NCBI RefSeq assembly: GCF_964204645.1
Contig: NC_134030.1
Coordinates: 8,289,122-8,353,121, forward strand
Reading direction: 5' to 3'
DNA: 64,000 nucleotides
Source: Tubulanus polymorphus
Lineage: Eukaryota > Animalia > Nemertea
In this document: positions 1 to 64,000 of the stretch, one piece after another
Layout: every line of letters begins with the position of its first letter
How positions within the stretch are numbered: position 1 is the stretch's first letter
The notes under the pieces: model-generated
Told to the model about the DNA's origin: nothing
The model's input: the letters and a program-made list of their open reading frames with translations, nothing else
Database searches by the model: none
Position numbers and translations under genes: made by a program

Positions 1-1239
1 ATACGTCATCAATACTGGCGTTCCAAATAACAATTAAAACTGTAAATTTTGGCGATAATTTCGTAATTTTTTAACTCTTATTCTATTTTTGATAAATCTT
101 AATAATCATTTTTTGAGAGGATGTGCCCTACGTCATCAATATATCATGGCTAGACTAGTTGCTTGTCAATTCAATTCAATTATCGAAATATTCAATCCAA
201 ATAACTTAACTGATCCTTAATGATTAATAGTATAATTATCCTAACAATATGATTTATATTATTGTATTAAGCCATATATGTGTTATTTTTCCAGGCGTCA
301 ATAAACTTTCAAGTTAGTTTTCTTGTTCCTTAATGTAACTATGACATAACCACTGAAACAATAAGTCTGTGTTATGACAATATATAGAGAATGCCACGCT
401 GATATTATATAAGATGAAGGTTTCCTTTAAGCTTAAATAATTAATTCATTCGATGTTTCGACTGTAACCTAATCGGGAATCTTCAGGAATGAGATATGAA
501 ACCGTGAGACTTACTTACATTTTTACTATGATATTTTATTCATCATTTGATCAATAAAGTGTTTTTTCTAATTCTCAGAAGAAATAAGATCCCTATTTAT
601 TGACGGTGTAGCGTAATTCGGAACGATTTTATATTTGCGATGTCCTCTCACTGTTTCCCCGCGACGACGCGACCGGGTTCGAATACCGCTCCCGCGGAAA
701 TATGATTCACGTTTCGTGGCAATTAATTGCAGGGGTGGCCTATAGGTCCGATTTCGCGGTATAGTGGGTCTTTTGTGATCGTTTTGAACGCCTTGAGTCA
801 CACGCGAGCAATATTACCCTGTATATGTAGTCATATTTTCTCTATTATGTACCCGTGTTTTGTTGTCTACATACCTCCACCAGCGCTGTACACAGAACCC
901 GGCTTTTGCAGTTTGAGAGTTTTTAATCGAAATCTCAGCAGACGACTGGCTTGTGTTACGTCTCCATTTCTGATTTCTGATTTGAGGTGTTTCCATAGCA
1001 GAAAACGTCGGCCTGCCATCTTTCGGATTAGCGGCGGCTTATGGATTATGGATTATTTATAAGGACTTAAGTGGATTATCTATCGTTGATAAACAGTCAA
1101 ATTTGGATTAGTTTATCGGTCCGATATTGTTTTGTTGGTCATTCAATAGCGTATGTGCCAAAACACGAGTTGTATAAAATAGCGCACTCTCTATCTATCT
1201 GTTGGATATTTGGTGCGTGGTAATTTTTCGAGAGGAAAA

Positions 1240-4200
1240 ATGAACGACGATAAAGGCTGTTGGGAATTCATCTGGGGCAAATTCTTTAAGAAAAATAATG
1301 GCCATCGCCAATCGAAAACAAAATCGTCGAGACAACGACGAAAGAGTAAGCAAGGAAAGGAGAGTAAGTGTCAATTCTGATAACGTATTGTTTTTTCCAA
1401 TCTGAAAAGCATTGTTAGATTTCTTAATGGTAGTTACGGTAGTTCAGGTTTCTTTGCTCACGGGTGATGGAGGACTTATAGTAGTGGTAGTAGTTGTAGT
1501 TGTAGTGTAGTTGTAGGTTGTAGTAGTTGTAGGTAATTGTTGTAGTAGTTAGTGGTTGTAGTAGGCAACATCGTTATAGGCCTAGCCTTTTTTAGACTCA
1601 TCGCTGATGGAGAGCTCCACTTGAGATTAATCTGTTAATTGTGTTTAATTAGTTGCATTTGTGAAAATCGTCTGTTTTCGTCATAAAACGTCAATTAAGT
1701 CTCCTCTATAGTTGATCTGATATGCTCGATTATTTTAGTTCCTTTTCGTGTGATTTCTTGCCTTGCGAAATTCCATGTAAGAGTTTTCAATATTTATTGG
1801 GCTATAGGCCTATTCATGGCTGTACCTAGCAGAGGCAGTTACCCCAGCCCCTGAAACTGGAAAGGTGCCCTTTGGAAACTGGAAAGGTGCAAGTATTATT
1901 GTTATATCCAATAGAACTGCCCTTTTCGGGATTCTCTGCCCCCCAAATTCAAGTGGCCTTGCTATTCCACGACTGTTCTTCTAATTGAGTCTCGTATGGA
2001 GTAAAACCCTTCCACAACTGATGAAATGATCAATGCAGTCTTTGAGAAATCTTGTGATTAAGTCCGAATTAGATGAAAATAAGGATATAAGTGATCGGGA
2101 TTAAGTGGATTTTACGACAGGCTCGGCATTTTACTGCTCCGCTGTGTGGTACTAGGGTAACGAAGGACTAGGGTTTGGTTATGAGGGAACCGTACAATTA
2201 CGGACAACTAAAGGGCAATGATTCCGTTTCAGTGGTCTTCACTTATTCGGCGTAGACATCGTTGATGTAGGAGTAAGTTTATAGGTAAGCGTTATCTAGA
2301 ACTGTCAGGCGACGTTGACATTTCCATCGGTCTACTCTCGTGACATTTCCATCGGTCTACTCTCGTGTAAACACGAAATACGAGATTTATCAACGTAAAA
2401 TATTCATGTTGAACTCGACATGAACTTAAGGAAATTTTTCTCGTTGACGCGAAGCCGAACGAGTTCGAATAACGAAGCGTAGCTGAACATATTCGTTTAT
2501 GTCGTACAGAATGAAATAACCCACAGTGTAACGTATTTAACACTGGGCAAGTGCCCGTGAAATGTAATAACACATTCATACATATAGTTGTTATGCCTCG
2601 GACGATAAACAGTTCAAAAACTCACTGCAAATGAAATAGATTATAATTCATGTATATATGTATATATATATATAAGAAAAATTATACCTTGTTTTTGTTT
2701 TTCCTAATCGGCCGGCCGGGTCATCTTGTAAACTGGAATAAAATTTATAATCAGTTCATTGCTGGGTCTGTTGTGTTTAGCTTGATCATGATTTAGAAAA
2801 AAAAAGTTATGTACAGGGTAGATAGGCGCTGGCTGGGAGAAACAAGGTAATAATTCGTTTAGCCCTTATTATCCTTTTCCGCGTAATAAGTTTATAATTT
2901 GAAATGCCTGATGTGTTAATTCTGATAGGATGTATCTTGTTTTTTGAGAAAGTTTTCGCAGTTTAGAATAAAGAAATATTTGCTTCATAGTTTTGAAGAT
3001 TATGTAATCGTGACCGACTTCTATTCAAGGCATTTGGCAAACAAGAAATGAGCAATTTCGTGCAAGTCCAAACACAATGCAGTTCAGATATATAAACGTC
3101 TGGACAATTTATTGGCAATTCTCAAGGATTCTTTGAAATATGAATCCTAGCTGACTAATATGTTTACTACAATCACACGAAGCAATGCGTTCTGGTTCCC
3201 CCTTGACCCCGGTACTCAAATCTTTTGTTCGTTGGAACAAAAATACGAAATACTGGTTTTATCAGGTATCGTGTAACAGTACGAAAAACATTACTCATCG
3301 CAAAAACTGGTTAAAAACGTTCTGCTCAAGTTAGACTAGGTTTACCGTTTTATTATCTTTGTACAGTTGACCTTGCTTGATATAGGCCTATCTCAATTGG
3401 GATATCATTATGTCGATGACTTATGTAAACGATGACTTATCCAAATCACGAGTGCTGATTTGAAAATGTAATTGGGAATTCACAGAAACGACTTATGCAA
3501 GTTTGACTGTAATCTAGTACGAATGCATGGAGAATGTTACCAGGGGCGTTTCCAGGGGGATTCCAGGGTGTCCAAGTTTTCTTTTGCTTCTAACACTGTT
3601 ATTCCAAAGCATTGTGAAGAAAATTAGTAGTAGTAACTTGTGTGTCACATAATCTTAAATTTCAAACACCTACGTCACTAAATGCATCTCGAGGCTTCTA
3701 TTTTCCAGACACCAAACGCCACCCCCCCCCCAAAAAAAAAAATCAGTTGTTACACAGTTGATTAACATTTACTTTGGAATCCCTCCATGTCTAATCCTGG
3801 ATCTGCCCCCTGCCACAGTTGTTTCCACAGGTGATAATTTCATGTTTCACCAGACTTGAAAAAATCAGTTATGAAATATGTACATTCAGTACTGTTATAC
3901 ACAGCGTGTACTGTCGAATAATTGCGAATTGTTACAATGGATTCTACATTTCTCGTGAAACAATATACATTAAGTCTCTCCGGGGTTCTAGAACACGAAC
4001 TAACGCTGCAGCAGCGGTTCTCATTACCATATATTTATCATGCAGCCGATATGGCCTTGAATCTGTCAGGGACGTTGCCGCTGACGATGATGAGTACTGC
4101 CGTTACACTGCCTTACAGCCCTGTATTTCGTACGACGGCAGTTCGCCTCGTAAACCGGCATTGATAGACGATGACTATTTCACCCGGAACTGCTCGTTTT

Positions 4201-7200
4201 ACCTGGCTCTCTGATAACACGAGAGAACGATGATGAATAGCTCTGTAAATCAACTGTTTGTATACGTGGGGAAACTAATTCAATACGATTATTCCCATCA
4301 TGTATTTTGAGCTGTATTGATTGAGTGTCGTTGATGGGTGTCATATTTTTTCCCGATGTATGAATGTTTGCTTGGTAGCCATTTTGAAACTATCAGTTTT
4401 TCGGAGCATTCTCATCAATTTCTTCGACATTTACTATATAACGTGACACGTATTTTCGCTTGGTAGCCATTTTGAAATCATCAGTTTTTTTCGAGCGTTC
4501 TCGTCAATTTCTTCGACATTTTCTTCATGATGTGACAAGTTTTTATCAGCCATTTTGTAGAGATGGCGATAGTACACGGCCTTCGCTGTTTTTATTCGTC
4601 TTGTGCCGAGGAGTAACTAGTGCTCATGAATATCTCTCGCTCAACAGCAGATTCAGCAGATTTATCCGATTACCTAGAGTATTATAACGAGAGACTGAAC
4701 TGAAGTTGAACTGGTTGCAAATCAGTCATCGGGAGAAGAATGGCAAATCATTTAGTCTCGACCCTGGTCTAGACCGATTTATAACTTCTAATGCATTCAT
4801 GTGAACTGATGAATGATTTGTATAAGTAGTAATTAGTTCAGATAGTGGAATACTTGTTTCTGAGTAGTGTTAGCTTATCTAAAAATGAGCGGTCCACACT
4901 CTTTCAGCTGAGATCTGACCACTAGTATACCCATGGCTGTGCAGCTGGCCTGTACTAGGGCAGTGGTCATACTGTAGCAGTAAGCCAATACCTGTACAGG
5001 GATGAATTGAAAATAGCCAGTTCTGCATCTGTAGAGTTGCTCATGGAAATCTGTCGGTGTCATTTTAAACTCACAAGGTCCTAGTTTGCTAACTTTTTCC
5101 TTCAACAGGTCTAGCTTTTGGGAAAAGGGGGATGGAATATTGGGTCACTACTCAAACGAATTTGTGGCCCGCATAAATGGCACAGACATCATCAGGGCTA
5201 ATCTGTTGTCTAATGTTTGAAAGAATTAGATCCATTCTGAGCATTTTCCTGGTTTGAATTGAGAACAGTATATATGTATGCTCACAATTTTACCATTTTC
5301 TGATCTAAAGTCTTCAAGAGAAAATTCTAAGGTCACTCATCCGTAAAAAGAGGGCGCACTTACCCCACGTGCACCCCCCCTGGATGCTCCCCTGCAACTA
5401 CTGCCTATATTTTCAAATGTTTCATGTCCATACATTTTATATTTTGTAGGTAGCGAACCGTCAATCGGCAGCGGACAGAGCGGACAGAGCGGACATCATT
5501 CATCGTCGATATCGAAGCGTTCGTTGCTCAGTCAAGACAACCTGACGTACGGCAGCACGACGAAGCCGTCGAACGGCACGGCTGCGAATGCCGAACGCAA
5601 GAGCACGTCGGAATCGGAAATCAGCTCGATGACCGCGCCGAAACCGATACAAAAACAACCCGTATCGAACAAATCTTCCAACTCGAATACCGATATAGAT
5701 GGCGCCGCCGACGACGATAATAGTAAATATGCGGATAATAACAATAAGTTCGTTAACTCGAAAAAAGGTGGCGCCGACGATGTCGTCGACAATTGTACAC
5801 CGAACGATATTCAAATCGAATCGATTCTAAATTGCGCGGATATCGTTAAGAAACAAACGACTGTTTACTCGAACGGTGCCGTTACGCGGACAATAGTCGG
5901 CGCGACGACCGACGAGGACGATGTGTTCCCGTCCGTTCATCGGCGCCTCGGCTCCTCCTGCGGCGCCAAGCAGAACGTCGTCAACGCCGTCGATAACGAA
6001 TCGACCGATATATTCCCAGACAATAGAGATGCGGTGATCGCTACGAGCGCGAGGAAAGCGGCGATCGTCGTTCCGCTCGCTAAACGCAAGGATAGCATGG
6101 TCGGCAAGGTATGTATAGGCCTATGAACGCTAGAGGTCTAATGTCTGGTTTTGAAGTGCGCGTTTCAGGTGAAGCAGGGGCGGATCTTGGAGAATTGGAA
6201 GGCCAGGTCCAGAAGAAAAGAAAAGGCACTTTTCGAATAATGCAGCTAAATCAGAGGCCTCAATTGGGGTTCCACATGGTTTCGCCCTTGGTTTTAGATA
6301 TTTTTGAAGAAATACATGTGTACATCCAAAAAGTTGTCATTTCGGAGGGGATGAGTACAAAATTAGCCCATTTTAGAAATCTCTGTCACGACGAAAAGGG
6401 CCACCTCACTGGGAAGGCAGGCGTCTGGACAGCTGAGACTACCCCACCCCCTAAATCTGCCATGTGACGTCATGACATAGGAAGTCTGGATAGATAAACA
6501 TTGGTACAATGGTGGTAAGTTTGTCCCTTGAAAACGTTATCGGTGCGGCTTGTACTATAAAACTATCATTTCAATTTATAGAGGGTAGTTCAAAGTATGT
6601 GCGAGCAAGACAAGCTCATTTTGTTCCTCTAACCTAGGACCAGTCTTGATTTTCTGATATATTAAGCGAAGCTTAATCTGTTCCATAAGTTTAAACAGGG
6701 ATTTTCGATGATGATTTGATCAGTGTAACGTGTAGCTGGCATGATGTCAAATATTTATGTAGAATTCAAAGAAAAAGATTGACGAATCTCATTTCCTGCG
6801 TAATGAGCCAATGAACAGTTTTTTCCCTATTCAGCGGGGTTTTTTTTTTTTTGTTCTTTAATCGAGATCGTCAATCTTTCTTCGAAAACTAACACTGCTT
6901 TACAAGCGTACCGACGAACGAGAAACCGATGAAGCGTGCCACTTAACATTCTTGACGCGATTACGTTCGTTGCGAAAATAATTTCGTATTTTTGTCCCTT
7001 TTCAAATCGAGCTCCTATTGCGGGGTTGACACATCTCATCGGAATCTTTGCCTATCGCTTTAGATATTGGCTAAATTCACCCGGAAATAGTTATATCTTA
7101 CTAAAATAGAATAGATTTTTTTCTAGATAGCACGGCCTTATATATAATTTGCTCGAGTTTATTCTTGGGAAGACGCAATTACGTCGTAAAAATTTGTTGA

Positions 7201-10200
7201 AATGAAAGAAACGTCTGTGAAATAATGACTTAGTGTATGGACTCTCCGTGCTTAGTGCAACAGCTTTTTCATGACATTTTACGGAACCTTTGAAGCTAGC
7301 TTTGATAAGCCTATTTGGTATACTACCACCACACCGGAAAACTTGTACGTCCTAAATGTTGCGAAATGACCTCATACTACTGGACATTCATCGTTTCTTT
7401 TCTGTTTTTAGACTGATAGTAGTCCGGCAGTACATGTATGTATATATGTCTGTGATCGGGGTTTAATCATTGTTGCGTTGTTTTGTTGATCGCGTATCTT
7501 TCTAATCGTTCATGAAATTACTATTTTGCCGCTTGAAATCAATGTCGAAAAAATGCTAATTGATTGTGCTTGTGTTATCGATTTGAACTATTCAATGATT
7601 ATGATTTTGAGTTATATTATGATTATTGTAAATTATAAGCCAGTATACCCCTCGTATATCCGATCAAGCATCATGATTTTTTGGTTTGGATTAATTGGGG
7701 TTTTATGTTGAAAAGCCCTACCTGCTGCGTCACCCCAGATGTAATGTAGATTTTCGATCCATTTTTTTTTCTTATCCATTCATTCGAATCAACGTCAAAT
7801 TTGAACGGATTGCGTTATTTTGTCGTCGTGATGTAATGAGGCTCGTATCTCGGTCTATTAACGTCGTCTCGTGGGCGAGTGATTTATATTCTATCGGGAG
7901 CTATAATGATGGTGCAATGGTCTCACGCGCAATACGTTATTCAACACACGTTCGCCAGTAACCTGTCGTCTTATCTATCCTAAAATTCATCTCACCTTTC
8001 CAAAACAAATATCCAAGGGCGGATCTACGATTCTTTGATGGCATGGGCCTAAAAATTGGATCGTTCGCTTAATTTGAAAAGGGTAGATTTGGCTGTTTGA
8101 GGGTTGCAAGTTCGAAAATTGGAATGGGCTTTGGTGGCAGCAGAATTTAGCACAAAAAGGGGCTTTTCTGGCCTTCACCACGACCCATATGGAATCATTT
8201 TTGTCCTTTGAAGAATTTCTTTGCAAATACAGTTTCCAGACTTTTTAGAGGGGACATTCAAGGTTTGACTATTTCTGTTGTAGGGGTGAATGTAACCATG
8301 ATCAAACTGGCCATGACCTGTGTGAATCACTCACTTTTACTAAAATCCTTTCAAAATGATACTGTCGCAAGTGAGGTGAATCGCAACCAGAACCATTAGC
8401 ATTCACGCACAATAATTTGAGCCATGCTAGAATTTTGCATGGGTGTGTGTGGTGTGTGGCTAAATAGACCGACTTTGCACCAGTGTGAATGGTTTGGCCC
8501 AAAATTTGGTCTGTGTCAAAGTCGCTTATGCGATCGCGTTTATTGATTTAGGCGAAGGTTATGTCATAGAAGTCGTAGACAGAAAGAACTCTGAATTCTG
8601 AATCAATTTTTCAAGCGCAAACAGATACAGGGTCTGGCTCCCTCTTCAGAAACATTTTCAAGGACACTTCATTCCTAGTAGGTCTCATGAACAACCCCCT
8701 GGATACAGAAATATGAGAATCCGTCAGTCCGCCCATATCTAAATGCACGAACCTCTGTTTAATGGACATTCGAGTTTGTGTCGCCTGTGCATGAGTGTTA
8801 ATCATATCGCACTCATCACACATGAGAGTGAATTCTCATCATCAGCGGACACAGAACGGCATCGTAAAAACCGAATGATTGTAGATTGTACTATCAAATT
8901 ATCGATGCTAGTTTTATGTAGCTAATAGTAATGTCTATGTGGACAAAAATGTGCAATTCATTCAATGGTCTTCAGAATAAGCTAATACATCTATTCATTA
9001 ACTTGAAATTGAAATTCGCCCTATTCAATAGCGCAAAGTAAAAACATCAGCCCCTCCTTTTGGACTTCAGTGATGATGTTGACCTTCTATTCTATTAATG
9101 GCCTTGACATTTAGTTACAGACGAGGCTGAAAAGATGTAACGCGGCGAGTACCGTAGCGGTACTGTAATGAATAATATTGAAATGAAAGTTGTTTGAAAA
9201 AGTTCCTTTTGAAGTGATATCTCAAATCTGTATCGATGTTCATGGACCTAATAGCGATGTCGTGTTTCCGATGAATGTCGGCAAATTTCTACACGAATTA
9301 CCACTTCCCGTCGAAATCCTTCAGATCTCTTGGGCGGTATCAAAAGCAATTGTCTGCGCGAAATAATCTCTAACAGTCGGGTGGGTGTGTCGCGAGCGAG
9401 ATCTCATTCCTGGGCTGGGTTTCATATATGTGGACGCAAAATAATCCCTGGGAACATTTTGAAATTCGTCAGTTATAACCATGGTTTCTCATTGTTACTA
9501 TGGTGGTTGTCACCCAGATTGAGGTTTTACCCCTAGGAATAATTTTGATACTCAGTCTATGAATGTATAAGATACCCGGGCTATTTATGCCACAATCAAT
9601 TACCACTGGTAGTTGTTTTGCATTACTATTTCGACAACCATAACATCAACCATACTATCGTGATATGATTTTCCAATTGATATCCCTCATGCGTCCAGAT
9701 GCTGCAATATTTGATACAAAGCCCCATCGATTGCCTTCATGTTTATTGTGCAAATTCTGTTAACAAATCACCGAAGTAATTGATATCTTGTCTATTGATT
9801 GGTGTTGATATGTCATAGATGTCCTGTACGTATGTGTGTTGTTTTACACCAGGTTGATTTTCCAAGTAGTCCGATGCTTGATTCTGATATTCAATTGGTA
9901 TTTATCGTTTCCCGTATCTAACCATTTGAAAGCAGTTATTTTGACAGGGTGGCCACTGACCTGGAAAACCTGGAGAACTCGGGGAATCGGAAAAATCTAG
10001 AAACAAATCCAGGAATTGGCAAATTTTAACCAAAAAATTGGAAATTTGGATAATAATATTGACCACAACTGTCTTTCTTTATCAGTACCTGGTTCAATAA
10101 AAAGATTAGTGTATTGTAGCATTTTAAACCTAGAAATTTCTCTGATGCACTCAGGGAATTTTGTATAAAACACATGGGAAAATCAGGGAAAACTCCGGGG

Positions 10201-12515
10201 ATGTGTAAATGTGCAGAAAGTGGCCACCCTGTTTGATTTATTCATATCCAAATAAGGCCTATTTGCTGTCTACTTCAAGACTGGTTATTTCCCCCCTGGG
10301 GTAAAAGCCATTCATGGCTGAAGTCATATGGGCTAAAAGATTCCTTCTCATTTTGCTATGTGCCTGAGCGAGGGAGGGAAGAGGGAGGGATGAGGGCGAA
10401 TGTTTTTGTCAGCTGTTGTAGTGAAATAATACAATACAATCGTATGTATATATGTGCGTCTGTTGATCTGTATATAATGTTAATATGTCTGGAAAATGAA
10501 ATCAATGTCTGTCAAGTATCAGCTGCATCCGTCTGATATGTGCTACTAGTGCGCACTATCACTGACAGATGGCAGCAGCTTCCATTAATCGAGTGTACTC
10601 TCGAGTTTGAATATCTCGATATTCTGTTTTTTGTAGGATGGCCATTATTTCATCGCGTTAACGAATAAACAAAGAGAGTTAATTACTGCCAGGTCTGACA
10701 AGGTCGAAGCATATTTACAATCGGACAATATCAATGAAGAAGGTAAGTTTCGTTAGGCTTATATCCAATGTAGAGAAATTCCCACTTCCAAATTTGGCAT
10801 TGATGAAATTTATGATGTTTAAGAAAACATATTCGTTATATACCGGGGTCCAGTTCCACAGTTCTGAGTTCAGATTTGACAACCTGGAAAACTGTAAAGG
10901 GAATTCGTATGATGTTATCGACAGTGTGTTTCAACTAGTTCTTGCCGTTTTTTGTAGCATCTGGTAAAATCCGGGCAGCCATCGGTAAAGCGCATTTGCT
11001 CATGTCGCAGAAGTTCAAACAATTCCTCGGTTTATGCGACGACAATCTAGTAAGTGTTTCGAAATGTGATCGATATACGCAAGTTTTACCCGAAATTTCC
11101 GCTGATAGAAATTTTGTATTTGAGCTAATTTCTGGTTTCCTGCTAACAGGAACCTTAGTGATTTGTATATGTACATCTTCTTGAGAAATTTGCATCAATT
11201 GCTCCATTACTTAATTAGTCATTACTCTCTTGTGGTATCAGGCCTCAAAATAACTACACTGTTTCTTTTTTAGCATCCGAAAGAAGATGGACCGACGACT
11301 ACAATCCAGGATTTGGCCGGATTTTGGGACTTGGTTTTGATTCAAATCGACGACGTTGAGAGCAATTTCGACGAAATTGAAGAAATGAAAAAAGTCGGAT
11401 GGAATGAAGTCGACGAAACGCAGGTTAGTTAAAGATGCAGGCCTAATTTGGCTCGGGCCCGATCTGTGCTAATTTGGCCAAAGCCAAATCTCAGTGTAAG
11501 GGCAACTGGTTTGATCTCATGCTGGTGAATCTTTGAATCTTTTTCACCTTCGATACATGACCTCCTCAGGGCCAAAACGTTTTTTTTCTCAAGTTGTCGA
11601 GATTCAGGTAGAAAAACTAAAATAATCTCTGACCGTTTTTTTAGTTCAAGAAACGAACGTCCAGTTGTTCGAGTCAGAAGTCAGTTAATGGCACCGAAAC
11701 ACCTGAACCAAAAAGTAAGTACCGGGTATTCATCTATTGCGTCATGACTAGTTGCTTGAGAGGACATCAGGTGGCTTAGCTCAATCAGTTTTGTTATTGC
11801 ATACCTGATTTATGTCTTAATAGGACCAGCATATATGGACAGTTGAACTAAAACATTGATATTTAATCCATTTTACACTGCATGGAAGGATTACCAATTT
11901 TCCTTTAAGTGGAGTTGTCTCAAAGAATAGAGGCACCATTTTCACGAGTAAATCAATTTTAACAATGCCTACAAACTGAAGTGTTTTTCAAATCATCTAA
12001 ATTATGATATGTAGGCAAGGAAACATAGAAAACATATTGCTACATATTTAGATTATAAAGTCACTTTTCTCTATTCTACCCCATTCAAAGAGACTTTGGT
12101 GACCCTTTAATGCAGTGTAAAATGGATTAAAAATCAATGTTTTTGATCAACTGCCCATCTATGCTGGTCCTATCAAGACCTATATCGGCTATGAACTACA
12201 CAGACTGACTGGGCTCGGACACCTGATGTCCTCTCAAGCCAAGTTGATATAGACAGTAGTAACGAAATGAATAAAGCAGCCACTGAATATGAAATTGAAT
12301 TATTTGTTGCAGCGCCGACGCGAACGCGAATGCCAAAACGACAAATGAAGCCGAAAACGCCGGCGGAGAAAGCGCGAGAAGAGACGGCTCGTAAGACACG
12401 CGAGGAGGCGCGGCGTCGATTGATGCAGGCGAAACGAGAAGCGCGTAAACGTCTGCTCAGCGGCGAACACGGCGATAAAGAAGTCGAAATATTTGTCCCC
12501 GAGACGACGTCTTAA
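1240..12515 (+). CDS. Disks large-associated protein (DLGAP/SAPAP/GKAP-domain) family gene, ~467 aa. Exons 1240-1363, 5450-6108, 10637-10742, 10958-11049, 11274-11423, 11645-11714, 12313-12515
   Basis: All junctions are GT-AG and phase-consistent. The translation contains GKAP-domain motifs KDGHYF, GKIRAAIGKAHLLMSQKFKQFLGLC, QDLAGFWDLVLIQIDDV and EEARRRLMQAKR...EIFVPE. Assignment of exon 1 (1240) is less certain than the domain exons. Confidence 0.88.
1480..1563. repeat. (GTA/GTT)n degenerate microsatellite
   Basis: Visible GTAGTAGTTGTAGTT runs. Confidence 0.8.
4369..4535. repeat. Two-copy ~89-bp tandem duplication
   Basis: GCTTGGTAGCCATTTTGAAA...CAATTTCTTCGACATTT occurs twice. Confidence 0.75.
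9945..10231. mobile_element. MITE with CAGGGTGGCCACT terminal inverted repeats
   Basis: TIRs at 9945 and 10231 with TTTGA on both flanks. Internal TCAGGGAA motifs. A related copy lies at 36736-37000. Confidence 0.75.
11754..12239. mobile_element. Fold-back/MITE element with ~130-bp imperfect inverted arms in the last DLGAP intron
   Basis: GCTTGAGAGGACATCAGGTG...TTAATCCATTTTACACTGCAT versus TGCAGTGTAAAATGGATTAA...CACCTGATGTCCTCTCAAGC. Confidence 0.8.
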
Positions 12516-15500
12516 ACGATCCGTGCGATCGATCGAACGAACGGTTTCTAGAAAATGATCGGTTTTTCAGGCGAAGAAATGACGTATGATCGTATATTGG
12601 AACCGATCAGCGCATCGGGCAAAGAGTTCTACTTAATGGAGAATTATTTTGTAGGGATTTTTTAAGACGATTGAGTCTGTCCTCGTCGCGGACTGGAGAC
12701 GCGTAAGAATTGAAAACACGCGGGTGCCCCGGTTTGTTTAGACTGCGAGTGCAAAGAATTATTTTCTCATGATCTTAATCGATGGATGCTATTGAAGTAT
12801 TATATGAAAAAATAACTTTGTTTTTATTTATTGAGATCGGACGCGATTGGTCGAAGATATTTTCTATCATCGTTCATTTTATCATCATCGGTATCATCTT
12901 CATCATCAGTAACTGATTGTACAGACGTATAAAATGCTGTTGTCAGGAATTTGTGCAATTGGTCAATTCATCCGCGTATTGTATCGTGAAATTATTTGGC
13001 GAGTCTAAACGGGCGCATGAACGCGTTACCCTGACCTTACCTGTGATTGAATTGTGGAATATTTACTTATACTTTCGCTTAAAGTGAAACTAGGCATCTG
13101 AGAGAAATTGGCGATTAACGTCAATAGGTCGAACCCTGAACGCTGGTAATTAGCAATCTAGAGAGTTCGTGATCATTGGAGTTGAGGATAAGTTTTAAAA
13201 GCGTCGTTGACTCGACGTGTGATGGTTTGTCGTCGGTCTCGTTGTTTGTAGAAATGTAAAAGCTAAATGAAATGTAATTGATTATTACTGATTATATTAT
13301 TACGAAATACTACGTGTATAAAGTATTTATGAATAGTGTTTATATAGAAATGTTCATCGTAGAATGAATGAATGTATCGATTGATTGTTTTGTGTTGTTT
13401 GAAGATGATAAGCGATTTTACTGTAGGGGCTCCGCGTTCAAGTCAGGATTTAATCAACTAGGATAACTGGTGTTTACGGAAATGTTTTTCTGACCCCATG
13501 CGGTGTTATATGTTGAATTAAATTGGATATACCATTCGATGCAGATGTTATTCGAGTCCGACAAATTTCCACTTTCCCACTTTGCAACCAGAATGGAGGG
13601 AGTACCTTACTGTATTTAGCTAACTTAAGAAAATGGTGTAAGACCAACTTAGTTCTGTAGTCGATCTAACAATTTAAGACCATTCCTTAAATTTAAGACC
13701 ACTTTGGGACTTAAGTCTTGACTATGGAACTGGTCCCCTGTTCATTATCATTTGTGAAACTGATCTATTAAGAATTCAGTTCTCATTCGTCAACTATGAA
13801 TTCACAGTTACTTTCCGTGAAATTTTCGTTATTCTTGATTTAAACTTTAACGACGTCATCAGGGTTTGGATGCCCGATCGATCGAAGCTTTAGTGTAGAC
13901 ACTGCTTTAGGTTGCGGCGGAAATTCATTAATTTTGGTTGCAGTTATTCATCGATGATAGTTGCTCGGGATGTTCAGTCGCGTCGGGTCAACCACTCGAA
14001 TCGTCCTCGATCAAATCGCATTGGATGTGGTGCTGTGATGAAAGCGATAATCTCGATATAGAGAGCGGCTTATATGCAACTGTCGCTTCAAACCGCCAAT
14101 TCTGAATTATTTTATATATGGCAAATGCATTTCTTATTTCTGATTGTATAAATTTTTTATGTATATATTTGCAAGTTATGGTTATAAACAGTCCACACGT
14201 AGAAATTGGACGCGAATTTGAGTACATGTATTGAATTTGGAGATTCTTGTCGCGCAAATCAGATCTGTAGCCTTGAAAGACCCCTCAAATATTCACCGTT
14301 AACCTGTCTGGTTTAGTTTCGCGATCTCATCGGTATCTTAAGCCTATTCGATTATAAAAAGGCAATGATTAGGTCCCTAAATAAGTTTTTGCGTGATTTC
14401 TGATTACTTGTGATGTCTGGCATTTGTTGTCCATTTTCAATTGCTGAAAATTCCTGTCTAGAGGTTCTGAACGCGGGTGATATATGGACAATCAAATCAT
14501 GGACTCTAAAACTATTGGAGTCCTTGGTAAAATTGATTGTCCGAAGGCGTAGTTCCTGACTGCAAAATGGTAGAAGTACAAATATAAAGGAATCAGTTCT
14601 AAGCATCATTCCTGGTATTGATAGCGTTTCGAATTGCAATTTGTAATGGTTTTTTGGTATGGACCAACAGGATTTTTAACCGCAGTTTTTACGGTGGCCA
14701 TGTCTGGTATTTCTACTCGATGAAATAAATATGTATATCGATTAATATATTTGTATACTGTACTGATTGTAAATAGATAATATGTACACGTGTAGTTTGT
14801 AAGTATAGTTACTACCGTACGAAAAAATGATTAAATTATGTATTAAGGATAGTTCATAACATTTTATGAAAGGGGAAAAAATCAACTCGTACGAGGAGTG
14901 AGATTTGAATTTTTTCGAATGGTCATCGGATTTGATGTGACAACCTCGTGTTTTGTAATTCTGCCAGTTCGAACAGAAAAATGCGGGAAGACCGTGCATT
15001 TTCTGCTATATCGGAGTAGTGTCTGTACTAGTGTCGTTTCTATACGGTAAAGAATTGTACATATATAGACAATTCGTGTGTATTTTTCCTCACTTCCCAG
15101 GGTGTGCTTTCTACACGCATTGAATTTATACTTCACCTCGCGTTCTGCCACTACTGGACCATGGGTGTCACACAAGGGTGTCCGATGTCCCCCCATTTTA
15201 AATCCAAGTTCTACTTTTTTTTTGTTTAAGTTCCAAATTTTATTTCATCACATTCCGGATATTTCATGAATGTTTTGCCTTTTATGGTTCCAGTAAATGC
15301 CCCTCTCAAGGTTCGAAATTCGAAAATTAAGACTATTTTAGGACATAAAAACAATTTCAAGGATTCAGAAACGCTTGTTTGCCTTCGGCGTTCGGCGAAT
15401 AGCTCCGCTCGTGTTCTGAGCCTCCTTAAGAAAATCTTAGCGACACTCCTGCGGAATCAAACGATATTCACCGAATTGTGAAGCGTTCAACTATGTGGAT

Positions 15501-18346
15501 AGCAGCACCCCTGGCATGCTAGGATGCGGTGTATATCATAATCATCTTTTTTGCCTCCGTCCTTCTGTTTTTTAAAATGATGAGAGTTTTCAAGGTATTT
15601 TGATCGAGACGCTATCGCCGTATATCGCGCCGTTACCGTATTATTGCTTTTTAGTTAACGGTTGGTATAATAGATTATTTTAGTAATTATTGTCATTAGT
15701 TATTCGTTTCATGCAGCCTGTCTCTCGCGGTGTGCTCGGTACATTGTAAAATGTGGTAGTTATCTTTCAAAGTTTACTCGCAGTGATTCCGCTGGATTGG
15801 GTACGGATCTGGCGTGAGTTTTGGGGTCGTTAGCCGCTCTGATCACGAACGTTTGTTTGTTTTTGTCCTCGAACAACGGTGAAAAACTATTGTTTATCAA
15901 CAGGGAGTTGCGAGGAAGTCGCATCTACAGACTTCTAGATGTAATGAAATCGCCGGATCCCTTTCCCGATCCAAGCTTGATCGTTTGGCAAATATTCCAA
16001 TTGAGTTTCGTCTCCTATCTGCGTTAACGTCGGTAGGAATTTTAAAACAGAGTCTTGGTTTCTTCTTGTTTTTCCAAGAAATCTAGTAGTTTTTTTATAA
16101 ATTCTAGTGTTTGGGGACTAGTTTACTGACTAAAAACTCCGAAAAATTATGCAAAACAGTTTTCGATGCCTTGCTTCTTTTATGATATCTTTATAGCTGT
16201 TTCATTCAGGTCCGAGTTTGTGCCTATGTTCTGATTATCTGTCCAATATTTTATCGAGACTGACTTGCAATTTGCCAAATTACTTACTTCTACTTATAGG
16301 TTTAGTCTGGTTTATGATACATGTATGTTGTGTATATGGAAACTGCTGAAACGTCGCGGTGGGTGTTTTTTTTTTCATTTTCATGTAATATTACCAAGCA
16401 CCAATCATGCACTTCATCTTTTAAGTGAAGTCCTGTTTAATTTTCTTTTCCTTGGAAGAGAAGTTCAGCTTGAATCTTAGATGGAAAAATATACTGCCAC
16501 TTTGGAAATTAATGTCAGAGCTTCTTGCTTTCTTTGGTGGTAAAATTCTTCAATTATATTGGTTGTCTATGATTTTTCGCATATTTATTCCCCTGATTAG
16601 TCACTCATATTTTCTTTGGTGATTTGAGTTTAAGAAGTATGTACTATTCAGCAGCTGAATGTGCCCACCAACTTAGTTTGCTAATTCTCTTGATAAGGTT
16701 CCCATACGACATCATGAAAAGGGTCCAATTGCTAGAATTTCTACATTTTGGTACGTGGAAAGGGGCTCTGTATTTGTATCTATTTGTACTGACGCTGTAA
16801 AAGATAAGGTTTCTGTACGTTCTTCAAGTGTAACGATATTAAACTATTTTGCCTGAATAAAAACGAAAAATTTGTTATCATGAAAAAATAATTGTCTTCA
16901 TGTTGAGCCTTGGATATTTTGAATTGGTTATCGGGCAGTCCATCAGTCATACAGCAGGGATGAATTCATAAAAATGTACCTGTAAAACCGATCGCGCCAA
17001 ACCGTAGCTGAGATGGCCAAAATTACAAATCAGTCAAACTTATATTAGTCCAAATATATAGTTGAACCATTGAACTTATTCTCACTGAATAATGTAGCTT
17101 GACTTACTGAAGCTTTCATCTAGTTCTCGAGACTTGTTAGGGTAAGTCGAGCTATATTATCCAGTGAAAATAAGTCAAAATGGTTCAACTATATGAAGGA
17201 ACCTGTATAGATGAATCTACATAATTCTTTCCAAATATATCTTTAATTATGTACTCCTTAATGTCTCTAAATTCATTAAAAAACGAATGGAAGGAACATT
17301 CTAACAGTCTTCAATAGAAATTATCCTCTTTAAAACTAACATTTGACTTTGTCTCGAACTGAAAAGTGGGACGATCTTACAGGACATAACAACAGAAATA
17401 CAGAAACCTAGAAATTACATTGCTACGTACATGTACACACAAATTATTAGTAATAGTTTGAGTAGTAGACGGTAGTATGTCTATGTCCTATAGTTTTCAA
17501 TGGAACCACGAAAATCGACGGTTTAGCGAAAAGAAAAAATTTATATTGAAGCACGGATTCGCTTTCGATTGCATTACTCGAGCCCGTAAGGTAACTATTC
17601 AAAAGGGCAGTTCTATCATCGTCAAAAAGGGCACACTGGTAGCAAAAAATGATGACATCTTAAAAATCAATGTGAAACAACAAACTAATCATTAATCTAT
17701 CAAAATCATCAAACTGATCAACAAACTATCGGCCATTGGCCCTTGTATACGGCCTATACAATATATACATACATGGTAGTTACACATGTACGTATATCAA
17801 GTAGGTGCGGTCAAACGTTTTAGCGTAAAAACCATTGCGGCTTGTAGAAAAAATATTACAGAATCAAAGATAGTGCACTAACATCGAACCATCTGAGGGT
17901 CAGGCCTCAAAATAAGCGTATTTGAGAAATAATATGATTTTCAAAAGTGCGCTTTGCTCAAAAAGTCCGTTCACTCGAACGGGCAAATGGGCCTACTGGC
18001 TCGAATACGACCGGGTACGTTAGTTTGTCTACCAGTGCTGGAGATAGCCACACGTAACAACAAAAGAAATCGGCGGATTTACAAACTTCGAAGGTCTGTC
18101 ATGCTTAATGTGTTCGACCATGGACTCTTTAAACAATCCAATATCAAAATCTATCAAAAATATATTGCAAGTTTTTGATACTGCAACCAAATGCAATGAC
18201 TAAGACAGACCTTGGTTCTGTGGCAAATGAAACAAATGACGGACGAACTTTTTACGGACGTTCACAATAATGTGTAAAAAGTGCAATCCGATTTCAAGAA
18301 AGCCGGGGTCGTGTGTTTGATTTCAACTTCGGGTCTGACGACGAGT

Positions 18347-21300
18347 TCAGCACTTCGCCAGGTGTTTGACGAGTATCAAACGTGTAGCTTGATCACTGAT
18401 AGCGTGTTCGATGTCAGTCGTTAAGTTTTCCAGACAAGTCTTTTTATAACAGTTTTTCACATCGCGTAAAACATGCTGAAAAAAACAAGATAATTCGTAC
18501 GTGTAGGCGGTTAGCGGTAAAAATCCCTTTTCTTCAAAGCAGGTAAAAATCCTCCGCCTTTTAAATGGAGTGCAAGTAGGTAAGTAGATACAATCTTGAA
18601 GTCAATTTACCGATCAAAAATATTCCAGGTCGAATTCGGAAATATTACAAATAAAAAATTCACTAATTCTAAGAATTCATTTACGAATTTATCGCAAAGA
18701 GTTCCTTGCACGGTTCAAATATTGCAGTTTTATTGCAAATAGAGATTTACCCAGTGGAATTTTACCGACTTTGAAGATTTGGGGATTCTTGCGTTATTGT
18801 GAATGCAGCGTCCGGCGATAAATGCATTCAAAACACCCTCAGAAATTCAAAACATATGGTTTGGTTATCAAAACAAGCATTAACGGGTAACTTTCAGTTA
18901 ACAGGTATACATAATTTTACTTTCTTGAACACATCGTTTGGAATGTGCGTGCACCGATGACGAACGAACCTCGGGTCTGGATAAAATCGTAAATATCAGT
19001 TGCTGTCGGGATTCCGAATGATCTTTCGCCAACAACGCCTTTATCTTGTCAGCGAAGTAGTATTCCTTTTTGCGCAAAGCGTCAACTGCAAAACAAATAT
19101 TTACAAATGCTTCAAATTGAACGATTAAAACCGCGTTTTTCTTTGGATTGAAATGTAGCGCAGTATATTGTCGACCCTGGATGCAATTAGTTAGATTACA
19201 TCATTAATGTCCATATCTTTGGATAACAAATATCAATGGACTCACTAATAGATGCATTAATTGCGCGTGCATCGCTAAGATCTACTACACAACAGTTACA
19301 TTTGTAATGGGAGAATGAATCGACAAATATTCCCAGGTTCATTTCTATCCTACCGAGTGTCGTCAGTGTCTGACATTTTTCCCTGTCTTCCCAATAGAAT
19401 TTCTCCAGTTCAACCGTTAGATCTCTGCCAGATTTCTGTAAAAGAAATTTTCGGGAAGAAATTTTTGTATAGTCGAACATGCCAATAAGCTTATTGGATA
19501 CTATAGCAGAATCAAGTGACGTGGTAGTTATAGTATGAGAGATGAAGCTGGTAGAAACTCCGAAAAAAAAAACAATTACTTGTCTTTCCAACGGTACCAT
19601 GAAAGTGCAATCTCTAAAATTTTCTAGCCAACTTTTTGACAGTCATCTTCCATGCTACGTTGGTAAGAACGGTAAGAACGCTTGGTAAGTATACCTGAAC
19701 GAAACCTTCGAATATATCTCTAAGTTGGATTCTTGATCTCGAAGAACAGGTTCCGAGGAATAACATCTTATTTTCGAAAAGATCGTTCGTTTGTAGTGCA
19801 TCGGACAGCTCGACAATGGTCTGCTTGACTACGACCAGATCGTTTTCCTCGTCTTGGGATTCAGCGCGCTGTAGAAAACAAGAGCTATGTGCCTTTATTT
19901 CATCGAGATCGTCCCGGATATTTTGATCACCCCGGAAAAAGCTCATCGGAAAACATTAACTTATTTTTTGGAAATTCAGAGAACAAGCTTATGAATTTAA
20001 AGTTTTTTGGTATCTAGTTTAATATGTTTCTTTTATCCGTAAAATTTCAGGGCAACCTGACATGCTTAGGTGGTGAGCACCCCGGCACCCTCACCTTGGA
20101 CCCACCCCTGAAATAGAGTAACGAGTTGCCATGATGTTAGTTAGCAGTTCAATGATGCACAATTGTATTTCATTGTAAGCGCATATAACAAGTTATACCG
20201 AAAACTAATTGCGATAGGAAAAAACTATGAAGTGTTGTGAAATTGGATTAGGATACCAAACAAAGTTGCACAGCTGCTTTTGAAAGAGGCATGGATCAAC
20301 TTTTTATGACGGGCGAAATTAAGATGCATATATAATTATATATATATATATATATATAAGTTGAATCCATTCGCAAAAGAGATAAGGCGTCCGCAAACTG
20401 GTTCAAGAGTTATTTTCTTTTTATATGCAAAAACCTATGGAGTATAATGAAATCAGATTAAGATACCAAACGAAGTTGCAAAGCTGCTTGTAAAAGAAGC
20501 ACGTTAAGGTGAATATATGATTATAAAGTTAAATCCATTTACAATAGATCAAGTGTCTTGGAAAAATGGTCCATGAGTCAATTTCTTTTCATATGCATAA
20601 CGACCAAATCTGGTTAGTGGTAAATCATTTCCATGAGATTGAAATAAAAACCCTAAACCGTCGCATCCTTTCATGTCGGTATTATTAAGAAACCCCGCGC
20701 ACACACGCGCAAAAAAATCAACGAAAATCAACAGCCAGGAATCATGGTTGCCATGGTTTTCGAGGATAAAATGTAAGTTGGATACTGAAACGAAGCTTTA
20801 TTATGCTAATAATTGATATTGCTCTCATTCGTGTGCGCTATGTTATAAATTGCTGTTAATTAATCGGACAGGAAACGTACGTTCCACGTTATGAATGTGT
20901 GTCCTATTTAAAACAGGACTCTCGTGATCGAACCAAGGACAAAAAGCGTTAGGGAATAAACGGAATCGATAGGGGTGGATCTAAGGGGGGTGTTTTAGGG
21001 GTCGCGGTCCCCCGCTCCGGCGTTCGAAAATTTTCTGATAGCGATATCAATCGTATTGATATAATGATGAAACATATCAACAATTCAAATCTTTCGATTC
21101 AATTCAAATCTTTATCAATTGCTGTTTCGGCGTCTGCCAGAAATTACTGTAGGTAGGTAATTCACAAACCTTTATGAATGAAATAACTATCGCAAAGTGG
21201 CTCCTGAAACTGGAAACCTTTTTATTCAGGAATCCGATGCCATGATGAAACAGCACTGATTTTACATTACTATCGTGAACAATGATGCATCCGATCGAAT

Positions 21301-24139
21301 GATCGATCGATGCATTCCGGAGATTAAGCAGAAGACACGAACAGGATGCGATAAATGATGATGACACGCGAATAAGAGTTTTTAAGTTGAAGAGTTTTTT
21401 CCGTGGCAAACTTTTTATTAAGTAGCGGACATAATAACTGTAATAGGGCCTATACACAGCGTTTTACAGAAGGATAATTTGAAGAGGGGTGTGGCCGGTT
21501 ATGCTTAAGGTTTTTATACGTTTAAAGGGCACATGCCCAATAAATTGTACTTTTCGTAATTAGTAAACCAAATGCTACTTTTGTATACAAATTACAACCT
21601 GAGATGTGACTGATCGAAAAAAGATGACAGATTAGCTCTAAATTAGACATTTAATTATTCTTGACTTAGTTTACGTACTTCACCTACATCCCGCAGTCGG
21701 CGCTATTTTTGACGGTATCTTTGTTATAAACAAGCACGTGTGTGCTCACAGTGCGCAGTAGCCTATATAAAATCAATAAAATCAACATCATTTGTTTGCT
21801 TTAATCACAGCTATATACACCCACTAATATATGTTTATCATGTCATATATGACGGCACCAAAATATACAATAGTTTAGAATTCATTAATTCTAAAAATCT
21901 TCCGAGAGGATAAAATGACCTTTGCAATGTCTAGTGAAATGACTGGAAACAGTTAGCTTTCAACAAAGATGACGTCAGAAACACGCACCTGCACACATAA
22001 ACAATAACAGTGAGCACGTGCTGAAATTGCTGATTTAAAAGTCTTATTTCTCAGAGAAGGCTAAACTGAAATTGAAATCAGTAGCATATTTATAATTTGT
22101 GAACATATTACTTTAAAGAATAACTTTTATATGATATTCTATTTAGTGGGCATGTGCCCTTTAAAATGAACACTCAAATAACAGTAACAGTAACAGTTAC
22201 AGTAACAGTAACAGAACAGTAACAGTTGGTGAGATTAAGGCCGTGTTGGCGATCTTAACAACTGTTTAACGATACACGGAAAACACATGAATGAAAATTA
22301 ACAAAATTGTCCGAAACAGTATCTGAATGGATTTAGTCATACCTTAAAGTTATAATTACACATTGGAACGCGAACCGTTTAACGGCCGTTGGAAATCATT
22401 CACTCTTTATGAGCCCCAGATGGAAATTGTGGAAATTGCTTGTCGGAAATGTCCGATAAAATGACAAATCGCGAATAATATTCACGTGATACACGATATA
22501 CAGACCTTGCTCAGCAGGGACAACAGTATCTGCCGAATCTCATCGTCTAAATGCGAATTTCTAAGAACGTCCGGCAAGTTCTCGGCCCAGATGTCGGAAT
22601 ATTCTTGTTGTAGCGACGTAAGATTCAATTCTGAGTAGGCACAAATGATCTCTATCACAGAGGTGTAGTCTTTCGTATCCAGGCTCTGTTTTAGGTAGAA
22701 GGCAATCGCTCGCAAGCGGGAATTTATGCGCATTGACACGAAAGTTGACATTTCAGGCGACAGTTTACTTTGCGCCATATCCATTAGATTGACACCGAAC
22801 GCGTGTTCGAACGTTTCGGCGAGTTCTTCGTAATCTGTATCTTTGTATTTGTAGAAAATCGTGATAATCACTTGATATTTATCTGCAACGGAAATTTATC
22901 AATAAGTATCAATGCATTCTTGGGCTTTTCAATGAAATAAGTGGACAATTCACCAAATGAATATTATAGTTGATGCCTGTACCAATTTTGAGGTTGGCAC
23001 TTAACATACCTACGTAGCTTTTCATTTTGTCGAAAATGTTATTTTCTTACAATTTACGCACTTATGCAAAACCCGACCATCTAATCATCTAATTTTTTCG
23101 TAAGCCGCGATCACACGGAAACGCCCGGATCAGATCCGAGTCAAATTTGGCCCGCGCCTAATAAGAGAGCGCGTTCACACATAAGCCACTCGCTCGATAA
23201 TTAACGAAAAGAAGGGAGTCACTTTCGGAAACATTGCATGCAATAATTTGACCCGTGCTAAATTTGGTTGAGGCCAAACAGGCACGGGCCCATTTGGCAC
23301 CCATAAGAACGGTTGCCTTGGAACTTATTTGGCACGAGCCAAATTTGACCCAGGAAAAAACGCTCGTGTTCATACAAACGCCGCACCTGCCGGAATGAAA
23401 CAGGGTGTTTTTTTAATCTCAGGGATTGCCCCTCTTATTCATTTGATCGATTTTGATTTGACTTGATGCCCCTTACAAACCAACCACACCTACCGTGGAT
23501 GAAAAAAGGGGTTCGCATTTGAAATCCGAAATCGAAGTATACAGCATATCTAAACCATAGAACTCAAAATTATACTATGTCTTAACTAAGAGGCTGTCTG
23601 TACATAGGCCTAAGGCCTTTTGAGGGTAAATGATGATATGATATGATAAAGATATAGATATAGTTGGATGAACGTTCAAATTTACAGACTTTTTGTATGA
23701 TATAGGTGCGTATATATAATATAATTAGAAATTTCGGTCCCGGTTCGTTTACAATCTTCCAACAAGCCTGAAAAAGTGATTGAGGTTAGATTTTGTTTGC
23801 TGTGAACTTAACACATCCAAATGTGGAAATAAAGGTAAAAGGTCCGTCCTCAAAGCTATTCGGCTAATAATCGGAATCGGTTTCCGACCTCAGTGTACGA
23901 TCCTCTCGCGTTTCTCATCCCTTCGTTCCATAGTTTAACAGGGATCGCTTTGCCCAAACAAAGCTATCTCTACCTACCTGCTTAGTCATATACTTACTAT
24001 CGGTGATGGCCTTGTGGAGCTCGACGACCAGACGATCGGCATAGAATGACTTGGGCAAATCGCAATCGCCGAGTTTTGGACGGAGAGGTTTCGCATTCTT
24101 ATCCGAGACAAGAGCCGACTTTGAATTATCACAACCCAT
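18347..24139 (-). CDS. Highly divergent annexin-like protein, 339 aa. Exons 24139-23998, 22882-22506, 19868-19695, 19435-19354, 19085-18970, 18475-18347
   Basis: Phase-consistent GT-AG exon chain. Annexin-repeat remnants: SRSRIQLRDIFEGFVQKSGRDL, YYFADKIKALL, IFTILSRPE-HVLRDVKNCYKK..NLTTDIEHAISD..RLILVKHL. N-terminus is MGC. Confidence 0.8.
20221..20540. repeat. Degenerate ~210-bp direct duplication in an annexin intron
   Basis: GATACCAAAC.AAGTTGCA.AGCTGCTT at about 20252 and 20462, each followed by AAGTT.AATCCATT. Confidence 0.6.
21526..22160. mobile_element. Non-autonomous DNA transposon with TTAA target duplication (Kolobok-like termini)
   Basis: TTAA|AGGGCACATGCCCA ... TGGGCATGTGCCCT|TTAA. 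Confidence 0.75.
22179..22226. repeat. (AACAGT)n microsatellite
   Basis: About 8 imperfect units. Confidence 0.8.
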
Positions 24140-26788
24140 TACTGTTCATTTGCACAGCTGACAATGCAAAATCGATCATATTTTCTATAGGCCTACGTAT
24201 CGTACATGAGCAATATGTAAAAAAGAAAAAAAATATTTCAGAGATACTATACAGACCCAGCTCCACGCACTTCATAGTGAAAGTGATTTCGGTTCATAAA
24301 ATAAATCGTAGGATCGGCATAAAATTTTGGATGAAAACATGAAGGCGTGTTTTTATTATAAGAAATATATTCAGTAAGATGAATATTTTCTTAAACCTAA
24401 TATTAAATGTTACTCGAGCAGGGGCCTCCAATGCATGAGTCTCGGGAAACATGGCACCACTGCTAGGTGCGGCCGGAATTCATAACGGTCGCTCCACGGT
24501 CAAAATAACAACAGATTTTGATGGGAAATTCGTAGGGCTACTTCGAGGATTCGGATTTTAGTATACATATTACTAATTGAGTGGTTTGTGCAAGCGGTGA
24601 TCAGTTGGTGTATATATATGTAAAAAGGGCGCGGAACATGCTAGGAAGATTATCATTTGCACTTGACGCGTCCTTAATTATCATGTGACCTCGGTGATGT
24701 TCTTCGTAGATCACATTTCTCATCGTCACTAATATAAGGATTATATCTTCATAACATACCGTCATGCTATGTTTCTCCGTCGTACTATTTGATCAGTCTG
24801 ATCCGTAATGATTGAATGCGCTGGCTTATCTTAATTATCGGTTGACGTCGCATCAACGGTATTTCACCACTTATCATAGGCGTGTTTAAGCCTAGAGAAC
24901 CGACTACAACGAGGTGGCAAAAATATTGAACCGTACAAAATGACGTTAGAATTATGTACGAAAATTTGAAACAATTTGAAAGGAGTTTCCTGGTGGTGAA
25001 ATCATATAGGGAGTTGACCTGTATAACCGATAATAGTAGCTAAGATACAAGATACCCGTGGCCCTCACAAATTTATTCCCATTACCTATATTACTGCTCG
25101 TTAAACTGCACTGTTTTATCGATAAAACTATTGTTGTGTCATACTTGATACCATTAGTCAATAATACCCATACGCCATCTATCCGAATTGGCTGTCATTG
25201 TCGTTGTATCTGATTTGCTACATGTACTCTACTAGTCGTGCCGGCAAATATGCTTAAGCTTTGCGGAAGAATTTCTTACTTCATTTTTCAATATACCGAT
25301 AGATTAATTTCAGCTCATACCGACTGGCATAGCGTTGAAGAAACCATGCGTCACGTCAAATTTTGTCTCGGAAACCCCCGCTCCTACTTCCCACTACCAA
25401 TGCGATAAACAACTACTCATGACAGCTATCGAATGTGTGGAGATTCCTGTGTGTTTTATGATGGGCGTATATTTCAAACCTTCACAATTAGTGAATGGAT
25501 ACTATATAACTATGGCGATGAAAATAAATTCAGCGACGTGTTGATTCAGCATCGTTTTGAAAAAAAAGGTTTCGCGCACGAACGTGTCGTGAAATAATCA
25601 ACATGGCCGTGTCACATTTCATCCGATGGGAATCCCTGCGAGATGCAGGAAAACGTATTAATCTGGTTTCAGCACCAACCATCAATCACGATAATGGACT
25701 CGACACCAACAAAGCCTAGCTGGTTGTCGCGTAACATAAATCATCGATAGTGATCGAGTCAAAAACGATCGATGAATTCCTGCATTTATATTCAAAAAGT
25801 GTTCCAATTTCATCGAGCGTTTCACGGCATCGAACGATTGGTTTCAATTCAAATAGCTAATGTATAAAATGTATTTGTACCTCTTTCAACTGTCGAAGTA
25901 TAAGAGATGACAAAATTGTTTTTTGGCTTCCTTGTGCGTTCTTGACACAAATGGGATCGCTCACCCTAGATCCCTTTTGTAAGAACGCATATAGATCGAT
26001 AGATAAATTGAATATCTCTTATTTTGTCAAGAATCCGGAACTCCTGATATCTTGTTCTCACATTGATTCTAAACATATATACAAAGAATTTCAAAAAGTG
26101 TTCTTATAGAAATGGTAAATTGCATGTGTATATGTATATATATCAACAGGCTAAATAACTTTAAATTGCACTTACCTTTTTGTGTTGAGTTGAGCGCGGC
26201 GGCGGCGTCTTTTTGAACGACGACAGACTACTGACGGTAAAATAAACGTTCTAACGTTAAGTCGTCGCTACGGTGACGCCGAGAGGACAAGACGTCAACG
26301 TCGGCTTTTAAAACGCTATCGCCGTGGAGACAACGACAACTGCTATCAGCTGTAACAGCGCGACAACATGATAAGTACGCTTTACGCTGCAGGTGGTTAC
26401 GACGCTGCACTACGTACGTTAGCTGCGTCGACTGTATCAAAAATAACGCTCATTTAATGGGCAAACGACATTTGCTGAAGCCACAAATCTCACGAAGATA
26501 CATCAAAATTCTTATTGCAGCAAATCCGTATATGTAACTATAAGCAGAATCGTCAATGTCGATATAATATTGTAAGGCGTTGCTATTTTCTGATAGTAAA
26601 ACCATGGACTATGATTAGATAAAAGTTTTGTGGCTGTTAACTTTACGTGCATAAAATCTAACTCAATGACTAGAACACATCGCAGGGAGGAGCTATAGAA
26701 TATTTTATTACGACTTGTTTACATAACAAATTCAAATTTTACCCCAAAACCATAAATCCAACGTCGCGTAATGTAGATAGATACGAGT

Positions 26789-29197
26789 CTACTCCTTGGT
26801 GAATTTCACTGGGTTTTCAAAAACGGGATTTTCAATTTTTCGACCGGGCTTGACAACTTTAACAATGTAGAAAATTTGTAGAGCAAGTCCAACGACGGAT
26901 ATAACGAAACAGACGACAGTCAACACGCTGTTGGTATCACCTGATCTCCAGTTAGCCGAAATTACTCCCGATAAGGCGAAAATTACGACAACGTAAGGCG
27001 AAAATGTGAAGACCAAATACTTTCTGAGAAATGCGTTAGTAACGACCCAGGCGACTTGCGCGCTTATAAGGATGGACAAACTGATAGTGCTTGCCGTGTG
27101 TTGAACGACAGCTCCCGTCGTATAGGAAAGGACTACTGCAAAATTGATCAAGGTCGCTATCGTCACCCATGATGCGTAGAGCGCAAGTCCATTCTGCACG
27201 AGAAATCTCACGAACCAGATCTCGCGGCCGAGTCCTTGTTTTTGCAAGGCGTCCTCGTTTGCCGCCAGATTTCGATGCGATATGAATATCGCAGCGTACA
27301 GAGTACCGGCCATCAATGCGCTCATTGGTAGCGAAAATTCTGGCAGGGCGCGGTCCCACAATATTATCCATGCCATGTTGAAAAGCAAATTCGCTATGTA
27401 CCATACGTAAATCGTGATCGGCATGAAATCTGGCTTGTAATAAAGGTGGCCGCCATCGCTGCTTCTGCAAATGGTCGTCACTCCGTATATCAACCATAAT
27501 ACCTGCCAGGTATAGATTATACCCCAAATAGAGAACGTCCACCCTGCTGGTGTGATATCAGTTGGAAATATGTTGGATATACCACCAGTTGTGTTCAAAA
27601 ACGGAGCTAAAACGAAAAAGCGAGATATATTTGAAATCATGATCTAGATGCACATAGAAGTGCCAATGATGATATATCATTTTTACTTTTAATTTACCAT
27701 ATACGAACATCGGTGACTGTGATTACATGCATACGTATACCATAGGTAACAACATTTCTAAATGCCCTTAATCAATTAACGCTTCTAAGGCCTGTGCGCG
27801 AAACTTGCAGACTATGGATATTTGATAATTGTTTCCCGAATTGTAACGTGAAAGTTGCTAATGGATTAATGGTCCTCTAGGTATACGATACGTAGAAACA
27901 TTTCAAAATTACATACACCCTCAGATTTCATCAACTGCTCTGATATATCCTGGTAGAGAGTTCAGATGATTAAAAATCCATAAAAGAACAAACAGTTTCA
28001 TTTTCCATATATATATAAATCATGTTGAATAAGTCGAACGTTTTCGGGTTAACATATACCCCTTCTCAAGACAAGTAACAAATGATGCAAAACTACAGTA
28101 TGTTAAGATATAAGTTTACAGAAACAGGTCAACAGTGGTGCTTCAAATAGCAGAAGATTACATAATATAACCTGGCAACAACCAGACCAGGACGTTCGAC
28201 TTATTCAACATGATTTATATATATGGAAAATGAAACTGTTTGTTCTTTTATGGATTTTTAATGCTCTGATATACACTACAAACTGTTTTTTGCTTGTATG
28301 TACATTTCAACGTTAGAATATTTGTTATATCGGCATTCGAGCTCAAACTTGCATCAATTTCCGAATGCTAAAATACGATTTGTTTTTGAGACTAGCCTGC
28401 TCAATTTGCTATTCATAGTTAAAACAGTATTTATCAGAACGCGCTAATCAATCTATGATTTTCATATTAGCTATGCAAAAAAACGAATAATACCGATCAG
28501 TAAAACTCGACTTTGTCGATTTTATTACAGTAACAGCTGCGACGTGTGAAACGTTAGATCCGATCGCGATTACAGAGATAGATTTCGATTTTATTCGAAA
28601 AACGACGACCCCTTCAGAACGTATATTCGTGCGATACTTTGATTTATTAGATTCAAACTCGTGAACGATATTCATAGCGAATGCCTGGCTGATTTTCTTC
28701 AAGTAACAGCTTCCAAAGCGATAAAAGTGAAAAACCCACGATAAGATGAAAAAACTAGGAGAGAACCTGACGTCTCGACTAAAATCTATGAGCCATTTGT
28801 GAAATCTTTTTCCTCAAAAAGATCTTGAAAAAGACTCATTTGAGTCGAAACGTTAGATTTTCTAGTTCTTTCATTTTATTATGGATTTTTGAAATCTATG
28901 AGATATTTTCGAAATCTTATTTTTTCAAAAAGATCTGGAAAATGGCTCATATATACATTTCAGTCGAAAAGTCCGTAGATTCTCTCCTCATTTTTCATCT
29001 TATTGTGGGTTTTTCACTTTATCGTTATCTGACAGTGACTTGTCTATGGAAAACAGCTTCCAAAAGCAATGGTACGACGACGGCTGATAATACTTACAAA
29101 TCCCCTGAGCTGCCAATGCATTTATAGTGACGGTCACTATAAATGTCAAACAAGTCCAAAATATGACGGAAATCCTTACAATATCGTGTTCTGGCAT
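26789..29197 (-). CDS. Uncharacterised multi-pass membrane protein (TPAGWTFSIWGIIY family, distantly similar to bacterial tryptophan-rich membrane proteins), 305 aa. Exons 29197-29098 and 27606-26789
   Basis: Exon 1 (MPEHDIVR...NALAAQGI) ends in phase 1 at GTAAGT and joins TTTTAG|CT CCG in frame with the 283-aa ORF. About 8 hydrophobic segments; motifs ITPAGWTFSIWGIIY and QNGLALYASWVTIATLIN. Confidence 0.85.
27969..28262. repeat. Near-perfect ~70-bp inverted repeat (MITE-like) in the membrane-protein intron
   Basis: ATTAAAAATCCATAAAAGAAC...AATAAGTCGAACGT is mirrored at 28192-28262; the arms differ by one TA unit. Confidence 0.85.
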
Positions 29198-29785
29198 CTT
29201 CTCTATACTAAGAGTGGCTTTATGCCCCGCGTCTTTATGCCCCTTAGTATGCTAGTGGTACGTATTTCTAGAATGACCGCTGTTTGCCAGTCCGATATCA
29301 AATAAACCGAATATGTCACGCGAGAGATAAGATAGAATGTGATGTATTGAGCAATCCTGAAATGTCTCAATGTTGTTGAAACGAGCACCTTCGATTGGCC
29401 TACAGCCAAATATCATAATAACAGCTGATATCAGCAAAAGCCTTGCACCGAGTCTTATCGCATCATGCCTAAATCTTCCTAAATCCGCATTTATTTCCTC
29501 GTTTTGGAAGAAACAGCTACAATCAAGTTCTTTTCGTACTGTGTGCGTGTGTGCGTGGCACCGGATTTCTTTTAGAAATTACATAAGTCATACAATCGCT
29601 AAGTAATACTTTTCAGCGATTGTATGACTTAGGCCTTACTACGTACTATGTAGCGCGAAGAAACTCAAACCATTCGAAAAACCTTCAATCTTTATTCATG
29701 TGAGAACAGACAAAATACTTGAAAAATGCATTCTTTTCTTTACATTTCTAAAGACTACAGCGAATTCGATGTTTATTGTAGAATT

Positions 29786-31309
29786 TTACAGAGTTTTTTC
29801 GCATAGTGCCGCAATGTCGAAAGAATACGTACAACTGCTTTCTCGCCAGTAAACCCGGGCAGGTGAATACTGTACGTACAAGCACTGTGAATATGGTGAC
29901 ACGTATCGATTCTTCTGTTCAGGATCCCAAAACTTGAATACTTTGAGATCACCGGACATGTTCCATTTCCATTTGTTGTCAGAATATTTCGCGCCTAACC
30001 AAAAGTAACCGCGTATTTTCTGAGGCCCTAGAATACAGATCCATACACCCTTATGCTTAATACATCAAGTAGTAAAATTGTTCATAAAGATATATATCGA
30101 TAATACGAATGAATATAAAACCCTTAACTGTGCAATGATAAATGAAACGGCAAGATAAAAGATTATACCTCGATTCACGAGATTTTGACGTCCGAATAGT
30201 CATCACGGGATTGAGCAATGATTGTCATTTTCGATGTAGCCCAATTAATGGATTGAAAATCAAACTTGTTTTGACCGATGATTCAAATTGAAACCAATGT
30301 AGACTTGATTGAATTACCGTATATTTCTGAAGCTAGTAGATTATGTTCCGATTCGGTTTCTATTTCTGTCAACTGTGCGCCCATATTTTCGCACCTTTTC
30401 TTCGCATCTTCATAATTTTCCGCAACTTCGCTAAAATAGTACAGACTGTTTCCCAGTTTCCACCAACCGTCCGGTCGCGGAAGATCCGGATCCACATCAG
30501 GCCCACTATTTTCTCGTTTCTAAAGAGTAGACAATGCTTCATATGCTAAATTCTATATTCGGAGGTAACCGTTCACGGTTAGCATTGCCGTCAACGGTAT
30601 GGTGTTCTCAATGCAGTCGGGCATGAAGATACGCTTAAAGAAACCTAACTTAAAAGTTTATCGACGCCTTGAAAAATAATACGCGCGCATGAATTATGAT
30701 TCTATTTCAATATATCGATAAAAAGCATTGAATTGACCGGCAACCAGTCTAGCCCCGATATGTTGATGAAAGTTATCATTAAGATTTATCAAGAATAGAA
30801 TAAGAATTGAATGAAATATATTTGATTACAAAACAATCGCCAAAATTCTCAATTCTAATTATTATTTTGAATCGCTAACATGATGACCTCTCACAGAGCC
30901 CCTCATAAAACACATGATAGGTGTCAATGTATATAAATATTATTTTAACGGTTTTTACGGCGTCAAAAAATACCTCAGATTTTTTAAGATTAATCTTATT
31001 TGCTTCGCACTTACCGGTACCTTGATTAATGGCTGTAAAACTAAAAATAAATGAGGAAGGGTCAAACTTTATAAATGAGGATGGGTTAAACTACCGTATA
31101 TGGTTTAATTAGCCTGAGTGTGGGTATACATCAATCACAATTATCGGTAGGCGAAATCGAAGTAGCTTGTTCAAGTTCGAATTCCCTGTCAAATCATCTT
31201 GGAACTACTTATTCGCAACTTACAAAGTCAATGCGTATATATACGTACCAGCGACCGATTGAGAAAAGCATATGAAAAACGAAACAATAACCGCAAAACG
31301 AGACAGCAT
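29786..31309 (-). CDS. Secreted single-domain C-type lectin. Exons 31309-31249 (signal peptide), 31032-31015 (18-nt micro-exon), ~30519-30318, 30027-29786
   Basis: PDGW..LGNSLYYFS...YEDAKKRCENMGAQLTEIETESEH, then YFWLGAK...WKW...FKFWDP...QCLYVQ...WRESSC...ALCEK. Signal peptide MLSRFAVIVSFFICFSQSVA. The phase at the micro-exon/exon 3 junction is not resolved. Confidence 0.8.
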
Positions 31310-33218
31310 TTTTTCTTTTAGTCTTGAAGTTTTGAATTCGTAGCTCATTGCATTCGTTTAATACGCGGAAAACAATGATAAACATTCATTTCTAATAGAT
31401 AAGATATGAAAATTAAACCGTTTTATCATAGCACGTATGATGGATTGTTGTGTTCAGACAAACAATACACTATACTTTCATCAGGGTGTTTGGTTAAAAA
31501 TCCTCGGGTTAACAAAATATTTACAGGCAGTACACAAAACACGTTTGCTCTTCCAGGAACATTCCACGAAACTTCGCTTCATTAGCCCCAAAAATGGTGG
31601 TTTATTAGTACACGATAATACATTTTTAAAATTCTAAAATTTTGCATCGGTTATGCATCAATCGTCTCTTTTTAAAATGAAAATTAAAACCCGCTCGCCC
31701 GCATAGCTGTATAGTGTCCGACAGTGGTTTTTTTCTGTGGGCGTTTATATGCTCACCGTCGACGTACTCCTGGTAATCCACGGTTGAGATAAGATTGAGA
31801 TAATTGCTCGTAGGTCTTGGGAAACCAAGATCCAAGCGACGTAAAGCAAAACGCCCGTGGCAATGTTAAAACCGCCGCTCGATTCGCTCAGTACCGTACC
31901 CCTGCGCCATCTATGTCCATTCACGGCACGCGAGGTTCAGGAGACGACAAATCACGCGAGATAAATCGCGAGGACGCGATATTTCAATGGGCGGCGGAGT
32001 AGGTAGGAAATCGGTATGTTTATCATCTTTTTAAAGCGACTTTAAAAGGTCACCGCGTAACTTAAACCAAATTTTCTTAAATTAGAGGTCGCATGTGTTA
32101 GTTTCGGAGTATTTCCTGATCGTTGAAACGCCTAATTTGGGCGTTAAATGACGTTTCAATGGAGCGTGACGTGTCCGTCTACCCCGCCGAGTCGAGTATT
32201 GTTGGTAGATTCCTGCTTTTCTCCCCTTGGTTTTGATCACGAATAACCTCTCCCAATCTAGGCCCGAAGTTCGCTATTATTTCGTTGTATGGGTTTCGAG
32301 AGGGGGAGGTGGTCAGTGGGGAGCGTTCGGGCTTTTCTCGCCGGTAGAGTCTAAGCTTTCGATACGTCAGATTCAAAAATCTCTATTGAATTAATTATAG
32401 ATGACAATCAAGAAAACGTAAATTAAGAAAAACAAAATGTCACCCTTTCCCTGGCCACACGTATACTCAGACACACCACATAAAATCGTAACACACACCA
32501 CACACTTCAATTATATTTGTAGTTTTAACATATTTAAGTCATGGAAGAAGAAGCATCAACAGAGGGTCCAGGGCAGTTTATTAATTACCCTTTTCACTTA
32601 GGGCCTACACCTACATGATTGAAAAGTTAGGCCCAAAAACGAAATTTGATTCCAAATACAAATTTTTCCTTACTGAAAATGGGCTCGGTCTCAGATCTGC
32701 TGGCTGGCTGTGTGATAATTCTTTCTGCCCTAAAATTAAATGAATTTCTGTCCTGATTAGAATGTTGGAATCATGAAGGCATATATGCTGCCCTTCTTGT
32801 GAATGTTATTATTAGCCTTAGCCTACCAGAACTTAAAAAAAGACTGCTCAAGACTCAGTTCTCAAAATTTACTGCTTCGATAGTCTGTCCCCTCCAATTC
32901 AGGACTATAGGTCTAAACTAGATAGATATATCGGGAATAGTAGGCAAGTTAACTTTGCCATCTGTATCTAACCGTATATATATAGGCCTAAATGAAGTCC
33001 TGAATGATCCTTTAGATCCTTAGAGAATAAGAAATTCAAAACTACGAAGATGGCCTTCCATCAAGATCAAAAGGGATTCTAGTTTGTTACTATTTCTCGG
33101 TGACAAGAGTTTTAAATGTCTTTTCTATTTTTTCCAGATATGAAACATAAGAAAGGAAAGGACCTATGATTTAAGAATAAACATCGATTTACGCGGATCG
33201 CTCGATAAAGGCCCAATA

Positions 33219-36200
33219 ATGGACGGCGGAGGGAAGGAACGTTCCGTCGATCATCTGACATCGTGGGCGAATCAATCGCAGAATCATGAAGTTGATTATC
33301 AAGTAGTGGCGAGTACATCCTCGTCGTCGTCGTCAGCCGCTGCTTTAAATCAACATCTTCCGTATACCTCGTCGCACTCGTTCGTACAGACGTTTTCTCA
33401 AGCGCACTTCGTACACGACGGACAGTACGACGCGGTTACCTCGACTTATCGCATCGGCAATGAAACTTATCAGTTAGCCACTCCAGTAAGTGAGGTGTGT
33501 ATTACTTGTCAAACCAGGGGCCAGTTGCTCAAAAGTTGGTTAAAGATAAATGGCCGTTAAATACCATAGTAACTATGAAATTGTCACCATATCAACTATC
33601 CACTGGTTTACTCTAACCAACTTTTGAGCAACCGGCCCTAAGTTAGCAACTATCAGGGGCGGATCCAATGCCTACTTTTTGAAGGTCTTGACGCATTTAA
33701 GGACTTACTTACTCCAAAATTTGTTTGGAGTATTTTAGCAATCAAGAGAGCAGCATATTTGAAAATCAGATGAACAGATCAGATGTATTTAACAACATTT
33801 CCAATTAAAGAAAACTTATCCTGCCAATTATAGGCCCTATAGAAGTTTATAAGATAACGAGAGAAATCAAAAAAAAAATAGAAAACTAACTTTACTAGGG
33901 CACTGAATCATTTCACAAATATTAAGGTTATCAAATCCAGATTTCATGAAAACACTTTGTGAATGATATTGATAATTGCCACTAATTGACTTTTGTATTG
34001 AAGGACAGGACCTGCCCCTTTTCATATGTAGACTAAATTATAATGATGCTGGCTTGTTTACACCAGGGGGAATGAGATCCCACCTCCTTCCCCGGGAGTA
34101 ATGCCTCAGCAATTATTTCTTCAAGTTCATCAAATCCATAATCAAACTTATAATAGATAACACAGCCTTAGCGCTGCTTGCATTGTGAGAACTGCCATGC
34201 TTTGTTTTCAATTTCGTGAGAACATCGCAATGCGGTTCTGATGATAGTTTCCATGATTTTCATTGTTGCGCTTTTTACAACATGAAGTTAGAGTTTAGTT
34301 TCGATGTTTTAACTATTCATTGACAGGTTTACCAGCCTCCGCATTCAACTTACGAGCGTGTTGTGTCTCCCGACGAAGACGGTTATCCAGAGGCGTCAAC
34401 GAGTTCGGATACTCTACAACAGTTACATACCCTACAGCCTGATGATGCTGCTCAGATGGTCACTATACAGATGGATAGGAACGCATTACAGAGAACGGCT
34501 GAAGTTATGGTAGGTTGTGTAATCATTATAACAACTGGGTAATATTTAGGCCTTTTGGTGGTTGAGGTCCAAAACTTCGCACTAAAGACCTATATTTATT
34601 TGTTTCCATAGATATTGTTACTATGGTAGTTATGATTTGGGCTACTGGGCCCAGGGGCCGGTTCCATAGTCATGACTTAGACTTAAGACTGGTCTAAGAC
34701 TCTTTTAGTTATATAGCATATCTAACAGCTTAAGACCAGTCTTAAGATTTAAGACCATTTTTGGACTTATGTCTCGACTATGGAACCGGCCCCAGGTGCA
34801 GTCATGACTTAAGTCCAAAAGTGGTCTTAAATCTTAAGACTGGTCTTGAGTTGTTAGTTTAGCTACCAGAACTAAGTTGGTCTTAGACTGGTCTTATATC
34901 TAATCCATAACCACGCAACTGGCCCCAGGGGCTGGTTCCATAGTCGAGACTTAAGTCCAAAATTGAGACTGATCTTAAGTCGTAAGATTCACAGAGTCAG
35001 AACCAGGATGGTTTGATTCCGGAGCCTGATCCATTGAATTGCTGTCGGAAGTTGTGCACTTAGCTCGTGGAACTACATACTGAGATATTGCTTTCGTTGT
35101 AGGGTTATCCGATGCAAGTTTTACTGCAAGAGCGTCGTCAAACCGATTCTCCGATGTCATCTCATTCTCACAGTTCGCAAATGGATCGCAATCAATCACC
35201 GATGAGACTTGTTCAGTCAAACGAAGCACAAAGCGCTAGTCATTTGATGCAACTTGTAAGTATCCAATGGGCAATGGAATTTTCGAATTCTTTGCTGTTG
35301 AAAAATGTCAATGTTCTCACCAGATTTAGAGTTAGGGTGTGGGAGTTGATGGAAATTTTGATGGGGTGGTGGTTAAACTCAGAATTCAGGAATCGAAAGC
35401 TTTCCAAACATGGTTGTGTTGGTAAGCCTACTTTAGTCTTTGGAATTGTAATAAGGCTTGTTAAAGCTTACCACATGGAGGATATTGCATTTCGAAAATA
35501 AACTAAAGTGGAACTCACTAAATTCGGATGACCTGGGACTGCCCAGATTTATTTTGATTAATTAAAATTCGAATTATGAATAACAGTTTGCATGGTTCCA
35601 GGTCAAATGGACCAATTATTTCAGCAATATTAAAGGAAAATCGCGATTGATTAAGTGAGTTCTACTGTATTACGAATTATTTTTATTGACAAAAAAGAAG
35701 AGTTTGTCCTTATACTAATCATGATTACACGTCTACCTACTGTAAAGCTATTGGCTCACATCCGACTGAAGTCAGTTTAGTTCTGCTGATTGGCGGTTAA
35801 CGCTGTATTTTAGAAATTGAGAATAAGTTTTGGAATTCTTTTTCAGGCACAACAGAGTCACAATATTTATTCGCCGGCTGAATCAACGGTAACACAAGCC
35901 AGTGTGCTTCCGTCGTTAATGAATCAAAGAGGTATACGCATACAGGTTCCGGCGCAGCATAGTTTTACTTCGCAAGCCGAAGTGGCATCGAGTTCGGGTT
36001 TAGGTGGACACCAGTCCGACGAAGAGACCGATCAGGCGGTTAGCTCGATAAGTTTGTCGTTTCATCATCAGCAGCCCATTTTGAGTAAAGTTCATACTGT
36101 AAGTTATTACTAAATTGATGTTTGAGATAGTTAAGACATAGATGAATCGTTGACCTGTTCAAATGAAGAAACCTCTGGAACAACTAGAGATTTATGTCGG

Positions 36201-39200
36201 AATTTGTTTATTCACAGCTGAGTGACAACTTTTCTGCCGAGCCTGATACGACTGGGGAAGAACTGACTAACGATTTAGAGCCTCATCAATCAACTGGTAC
36301 GCATGTAGCGAACTGTATTCCATCTGTATTCTCCATATATTGACAATCACTGTCATGTTATTCACTTTGTTCCCAACTGTGATCGACTGTTCAAAATTCA
36401 CCCATTATTATTGTAGGTCACTCGCCAGTGTTCGCTAATCAAACTGATGAACATTCGCTAGATTCAACTGTTAACACGTGTCACCTGCTGCCCTCTAGTA
36501 GCCACCTCGTCGACGACGGTGTCCAAATGATACAAGGTAATTATCAGTCGTATGATAATAATCCTCAACTAGGTACGTTATGATATTATATATATTTCAT
36601 TAATTAAACGCTGCGTTGAAAATTCTGCTGCTCGCATTGAGTTGATGAATAGACATGTTAACTTGAAATTCTGTCATTGGCTCTTCTCTCTAATGCAGTT
36701 GTTTTATGAATGACTTATAGGCTTTGATGAATTATCAGGGTAGCCACTTACGTGACGATGGGGGAAAAGTCAGCGATTTTTCTTTAATTCAAATAAGTCA
36801 GGGAATTTTGTGAAAAAAAAAGAAGCTTGAAATCAGGGAAAAATCGGGGAAACATGTTGAGATGATAAAATCAAACAGTTTCCGTCTATATCTTAGGTAT
36901 TTGACTTTGTTGATTGATTGGATTCTTAGCATGCCTTGTCAGGGAAAACAACCTGTATGTCAGGAAAAAGCAAGTCAAACCAAAATCATTGGCCACCCTG
37001 ATAATCACATTTATATGTAAAGCTTTGTATTTGATTACATCGTCATATTGTGGAGCCTCGTCAGGGACCAGTTTTAACTTCAAGGGATGAGATTCAGCTA
37101 AATCAATGCCTAATATTGAAATGCGTATTATTTTGTGTTTTCACTACATCGTCTTATCGATATTTTGATTGGTATTTAGTTTCAGGTGGAAATGAAATTT
37201 ACGACAATTCGCTGGTTTTAGTCGATCCGAATGATCAGGTTTCGCAGAGCAATCAACCGATGGAGATTCCGGTGATTGAAACTAGGGAGGTTAGTACCGA
37301 CTGAATCCCGTAGACAGGTCTAACGTCTTCATTGTCCATATCTCATAAAACCTGACTTGAAAAATCAATTCGAAAACATTCTGTATGTGTTATACATTTA
37401 CTTATATCCAGTTGAGAAAGTCGGCACGTTTGACCTACCTGGAAGAAGAACAGTTAAAGTATGTGCCACGACCGCACTATGACCCAACAGTCAATGTTTA
37501 TAATCAAAATGAAATATGTAAGTTGAAATCATGAGATCTTGGTTCTTTCTTTATCTTAAAATGCGGATTGTCCGTGCTGTTTATTTGGTTGGAAAATTTG
37601 TTTCGATTTGGTGTTCCTTACAAACCCACCACACCTGCCCGGAATGATTAAAATGGGTTTTGATTTTGAAATCTTAAATCGAAGTACAGATAGGCCTATA
37701 GTTGTGCAACCAGTGGCCGAATTTACAGAGATTTTGGTTACAAACTGAGTAGGTTTTTACTTCAGTCAGATATTGGGCATTTGGTCACTAATCTACGTTG
37801 ACATGATTTTTTTTAGGGTGCGAGGACTGTATGAAGACTTACACAAATGAATGTCCGTATCATAAACTTACGTTAGTTCTCGATAAAGTAGTTTTGTCTC
37901 GGGCTTGGGCCAGTTTGCCGTCAATCCTTCAGATATTTCGTCTCGGTGACAGTGCGGGTAATAAAAAATATTCTGCAGTGATCTTTGAAATAGATATAAG
38001 GAGTCTGGATATTGACGATATATTTTTCGATTTCAGATTTGGGTGTATTCGCAAAGAAGAGTATTCCCAAGAATACGCAGTTCGGGCCGTTTGTAGCTAG
38101 CATTGTGGACTCAGAAGCAGCTCTTTCTCGCAAAGACTTCATTTTGAAGGTAATTCAAAAAGATCAGACTTGTTGGGCCTATCGAAAACAAAACCTTATA
38201 CGATCAAATTCAGTTCAGTTGTCATCGAATAATCAAATAATTCGTCATTTGGATAACATTTGGATGTAATGATAATAGCCAAATACAACTTTGACTATAT
38301 AGTAGCTTAACCAAATAAAAAAAGTCAGAAACGTTGTTGATTTTTATGAAGAAAAAAACAAACTACAGCAAAACCTGCTTAATCCGGATCGGTTTAATCA
38401 AATTCAGATTTTGGTCTACCGGTAATGCGGACAATAGTTGCAGTCCATATGTTCATTGATATAATACAAGAAAATGACTTTTAATCCCAAATTATCTGAA
38501 TTAAGCGGATTCTACTGTATAATAATTCCATAATTGGTCGCATGAAAATGTACGTCACAGGTGTATAAGAACCAGCTATTATTTGTTTCGATGTTTAGAT
38601 CGATGACTATCAGTCGAGCGGTGAAACGGTTTACCTCGAGACGTCTGACGAGAATAAATGTAACTGGATGATGTTCATACGACCGTCGCAGAGCTACGCC
38701 GAACAGAATCTCGTGGTATATCAATACGGCAGCGAATTGTATTTTACAGTTTGTAAACAGATCGACGCTCGTTCTGAACTAAAGGTACTCATAGAACAAC
38801 ACCTCTACGACTCCTTGATTTCTGAAAAAGAAAAACTTAAATAGAAAATGGTGAAGCTCTTTTGCCGAGCAAAATGCCAGAAATTCCTTTAAGGCTCCTT
38901 CAGTTTTGAGAAATAGGCAATTAGAAATTTTAGAAGTTGTACAGTAAATAGACAGTTATTGAATTAGAAAGGATAGAAATTTGCTTAAAGGACTAGTTTT
39001 CAGAAAGAATTTGGGCGCATTGACTTTATTTTAACGTTTTCGGTACTTATGAATGTTGAAATCTGATCGTATTAACGTTGATTAATTCTAAAATAGGTCT
39101 GGTATGCAGCTCACTATGCCCATCATATCGGTGCAGCAGTTCATAACCTGACCAAAGAAGAACAAGAAGGTTTGTATCAAAATTCCAGTCATTAAGTATA

Positions 39201-42200
39201 CGTGTGCTTTGTAGGCGGAAAAGTACACTATTCTTGTTTAATTGATTTCAGCCCTTGACCAGGCGGAAAATAAATGGCCGTGTTTTGAGTGCAATCAACG
39301 ATTTAAGACGTCAGCTCTTCTGCAGCACCACCTGTTGGAGCACGACGATGACAACACTAATCCTTCCGCGTCGATTCTCAATCCGCAAGCGTCGACCTCC
39401 GGTGAAGGCGACTCTAAATCGAAAAAGGTGCGTTTCAATGTTCCACAATAAACCCTTGATGTGACATTTTTCGGCTTTACATAACTTAACAGTCTCGAAT
39501 ACAAATTTTATCTTTCTGTGTATATTGGTTCTTGGGCTTTTGTTATGAGACCCTTATTCTCTGACTTTCGGCTGCTTAGCTTCGTTAATAGTGGGTCGAT
39601 CTTGATGAAACTTTGGTAAAATGATAGTGTGGGGGTTTAGTTGTGCAGTGCAAAGGATGGGCCCGATGCACACACCATGGCTGAATAAGCACTAAAAACT
39701 CATCCCTGTAATTGAGGAACTTGACAAAAATTAGCTTTTGGTCCTAGATACAACATATCCAAAATGGGAACTAATGCATGGCAATTTCGGAATCTGAGAC
39801 CGAGAACTGTTGTCGCCTATGTCTTCAAGCCGTGTTTCTTTTACAATGAAAAGAGTATTTTGTTATTCTGGGTCTACTGTATACCAATATAGCTTTGTTG
39901 AGTTTGTGAATTGAATTTTGCAGGATGGGTCTGGATCAGCGCATTCTTCATTTCAAAACTGGAAGAAGAAAAAGACAAATATATTCTTGAACAAGTAAGT
40001 CATTTAAAAATATGCAAAACGCTTAGGTAAATAATGGACTCTAATCTATTAACATGTTCACTGCCAGCTAGGAATGTACCCGTGCTTTACGTTCAGTTAC
40101 CAGTGCCACTACGAATATATTCGTAGCTCATTCTAGCTATTTACAGTTAAATATTTGCACCTAGGCACATAGGGATGAAACAGTTTCTGATTGTGAACAA
40201 ATTCAGCTTCACTCTCAATGTTCATAGTTGAATTTCGCGCAAAAGCTGACTAGTTAATTGCTCCAGTGCTGCCCTACGAGTTTGTTTGTAGTGACAATTG
40301 GGGCGGCGCTGTATTATCAAGCTGGCAGCAAAAACGATGAATTGACAAATATTATGATATCTCGTTCATTTGTACTTTCAGACATTTGAAGAAGGTGAAA
40401 TATGGCAATAGCGGTGGCGAAACCTCAAAACGACCTATGAAATCATTGTTCAAGAAAAAAGAAAGTAAAGTCAATGGCGGTGCTCAAGAATGGGTTTGCA
40501 CTAATTGCGATCTGACCTTCGACAATCCCAGTTTACTGAATCTCCATACGTTGACGCATGCGGCTGAAAATGTCGGACTCGAAGAGATTAAATTTTTGGC
40601 CGGTGAAATCGCGAACATCCCGGCCGGTATGGAGAACATGGATTTGACCGGCGACTCGCACACGCCGGAAGGGGAAGACATCAGCACGCTCGGCGGTAAC
40701 CAAACGATGGAATGTCCCGTGTGTAAGATGCTTTTCACGTCGAAGTTGGAGCTGATCGACCACGCGAGCACGCACGGCAAAGCGAAAAAGCCGCCTGTCC
40801 TACGGCCGTATAAATGTAGCAGTTGCTGGAAGGCTTTCCGCTGCGAGGAGAGTCTACACAAACATCTTCTGTGCCACGGATCGGAGGACGCGAAACCGTT
40901 ACAGTGCGTCGTGTGTTTGAAGCGTTTTATGAATAACAGCGCGCTCTCGTGTCACATGAAGACGCATTCGTCGCGTAAATACTACATGTGTCCGGTTTGT
41001 CGAGAGGAGTTCGACGTCGTGTCGAAGCTGCGCGAACACACGGTGAAACACGAGGTCAACGGCCAGTATCCGTGTCCTGAATGCCCGAAAATCTTCGCCG
41101 AATTCAACCAGATACGCAAGCACATGCGCGCGTTCCACTCACAGAAGTCGTACCCGTGTCCCGAGTGCCCGAAGGTGTTCCCGCGGCCCGACAAGCTGAA
41201 GCTGCACTTACTGCGCCACTCGTCGCATCGCGAGTTCATGTGCGAGCTGTGCGGCCGCCAGTTCAAACGTAAAGACAAACTGAAAGAGCACACGCGTCGC
41301 ATGCACACGGCCGAACGCGAAGAGAAGAACACGCAACAAAAAGCGCGTCCGGGAAAACGTCGGTTCACACCGAAAGTATCTCCGTCGGATTATCACCGAT
41401 TCATCTACAAATGTCATACCTGTTTGCTCGGGTTCAAACGACGAGGAATGCTCGTCAATCATCTCGCGAAACGGCACCCGGATGTCAAGCCGGAAACAGT
41501 GCCCGAACTGAACTTACCGATACTGCGTACGCAACGCGATTACTATTGCCAGTACTGCGACAAGGTTTACAAGTCGAGCTCGAAGCGCAAGTCGCACATA
41601 TTGAAAAATCACCCGGGCGCTGAGTTGCCGGTGAGCGGTCGCAAGAAAGACAACGAATACGGCTTGGACGTCGAGTGCGGCACGAGCGACGGCACGTACT
41701 CCCAGCCGGTCGGCAGCGTGACGACCGTGCCGCATCCATGCGAGTGCTGTCACAAACAATACGCGAGCAAAGCGAAACTGATGCAACACCAACGCAAGAA
41801 ACACCCGGGTCTCGTTGCTCCGCCGAAAGCCAGGCGCATTCTCGAAACGTTGAACACTTTGCAAATGCAGCATTTGGCGCCGATGCCCGATGAGTTGCCG
41901 ACCGTACAGCAAGTGCACGTGCAGGGTCTACACGATCTACAAGCGGCCGATTTATTAACGCAGGCGATGAGCGAACTGACGCAGTCGATGAATGATTTTC
42001 GTCAACAGCCGAACGCCGAGTTGCAGGTGCCGCGACAAGCGACGCTGGTTCAGCCGGGCGGCCAGACGACGACGATCGAATTCACCCAACTCGGAGCGGC
42101 TTTGGCTCAGTTCCAGCCGCAAGCCGGGGCCGTATCGGTGACTCCAGTCGCGAACGCCGGCCAACAGATGATTCACTTCACCGGAACAACTAGTCAACAA

Positions 42201-42299
42201 GATGGATCCATTCCGCAAAGTTTAACCGTACCTGTCTCAATTCAGCCGATTCCTCAACAGCAGAAATGGCCCAGTTATACGTACACCACAACTCGCTGA
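33219..42299 (+). CDS. PRDM10: PR/SET domain zinc-finger protein PRDM10 orthologue, ~1315 aa, 15 coding exons (33219-33485, 34327-34509, 35103-35255, 35847-36098, 36218-36296, 36417-36536, 37180-37289, 37412-37517, 37817-37957, 38037-38149, 38599-38784, 39097-39169, 39252-39427, 39924-39994, 40382-42299)
   Basis: Zinc knuckle WCEDC..ECPYH...VLSRAWASLP. PR domain GVFAKKSIPKNTQFGPF...CNWMMFIRP...EQNLVVYQ...ELKVWYAAHYA. C2H2 array with PRDM10-typical FKRKDKLKEH, GFKRRGMLVNHLAKRHP and YCQYCDKVYKSSSKRKSHILKNHPGAELP. All junctions are phase-consistent. Confidence 0.93.
33517..33638. mobile_element. Short MITE with GGGCCRGTTGCTCAAAAGTTGGTTA TIRs
   Basis: GGGCCAGTTGCTCAAAAGTTGGTTA ... TAACCAACTTTTGAGCAACCGGCCC. 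Confidence 0.75.
34655..34985. mobile_element. Cluster of ~2.5 copies of a GGGCCGGTTCCATAGTC-TIR MITE with internal TTAAGAC repeats; a partial copy lies at ~13635-13740
   Basis: CAG|GGGCCGGTTCCATAGTC...GACTATGGAACCGGCCC|CAG, followed by an inverted copy and a third start. Confidence 0.8.
36736..37000. mobile_element. Second copy of the CAGGGTGGCCA-TIR MITE (in a PRDM10 intron)
   Basis: CAGGGTAGCCA...TGGCCACCCTG with the same internal TCAGGGAA motifs. Confidence 0.7.
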
Positions 42300-45200
42300 A
42301 TCGTTATTGAAGTCTTTATGGACGTTTTATCTATTAATGCTAGCAATGTGAAACATTATAGTAGTTACCATGCGTAGTCTTATCACTTTATCGGACGTTT
42401 TCTTATTATTCCTATGATAGGCTTGTAGGTGATGTTACTGTGGGTAGTATGCCCCTACTGTTAATTACAGGGTAGATGCGGTATTGTATGTATATATACC
42501 ACTCGTTTTGTCTTGCATTTTGTGTTGGAAGGGCCTTGAATTGATTAAGTTTAAACGCGGTACTTCATTTGAAGTTAGTGGTGTCTTGTTTAGAAAGATG
42601 GATATTTACTGAACCCTGTAATACATATGATAGATTCTCACATAAAAGTTTGTGCAATATCTTAGGTTTTATATATCTGTAATACATAATATGTATGTAT
42701 GAACATGTAGTAATATTTCATCCAAAACGAATTAGTTCTTGAAGTATTTCCTTATCAGGAATTATGTTACGGTATATTCTTCGCTTTAATAAAACTTTGC
42801 TTTAAAAATCGATAACTTTTTCAATTGTAAATAAGCATGGGCGTTACACGTGCATTTATTCACTAGTAAATATGATAACGTAGTGTTTTAATCAAAAAGT
42901 ATATGAATACCGTAGTGTGAGTGCGTGTTGATGTAAGAAAGGGTGTGATGAAGAGGCTCAGGTCGACTTGCAATAGATATTGGTATATTATCTACTATTA
43001 TATAGTGGTTTTAGAATTTAGGATTGTCGTAATTGTCATGAATTTTCCATAGTCACGTGTACATATAGTTGGCTCACAACTGGGGTTCTTACGGGTTTTG
43101 GAAAAATTGTATGCAGGCCCTGGAAAAGCTAAGAAAACTTTTTCTCTATGTTTATTTAGAAAATCAGAAAATGGTCTCAAAATAAAATTTTCCCTTTTTT
43201 TAGGCTACATGCCTAAATGTCTTACTACACATTTGTAAACTAACTTATGAAAACACATGGTTGATGGTATTGATAATGGGAACTTATTTACTTTGAATGG
43301 GCCTACATTGTTTGTTCTTGGTTGGCAATATGTAACTTAGGACTATGGACATTTATGATCTGGGTATAGAAAAGGTATGAAAAATGAAATTGGGAGACTC
43401 GTAAGAACCCTGAAAACCATAATTGACAACTTTGATGTATCTCCGTGGAAAAGGTTGAAGATATTTCTTTGGATCTTCAAATAAATGACACACAGTATGT
43501 ACACGTATATTCTATATATTTTCTATCTAAGCTTTCAATTTTTGTCCTTCTAAATATCTTCTCGCTCTTTCTCATCTCATTATAAAAGGCAAGGCACTTT
43601 TATTTCCTTAGTTGATAATGCGAATTGAATTTCTTGAAATAATGAAGAATATTTTTGCTGTTTTGTATGTACTGTAGTTAACGGCATACATATTATCGAT
43701 GTTGATTTGTACTATTTCAGGTCTTCTGTATCAAAAATTTTGAATTTCATTCAGCATCGAAAAAATTAAAATGTGTTATGAATGTTTGAACATTATTTAT
43801 TATGAGGGTATAACCCGTTCATACTCAGGCTTGAGTTCGTCTGAACGCGCAATGTGTCCAGTCTCTATAAAATTCAACCAAACTTATCCGGCAACAACCT
43901 GTTTTATCTGGTTGGTGCTTTATCGTGAAATTTACAGTATTGAGTATTTGCTTTGATTTTGTGGTTACGCATTTTTTTCTATGCAAGGAACGCGCTTATG
44001 ATAGGTCAATATGATACAAAATATCCGTGAAAGATGAATATACGAATGAAATCCCATTATAATTCAGCCAAAGATGTAAGGTTCCCGAGTAGAAGAGATT
44101 TTGGCTAAAGACCGTTAGTAGATTCATCAGGCGTACTGGTTAGCCGAAACGTAACTCAAGATCTATACTCTTTTACTCTAAGAACTTTTACATCATTGGC
44201 TGACTTATTGTGGGATTTCTCTTGTATATACATCGTAAGATTCTAGGAGTTCCACCACTGTCGTAAATTCAGTTTTTGATTATTTGCATCGAATTAGGTT
44301 CTTAATCTTAGCACTGAACTCTAGGCCTATAACCAGGTCTAGATTTGTACCAGAAGTTTCACACAGAGAATTATGTTATTGTTTTCACTCACAAATTATG
44401 AAATTGGTAAAACAAGAAATATATAGATATAATATATTCACTCTTTTGATCCTTAGATTTTTCTTAGCGTCAATTCTCTGTTACTACAGTAAACTTCGCC
44501 TTACTCGGACATGGTTAACTCAGAATTTTGACTAACGTGGACAAAAACGAAATCATTTCTGTGACTTGCTAACGTATTTTCCTCTTCCCGACTGGGACTT
44601 CACTTACCTGGGACCAATTTTGCCGGTCCCAGTTAGTTCGAGTTAGGCAAGTTTTACTGTACATGTATCTCCTATTATATGGACCATCTATTTTCTCTAC
44701 AATAGATCAAATTCATCAGTTACTTACTTAATCTTCTTCCACTTGGACCGGTCCTTAGCTGTGTGTTGGAGTGGAAATACATCAGTAGTGATGCTTAGAT
44801 GATGGAAGAGATTGGATGGAAATTTTTTAGGAACTTGTGCGCGCTTAATAGAAATATGGAAGCACATTTTGCGAAGGCTCTACAGGTCTTGCATGTGATG
44901 TCATAGTTTGTTTGCAAACCACTGGTGGACACTTGCCAGGGGATTTAGATACTTCAAGGGTGCATCATTGTTGTCTAAAGGACGTGGATGGCTGCAAGAA
45001 CTCAATAGATGTGAGGATCATCTGAAGATTTTTCTGCCAAAACTAGAAATATTAAATGGAAAAACTACAAAATCTAAACCAACTACAAGTGATTTTGAAA
45101 TAATATACAGATTATTTATTCATGGACTTCGGATGAAAATAATTACAAGTAAACTTGTACATTGTATAAAAAGAAAAATACAATTCTTATTGTAAAATAC

Positions 45201-45342
45201 GAAACAATATTGCGATATCCACTTTTTAAAAGGAAATATTTTTCACATCGACCGTGTTACACAATTGAACAAGTCGATTTAAAAACTAAAAGAAGATGTG
45301 TCCTCCTACGCAACAAAACTTCTGTTGCTTGAAAAGATTTGA

Positions 45343-46317
45343 TTAGATCGGTATGATAGGAACTAACGGTTTCCGTCCAGATGTCCAATTCGTTCCCCGT
45401 CCGTTTCCTCTTCCGCCTCGGTTAGCCGGAGCGCTCGTTGTCAGTTGCCCTACAAAACGAAGAAAAAACGCGTCGCTATTAATATGATTTAACAATTCAT
45501 ACAACAATGAATGTAAATATACTCGAATCTTACCGTCGTTGATATTTTGTACTTTGATTTCTAGTCTACTCAGTTTATTTTCGATCTCATCAATTTCACT
45601 GCTCAATTCGTCCAATTTAGAATTGATAAGAATACTGCAAAAAAAGTAATTAAATCGAATAGCGTTAAATAAGAAAATTAGAAATCAATTCGATGATAAA
45701 AATCACAGATTTCGAATGAGTTAAAATGCAGTTTTGTAGCAATATACGTACAACATCATGTCGTTGGTTCGTTTCGTTTGGTCCAGATCCACTGAAATTG
45801 AAGTGATACGAAAAGGTTTTATGCTTATGCGATGCTACAATTTCTCTCCAAAACGAATACTAAATTAACCCAAAAAATACAATTTTGATACAGATAATAA
45901 TGAATTGGGGTCCCACCTGGCGAATTGTTTGCTGCATGGTTCGTTGGCGATGGCGCCGAGACATTACTGAAATAGAGAAATTGAATTTGAAAAAGCCAAC
46001 ATATAGGTTGTATAACACTTCGGTAAAAGTTATACGGAAATAGAGCGAAATAACTATTAATTCATAAAATTACCTGTTTATGCGGGGTGTTATACTTTCA
46101 TCCTAAAATTTAGATATATCACAGATAAACTCATTTTTTCCGGATTTAATTTTGAATCGAAATGGAACACCATGGAAACGTATATTGCTGTATCTATTCC
46201 ATTCGCAGTCCGTAGAATGCATACACTTACCTCATCGAATCGTGCCACGGGCTTCGCTTGAATTCGGTGCGAAAATAAAGAAGCCAAAATGAACACGAGG
46301 AAAACTGCGAATTTCAT
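45343..46317 (-). CDS. Orphan secreted protein, 137 aa, six small exons (46317-46231, 46102-46074, 45966-45917, 45791-45752, 45634-45534, 45449-45343)
   Basis: Signal peptide MKFAVFLVFILASLFSHRIQA. Five GT-AG introns whose phases (0,2,1,2,1) give one open frame. Heptad segment LDELSSEIDEIENKLSRLEIKV. Confidence 0.75.
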
Positions 46318-47030
46318 GACTGTCGTCGATTCTGATCCTTCCTTGCTGACCGGGTACCACGAAATGGACGACTGGTTGTGGTCAATGACCAATGGAAGGT
46401 CAATTATCTTTGGAAGGGGTGTTAGAGATCCAAAATTTCGATTACAGATAGCCGCAACGAACATTTGAAGAAATTAAACGGATTCATATTTCTTGGCTAA
46501 CTGGTATATTGGCATTTAGATTCATATTTTTGTGCTAAAATTGTGCTTTATTGTCATATTTAGTCGGGATACTCAACGATTAATATATGAACGCTAAAAT
46601 AAAACGGTGGTCAAAGGATTGCACCATCACCCCTTTCGATTTCGATTGTCTCGACTGAAGATGAACTCGCTATCCGTGCCAAGGACAGCCGGCTTTGTCC
46701 GATTCATGTGTTAGAATCGTTCGGAAAGGTCGACCACAGACATGCTAACCAGACATATTTTGAACACACACATTTCAGAACAAAACAACTCATTTAATTT
46801 CGCATATACACATAATTCTACATACATATCTATCTACATTTTCATAACATCCCATGTCTTGTAGCATGGTGGCTGAATACGAAACATTTTAGTGAAAGAC
46901 TTCTTACTAAGAGCTTCGATTCGTGTCGGGTATTTTTCTTAAACATTTGCAATTTTGGTTTCTGCAAAGAAGTGTAAACGAACGCGATGTTTTCTGGCGT
47001 CTTGTCATCGAGTTCTTCTGGTTCGGCTAT

Positions 47031-48497
47031 TCACGTCCAGAAATTCCGCTCGAACACGGCACCCTCGACTTCTCCGCCGAGCAACGAGCGTTTCACTTTG
47101 GCGGCAAAGTCTTCCTTGGGTTCGCAGGACACGATCGGCGAAAGAATGTCGTCCAAATTGGGTTGATAGAATAGATACAAAATTCCTTGAACGAGATCTT
47201 CTAGCGTGGCGAGCGGTTGCCATTCTTCCAGCACAGAAACGCACACGTTATCTTCGTCATTGTCGTCGTAAAATGGCAAACAGTTTATGTTCGGGTGGTA
47301 GAGTTTAGTCAGACATATGACGCTGGGGACGTTAAACGGATATTTCTCGTCCAAAATAATCTGAAATACAAAAGACAAACCAACAAAATCAATATATATA
47401 TTCGAAAGAAATTCCATTTCAGCCGAGGATGTAAAGTTGTTGAGAGTGTATATATTCAGGGGTGGATCCAAAGGAAGGGTGCAGGGGTGTGCCTCCCCTT
47501 TAAAAGTTCAAGTTGCCCTGAAATATATACATATTACAGGAAAATGAAGAATAATGTACTGATAGCACAATGTTTAGCTTCATAAGCTTGTTTTCTGTGT
47601 TTCTTTTAGGGTGTCCTTTTAATCATATGATATCCCTGATATTTCGAGCAACGTTTCGGCTATAAAATAAGCCATCATCCTCTACTCAATAACTTGACAT
47701 CTTTGGCCAGAGCCATCGGAAGGATTTTTTGAAAATTCAATCGCCGGAGATGCGTTTTGGGGCCATTTCACGGTCTCATTCACAGAAGCATGAGAAGTCG
47801 TGTACCAACCACCTAGGAGAACGACGAGCTGCTACGCGGTACAGCGTGCTTTTGAAAAATTGTTTGTTAAGCGAAAAAGTGGGGCGGCTTTGGCCGCCCC
47901 TGCCGCCCCTGTTCCGACGGCCCTGTTGGCTGAGATTATTCAGGGAACATACGTATTCATCTTACACGGATATTATGTATCTTCCTATAAAACCTATTAT
48001 CTCAATCAAAAACAAGTCCTGCATTTGTGTCCAAATACAACTCGAGTTATCAAACTAAAGTGGATTTAGATTGTACCATAGAACTCAAATCAAATCTGAT
48101 TTGAGTTCTATGATTGTACACAAAGCACGTGTTATCGAGACGATCTACATAATCGATTATTCATAAAATTCATTATTAAGTAGCCTATACAGAGAAATAG
48201 CCTCAATATACGTAAATGATATTAATTGTGTCGGGAATATCGGATTCGCACCAATGGCACGGCCCCCATTTTGTTTCAATTACTTACCTTGAACAAGAAT
48301 GTTCCACCGTGATAATATCCTCCATTTGGTTTAATTTCTACTTTGAATGTGTCAATGCGTCCGTTTTCGAAATCGTGAAATATCTTCGCTTGTTCGTTTG
48401 ACAAATTGTCAATATTTCTGATTAATTCCATGGTGTCTTTTTGCAGACGATTGTTTATCAAATCCAGATGGTTGGTCCCGGCAACTCCCATTTGCAT
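47031..48497 (-). CDS. NEDD8-conjugating E2 (Ubc12/UBE2M/UBE2F)-like enzyme, ~179 aa. Exons 48497-48288 and 47360-47031
   Basis: RLQKD..EL, IKPNGGYYHGGTFLF, YPFNVPSVICLTKLYHPNI, catalytic NVCVSVL, WQP..TLEDLVQGILYLFYQPNLDD, and C-terminal SLLGGEVEGAVFERN similar to Ubc12. One phase-0 intron. Confidence 0.85.
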
Positions 48498-48729
48498 AAA
48501 TTTATAATTTGATTACATATGTCGTTAATACGTTTTAGTAATACGGGTAATCATTTAAGAACAATTTGTGACGTTTAAACCAATACATATCAGGTAATGC
48601 GCACTATGAACTCAACACTGAACATAACACGTGTTATAGTGTGTAGGCCTATATAATCAATGTCGAATGTGATTGCAACAGCATTACACCAACAAGGTTC
48701 TTTTATAGATAGCTCATATAGAACCTTGA

Positions 48730-48781
48730 ACTATCCACACTGATCATGTGACACTAGTGACGCGGTCACTTCTTAGTTTGC
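48730..48781 (+). repeat. Split direct repeat A1 (left terminus)
   Basis: ACTATCCACACTGATCATGTGACACTAGTGACGCGGTCACTTCTTAGTTTGC, identical to 55636-55687. Confidence 0.95.
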
Positions 48782-48947
48782 TTTCGAAGCTATCGGACGT
48801 GTGTGGTCAGCTGTTTTGTGGTGAGTTTTGTCTCCTGCGTTTGCCGATTTTCTGTGGTTCCTTTCCGGTAGCATTTGGTATTTTTCTTTGGAACTTTGTT
48901 TGTGGTTTCCTCTTTAGTTTTGGTCCCCTTTTGCCTGGTTTGGAGAC

Positions 48948-49194
48948 TTTGGTGTAGTCATCTTGGATGAAACACTGGGTTTATTAGTTTTAGTGCAGTC
49001 ATTTTGGATGAAACACTGGAGTTTATTGATTTTAGTGTAGTCATTTCGGATGAAACACTGGTTTTTATTTATTTTTGGTGCGGTCATTTCGGATGAAACA
49101 CTGGTTTTGTTAGTTTTAGTGCAGTCATTTAGGATGAAGCACTAGGTTTGTTAATTTTGGTGCAGTCATTTCGGATGAAACACTGATTTTGATG
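48948..49194 (+). repeat. Tandem array of six 41-43 bp hairpin-forming units in the retroelement 5' leader
   Basis: Consensus TTTRGTGYAGTCATTTCGGATGAAACACTGG plus a T-rich linker. Units start at about 48948, 48989, 49031, 49074, 49115 and 49156. Confidence 0.92.
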
Positions 49195-49981
49195 TTTTGG
49201 GTTATACTGTACCGTGATTTTGGGTTTAAGCACGGGCAGATGGTCTTTTAGATTTTCTGGGATAAGTGCAGTGTTTTGGATGAAGCACGGGAGATGGATT
49301 GATAGTGATTTTATTGAGGCAAAATTCTCGGTCAGGTTAGAAGTACTAGGGTACTTTGGTACATTTTGACCGTCAATGACATTTAGGTTACAGTGCTACA
49401 TGCGTGATTGCTTTTGCCTTTATTGGGACGTGGGTAAATACTGTAAGTCACAGTGCGTGCATTTTGCTAGATTTATTTCATTCATAGGCGCATTTCCAAG
49501 GTCTGGATTTGGAATTCTTTTGTGGGATTTCATTGGCTTTTCAAAATTCGGTTTAATCTTACTGGGCGTGTAAAGGCAATCTGGTGACGTTTTACCTGGT
49601 CCTTGGTCTCGTTTTGTAGTTAGCGGTAGTGTTGGGTTAGCATCAAGTCCTGTTAGTCAAATCGCTTTTCAGATTTGAGGACAGTTTTGGAGCTCGGTGG
49701 TATTATTAGACTTGTTTGACTGTGTATCGTACAGATGAGTTAAGGTGAGTTTTTATTAGTGTATTACTGTCGTATTAGTTCTTGTTTAATTTAAGATGGT
49801 GGCTAAGGAAAAATTACGGCATGTGGCCGAAAATTTAACGTTTTTCTGGTCTGGTCACATGTATATATTTTGTTAAACTTTGTCGACGGTTGTTAGGATC
49901 AGTTTGCTAATACTTTTAAATTTTATTCCTGGTACGAGGCGGTAGTAATTTTGATGTTCTTTTCGCTTATCTGTTTCAGAG

Positions 49982-50374
49982 ATGGAACCGGTGGTTTTAA
50001 AATCGTCAGACGGTTTGAAAACGGTGGACATCATCCCCATGTTATTAAAATTAAGAGGGTTAGATTTGAACGTAGATCGGCCTACAGCCTTCGCTAGGTT
50101 CGAAAGGCTTAAGCCACTAGAAGCAGCACCGAGGAAGTATGTGGATGATGCGGTATTTTCTCTGACTGGTAAAAAGATGAATGATCTGTTAACGCTGGTG
50201 GACTGGGAGGAGACGGAAGGTCCGCTGCTAGCGCACCACTTGATAATTTTTGCTAACGAGAACGCGAACAAGCTCCCTCAGGTACCAAAGAAAAGGAAGT
50301 CTGTGCCCGCACCTAGTACAAGCACGGTCGGTGCGGAGAGTGATGCGGTAACCCCAGATGGGGTTTCTGAACCG
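49982..50374 (+). CDS. Retroelement leader coding exon (131 codons), predicted to splice onto the downstream ORFs
   Basis: ATG lies 2 nt after acceptor CTGTTTCAG (AG at 49978-49979). The exon ends at CCG|GTGAGT (phase 0). Read-through after the donor is T-rich and stops within 14 codons. Confidence 0.75.
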
Positions 50375-50849
50375 GTGAGTGTTTTTATTTTCTCAGTTTT
50401 ATATCTGTATTTGTAGCCCCCGGGTTTGGTCGGTAGGCCTGGACTGGGTAGATTTATTGGGAAATTAATAGACATTTGTTTAAAACATGTGTAGCTCTGT
50501 GCGTTTAAGGTTTATTGCTCTGGGCCTTGCACATACCAGGATTTAGTGGGTACAGAATGGGGATCTGTTTTGGTTAAGTTAGAGGATTTTTCGTTTCCTT
50601 TACTGGAGGAGAAAGTTTATAGAGATTAGGTTTTTTAAAAGACAGCTTCTGAAAATGTAAGACGCAAGATGGAATGTAAAGATAACCCATTAAGATGTAG
50701 GTAATGGTATGAAGGAGAAGCATGAAACATTTAGGATGATAGATTTGACTATAGATTGTTCGTTAACCGAAATCATGGCGATCTTTTAAACTATTTACTG
50801 CGAAGTCATGCTGATTAGTCTATATTTGTATTTATCTCGTGTGTTTCAG

Positions 50850-51392
50850 GACAAAAAATTGTTAAAGCGTCTGGAGGAACTCGAGAAGAAGGTTACACAT
50901 CCAGCTCGTTCAGTAGAGAGCGCTCTGATGCAGGTGAGGGCAGCGCTTCAAAGGCCGGGCTCTTTCTTTGATCCATACTTCCTTCTCGGTTGTATGGAAG
51001 GCTTGGTAGAGGTGGCAGCTGAAACCACAGATCCGAAAAAAGGGTATTTTGATTCTGTGCTGAAAAGTATCAAGAGAAATATCGATTCTCCAGACTTACC
51101 TGCTTTGTGTAGGCGTTTGATTGGCTACCCGGATGATGAAAAAGTGGCATCAGTGGAGGCAAAATGGGCTAAAAAGCCGCACACAAACAATTATTACCCA
51201 ACTTACGGCTATTGGGGTGGGTCGGGTGTAGGCAGGGGATATGTTGGGCGCCGAGGTTACGGTACAAGGAGAGCAGGGAGAAGTTCCAGGGGGAATTGTT
51301 TCTTATGCCGCAAAGAGGGTCATTTTGTTCGCGACTGTCCTGAGAATAAGCAACCACAAGTGGTAACGAAGACTGAAAGTGAGGTTGTCTAA
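50850..51392 (+). CDS. gag: Gag-like ORF with CCHC zinc knuckle
   Basis: CFLCRKEGHFVRDC knuckle preceded by an RG-rich tract. Starts at acceptor GTGTTTCAG|GAC in phase 0. Confidence 0.85.
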   Translation, partial: DKKLLKRLEELEKKVTHPARSVESALMQVRAALQRPGSFFDPYFLLGCMEGLVEVAAETTDPKKGYFDSVLKSIKRNIDSPDLPALCRRLIGYPDDEKVASVEAKWAKKPHTNNYYPTYGYWGGSGVGRGYVGRRGYGTRRAGRSSRGNCFLCRKEGHFVRDCPENKQPQVVTKTESEVV

Positions 51393-51638
51393 ATGAGTTA
51401 GAACTTAGAGTTAGATTGAATTTAGTTTTGGATGATACGTAATGTTATATTGTGTTGTTAAAGATGTTAAACAAGGTTATTTTCTCTCCTTTAAATTGAT
51501 CATATGTTGGATAATTCATTTTGTTATCGGTTGTTTGTGGTCGGTTGGCTTTGTTGTCACAGGCTATCTAAGTCTGTTGTCACGGCTTATGTCGTGCTGG
51601 CAACGGGGCTGGACTGATGGACCTTAGTGTCTTTTCAG

Positions 51639-53819
51639 GATTTTGTTCCGTTGAAGATACCTGTGTGTAAAGACGTGTTTTGGGTTGGTGCTAGAGGTTC
51701 ATCCGTCCAGTTACCGTTGCCTGAGGTCGTCTCAGCCGAGACCGTTTCGAAATCGGCGGACAAGTATAACAATTTGACAATTTTTGACCTGCCCCTCAGG
51801 GACCCGGAGAATTTCGTCGCAGGTGAACTGAGTCGCCATCTGGAGGAATGGGAATTTATTCTACGGCAGTCAGAGGATCCGTTGTCAGACACGATTTTAT
51901 CTTGGGTGCGAGATGGTGTTCATATCCCAGATTTCTTTAAGAGGTTTAAGGGTCAGTTTAAAGGCAAGACGTATGATTGTGATGCGCCCCCAAAAACGGT
52001 GTTCCCGAATTCTGGAAACTGCGAACAATTTGAAGATTTCATTTCTACAACATTAAAAGGTCGGGTGGCTAATGGATCACTCAAGGTCTGGGGAAAGGTT
52101 GGGGTCGATCCACCCCCGCATTTAGTTATGCCCTTGACGGTTGAACCCACGAAACCCAGAATGTGCCACGACGAACGATTTCTAAATCTATGGATTCGGG
52201 ACTCGCCTTTCCATTTGGAAACTTTGGTAAACGTACCTCGCATGCTACATAAAAGCGCGTTTATGACCTCTGTCGATGATAAAAGTGGTTACGACCACAT
52301 CAGGGTAACACCGGGAAGTGAGGTGTATTTGGGAATCAGCTGGAAAGGTTGGTATTACGTTTACACCGTTATTCCTTTTGGTTTTAAGGCCTCGGCCTAT
52401 ATATACCAGAACACTGGCTTGGTTGCAACGGGTTACCTTCGAGACCTAGGAGTACAGATAACTCAATACATTGATGACCGTTTAAATGGGGAGCTTTTAA
52501 GTTCCTCGGCTAGGGGTTTAGAATCCATCACAAAGGCTAGGTTAGCTCTATATATGACTGCCCAAGTTTTAACAAGACTAGGGTATTTTCTAGGCCTCCA
52601 TAAATGCGTCCTGGAACCGTGTCAGTTATTAAAGCATTTAGGCTTATTTGTTAACACTATAGAGGAACGTTTTGAGATCCCAAATGATAAGGTGGTAAAA
52701 TTTGCCATTTTAAGGGACAATATTTTATCGTCCGAATTCGTTAACATTAAAACGATTCAGCGGTTTGTGGGTAAGATCATATCCTTCTCGCTGGTTGTAC
52801 CAGCTGCGAAGCTTTATACAAGGGAGTCAAACTTAGCTATTTCTAAGGCATTCAGAAACTCGAGACTCATTAGGGTTGAGGGCAATCTCAGAACTGAGAT
52901 AGAGTACTGGAAGATAATTGAATGTTTGCCAAGGGTGGTAAGGTGGCGCCAAGAGTGGCATGTCAGAATTCAGATGTATACGGACGCATCCTCTTATAGA
53001 TGGGGTGGGATAGTCACGATTGGTGAGCAGAGGTTTGAGCCCTCCGATTATTGGCCACAGGAGCTGGTACAAAAACCCATTGTAATAAAGGAAACCTTGG
53101 CACTTAAAAACGTGTTAATGGTGGTTTCTGATAAAATTAGAGACAGTAGAGTAGACGCTTTTGTAGATAATAAAACTATGATTGCGGCATGGGTTGGTGA
53201 AGGTTCCAAATCACATGATCTGTCAGAAGCAATTAAGCTTTTGTTTGAACTAACAGCAGAACAAAATGTGTTGTTGAAATTGCATTATGTACCGTCAAAA
53301 GAGAATCTAGCAGACGCTCCCTCGCGAATTTTGCGAAAATCGGAATGTATGTTATCTCCGCGTATATGGCAGCACGTGCAACGTGAATATGGGGGTGAAA
53401 ACGGACACTCGGTTGATTTGATGGCCCTTGATTCGAACGTAATGGTAGATTTGTCAGGCTCTCCACTACGACATTTTACGCCAACGCCATCTACTGATTC
53501 TAGTGGTGTAGATCTGTTCGCACAAAATCTATGCGACGAGGTTAATCCATATGTGTTTCCGCCAATTTCTAAGATACCGGCGGTTTTACGATTCTTGGCA
53601 GACGCAGTCAAAGAAGCATCTATCGTCATTCCAGAAATCTTTCCGAGGCCATTCTGGTGGCCTTTGGTAACCTCTCGTGCATCCAAACGTCGCCTGCTTG
53701 GCAAAAAGGGAGATGTGGGTGTTTTGAAATATCCGACTAAAAAAGGTTTTGTGGAGGATACAGTAGGCATACCGTGGGATCTGTTTGTTTATAGGATAGA
53801 TTTTGATAGATTAGATTGA
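51639..53819 (+). CDS. pol: Reverse transcriptase - RNase H - methyltransferase-like ORF of the DIRS-type element
   Basis: RT motifs DDKSGYDHI, VIPFGFKAS, QYIDD. RNase H motifs YTDAS, IKETLA, FVDNK, YVPSKENLADAPSR. MT-like motifs VDLMA...GVDLFAQ...YVFPP...PFWWP. Uninterrupted frame opened by acceptor CTTTTCAG|GAT. Confidence 0.93.
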   Translation, partial: DFVPLKIPVCKDVFWVGARGSSVQLPLPEVVSAETVSKSADKYNNLTIFDLPLRDPENFVAGELSRHLEEWEFILRQSEDPLSDTILSWVRDGVHIPDFFKRFKGQFKGKTYDCDAPPKTVFPNSGNCEQFEDFISTTLKGRVANGSLKVWGKVGVDPPPHLVMPLTVEPTKPRMCHDERFLNLWIRDSPFHLETLVNVPRMLHKSAFMTSVDDKSGYDHIRVTPGSEVYLGISWKGWYYVYTVIPFGFKASAYIYQNTGLVATGYLRDLGVQITQYIDDRLNGELLSSSARGLESITKARLALYMTAQVLTRLGYFLGLHKCVLEPCQLLKHLGLFVNTIEERFEIPNDKVVKFAILRDNILSSEFVNIKTIQRFVGKIISFSLVVPAAKLYTRESNLAISKAFRNSRLIRVEGNLRTEIEYWKIIECLPRVVRWRQEWHVRIQMYTDASSYRWGGIVTIGEQRFEPSDYWPQELVQKPIVIKETLALKNVLMVVSDKIRDSRVDAFVDNKTMIAAWVGEGSKSHDLSEAIKLLFELTAEQNVLLKLHYVPSKENLADAPSRILRKSECMLSPRIWQHVQREYGGENGHSVDLMALDSNVMVDLSGSPLRHFTPTPSTDSSGVDLFAQNLCDEVNPYVFPPISKIPAVLRFLADAVKEASIVIPEIFPRPFWWPLVTSRASKRRLLGKKGDVGVLKYPTKKGFVEDTVGIPWDLFVYRIDFDRLD

Positions 53820-54006
53820 AAGATTAAATTGACATGTTTTCCTGAGCGATAACATGGTGTTGCGTAACGGTGGTCTTTATTTTCTACTCTGATCTATGCA
53901 CGGTAAAATCCGGATGCATAACTCTGCTTTTACGTTAATAAACGTTTTGTCTTTTCTGATATACCTCGTTTATTATGGTTCTTTTAAGATCTGTCATATT
54001 TTACAG

Positions 54007-55346
54007 GATCTGTCTCTGCATCACGAGAACCATTGTGCGGACTGTGGACATCGCTCGCGACAGCACTCAAATTTCTGCTACAATTGTGGTTCAGAGTTAA
54101 GCAATGCGGATGGCGAGAACGGTACATTGCTAGCCTTACCATTAAAAGATTTGGATGCCCGGTTAAATTCTATGTCAGTGAGTGAGCGCAACTCTGTTTA
54201 TGGCCGAAAGAAGTCAAAACTGGAAGAAGATTTGGTCTTGTTCCTCAGGTCACTGCGCCCATCGAGATCCTTGTTGACGGCATCACCTAGGGATATCTGT
54301 AGGTTCATGGTATTCAGGGATGCTCGGGGTAAAACAGTAGTACACTCTTTAACCTGTCCGGTACGAGGTTGGAAAGCAGTCTCGAAGGCCTCACCAAGGA
54401 CCGGTGGTTGTTTATGCCCCAAAAGACTGGCAGCCGGAACGGTCGATTCCTATCTGGGTCAGATAAGGGCAATATTTAACTCGATTGGTAAAATTGGCTG
54501 TTGGCATCCCGAGCGCGGAACTGGGAATCCTACCATATCAGAAGAGGTAAAACAATACCTGAGAGTGACTAAGAAGGAGCAATCGGTGGCTATGATCACC
54601 CCTAAACAAGCCGTCCCAATGTACCTTAGCAAATTGACGGCAATGATTCTCTCTATTGATAAACGCTTGGCTGTCCCAGATTTACCCGCGGTAACGGAGT
54701 ATATTTTAGCAAGGGACCAGGCTTTCTTCAAACTTGATTTTCTAACAGGACATAGGGCGGCAGACTTAGGTCGGTTTTTGACAGATGGGATCTCTCAGAG
54801 TGACGATGGAAGGGTAATCATTTTAAATCTAACGTTCGGGAAAACACTGCGGGATGGTTCGGTTTTGACATCCGTAGTTACTCGTTTTAACAACCCGGTT
54901 CTGTGCCCGGTTTTGGCGATTGAAAGGTATTTTGCTGTTGTAAAGGCGCTTGGAGTTGACCTTGGGGGGGGGGTTACTTATTCCGGATAACGAATAAAGA
55001 GGGCGCTATCGTTAATAACGGACTCGACTCGAATGCGGTGGGAAGCCGTTTGAAAACTTACCTAAAAGAAATTTGTATGTATGACGGTGAGACCCCGCAT
55101 AGTTTTAGGGTTGGATGCTCCGTTATGTTGGCTTCTTTGGGCCATACATCTAAAGAGGTGACTTCTTATATTGGTTGGAAGCATCAGTCCATGGCAAAGC
55201 ATTACACCAAACATGCTTGTGTGATGCAGGGTAAAGTCTCTGACTCTCTCGGTCAGGCTATGGGACAGTTAACTGATAAAAGTGTAGAATCATATCGCCT
55301 GAATAATGCTACAAGCGGGTTTAAACCAATGTTTTCATCCATGTAG
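54007..55346 (+). CDS. Tyrosine recombinase with N-terminal zinc ribbon and ALOG domain; frameshifted at a G10 run (54964-54973)
   Basis: CADC..FCYNC zinc ribbon. ALOG-like GKTVVH..C...CLCPKRLAAGTVDSYLGQIRAIF...GNP...EVKQYLR. Catalytic residues in GHRAADL, FGKT, HSFR, IGW and KHY. Changing frame at the G-run restores GYLFR and joins ORF 55038-55346. Confidence 0.88.
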
Positions 55347-55569
55347 GTTCTACGTACGCCAATTTATATCGATAAGAAACTAGACGCTAATACGAATTTT
55401 GTATATTAATATACCCGATTTCTAAGGCGGGTCTAAATAAATCGACTGCGGATGCATATTCTGTCTTCTGATTTTTGGCCTCGTTTCACTCGGCCTAGTA
55501 TAGTTGGGGTTTGGGTGTAGTTGTGGAAAGGTTTTTAGTATTTGTTGTGGTTATCAGTAAGGGGTTGGG

Positions 55570-55687
55570 TCGTTTTTTATCCCCAATCACTACATAACCG
55601 CGGAACGAGAAACCACCGATCAGTGTGGATATTATACTATCCACACTGATCATGTGACACTAGTGACGCGGTCACTTCTTAGTTTGC
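55570..55687 (+). repeat. Internal B1-A2 junction of the split direct repeats, containing a 14-6-14 palindrome (55618-55651)
   Basis: GATCAGTGTGGATA-TTATAC-TATCCACACTGATC. Confidence 0.95.
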
Positions 55688-55823
55688 GGAAGATGGGGAG
55701 TCGAGTGTGACAGGTGTGCCTTGTACAGTGGAGGGAATGGGCCAATGAAATACAGGATGGGTTAAGATATTTAAAAAAAAAAAAAAAAAAATACCCAGCG
55801 TATGTGGCTACTTGTTCCGGGTT

Positions 55824-55893
55824 TCGTTTTTTATCCCCAATCACTACATAACCGCGGAACGAGAAACCACCGATCAGTGTGGATATTATACTA
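55824..55893 (+). repeat. Split direct repeat B2 (right terminus)
   Basis: 70 bp identical to 55570-55639. Confidence 0.95.
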
Positions 55894-58800
55894 AGCGCTT
55901 TAGTTCTATGGATATGCAATGGTACTGGGAATTCCATGACGAAAACTTGACGGATCGTTGTGCAATGCATTTGAAGTATTAGATGATAATGAATGTACAC
56001 TAACCGCATTAGACAAAAATATTTATTTAATCGAGAAAATAGAACTGCGACATTTTTTTCCAATTAACTCAAGAATTAAATGGGTTAGTTGTTCTAAACC
56101 TTGGCATGGCATTTGGTATGATATGAACATTCTTATCTGTTTTTTGTTGGAAGGATTGCCAAAAAGTAAAAAATGCCATGCGAACTAAAAATTAAACGGG
56201 GTTCGAACCAACTTATGTTTTTGGTGCAAAAACCTTGCAGACCTGGTAACATAAGTACGAAGGGAAATACCATAACAATTAGCTAAAAAGTTGTTGGGAC
56301 AATAATTTGAACTGATCGTGTGAATTATCTTAGCTCAGATCGGGATTCGAACTAAAAACTTCATGCAAAATCCGTTGCCAGACAATGGCGCCATCATCTG
56401 GGCTTGTGTCGAACTAAGAATAAATTTGCATAACAAATGTCGGGATGCAGCAGGTAGTGCGTCGTGTGGTAGATTTAGTGGTTTAAAATGTCAAATTAAC
56501 GACGTTCACGATGAGATCTGGCGTAACGAGTCAACAGAATCAAAAGGTAAGACTGATACGTCGATTTACGGGGTATTCTGCGCACGGACTGGCGCTATTT
56601 AACCGCCGAGTCGTCTTTCTTCACCCTGTTAAGTTCTCTCCTAAATTCTTACTGTCTTCTGCTCGTAGTAGGGATTTCAGGTTGAAAATTTCTATGTGTC
56701 CTATGTGTCTTTTTAATAGGTTAAAATGAAGAAGGGGATAGCATAAGGATATAGCACTTTACAGAATCAAAATCGGTCAAGCGGTTCAAAAGTTATAAGC
56801 AATTAAAGGGTGGAAATTTGGGGTATATTTGTCATTCGATTGCGCAATACACTCTAGTTCATTTTCAATTAAAGAGTCAGACAGGAAGTGTCTAGGTTTT
56901 ACTGCTTTTTAGCCTGATTAAAGTAGTAAATTCAACATTAAAACTAATATATCTCCCAAAATTTCTATCCGATTGAAACCAAACTTGCTCAGCACGTTGT
57001 TGGTAAAAAGAGTATTGAGATTCTAGAAGTATTTATGCAAATATGTAAATTAGGCTAATTTGCATACTCATTAACTAATTAATACATACTACAATACCAT
57101 TAATACACTATATGAGAATTTCTTTTTCAAGATAAATGATACTGGAATACATCCAATATCAATTTTGAGGTAAATACAATGGAGACATCGAACAACTAGG
57201 TTATACCGGTTACCGTGGTAACCATAAGGTGAGTATTGAGGCGGCCATCTTGAATCTAATTAACTTCCACTGAATTGTAAATAGCTCATTCGATATGGCC
57301 TTTAGGCCTATATTGTTAACAATAATTCCTCTTCTAGAATATCTCAATGTTCCTAAGATCATATTCCTGCATTTTGAGATGCTCAGATACTAATAATAAT
57401 CATTATATTTTCAGATCCTCACTTGCCGCAGAAGAATCAGACAATCATTTGAAGAGATTTATCAAGTTCAGAAAAAATGAATGTATTAAAATGAATGTGT
57501 AAACCCTTGTTATTCTTTCAGAGATCCTTAAAAGACATCTCGAAAAAATATCTTTATCATGATATCTCAGATTGTGGCTCACAAGAAGGCGGCCATCTTG
57601 TTTTATGTCGATATTTCATCGGAAGTGACCAATTTCAACAAAGTATGTCATGTTTGGTATCTAATGAAAGGTCTTTTTCCTGGAAGTTTCTTCTATTGAA
57701 TAAGAATGATGACAAACTAGCTCAATTGAATGTATTAGACAAGTATTAGTCTGTAAATATTGATCCCAGAAGATAAGATGCACAATCATGAACATTAGGA
57801 CATCCGTGTTCACATCTATCATTTCACAACGTAGGGCCTAGCCGATCAGTGAAAATAATCCTAACATAAAATGTTTCACTCATCAGTATGGCCACCCATG
57901 AAACATTAGTACCTCATAGTCATCAAAGTCAAAGCTGTATTGGTTTGCCTATTGATGGAGGTTTCGGGAGCCGAAAGTCTTTTTTACTAAAACGCAAAAT
58001 CTCAAGGCCTTAGTTATATAGTTTTTTTTCTGATTTTGAGTAATATATTCCACAACATCAAGAGGATAGACCTACGTAGGCCTATGAGAGGTTAGATTTA
58101 GGTGACCAACATCATTTGGCTCGAAAAACCATTGATTGGGTGTTTTAGGCCTACTGCACTACTGGCGGCAGTTACATTGCAGTGGTAGGCCTAGGAGGCC
58201 TCGAGTCAAAAAAGCTCAAATAAGTAAATTTCATTTCAGGAGCTATCCTAGCATTTCCTTTAATTGTGAAGATGAATATTTCAACTTATTAGGCAAAGGA
58301 GATTGGGAAAAGTAAATTTTTGCTTGGGAAAAAATTTGCACAAGACAAGGCCTGGATTCTGGTGGAAAATACTAAAGAATTTGCCATTCGATAGCCATTA
58401 TTTTACTTATACTTGGCCGATTTCTTAATAAAGAATAAATTTATTGAGTAACATTGTCGTTTTAGTTGCTAAATTGCCATTTAGAGTAGCAAAAACGAAC
58501 CAGGAAGTGTTTTAATTGATCAGCTGGCAGCCGGTGTGGAGCCGGAAGTGACCCGGATGTAAACAATTTTAAGCACCTCGCCAACTTTAGGTCAAAATCC
58601 GCGAAAGACTACTAAATCAATCATAAAAGTAATTAAAGAAAATGATTAATTAAGTATTCAATTTTGAAACGTATGGGTGTACTTTTTGTCAATTATTATA
58701 ATTTTCGCATATTGAAGCTTTGAAATACGTTCATCGCTTAAAAATAGCAAATACACGGCCGGGCAAAAAAGTACGCACCACTACGTTATAGCCGAGTAAT

Positions 58801-59557
58801 GTTTTTAAAATGTTCCGAGGTCAAATAATCAGCCAATCAACAGCGGGCTTGCGGATTTGACCTAAAAAATTGCATGTGGTTTTCACGTGATTGAAAAATG
58901 CACGTTCAAACATGGCCGCCATTTTGTTTCCTAGAAATCCGGCGATGCGCGCTGAACTACGATTTATTTCTCTGTAACTACGCAAGATACACTCATGAAA
59001 TTTACACCACAACAAATAACCGGTAAATTGAGCATACTGAGCAAGTTTGGTTTCAATCGGATATAAAATGCGTTTTTTGTGAGTGAATAAAAATTTGAAG
59101 CGAGGAAAACGCTAATTATGACACATTTTGATCACGTGACCTGAAATCCCTACTCGTAGTTGGATGATGATGGATTGTGGATTTTCTAGCTGCGTCACAA
59201 CGCAATAAACCCATCAATTCTGAACTGGAAACCTTTTTCGTTTTAAAAATCCATGAGATTGAAACCATCAGTTTTTCACAGTGACAGATAGAACTGAGAC
59301 AAGTGTTGTCAAGTTGATAACCGCGCTGTGTTGGTCTCTTCTGCCTCTGGCGTACGCTAAGCTTACCTGCCACACAAGTTTTGCTGGGTTCATTCAAATT
59401 TGAAAAATGATTTAAATGGTGTAGGGCCTCTAAGCATAGAAGCCTATATACATTTATGGAATTGGGGATTTTTGTCATTAGGGTTGTTGCCAGGTTTTCC
59501 TTTGAAGCAGAACTCATTTTTTGGACATGGTGTAAAAATCGGGGGTGGATCCATCTA

Positions 59558-60056
59558 CTGTCTGTCACACCTACTCTCCGTGCGACGTTTTGGTCCGTAA
59601 TTTCGTTAATAATCGGTTTTTCTACCTTTATTATGCATCAATTTGTTCAGCGAGGAATTTGCATTCAGAAATAAACAACAATTTTCACTTAAGTTGTTTT
59701 TGTTTTCATTTATGAGCGATAGTTTACTCAGCATACGCTCGCGTAATGCTAAAAAGCCGCTCCGCGGACGCTCGGAAACGTTACAGTGACGTCATCACCT
59801 GCTCATTAGCATATCAAAATACTGTAGGTGGCGCCAAGTGACGGGCCATAAAAGCCGTTTTTCAGCATTACGCGAGCGTATGCTAGGTAAACTATCGCTG
59901 ATAGAAGAAAACACAAACAAATTTCTGCCAGTTCATGATTTATTTCTGAATGCAAATTCCTTACTGAACAAATTGATGCATAATATTTACAGATCAACCG
60001 ATTATTAACGGAATTACGGACCAAAACGTCGCACGAAGAGCATGTGTGACAGACAG
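59558..60056. mobile_element. ~500-bp fold-back element with long imperfect inverted arms
   Basis: CTGTCTGTCACAC...TGCGACGTTTTGGTCCGTAATT...GCATACGCTCGCGTAATGCT is mirrored by AGCATTACGCGAGCGTATGC...AATTACGGACCAAAACGTCGCA...GTGTGACAGACAG. Confidence 0.85.
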
Positions 60057-61212
60057 GTAGTCCATGAACGCATGAAAATCTGGAATTAGTAGGGAATTAG
60101 GTAACAGGTAGCATTAGTACTAAAGGAAGGGCCCACTGTTTATCTTTGGTGGAATGTGCGCAGGCCCTACAAAAGATGTAAAAGAAGTAACTTGTTTCTC
60201 CCCTGAAAATTATGAAAAATAGGCCTCCTACAAGTAATAGACCTGATATTTTCTAGCATGCTTCTGGGAAATCGATAAACCTGGTAGGCCTCGCTGCCTT
60301 AAAACACCCAGCAAGCATTTACCTAGATGTCGACCATTAGACCTAGCTGTGATCCCATCAGCCTAACAGCCAATTCAAAATCATATTTTATTGAACCTGT
60401 GTTTGAATTCATTTCTTTCCATGAAATTGCTGAGTAATAGTGTCTCCCGTAACCTGCCCACATTCCAGGCACGTACGCAGCCTCTATTTTGGGTGGGTGC
60501 GAATTTAATGATAGGCCTAGTGAGTCTAATTAGGTCTAGCGTTTTTAGATACATTTCCGGCCAATATTAGTGAATATTGCATAACAAAATCACTGAAACA
60601 TCAATGTAATCTGATAAATTTTCTCTGACAAAAATGACAGAATTCGGAACCCCCTGCACCCCCTGGGTACGGGCCTGCATTCTACCCCACATGTATAGAG
60701 CCTATACGCGTATGGATCCATTCACAAAGATTCAACCTATATCCGGATTGGGTTACTTAGCAATTACCAGTATGCAACAGGCTATCTGATAGGCGCAAGT
60801 CGATTTCAGAGTGGCTGAAGCTGCATAACTATAGGCCTTAACCACTGGGTGCTAGGCCCTAGTTGGAATCCCTGTGGTGGGGTATGTAAGCCTATAAGCC
60901 AACTGCTTCAGGATGGAAAAAAAGCCATTTTCGACCGACCAATAATCAGCGGCGTCTTTAAACTAGGCCTAAATGATTCATCTACGTAGTCACAACCGAG
61001 AGAGAGATAGAACGAAGCGTTGCTCGCTCCGAATAATCGAGTTAAAAAAAATTACCTATCCAGGGAAAAACAGCTAATTAGCACTTCTGGTCGGGGGTTA
61101 TCAGATAAATCAGCTGCGGGAATCTTTTAATGCGCCGGATAAACTTTGATGTGTTTACCTCTGGGGGATACGCGACGTTGGCAGATCGGCTTTTAAGCCG
61201 ATTCGAAAGAAA

Positions 61213-62649
61213 ATGACATCTCGCGGGAGACGTGTGGCTTTATGTAAAGATCTCTGCGACTGCCGGGAAGACTACCTGATTCTTGATGCAGTGGTATCTA
61301 TAATTTGAGATGACTCGAGCCGAAAAAGGGTTATGAACGATTACGCGCGGTTGTATTTATCGGGAATAAACTTTCTATTCTTTCGTAAAACTAGACTGAA
61401 ACATATCAGAGGCAAATTGAAAACCTTAAACTCAAAAATCCAGGGACGGGCTCAGGATAACCCTGTAGTTAGTGCTAACCGTGGTTAGGCATAAATGGGC
61501 ACAGGAAACCGCTGTTAGCTAACCTTGTCTTCGTGTGGCTTCTTATTTCAAGCTGGTTAGCCTAACCACAGATAAGCCACTAACCACGGCTAGGCTAACA
61601 GGGTTTGCCTGCGCCTGCCCCGAGCTTCCTCATTCAAATTGTTTTCAAGTGTTTTCAATGCTAATTATTAGTTGATTTGGACACGCTTGAGAACTACCTC
61701 AGCTGTGTAACTTCTAAGCTTTCTAATATTTTGGGTATAACTGAGAATTGTTGCTCTGAATTTTGGCATTTTCTTCAATCTCGAATACTCTTTGAAACGT
61801 CCTAAAACTCCACGATGATCAAGTTGTGTTAACCCTAAACATCTAGGTGCCTATCCTGATATTTAAGTTGAGAATCATAGTGTTTGTATGCCGGAATTTT
61901 AAGGGTATGACGTTGTGGCTGCTGAATTAGTGAGGCTTACAATCCCGCAAAGAATACAGAAACTAGCTTGATTTTGGTTTTGGTGTAGGGTAGTCATCTA
62001 TTTCTGGTAGGGCAGGCAGTGCAAATATTTTGTAAGGGGTGGTTCAATCCTCCCTAAAATAAATGGGAACTTAAGCTTAATTTTGGTGTAGGGTAGTCTT
62101 CTATTTCCGGACAGGGCAGTGCAAATATTTTGGAAGCGGTGGTTCAATCCCCCAAAAAATACAGAAACTTAAGCTTGATTTTGGTGTAGGGTAGTCTCTT
62201 CTATTTCTGGTAGGGACAGTGCAGATATTTCATAAAGGGTGGCTGATTTTCAGAATGAATGGAAGTAAAAATGAAATGGGTGGCCACCCCTCTAAAACCT
62301 GAACACTGAATCAGCTTTATGTCAAATTGCTGCTTAAATCTTAGGTTGATATTCAGTAGAATGTGTAGAAATACTTTTAATGATAGAGATAATTTATGAA
62401 ATATTGGATGACGTTAATTGTTCTCATTTCCCCGAAAGACCAGCTTGCCGTCTCGGCGCTTTTTTTAAAAATTGTCTCTATAATTTCTGTTGTATCTATT
62501 ATTTCCAGTTCAACTATAACCCAGGTGCGCAGCCATTTTTACCGCAATCGGCGTCTGCTATCGATAGCGGTATATCGGATTCAGATGAGACGCTCGCTGG
62601 ATTCAATAAATCACAGATCATGTTGAAAAATGCCACTAAAAACGGCCAG
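61213..62649 (+). CDS. Probable 5' exons of an unidentified gene continuing beyond this point (tentative exon 61213-61293; exon 62509-62649)
   Basis: 62509-62649 has a strong acceptor (TATTTCCAG) and donor (CAG|GTAAGA), an open frame FNYNPGAQPFLPQSASAIDSGISDSDE..., and the CpG-rich composition of exons here. The upstream ATG exon is phase-compatible but has a weak donor. Confidence 0.4.
61955..62245. repeat. Tandem repeat, ~3 copies of a ~95-110 bp unit
   Basis: TTTTGGTGTAGGGTAGTC..CTATTTC.GG.AGGG..AGTGCA.ATATTT recurs at about 61978, 62081 and 62178. Confidence 0.8.
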
Positions 62650-64000
62650 GTAAGAAACAGTTCGCAGTCCAGTTTCATGCTTTAAAAAACGAGCACATTT
62701 CAAATTGCTAATTCATTCGCAGTGCTAAACAGTATTGACACCGACCAACACGAGATTCTGATTGATTGAACATGAATTACGGTTACGTAACTCACCCAGA
62801 GCTGCCAACTGTTCCTGATTTTCAGTATTTGTTAACTCTTTTATAATAAGTAATACAGATTACATTTGTTTGATGCATACAGAAATATGAAAGACATTAC
62901 TGAGGGTCTTACTGTTGATTACTGATAAAATTGAACATTTTCTTTCATATTTCAATGACATGTTACTGCATATAATAGCACCTTTCAGTGGTTGGCACCT
63001 GGGACGGGTTACCGGTATACGAACTGACTGCCTTCGCGCTATCGCTAGTTAGTCCGTTCAAATTTGGCCGGTGCTGGAACAGATCAATTTTAGGATGGAC
63101 CGAATCGATGCTGCGTGTTAACACATTTTAAACTCAGTTGTTGTTTACTGGGCCAGCCCTATATGCAGCACTGTGATTGATAGGCAATTAAAGGAAGGTT
63201 TCTATTCACACACAGAAAATTGGTTGGTTCTGAAATTTAAGATGGACCTGGATTGGTCACTTAAGTTGGTTTAAGATAAATGGTCTTGTCTAGTAGACTA
63301 AATTCACTATGTATGCAGTGTGAATGTGACACTGTTAAACTAGAATTGAGTTCATAAGAATATATTATAACCCTACAACTTGGATTTCCCTTGTTTGCAT
63401 TCTGGAATTACTCGTCTTAATTCACAACTCAAAGCCAAAGTAATTTTGCCTCCTTACAAACTTGCTGAATTGCGTTCTATTTTCGCTTGAAACGTTTTTT
63501 TGTGATTTTTTACTATGGTAAGCGTCTAACTCAAGTTGCACTAAGTCTAAGATCCGATCCGATCATATGTGATTCAGTCAAGAATACTCATGTTAGGTCG
63601 CGATCGGGCCGATACTCATTGGTTGGATCGTAGCTATTCTCAGGTCACCTGAGATCCACGATCTTTTTGGAACCGAACGCTTAAATCACATGATTTATAG
63701 ATCGCTGTTCATTGGCTACGACCTTACAATCGGTCGTATTAAGTACACTCCGGTTGTATAAGATCCGGTTCCGGTTGTCGTAAAAGATAAAACACTTCCG
63801 ATCGGCTTGCGACCGGTCTGCGATCAGTCTTAATGATCTTCGGTACAATCACGTTGAAAAAATCCCCCGACTGAAAAATCGGCGTATCTGCTTGTCCTTG
63901 ATTCCTTTAATGTAGCCAATAAACAGCGAATTTCACGAAAGGTTAAATCAGATTGAATTCGACGAATTTGAAAGCTCTAAGCGTAGAATCAATCGGGAAA

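Follow-up and report, generated by a model that had tools for sequence, protein, structure and literature searches.

The window analyzed here, a stretch of 64,000 nucleotides of contig NC_134030.1 (positions 8,289,122 to 8,353,121, forward strand) of the ribbon worm Tubulanus polymorphus (assembly GCF_964204645.1), contains a complete 7,164-bp retrotransposon copy on the plus strand at 48730-55893, which begins with ACTATCCACACTG and ends with GTGGATATTATACTA. About eight copies of the element, 98-99% alike, were detected in the genome, and seven full copies share exactly these ends and have unrelated flanks that share no duplicated bases, indicating the absence of a target-site duplication. 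A repeat search of the window revealed split direct repeats: the left terminal repeat (A1, 48730-48781) is identical over 52 nt to 55636-55687 (A2), and the right terminal repeat (B2, 55824-55893) is identical over 70 nt to 55570-55639 (B1), with B1 overlapping A2 by ACTA at the internal junction (55570-55687), which is the presumed circle junction, while the tips also carry a 14-nt inverted motif, TATCCACACTGATC and GATCAGTGTGGATA. An array of about 42-nt tandem repeats was observed in the 5' non-coding region (48948-49184). Three non-overlapping genes follow a leader exon: the Gag ORF (50850-51392, 180 codons) with a CCHC zinc knuckle found by Pfam (zf-CCHC), the Pol ORF (51639-53819, 726 codons), and the YR (tyrosine-recombinase) gene (54007-55346) encoding a zinc ribbon, an ALOG domain and a tyrosine-recombinase catalytic domain. 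The reverse transcriptase was recognized by Pfam RVT_1 (E 1.5e-7), with Ty3 RT as the best solved relative and 466 homologues at E<=1e-20, whereas the C-terminal 270 or so residues of Pol, where a methyltransferase-like domain would follow RT/RNase H in the PAT-like group, align with relatives over 92-100% of the query but match no Pfam family even at E 5. Pfam searches of the window pieces and of the open 445-codon YR ORF of another copy returned DZR (E 4e-4) and ALOG_dom (E 2e-20), with Phage_integrase (E 1.4e-7) on the open ORF, as the YR ORF of the window copy is split at about 54967 by two extra G in a G run (a +2 frameshift), a change private to this copy. The element thus belongs to the DIRS order, with a tyrosine recombinase in place of a DDE integrase, and is PAT-like and ALOG-type, and it is not DIRS1-like sensu stricto because its terminal repeats are direct and its ORFs do not overlap, being separated by spacers of 246 and 187 nt.

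The original prediction, which described a YR retrotransposon at 49673-54010 with one leader exon and three phase-0 acceptors, holds as an observation, since every motif was found where it had been placed (a slash marks the splice boundary below). The leader exon (49980-50374) has its ATG at 49982 and 131 codons up to the donor CCG/GTGAGT at 50374/50375 in phase 0, and the acceptors TTTCAG/GAC (50850), TTTTCAG/GAT (51639) and TTTACAG/GAT (54007) each lie in phase 0 of the ORF they open. The first Met of the Pol ORF is at about codon 163, and eight in-frame stops lie in the gag-pol spacer (51393-51638), the 3' half of which (about 51505-51638) is unusually conserved in comparison with the diverged copy L010; the pol-YR spacer (53820-54006) holds AATAAA at 53938-53943 and a nominal ATG at 53896. 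The pattern is more than chance, although a strict acceptor rule is met about once per 1,000 nt in the window and only 51639 of the three sites passes it; stronger evidence is that the same layout recurs in families with only 30-45% protein identity. Three points needed correction: the Asp codon after each acceptor is not conserved in relatives, where only a G at +1 is common; the supposed extra exon at 49673-49744 has a donor that is used in RNA, but its acceptor at 49672/49673 is not supported as an exon start; and the YR ORF is frameshifted in this copy, as described above.

Two of the predicted junctions were seen in RNA-like contigs of one run, X4. Contigs 25 and 26 of X4 are colinear with the element over 49477-49648 and 49619-49738, showing a non-coding first exon (49477-49744) of undefined 5' end that runs on upstream of 49673 and ends at the donor AAG/GTGAGT (49744/49745). 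The joint from 49738 to 49974 in contig 26 skips 235 nt, the same length as intron 1 (49745-49979, GT..AG), which ends 2 nt before the ATG, and the six-base shift is explained by a copy variant, TTTAAG against TTTCAG, so that the junction is 49744/49980; X4 depth is zero inside this intron, and an intron ending right at the ATG is also present in the compared sequences L020, L021, L022, L023 and L024. Intron 2 (50375-50849), between the leader and gag, is skipped in X4 contig 28, where the GT..AG joint is given as 50373>50849 with the cut 1 nt further right (equal to 50374/50850), and X4 depth is zero over 50445-50842. The RefSeq protein XP_074653461.1 of Tubulanus polymorphus is exactly the 311-aa leader+Gag product, although this model probably rests on the same RNA run as X4 and is therefore not independent. 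No X4 contig covers either intron or either spacer, while the DNA-like runs X1-X3 of the same study cover them continuously: contig 28 is continuous over 50849-51349, contig 29 covers 51674-53950, X4 depth is zero over 51440-51638 and no contig lies over 53951-54001. All eight genomic copies keep the introns, and no processed copy is among the 16 matches, as expected if unspliced RNA is the template; the sequence L038 looked like a processed copy without gag, but its 551-nt deletion is not bounded by GT..AG, so it is an ordinary deletion derivative. Variation among the seven full copies is even across exons, introns and codon positions (2-5% variable columns; 32 synonymous against 75 non-synonymous) and says nothing about splice-site constraint.

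The leader exon encodes a conserved domain of about 100 aa, predicted to be helical (AlphaFold2 pLDDT 78-95 over residues 1-100), followed by a predicted disordered linker, with homologues in molluscs and nemerteans. A Foldseek search of the leader+Gag model against the PDB returned nothing at E<=0.001, and a complex prediction on two copies of the shared head (residues 1-165 of P0001, the leader+Gag protein) gave no verdict and is evidence neither for nor against binding. A 3,962-aa hit to the leader (P0002) was discarded as a spurious sum of weak repeat matches.

No leader-to-Pol (50374>51639) or leader-to-YR (50374>54007) junction was seen among the X4 contigs, and the interpretation offered in the original prediction, namely that the leader donor chooses directly among the three acceptors and that Gag, Pol and YR would share only the 131-aa leader, is only partly supported. 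All these sites are in phase 0, so that each join would be in frame, and the leader donor matches the consensus and is used for Gag. However, in every relative whose exons could be mapped, with the exons searched one by one, Pol and YR are joined to a second donor inside the gag exon. Lineus XP_064641919.1 and Argopecten XP_069129670.1 have three exons (leader, the first 39 or 31 gag codons, and Pol), with all junctions GT..AG and in phase 0 and with the Gag ORF running on past the donor; Magallana gigas XP_065932254.1, four further M. gigas models (P0200, P0202, P0203 and P0204) and a Crassostrea angulata model (P0201) comprise the leader, the start of gag ('gagN') and YR; and the oyster RNA contigs L018/L019 show the Gag form. 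Some of these RefSeq models, for which the underlying evidence lines were not seen, may be projections: the Ostrea edulis model needs a non-canonical last junction and was not counted. In the window the candidate internal donor is CAG/GTGAGG at 50933/50934 in phase 0, which closes the first 28 codons of the gag exon (50850-50933). The homologous donor sits just before V(R/K) in the seven families examined, three of them in this genome, as AG/GTRARR (CAG/GTGAGG, AAG/GTGAGA, CAG/GTAAGA, CAG/GTGAGG, AAG/GTGAGG, AAG/GTAAAG and AAG/GTGAAG), and only Val GTR, Arg AGR and a preceding NAG codon are ever used, which points to constraint at synonymous sites; in a cnidarian and a hemichordate family the homologous site is not a good donor. 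Such a conserved donor would have no role under the direct three-way choice from the leader, which is considered unlikely.

Pyrimidine-rich AG sites in phase 0 open Pol and YR in the Tubulanus, Lineus, Argopecten, oyster and L020 families, and also in the cnidarian and the hemichordate family; the acceptors homologous to 51639 are used in the Lineus and Argopecten models and that homologous to 54007 in the oyster models. In addition, X4 contig 30 joins a host exon at C9:11597127 on the minus strand, which ends CCG/GTAAGT, to the YR exon at about 54002-54007, which suggests, without the base at 54005 that would prove the splice, that the YR acceptor works in vivo. No contig shows 50933>51639 or 50933>54007, contig 28 crosses 50933 without a break, contig 29 starts only at 51674 and the YR contig is joined to a host exon rather than to the element, so that element-derived Pol and YR mRNAs were rare or absent in this one sample, bearing in mind that contigs drop rare forms. 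This leaves the possibility that only Gag depends on splicing and that Pol and YR are translated by internal or re-initiation, from separate transcripts or from the YR ATG at 53896, with the AG sites being incidental; in Lineus the YR exon starts with ATG, RefSeq annotates an Argopecten YR as a separate gene, and AATAAA at 53938 lies next to the end of the Pol contig. Against this stand the lack of an ATG for about 163 codons of Pol with eight stops upstream, the YR ORF of L020, which has no early ATG and opens 2 codons before the AG, the conservation of the donor and of the acceptor-like sites across families, and the absence of both spacers from the RNA contigs, and this reading also seems unlikely. 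A classic Gag-Pol fusion, made by removing the gag stop and the spacer from a donor near the 3' end of gag (GTG/GTAACG at 51362/51363, phase 0) to 51639, would be in frame and agrees with the lack of X4 contigs over 51350-51673, but it appears even less likely, as the donor is weak, one copy has GTTACG, no equivalent donor exists in L020, where the only nearby GT would cut the zinc knuckle, the stronger nearby site AAA/GTGAGG at 51378/51379 is in phase 1 and would run into a stop after about 10 codons, and the models of relatives do not use a gag-3' donor. Readthrough or frameshift from gag into pol was rejected because of the eight stops between them, and the relative frames of gag and pol also differ between families, being the same in the window but different in L020.

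Taken together, the element is a young PAT-like, ALOG-type YR retrotransposon whose single sense transcript appears to be handled much like a retroviral RNA, and three-way splicing with a shared N-terminus is plausible and held with moderate confidence, with the branch point probably at the in-gag donor and not at the leader donor. In this view, unspliced RNA is the template for new copies; removal of the 5'UTR intron and the leader-gag intron gives the Gag mRNA encoding the leader+Gag protein; and the weaker in-gag donor, when used, is joined either to the Pol acceptor (51639) or to the YR acceptor (54007), which would give leader+28 Gag residues+Pol and leader+28 Gag residues+YR. Of these steps, the two introns and the Gag message were directly demonstrated, whereas the template role of unspliced RNA is inferred, the use of the in-gag donor in this element and the Pol and YR fusions are inferred by homology with annotated products of relatives, in which the shared module is the leader plus the first 31-39 Gag codons, and the control of stoichiometry put forward in the original prediction also remains inference. 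The choice would be whether the in-gag donor is used and which acceptor it takes, which would set Gag > Pol > YR, and the shared head may bring Pol and YR to Gag assemblies, although this last point is speculation.

How DIRS/PAT elements express Pol and the recombinase is poorly understood, as the ORFs often lack start codons. If the scheme holds, a splicing programme with a shared protein head would explain expression and stoichiometry for a family widespread in marine invertebrates, would give a concrete co-assembly hypothesis, would show introns being kept, moved and lost within a retrotransposon lineage, and would warn annotators that copies judged dead from ORF scans may be intact and that some 'uncharacterized protein isoform X1/X2' entries in RefSeq are products of this element family. 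In a broader reading, about as likely as not, a clade of ALOG-type PAT-like retrotransposons in nemerteans and molluscs uses one conserved 5' splice site inside gag to make both the reverse transcriptase and the tyrosine recombinase as fusions to a Gag-derived head (the leader domain plus about 30 Gag residues), which would be a splicing-based equivalent of Gag-Pol extended to the recombinase and would mean that many 'disrupted' metazoan copies are intact, intron-bearing elements. No account of splicing in DIRS, PAT or Ngaro elements, and no description of such a scheme for YR retroelements, was found in the literature searched, which left out most subscription papers, including those of Goodwin & Poulter.

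The closest known elements are the ALOG-type DIRS1/PAT-like retrotransposons of marine animals and Ectocarpus (Iyer & Aravind 2012, PMC3537659; PAT superfamily as defined in PMC3266345), which share the order of Gag, RT-containing Pol and a YR with zinc ribbon, ALOG and catalytic domain, the split direct repeats, the lack of target duplication and hosts among marine invertebrates. Those papers describe ORFs only; PMC3537659 contains neither 'intron' nor any word beginning with 'splic' and took the metazoan copies to be inactive because their ORFs looked disrupted, whereas here two introns are shown in RNA, and a conserved leader exon and an in-gag donor are described. The Ty1/Copia shGAG mRNA made by alternative splicing (PMC5580714) and the BARE Gag RNA pool (PMC3735527) similarly represent a retrotransposon using splicing to set the excess of Gag over enzymes while unspliced RNA is kept as the template, but in copia and BARE splicing makes the Gag-only message and Pol comes from unspliced RNA, while here the default spliced form makes Gag and further splicing is proposed to make Pol and a recombinase, each of which would be fused to an N-terminal piece of Gag. 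Foamy-virus Pol and retroviral Env are made from spliced subgenomic mRNAs, in which downstream genes are reached through a shared 5' donor and gene-specific acceptors and introns are retained in the genome, although foamy Pol and Env are not known to be fused to a Gag-derived protein head, and the present element is of a different class that uses a tyrosine recombinase rather than an integrase. In retroviral and Ty Gag-Pol fusions made by frameshift or readthrough, Pol likewise carries Gag-derived N-terminal sequence and is made in smaller amounts than Gag, as it would be here, whereas in the present element the fusion would arise by splicing, would carry only about 159 N-terminal residues, and a second fusion of the same kind would exist for the recombinase.

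The stretch contains one copy of a 7,164-bp retrotransposon of the ribbon worm Tubulanus polymorphus at 48730-55893, the ends of which are fixed by seven full copies that share them exactly and have unrelated flanks, so that there is no target duplication. The terminal sequences are split direct repeats, in which 48730-48781 equals 55636-55687 and 55570-55639 equals 55824-55893, and the two overlap by ACTA at the internal junction; an A run of variable length (8-19 A in the different copies) lies at 55773-55793, between the internal repeat junction and the right terminal repeat. An array of about 42-nt tandem repeats (TGCAGTCATTTCGGATGAAACACT...) lies at 48948-49184 in the 5' non-coding part and is present in all copies, where it could be a promoter or enhancer, or a binding-site array. 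The plus strand carries, in order, a 131-codon ATG-initiated ORF with no Pfam match (the leader), a Gag ORF with a CCHC knuckle, a 726-codon Pol ORF with RVT_1, and a YR gene with zinc ribbon, ALOG and Phage_integrase domains, which in this copy is split by two extra G at about 54967 that are lacking in the other copies and in all four sequencing runs. The element belongs to the ALOG-type DIRS/PAT-like class described by Iyer & Aravind (PMC3537659), and homologues occur in molluscs, nemerteans, cnidarians, hemichordates and amphioxus. One copy of this family, at L008/L009 (G000:C3:16455803-16464150), is interrupted inside the leader region by about 2.7 kb of foreign DNA.

The observation behind the original prediction was confirmed, as the leader donor at 50374 and the acceptors before Gag (50850), Pol (51639) and YR (54007) are all present and in phase 0. 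The Pol ORF has no Met for about 163 codons, and eight stops in its frame separate it from gag. The 130 nt or so just upstream of the Pol acceptor (51505-51638) are much better conserved between this family and a diverged, internally deleted copy (L010, 80-89% identity to this element across its matched segments) than the first half of the spacer or the gag end; this stretch holds a repeated GTTGTCAC motif and a CTGAT branch-point-like site, and could be a splicing-control or other cis-acting RNA element.

Transcription was assessed on contigs from four runs of one study (X1-X4), only one of which is RNA-like. The X1-X3 contigs cover the element continuously, as DNA would, and contigs of X2 and X3 break at 51030-51033, 52075-52078 and 52676-52679 and continue with the same 13 letters (GATGGACGAACCT) followed by unrelated sequence, the site at 51030-51033 reading GATC, which looks like a proximity-ligation (Hi-C-type) linker and marks these runs as DNA libraries, not RNA. 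X4 behaves as RNA, with no contig covering either intron or either spacer, and it carries two joints: the first, 49738>49974, skips 235 nt, which is the length of the predicted intron 49745-49979, the six-base shift being explained by the copy variant TTTAAG aligning to TTTCAG; the second is given as 50373>50849, GT..AG with the cut 1 nt further right, which is exactly 50374|50850. The 5'UTR intron and the leader-Gag intron are thus real, and the Gag contig runs on unbroken to 51349. RefSeq XP_074653461.1 is exactly leader+Gag (311 aa), although it probably rests on the same RNA data. The RNA is colinear upstream of 49673, so the acceptor at 49672|49673, which had been proposed to open an extra non-coding exon, is not supported.

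In these contigs no joint was seen from 50374, or from anywhere else in the element, to 51639 or 54007. Splicing for Gag only, with Pol and YR made by other means, would be one alternative, and a Gag-Pol fusion from a weak donor at 51362|51363 another, but the former is considered unlikely and the latter still less likely. The Pol contig begins at 51674 with no loose end and finishes at 53950, where AATAAA (53938-53943) sits 7 nt before its end, inside the pol-YR spacer, which may be a polyadenylation site for a Pol message, although no poly(A) loose end was reported. The YR contig (X4 record 30, 1,998 nt, concerning the region 54002-55400) begins at 54002 and carries 127 upstream letters, which match a single place in the genome, namely the first coding exon (MSHSNPTSPP...NTFQIP) of a FERM-like host gene on another chromosome (L013; G000:C9:11597127-11597234, minus strand), ending ATACCG|GTAAGT in phase 0; no element lies within 40 kb downstream of that exon in the assembly. 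The simplest reading is an insertion present in the RNA individual, probably polymorphic and trapping the host exon, which would be spliced in frame to the YR acceptor at 54007, a reading that requires a C at 54005 in the contig, a base the output did not show. If it is right, the acceptor works in vivo, and most YR-region RNA in this sample would have come from the chimaera, not from the element's own mRNA.

A search with the leader alone against 1.8 billion representatives found homologues at 32-36% identity, and the Pol and YR homologues were then scanned with a leader profile. The leader was found fused to Pol in the RefSeq proteins of Lineus longissimus (XP_064641919.1) and Argopecten irradians (XP_069129670.1), and fused to YR in Magallana gigas (XP_065932254.1 and four further models), Crassostrea angulata and Ostrea edulis. 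Mapping of these annotated proteins onto their loci gave leader exon, first 39 or 31 codons of the Gag ORF, and Pol in Lineus and Argopecten, and leader (two exons), 32 Gag codons and YR in M. gigas, with every junction GT..AG and phase 0, whereas the Ostrea model needs a non-canonical junction and was discounted. In the Lineus and Argopecten loci the Gag ORF was read on past the donor to its CCHC knuckle, and oyster RNA contigs (L018/L019) show the Gag form, with the leader introns removed and the in-gag donor unused.

The homologous donor in the window is CAG|GTGAGG at 50933|50934, in phase 0, 28 codons into the gag exon and just before VRAALQRP. The same site is present in two other Tubulanus families (AAG|GTGAGA, CAG|GTAAGA), in the family of locus L020, and in Lineus, Argopecten and oysters. 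Across these seven families the Val codon is always GTR, the Arg codon always AGR and the preceding codon always ends in AG, while protein identity in this region is low, which fits selection on the splice signal itself, although the families are related and no formal probability is given. Pyrimidine-rich AG sites in phase 0 open Pol and YR in all these families, and also in a cnidarian and a hemichordate family, but in those two distant families the donor site itself is not conserved. Intron positions also move, as the other Tubulanus families and the oysters have an intron inside the leader, and the other Tubulanus families have none between leader and gag. The genome holds at least two such further decayed families, L037 (G000:C1:15938500-15947500) and L039 (C7:6488500-6497500) with L038 (C2:10839500-10849000), whose RT regions are about 70% identical to each other in DNA and which have an intron inside the leader and none between leader and gag, so that intron positions differ between sister families; L038 is a gag-deleted derivative of the L039 family (551-nt deletion, not GT..AG) and is present as two adjacent partial units.

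The interpretation offered in the original prediction, in which the leader donor is joined directly to one of three acceptors, was therefore only partly supported, and that direct scheme is considered unlikely. The mechanism favored here, with moderate confidence, is that unspliced RNA is the template, as all eight copies keep every intron and no processed copy was among the matches; that the default spliced RNA makes leader+Gag; and that occasional use of the in-gag donor, joined to 51639 or to 54007, makes leader+28 residues+Pol or leader+28 residues+YR. Of these steps only the leader+Gag message was demonstrated, whereas the template role of unspliced RNA and the Pol and YR fusions are inferred. 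The contig depths of about 85, 30 and 19 for Gag, Pol and YR go in the expected direction, but they are not a valid measure. The shared head is predicted to consist of a confidently folded helical domain of about 100 aa, a disordered linker and a helix; its role in co-assembly is a guess, and a complex prediction gave no verdict.

No account of splicing in DIRS, PAT or Ngaro elements was found in the literature searched, which did not extend to the classic subscription papers, and introns are not mentioned in PMC3537659, whereas RefSeq already holds the isoforms as 'uncharacterized proteins'. Splicing-based control of Gag against Pol is known for Ty1/Copia (PMC5580714) and for BARE (PMC3735527); foamy viruses likewise employ it.

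Follow-up and report, generated by a model that had tools for sequence, protein, structure and literature searches.

A palindromic putative attachment site and one-sided crossover scars in a Pat1-like DIRS retrotransposon of Tubulanus polymorphus

Tyrosine recombinases cut the two strands of DNA at opposite edges of a 6-8-bp overlap, leaving 5' overhangs. Cre needs a full second site and identity of the spacer. The integron attC site is single-stranded and folded, and it has extrahelical bases and a pair of binding boxes. In the standard model of DIRS retrotransposons, a short junction recombines with a matching target and no duplication arises (PMC3266345). The DNA specificity of DIRS recombinases was untested as of 2020, and the cDNA of DIRS-1 is single-stranded and antisense (PMC7192593). 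Pat1-like (PAT) elements, in their echinoderm form, share with the element studied here the layout A1-ORFs-B1A2B2, the zinc finger in Gag, the RT/RH/MT arrangement, a recombinase on the same strand and the absence of a target duplication (PMC4157794, PMC3266345). DIRS1-like elements, in the circular junction model, share the short match between junction and target and the lack of a duplication (PMC3266345, PMC7192593), but they carry inverted terminal repeats (ITRs), an internal complementary region (ICR) as well as a 3-bp junction, whereas the site described below is built from split direct repeats and has an invariant CT at the edge of its spacer. The Captain of fungal Starships is likewise a eukaryotic tyrosine recombinase, with a short terminal match to the target, no true duplication and terminal inverted repeats; unlike our element, Starships are excising DNA transposons without a reverse transcriptase or split repeats (PMC10104507). 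In the literature searched, split-repeat elements are nowhere described as having a palindromic site with a 6-bp spacer or a one-sided crossover; older core papers lie outside its coverage, so a prior description is possible.

The stretch of DNA analysed (64 kb, referred to as the window) contains a 7.16-kb element bounded by two pairs of split direct repeats, A (52 bp) and B (70 bp), in the order A1-B1-A2-B2, both pairs being 100% identical. Its features are as follows:

48730-48781, + strand: split direct repeat A1, left end; begins with the right arm; inferred element boundary at 48732
48948-49184, + strand: tandem repeats of 41-42-bp units in the 5' leader
49982-51392, + strand: Gag-like coding region of two ORFs (49982-50416 and 50808-51392), with a CCHC zinc knuckle in the second
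51627-53819, + strand: pol ORF, 730 aa, with RT, an RNase H-like part and a C-terminal methyltransferase-like domain (53304-53816)
53896-55346, + strand: tyrosine recombinase, in two frames in the window copy (53896-54990 and 55038-55346)
55570-55639, + strand: split direct repeat B1, with the left arm and spacer at its end
55597-55672, no strand: imperfect inverted-repeat extension around the palindrome (71%, and by folding)
55618-55651, no strand: putative attachment site (arm 55618-55631, spacer 55632-55637, inverted arm 55638-55651)
55637/55638, no strand: inferred crossover in the putative attachment site, between C (55637) and T (55638)
55636-55687, + strand: split direct repeat A2, 100% identical to A1
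55824-55893, + strand: split direct repeat B2, right end, 100% identical to B1; whole spacer kept; inferred element boundary at 55891

Judged by its layout and domains, the element is a Pat1-like (split-direct-repeat) DIRS retrotransposon in the scheme of PMC4157794. The DIRS1-like hallmark, inverted terminal repeats with an internal complementary region, is absent from it, and the methyltransferase-like domain, which Ngaro elements lack, speaks against Ngaro. The zinc finger in Gag matches zf-CCHC, the RT matches RVT_1, and the recombinase, on the same strand, matches ALOG and Phage_integrase. The RT and recombinase matches bear out an earlier reading made from the letters without database searches (the sequence-only reading), which had seen a DIRS-type element with a tyrosine recombinase. 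The recombinase frame of the window copy is broken near a run of G (54964-54973), whereas in five other natural copies the frame is open over 483-489 aa and includes the catalytic motifs. The last 171 aa of pol show a resemblance to Dam-like clusters, with atlas neighbours that carry PF05869 (Dam; scores 0.93-0.95), and methyltransferase-type motifs (DLMA, NPYxFPP-type) are conserved in relatives. A Pfam scan of the domain gave no match, and its structure prediction (mean pLDDT 41) was too poor for a fold search. The presence of a methyltransferase-like domain after RT/RH in pol is moderately supported by these resemblances. Pyrimidine-rich signals resembling splice acceptors were also seen upstream of the second gag ORF, the pol ORF and the recombinase (49982-54010).

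Elsewhere in the window we noted a C2H2 zinc-finger ORF of 637 aa (40386-42299), a 2.1-kb stretch between 31-bp inverted repeats (56962-59067), a fold-back element of 500 bp whose arms measure 118 bp (59558-60056) and a repeat present three times at a period of about 100 bp (61949-62261). The 2.1-kb stretch and the fold-back element look like non-autonomous DNA transposons.

The palindrome at 55618-55651 lies where repeat B1 meets repeat A2; its two 14-bp arms are perfect inverted copies of each other and enclose the 6-bp spacer TTATAC. Coordinates, arms and the asymmetric spacer agree with the sequence-only reading, as does the structure of the ends: A1, on the left, has only the right arm, and B2, on the right, has the left arm and the spacer. 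This is the geometry expected of a loxP-type site (arms of 11-14 bp, spacer of 6-8 bp). With spacers of 4-10 bp counted, the chance expectation for such sites in the 64-kb window is about 0.003; the palindrome is the sole case with 14-bp arms, and one other site has arms of at least 12 bp. Another palindrome, at about 48081-48108, has 12-bp arms and a centre of 4 bp.

To judge conservation, ten junctions from sister families and other animals were aligned. The same B/A layout occurs in two sister families in this genome, in Branchiostoma floridae, B. lanceolatum and GCA_949826985.1, and in two ENA assemblies. The spacer is 6 bp long and ends in TAC in all ten junctions, with ATA/TAT as the inner arm in nearly every case. 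Further out, the arms vary between junctions yet remain paired through compensatory changes: at the true register 100 of 120 cells are paired, compared with 16-41 when the alignment is slid, and 8.7 of 11 outer arm positions pair within a family compared with 5.1 of 11 across families. Because the junctions are related and were picked for a findable site, and because five other elements (L074/L075, L077, L080, L083 and L084) have no clear B/A site, this pairing is strong support rather than a formal test. A chance palindrome is excluded by the expectation of about 0.003 and the pairing kept in ten junctions. The palindrome is very probably the attachment (att) site of the element, and its conservation across families and phyla strengthens this part of the sequence-only reading; the loxP-like specificity and the ACTA core attached to it there fared differently, as shown below.

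The B-A junction can fold into a long hairpin, as expected of any palindrome. It might act mainly as a hairpin or terminal signal in reverse transcription, with a linear cDNA, ending in T(+1) and the last C of the spacer, that the recombinase joins to the target by a half-site reaction without an intact circular att site. DIRS-1 cDNA is indeed mostly linear, and its circle junction could not be amplified (PMC7192593). Besides the long hairpin folds, the arm mismatches are compatible with such a role: in plus-strand reading there are seven G-T and one A-C (p about 0.07, the families not being independent), as would suit an RNA fold, and the same polarity of ends as described below is predicted. 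However, the 6-bp spacer found in all ten junctions is the spacing of a tyrosine recombinase site (PMC3212892), and targets copy the inner arm bases (see below), pointing to recognition of the arm by a protein. We regard this role as unlikely. The same 7:1 bias of the plus-strand mismatches toward G-T and away from A-C lends no support to a minus-strand hairpin.

The family is represented in this genome by nine insertions, eight full-length copies and one internally deleted copy of 600 bp. The full-length copies are about 98-99.9% identical, and since the pairwise identity is 98.1-99.9% (seven compared), the family is young. The 600-bp C4 copy (L037 1000-1603) consists of A1 and about 530 bp of leader fused to B2, and lacks all ORFs and the internal B1/A2 site. 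Two copies (L030 and L033, G000:C6:12368098-12385695) are 99.93% identical and lie head to head, 3.3 kb apart; with host flanks that differ at all four ends, they are independent and very recent local insertions. The C3 copy (L035 about 2080-4740) carries a 2.66-kb insert within the gag region, Mutator-like by its long terminal inverted repeats and apparent 9-bp target duplication. In run X2, a loose end behind L037 position 1603 has a left-end flank outside the nine assembled sites, with AC before T; this flank is a further insertion in another sample.

For the target analysis, left and right flanks were joined for every one of the nine young copies and compared with the element site. Element and target overlap by 2 bp (CT) to 9 bp, and the invariant target bases are C(-1) and T(+1), both 9/9. 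The sequence-only reading had proposed an ACTA crossover core, and ACTA does stand at both ends of the window copy. However, it is present in only 5/9 sites, which, with overlaps that range from CT to 9 bp and CT alone invariant, rules it out as the core. Right-arm positions +1 to +5 are matched by the targets in 35/45 cases (11.6 expected), whereas matches to the left arm are at chance level (30/126; 32.8 expected). Spacer positions -6 to -2 match above chance (25/45 compared with 13.7 expected, p 0.0004), so the whole spacer counts somewhat, and host spacers differ from that of the element at up to four of six positions. Judged by these matches, the targets resemble the right half-site only, and targeting is loose and not loxP-like.

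Two empty sites were available. At the C4 copy, a contig of run X1 joins the flanks and skips the 600 bases, with four shared letters, at a depth of 22 compared with 22-27 for the adjoining flank contigs; run X1 may come from the assembled individual, and the insertion would then be heterozygous. Next to the C1 copy, which lies within a tandem repeat, an adjacent unit has the uninterrupted site. Neither site (C4, C1) showed a target duplication, which rules out duplication on insertion at these two places and agrees with the expectation of the sequence-only reading.

The two ends of the insertions differ in a constant manner. The whole element spacer is kept at the right end in 9/9 copies, and host bases stand in its place at the left end in 9/9 (two-sided p 0.004 against even resolution). 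In the sister families, which were read at their ends, mismatches to the element spacer average 0.85 at 20 right ends compared with 3.4 at nine left ends, and the same polarity was observed in elements of Branchiostoma floridae (L078) and GCA_949826985.1 (L079); two relatives, L074 and L077, have no clear site. At some right ends (L047, L067, L068, L070 and L078) the spacer is followed directly by a host base that is not T, and among old copies with decayed ends the C is present at 6/9 left ends and the T at 14/20 right ends. Since some right ends thus lack T after the spacer and some old left ends lack C, the switch from element to host is placed at the C^T bond: it is always at this bond, the right edge of the spacer. 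Repair biased to the donor or to the host is excluded as the cause of the polarity, because the two ends go opposite ways.

A full two-strand exchange over a mismatched spacer would leave a heteroduplex, so that replication would give the observed pattern and its mirror image. This bears on the exchange proposed by the sequence-only reading, which is Cre/loxP-like, two-stranded and site-specific with an ACTA core. The window site shares with loxP the inverted arms around a short asymmetric spacer and the total of 34 bp; the perfect 14-6-14 geometry, ACTA at both ends of the window copy and weak, non-significant sequence matches to Cre (E 0.09-1) fit such an exchange. However, ACTA is found in 5/9 sites only, host spacers mismatch at up to four of six positions, the targets have no left-arm match, and the products are one-sided in 9/9 where unbiased heteroduplex resolution would give both kinds. 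A loxP-type partner, with both arms and an identical spacer, was not found, as the left arm is at chance and the spacer variable; in contrast to the spacer identity that the family rule asks for (PMC2817482), the partner here is a degenerate half-site with a mismatched spacer. With targets that are loose half-sites and a crossover always at one spacer edge, the idea of a loxP-like site-specific system did not hold, and a Cre-like exchange is very unlikely, though an artificial att x att reaction in vitro may still be efficient.

A two-strand exchange might instead take place in a very short core around CT, in the manner of the 3-bp circular-junction model of DIRS1-like elements, so that the 6-bp centre would not be the overlap. 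The invariant overlap here is 2 bp, and the published DIRS model has a 3-bp junction matched by the target (PMC3266345). On the other hand, the arms of tyrosine recombinase sites stand 6-8 bp apart (PMC3212892), and in every family CT lies exactly where arm and spacer meet, the position that one of two cuts staggered by 6 bp would have. We consider this improbable, though less so than the Cre-like exchange.

As tyrosine recombinase cuts flank the overlap with 5' overhangs, the right edge of the spacer would be the minus-strand cut, an assignment that assumes this usual geometry and a 6-bp overlap. The crossover of only one strand appears in the products, which are genomic scars and not tagged strands. 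We therefore favour a reading in which the recombinase joins the minus strand only and host repair or replication rebuilds the plus strand; as a whole, we give this best explanation a probability of roughly 0.6. Points that weigh against it are the above-chance match to the rest of the spacer, the plus-strand G-T bias in the arms, the decayed ends of old copies and the two relatives with no clear site. Reverse transcription would rebuild the B-A junction in the integrating copy, and the recombinase would bind its arms and a host site resembling the right half-site (C^TATCC-like). The minus (bottom) strands would be cut and exchanged at the right edge of the spacer, where one or a few matching bases would be needed, and the equivalent plus-strand exchange across the mismatched spacer would not be completed. 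Copying of the minus strand by host repair or replication would then place the host spacer at the left end and the element spacer at the right end.

Joining of the minus strand only is consistent with the single-stranded, antisense cDNA of DIRS-1 (PMC7192593), and it has precedents. In integrons, single-strand exchange with replicative resolution is established: at attC x attI, one strand is exchanged and the other is rebuilt through replication (PMC3458562), as proposed here. The attC substrate is a folded single strand, a form that the donor here may or may not share. For IntDOT of CTnDOT, one or two identical bases suffice beside the first cut and the rest of the overlap may mismatch, a minimal homology like that seen here; IntDOT then completes a second, homology-independent exchange, whereas our family shows one-strand products only (PMC2817482 for IntDOT). 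The scars fit equally a single-stranded donor and a double-stranded circle with a failed second exchange. A B-to-A joint in run data is uninformative as evidence of a circle, as the internal B1/A2 junction gives the same joint.

Related elements in the collection show further arrangements. L059, L060, L062 and L063 are solo A-B remnants of a sister family that resemble solo LTRs; they could stem from recombination between A1 and A2, or the recombinase could have excised the rest at the internal site. A more distant family has the stretch enclosed by the inverted arms of the junction flipped in L045 (about 660-700, minus strand) relative to L049; this family has a different core and the same end polarity (L049, L058). 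L051 and L053 belong to a distant family of the same genome, with an RT that is about 26% identical and has many matches; they contain an extended inverted match in their interior, as is typical of DIRS1-like ITR/ICR elements.

Within its known family the window element is nothing unusual; what this analysis adds is a defined site, together with a predicted cut and an asymmetric mechanism that can be tested. The specificity of DIRS recombinases and the form of the integrating DNA are directly testable with short substrates, for which the 34-bp site, the predicted cut position, the target consensus and arms that vary naturally among several animals are at hand. The loose natural targeting lowers expectations for a loxP-like tool. 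More tentatively, Pat1-like elements across animals may integrate minus-strand single-stranded cDNA directly, with the B-A hairpin as a half-site, one strand exchange by the recombinase at C^T with a host half-site, and resolution by replication. If true, animal nuclei would host a reaction like that of integrons, one that needs no double-stranded circle.
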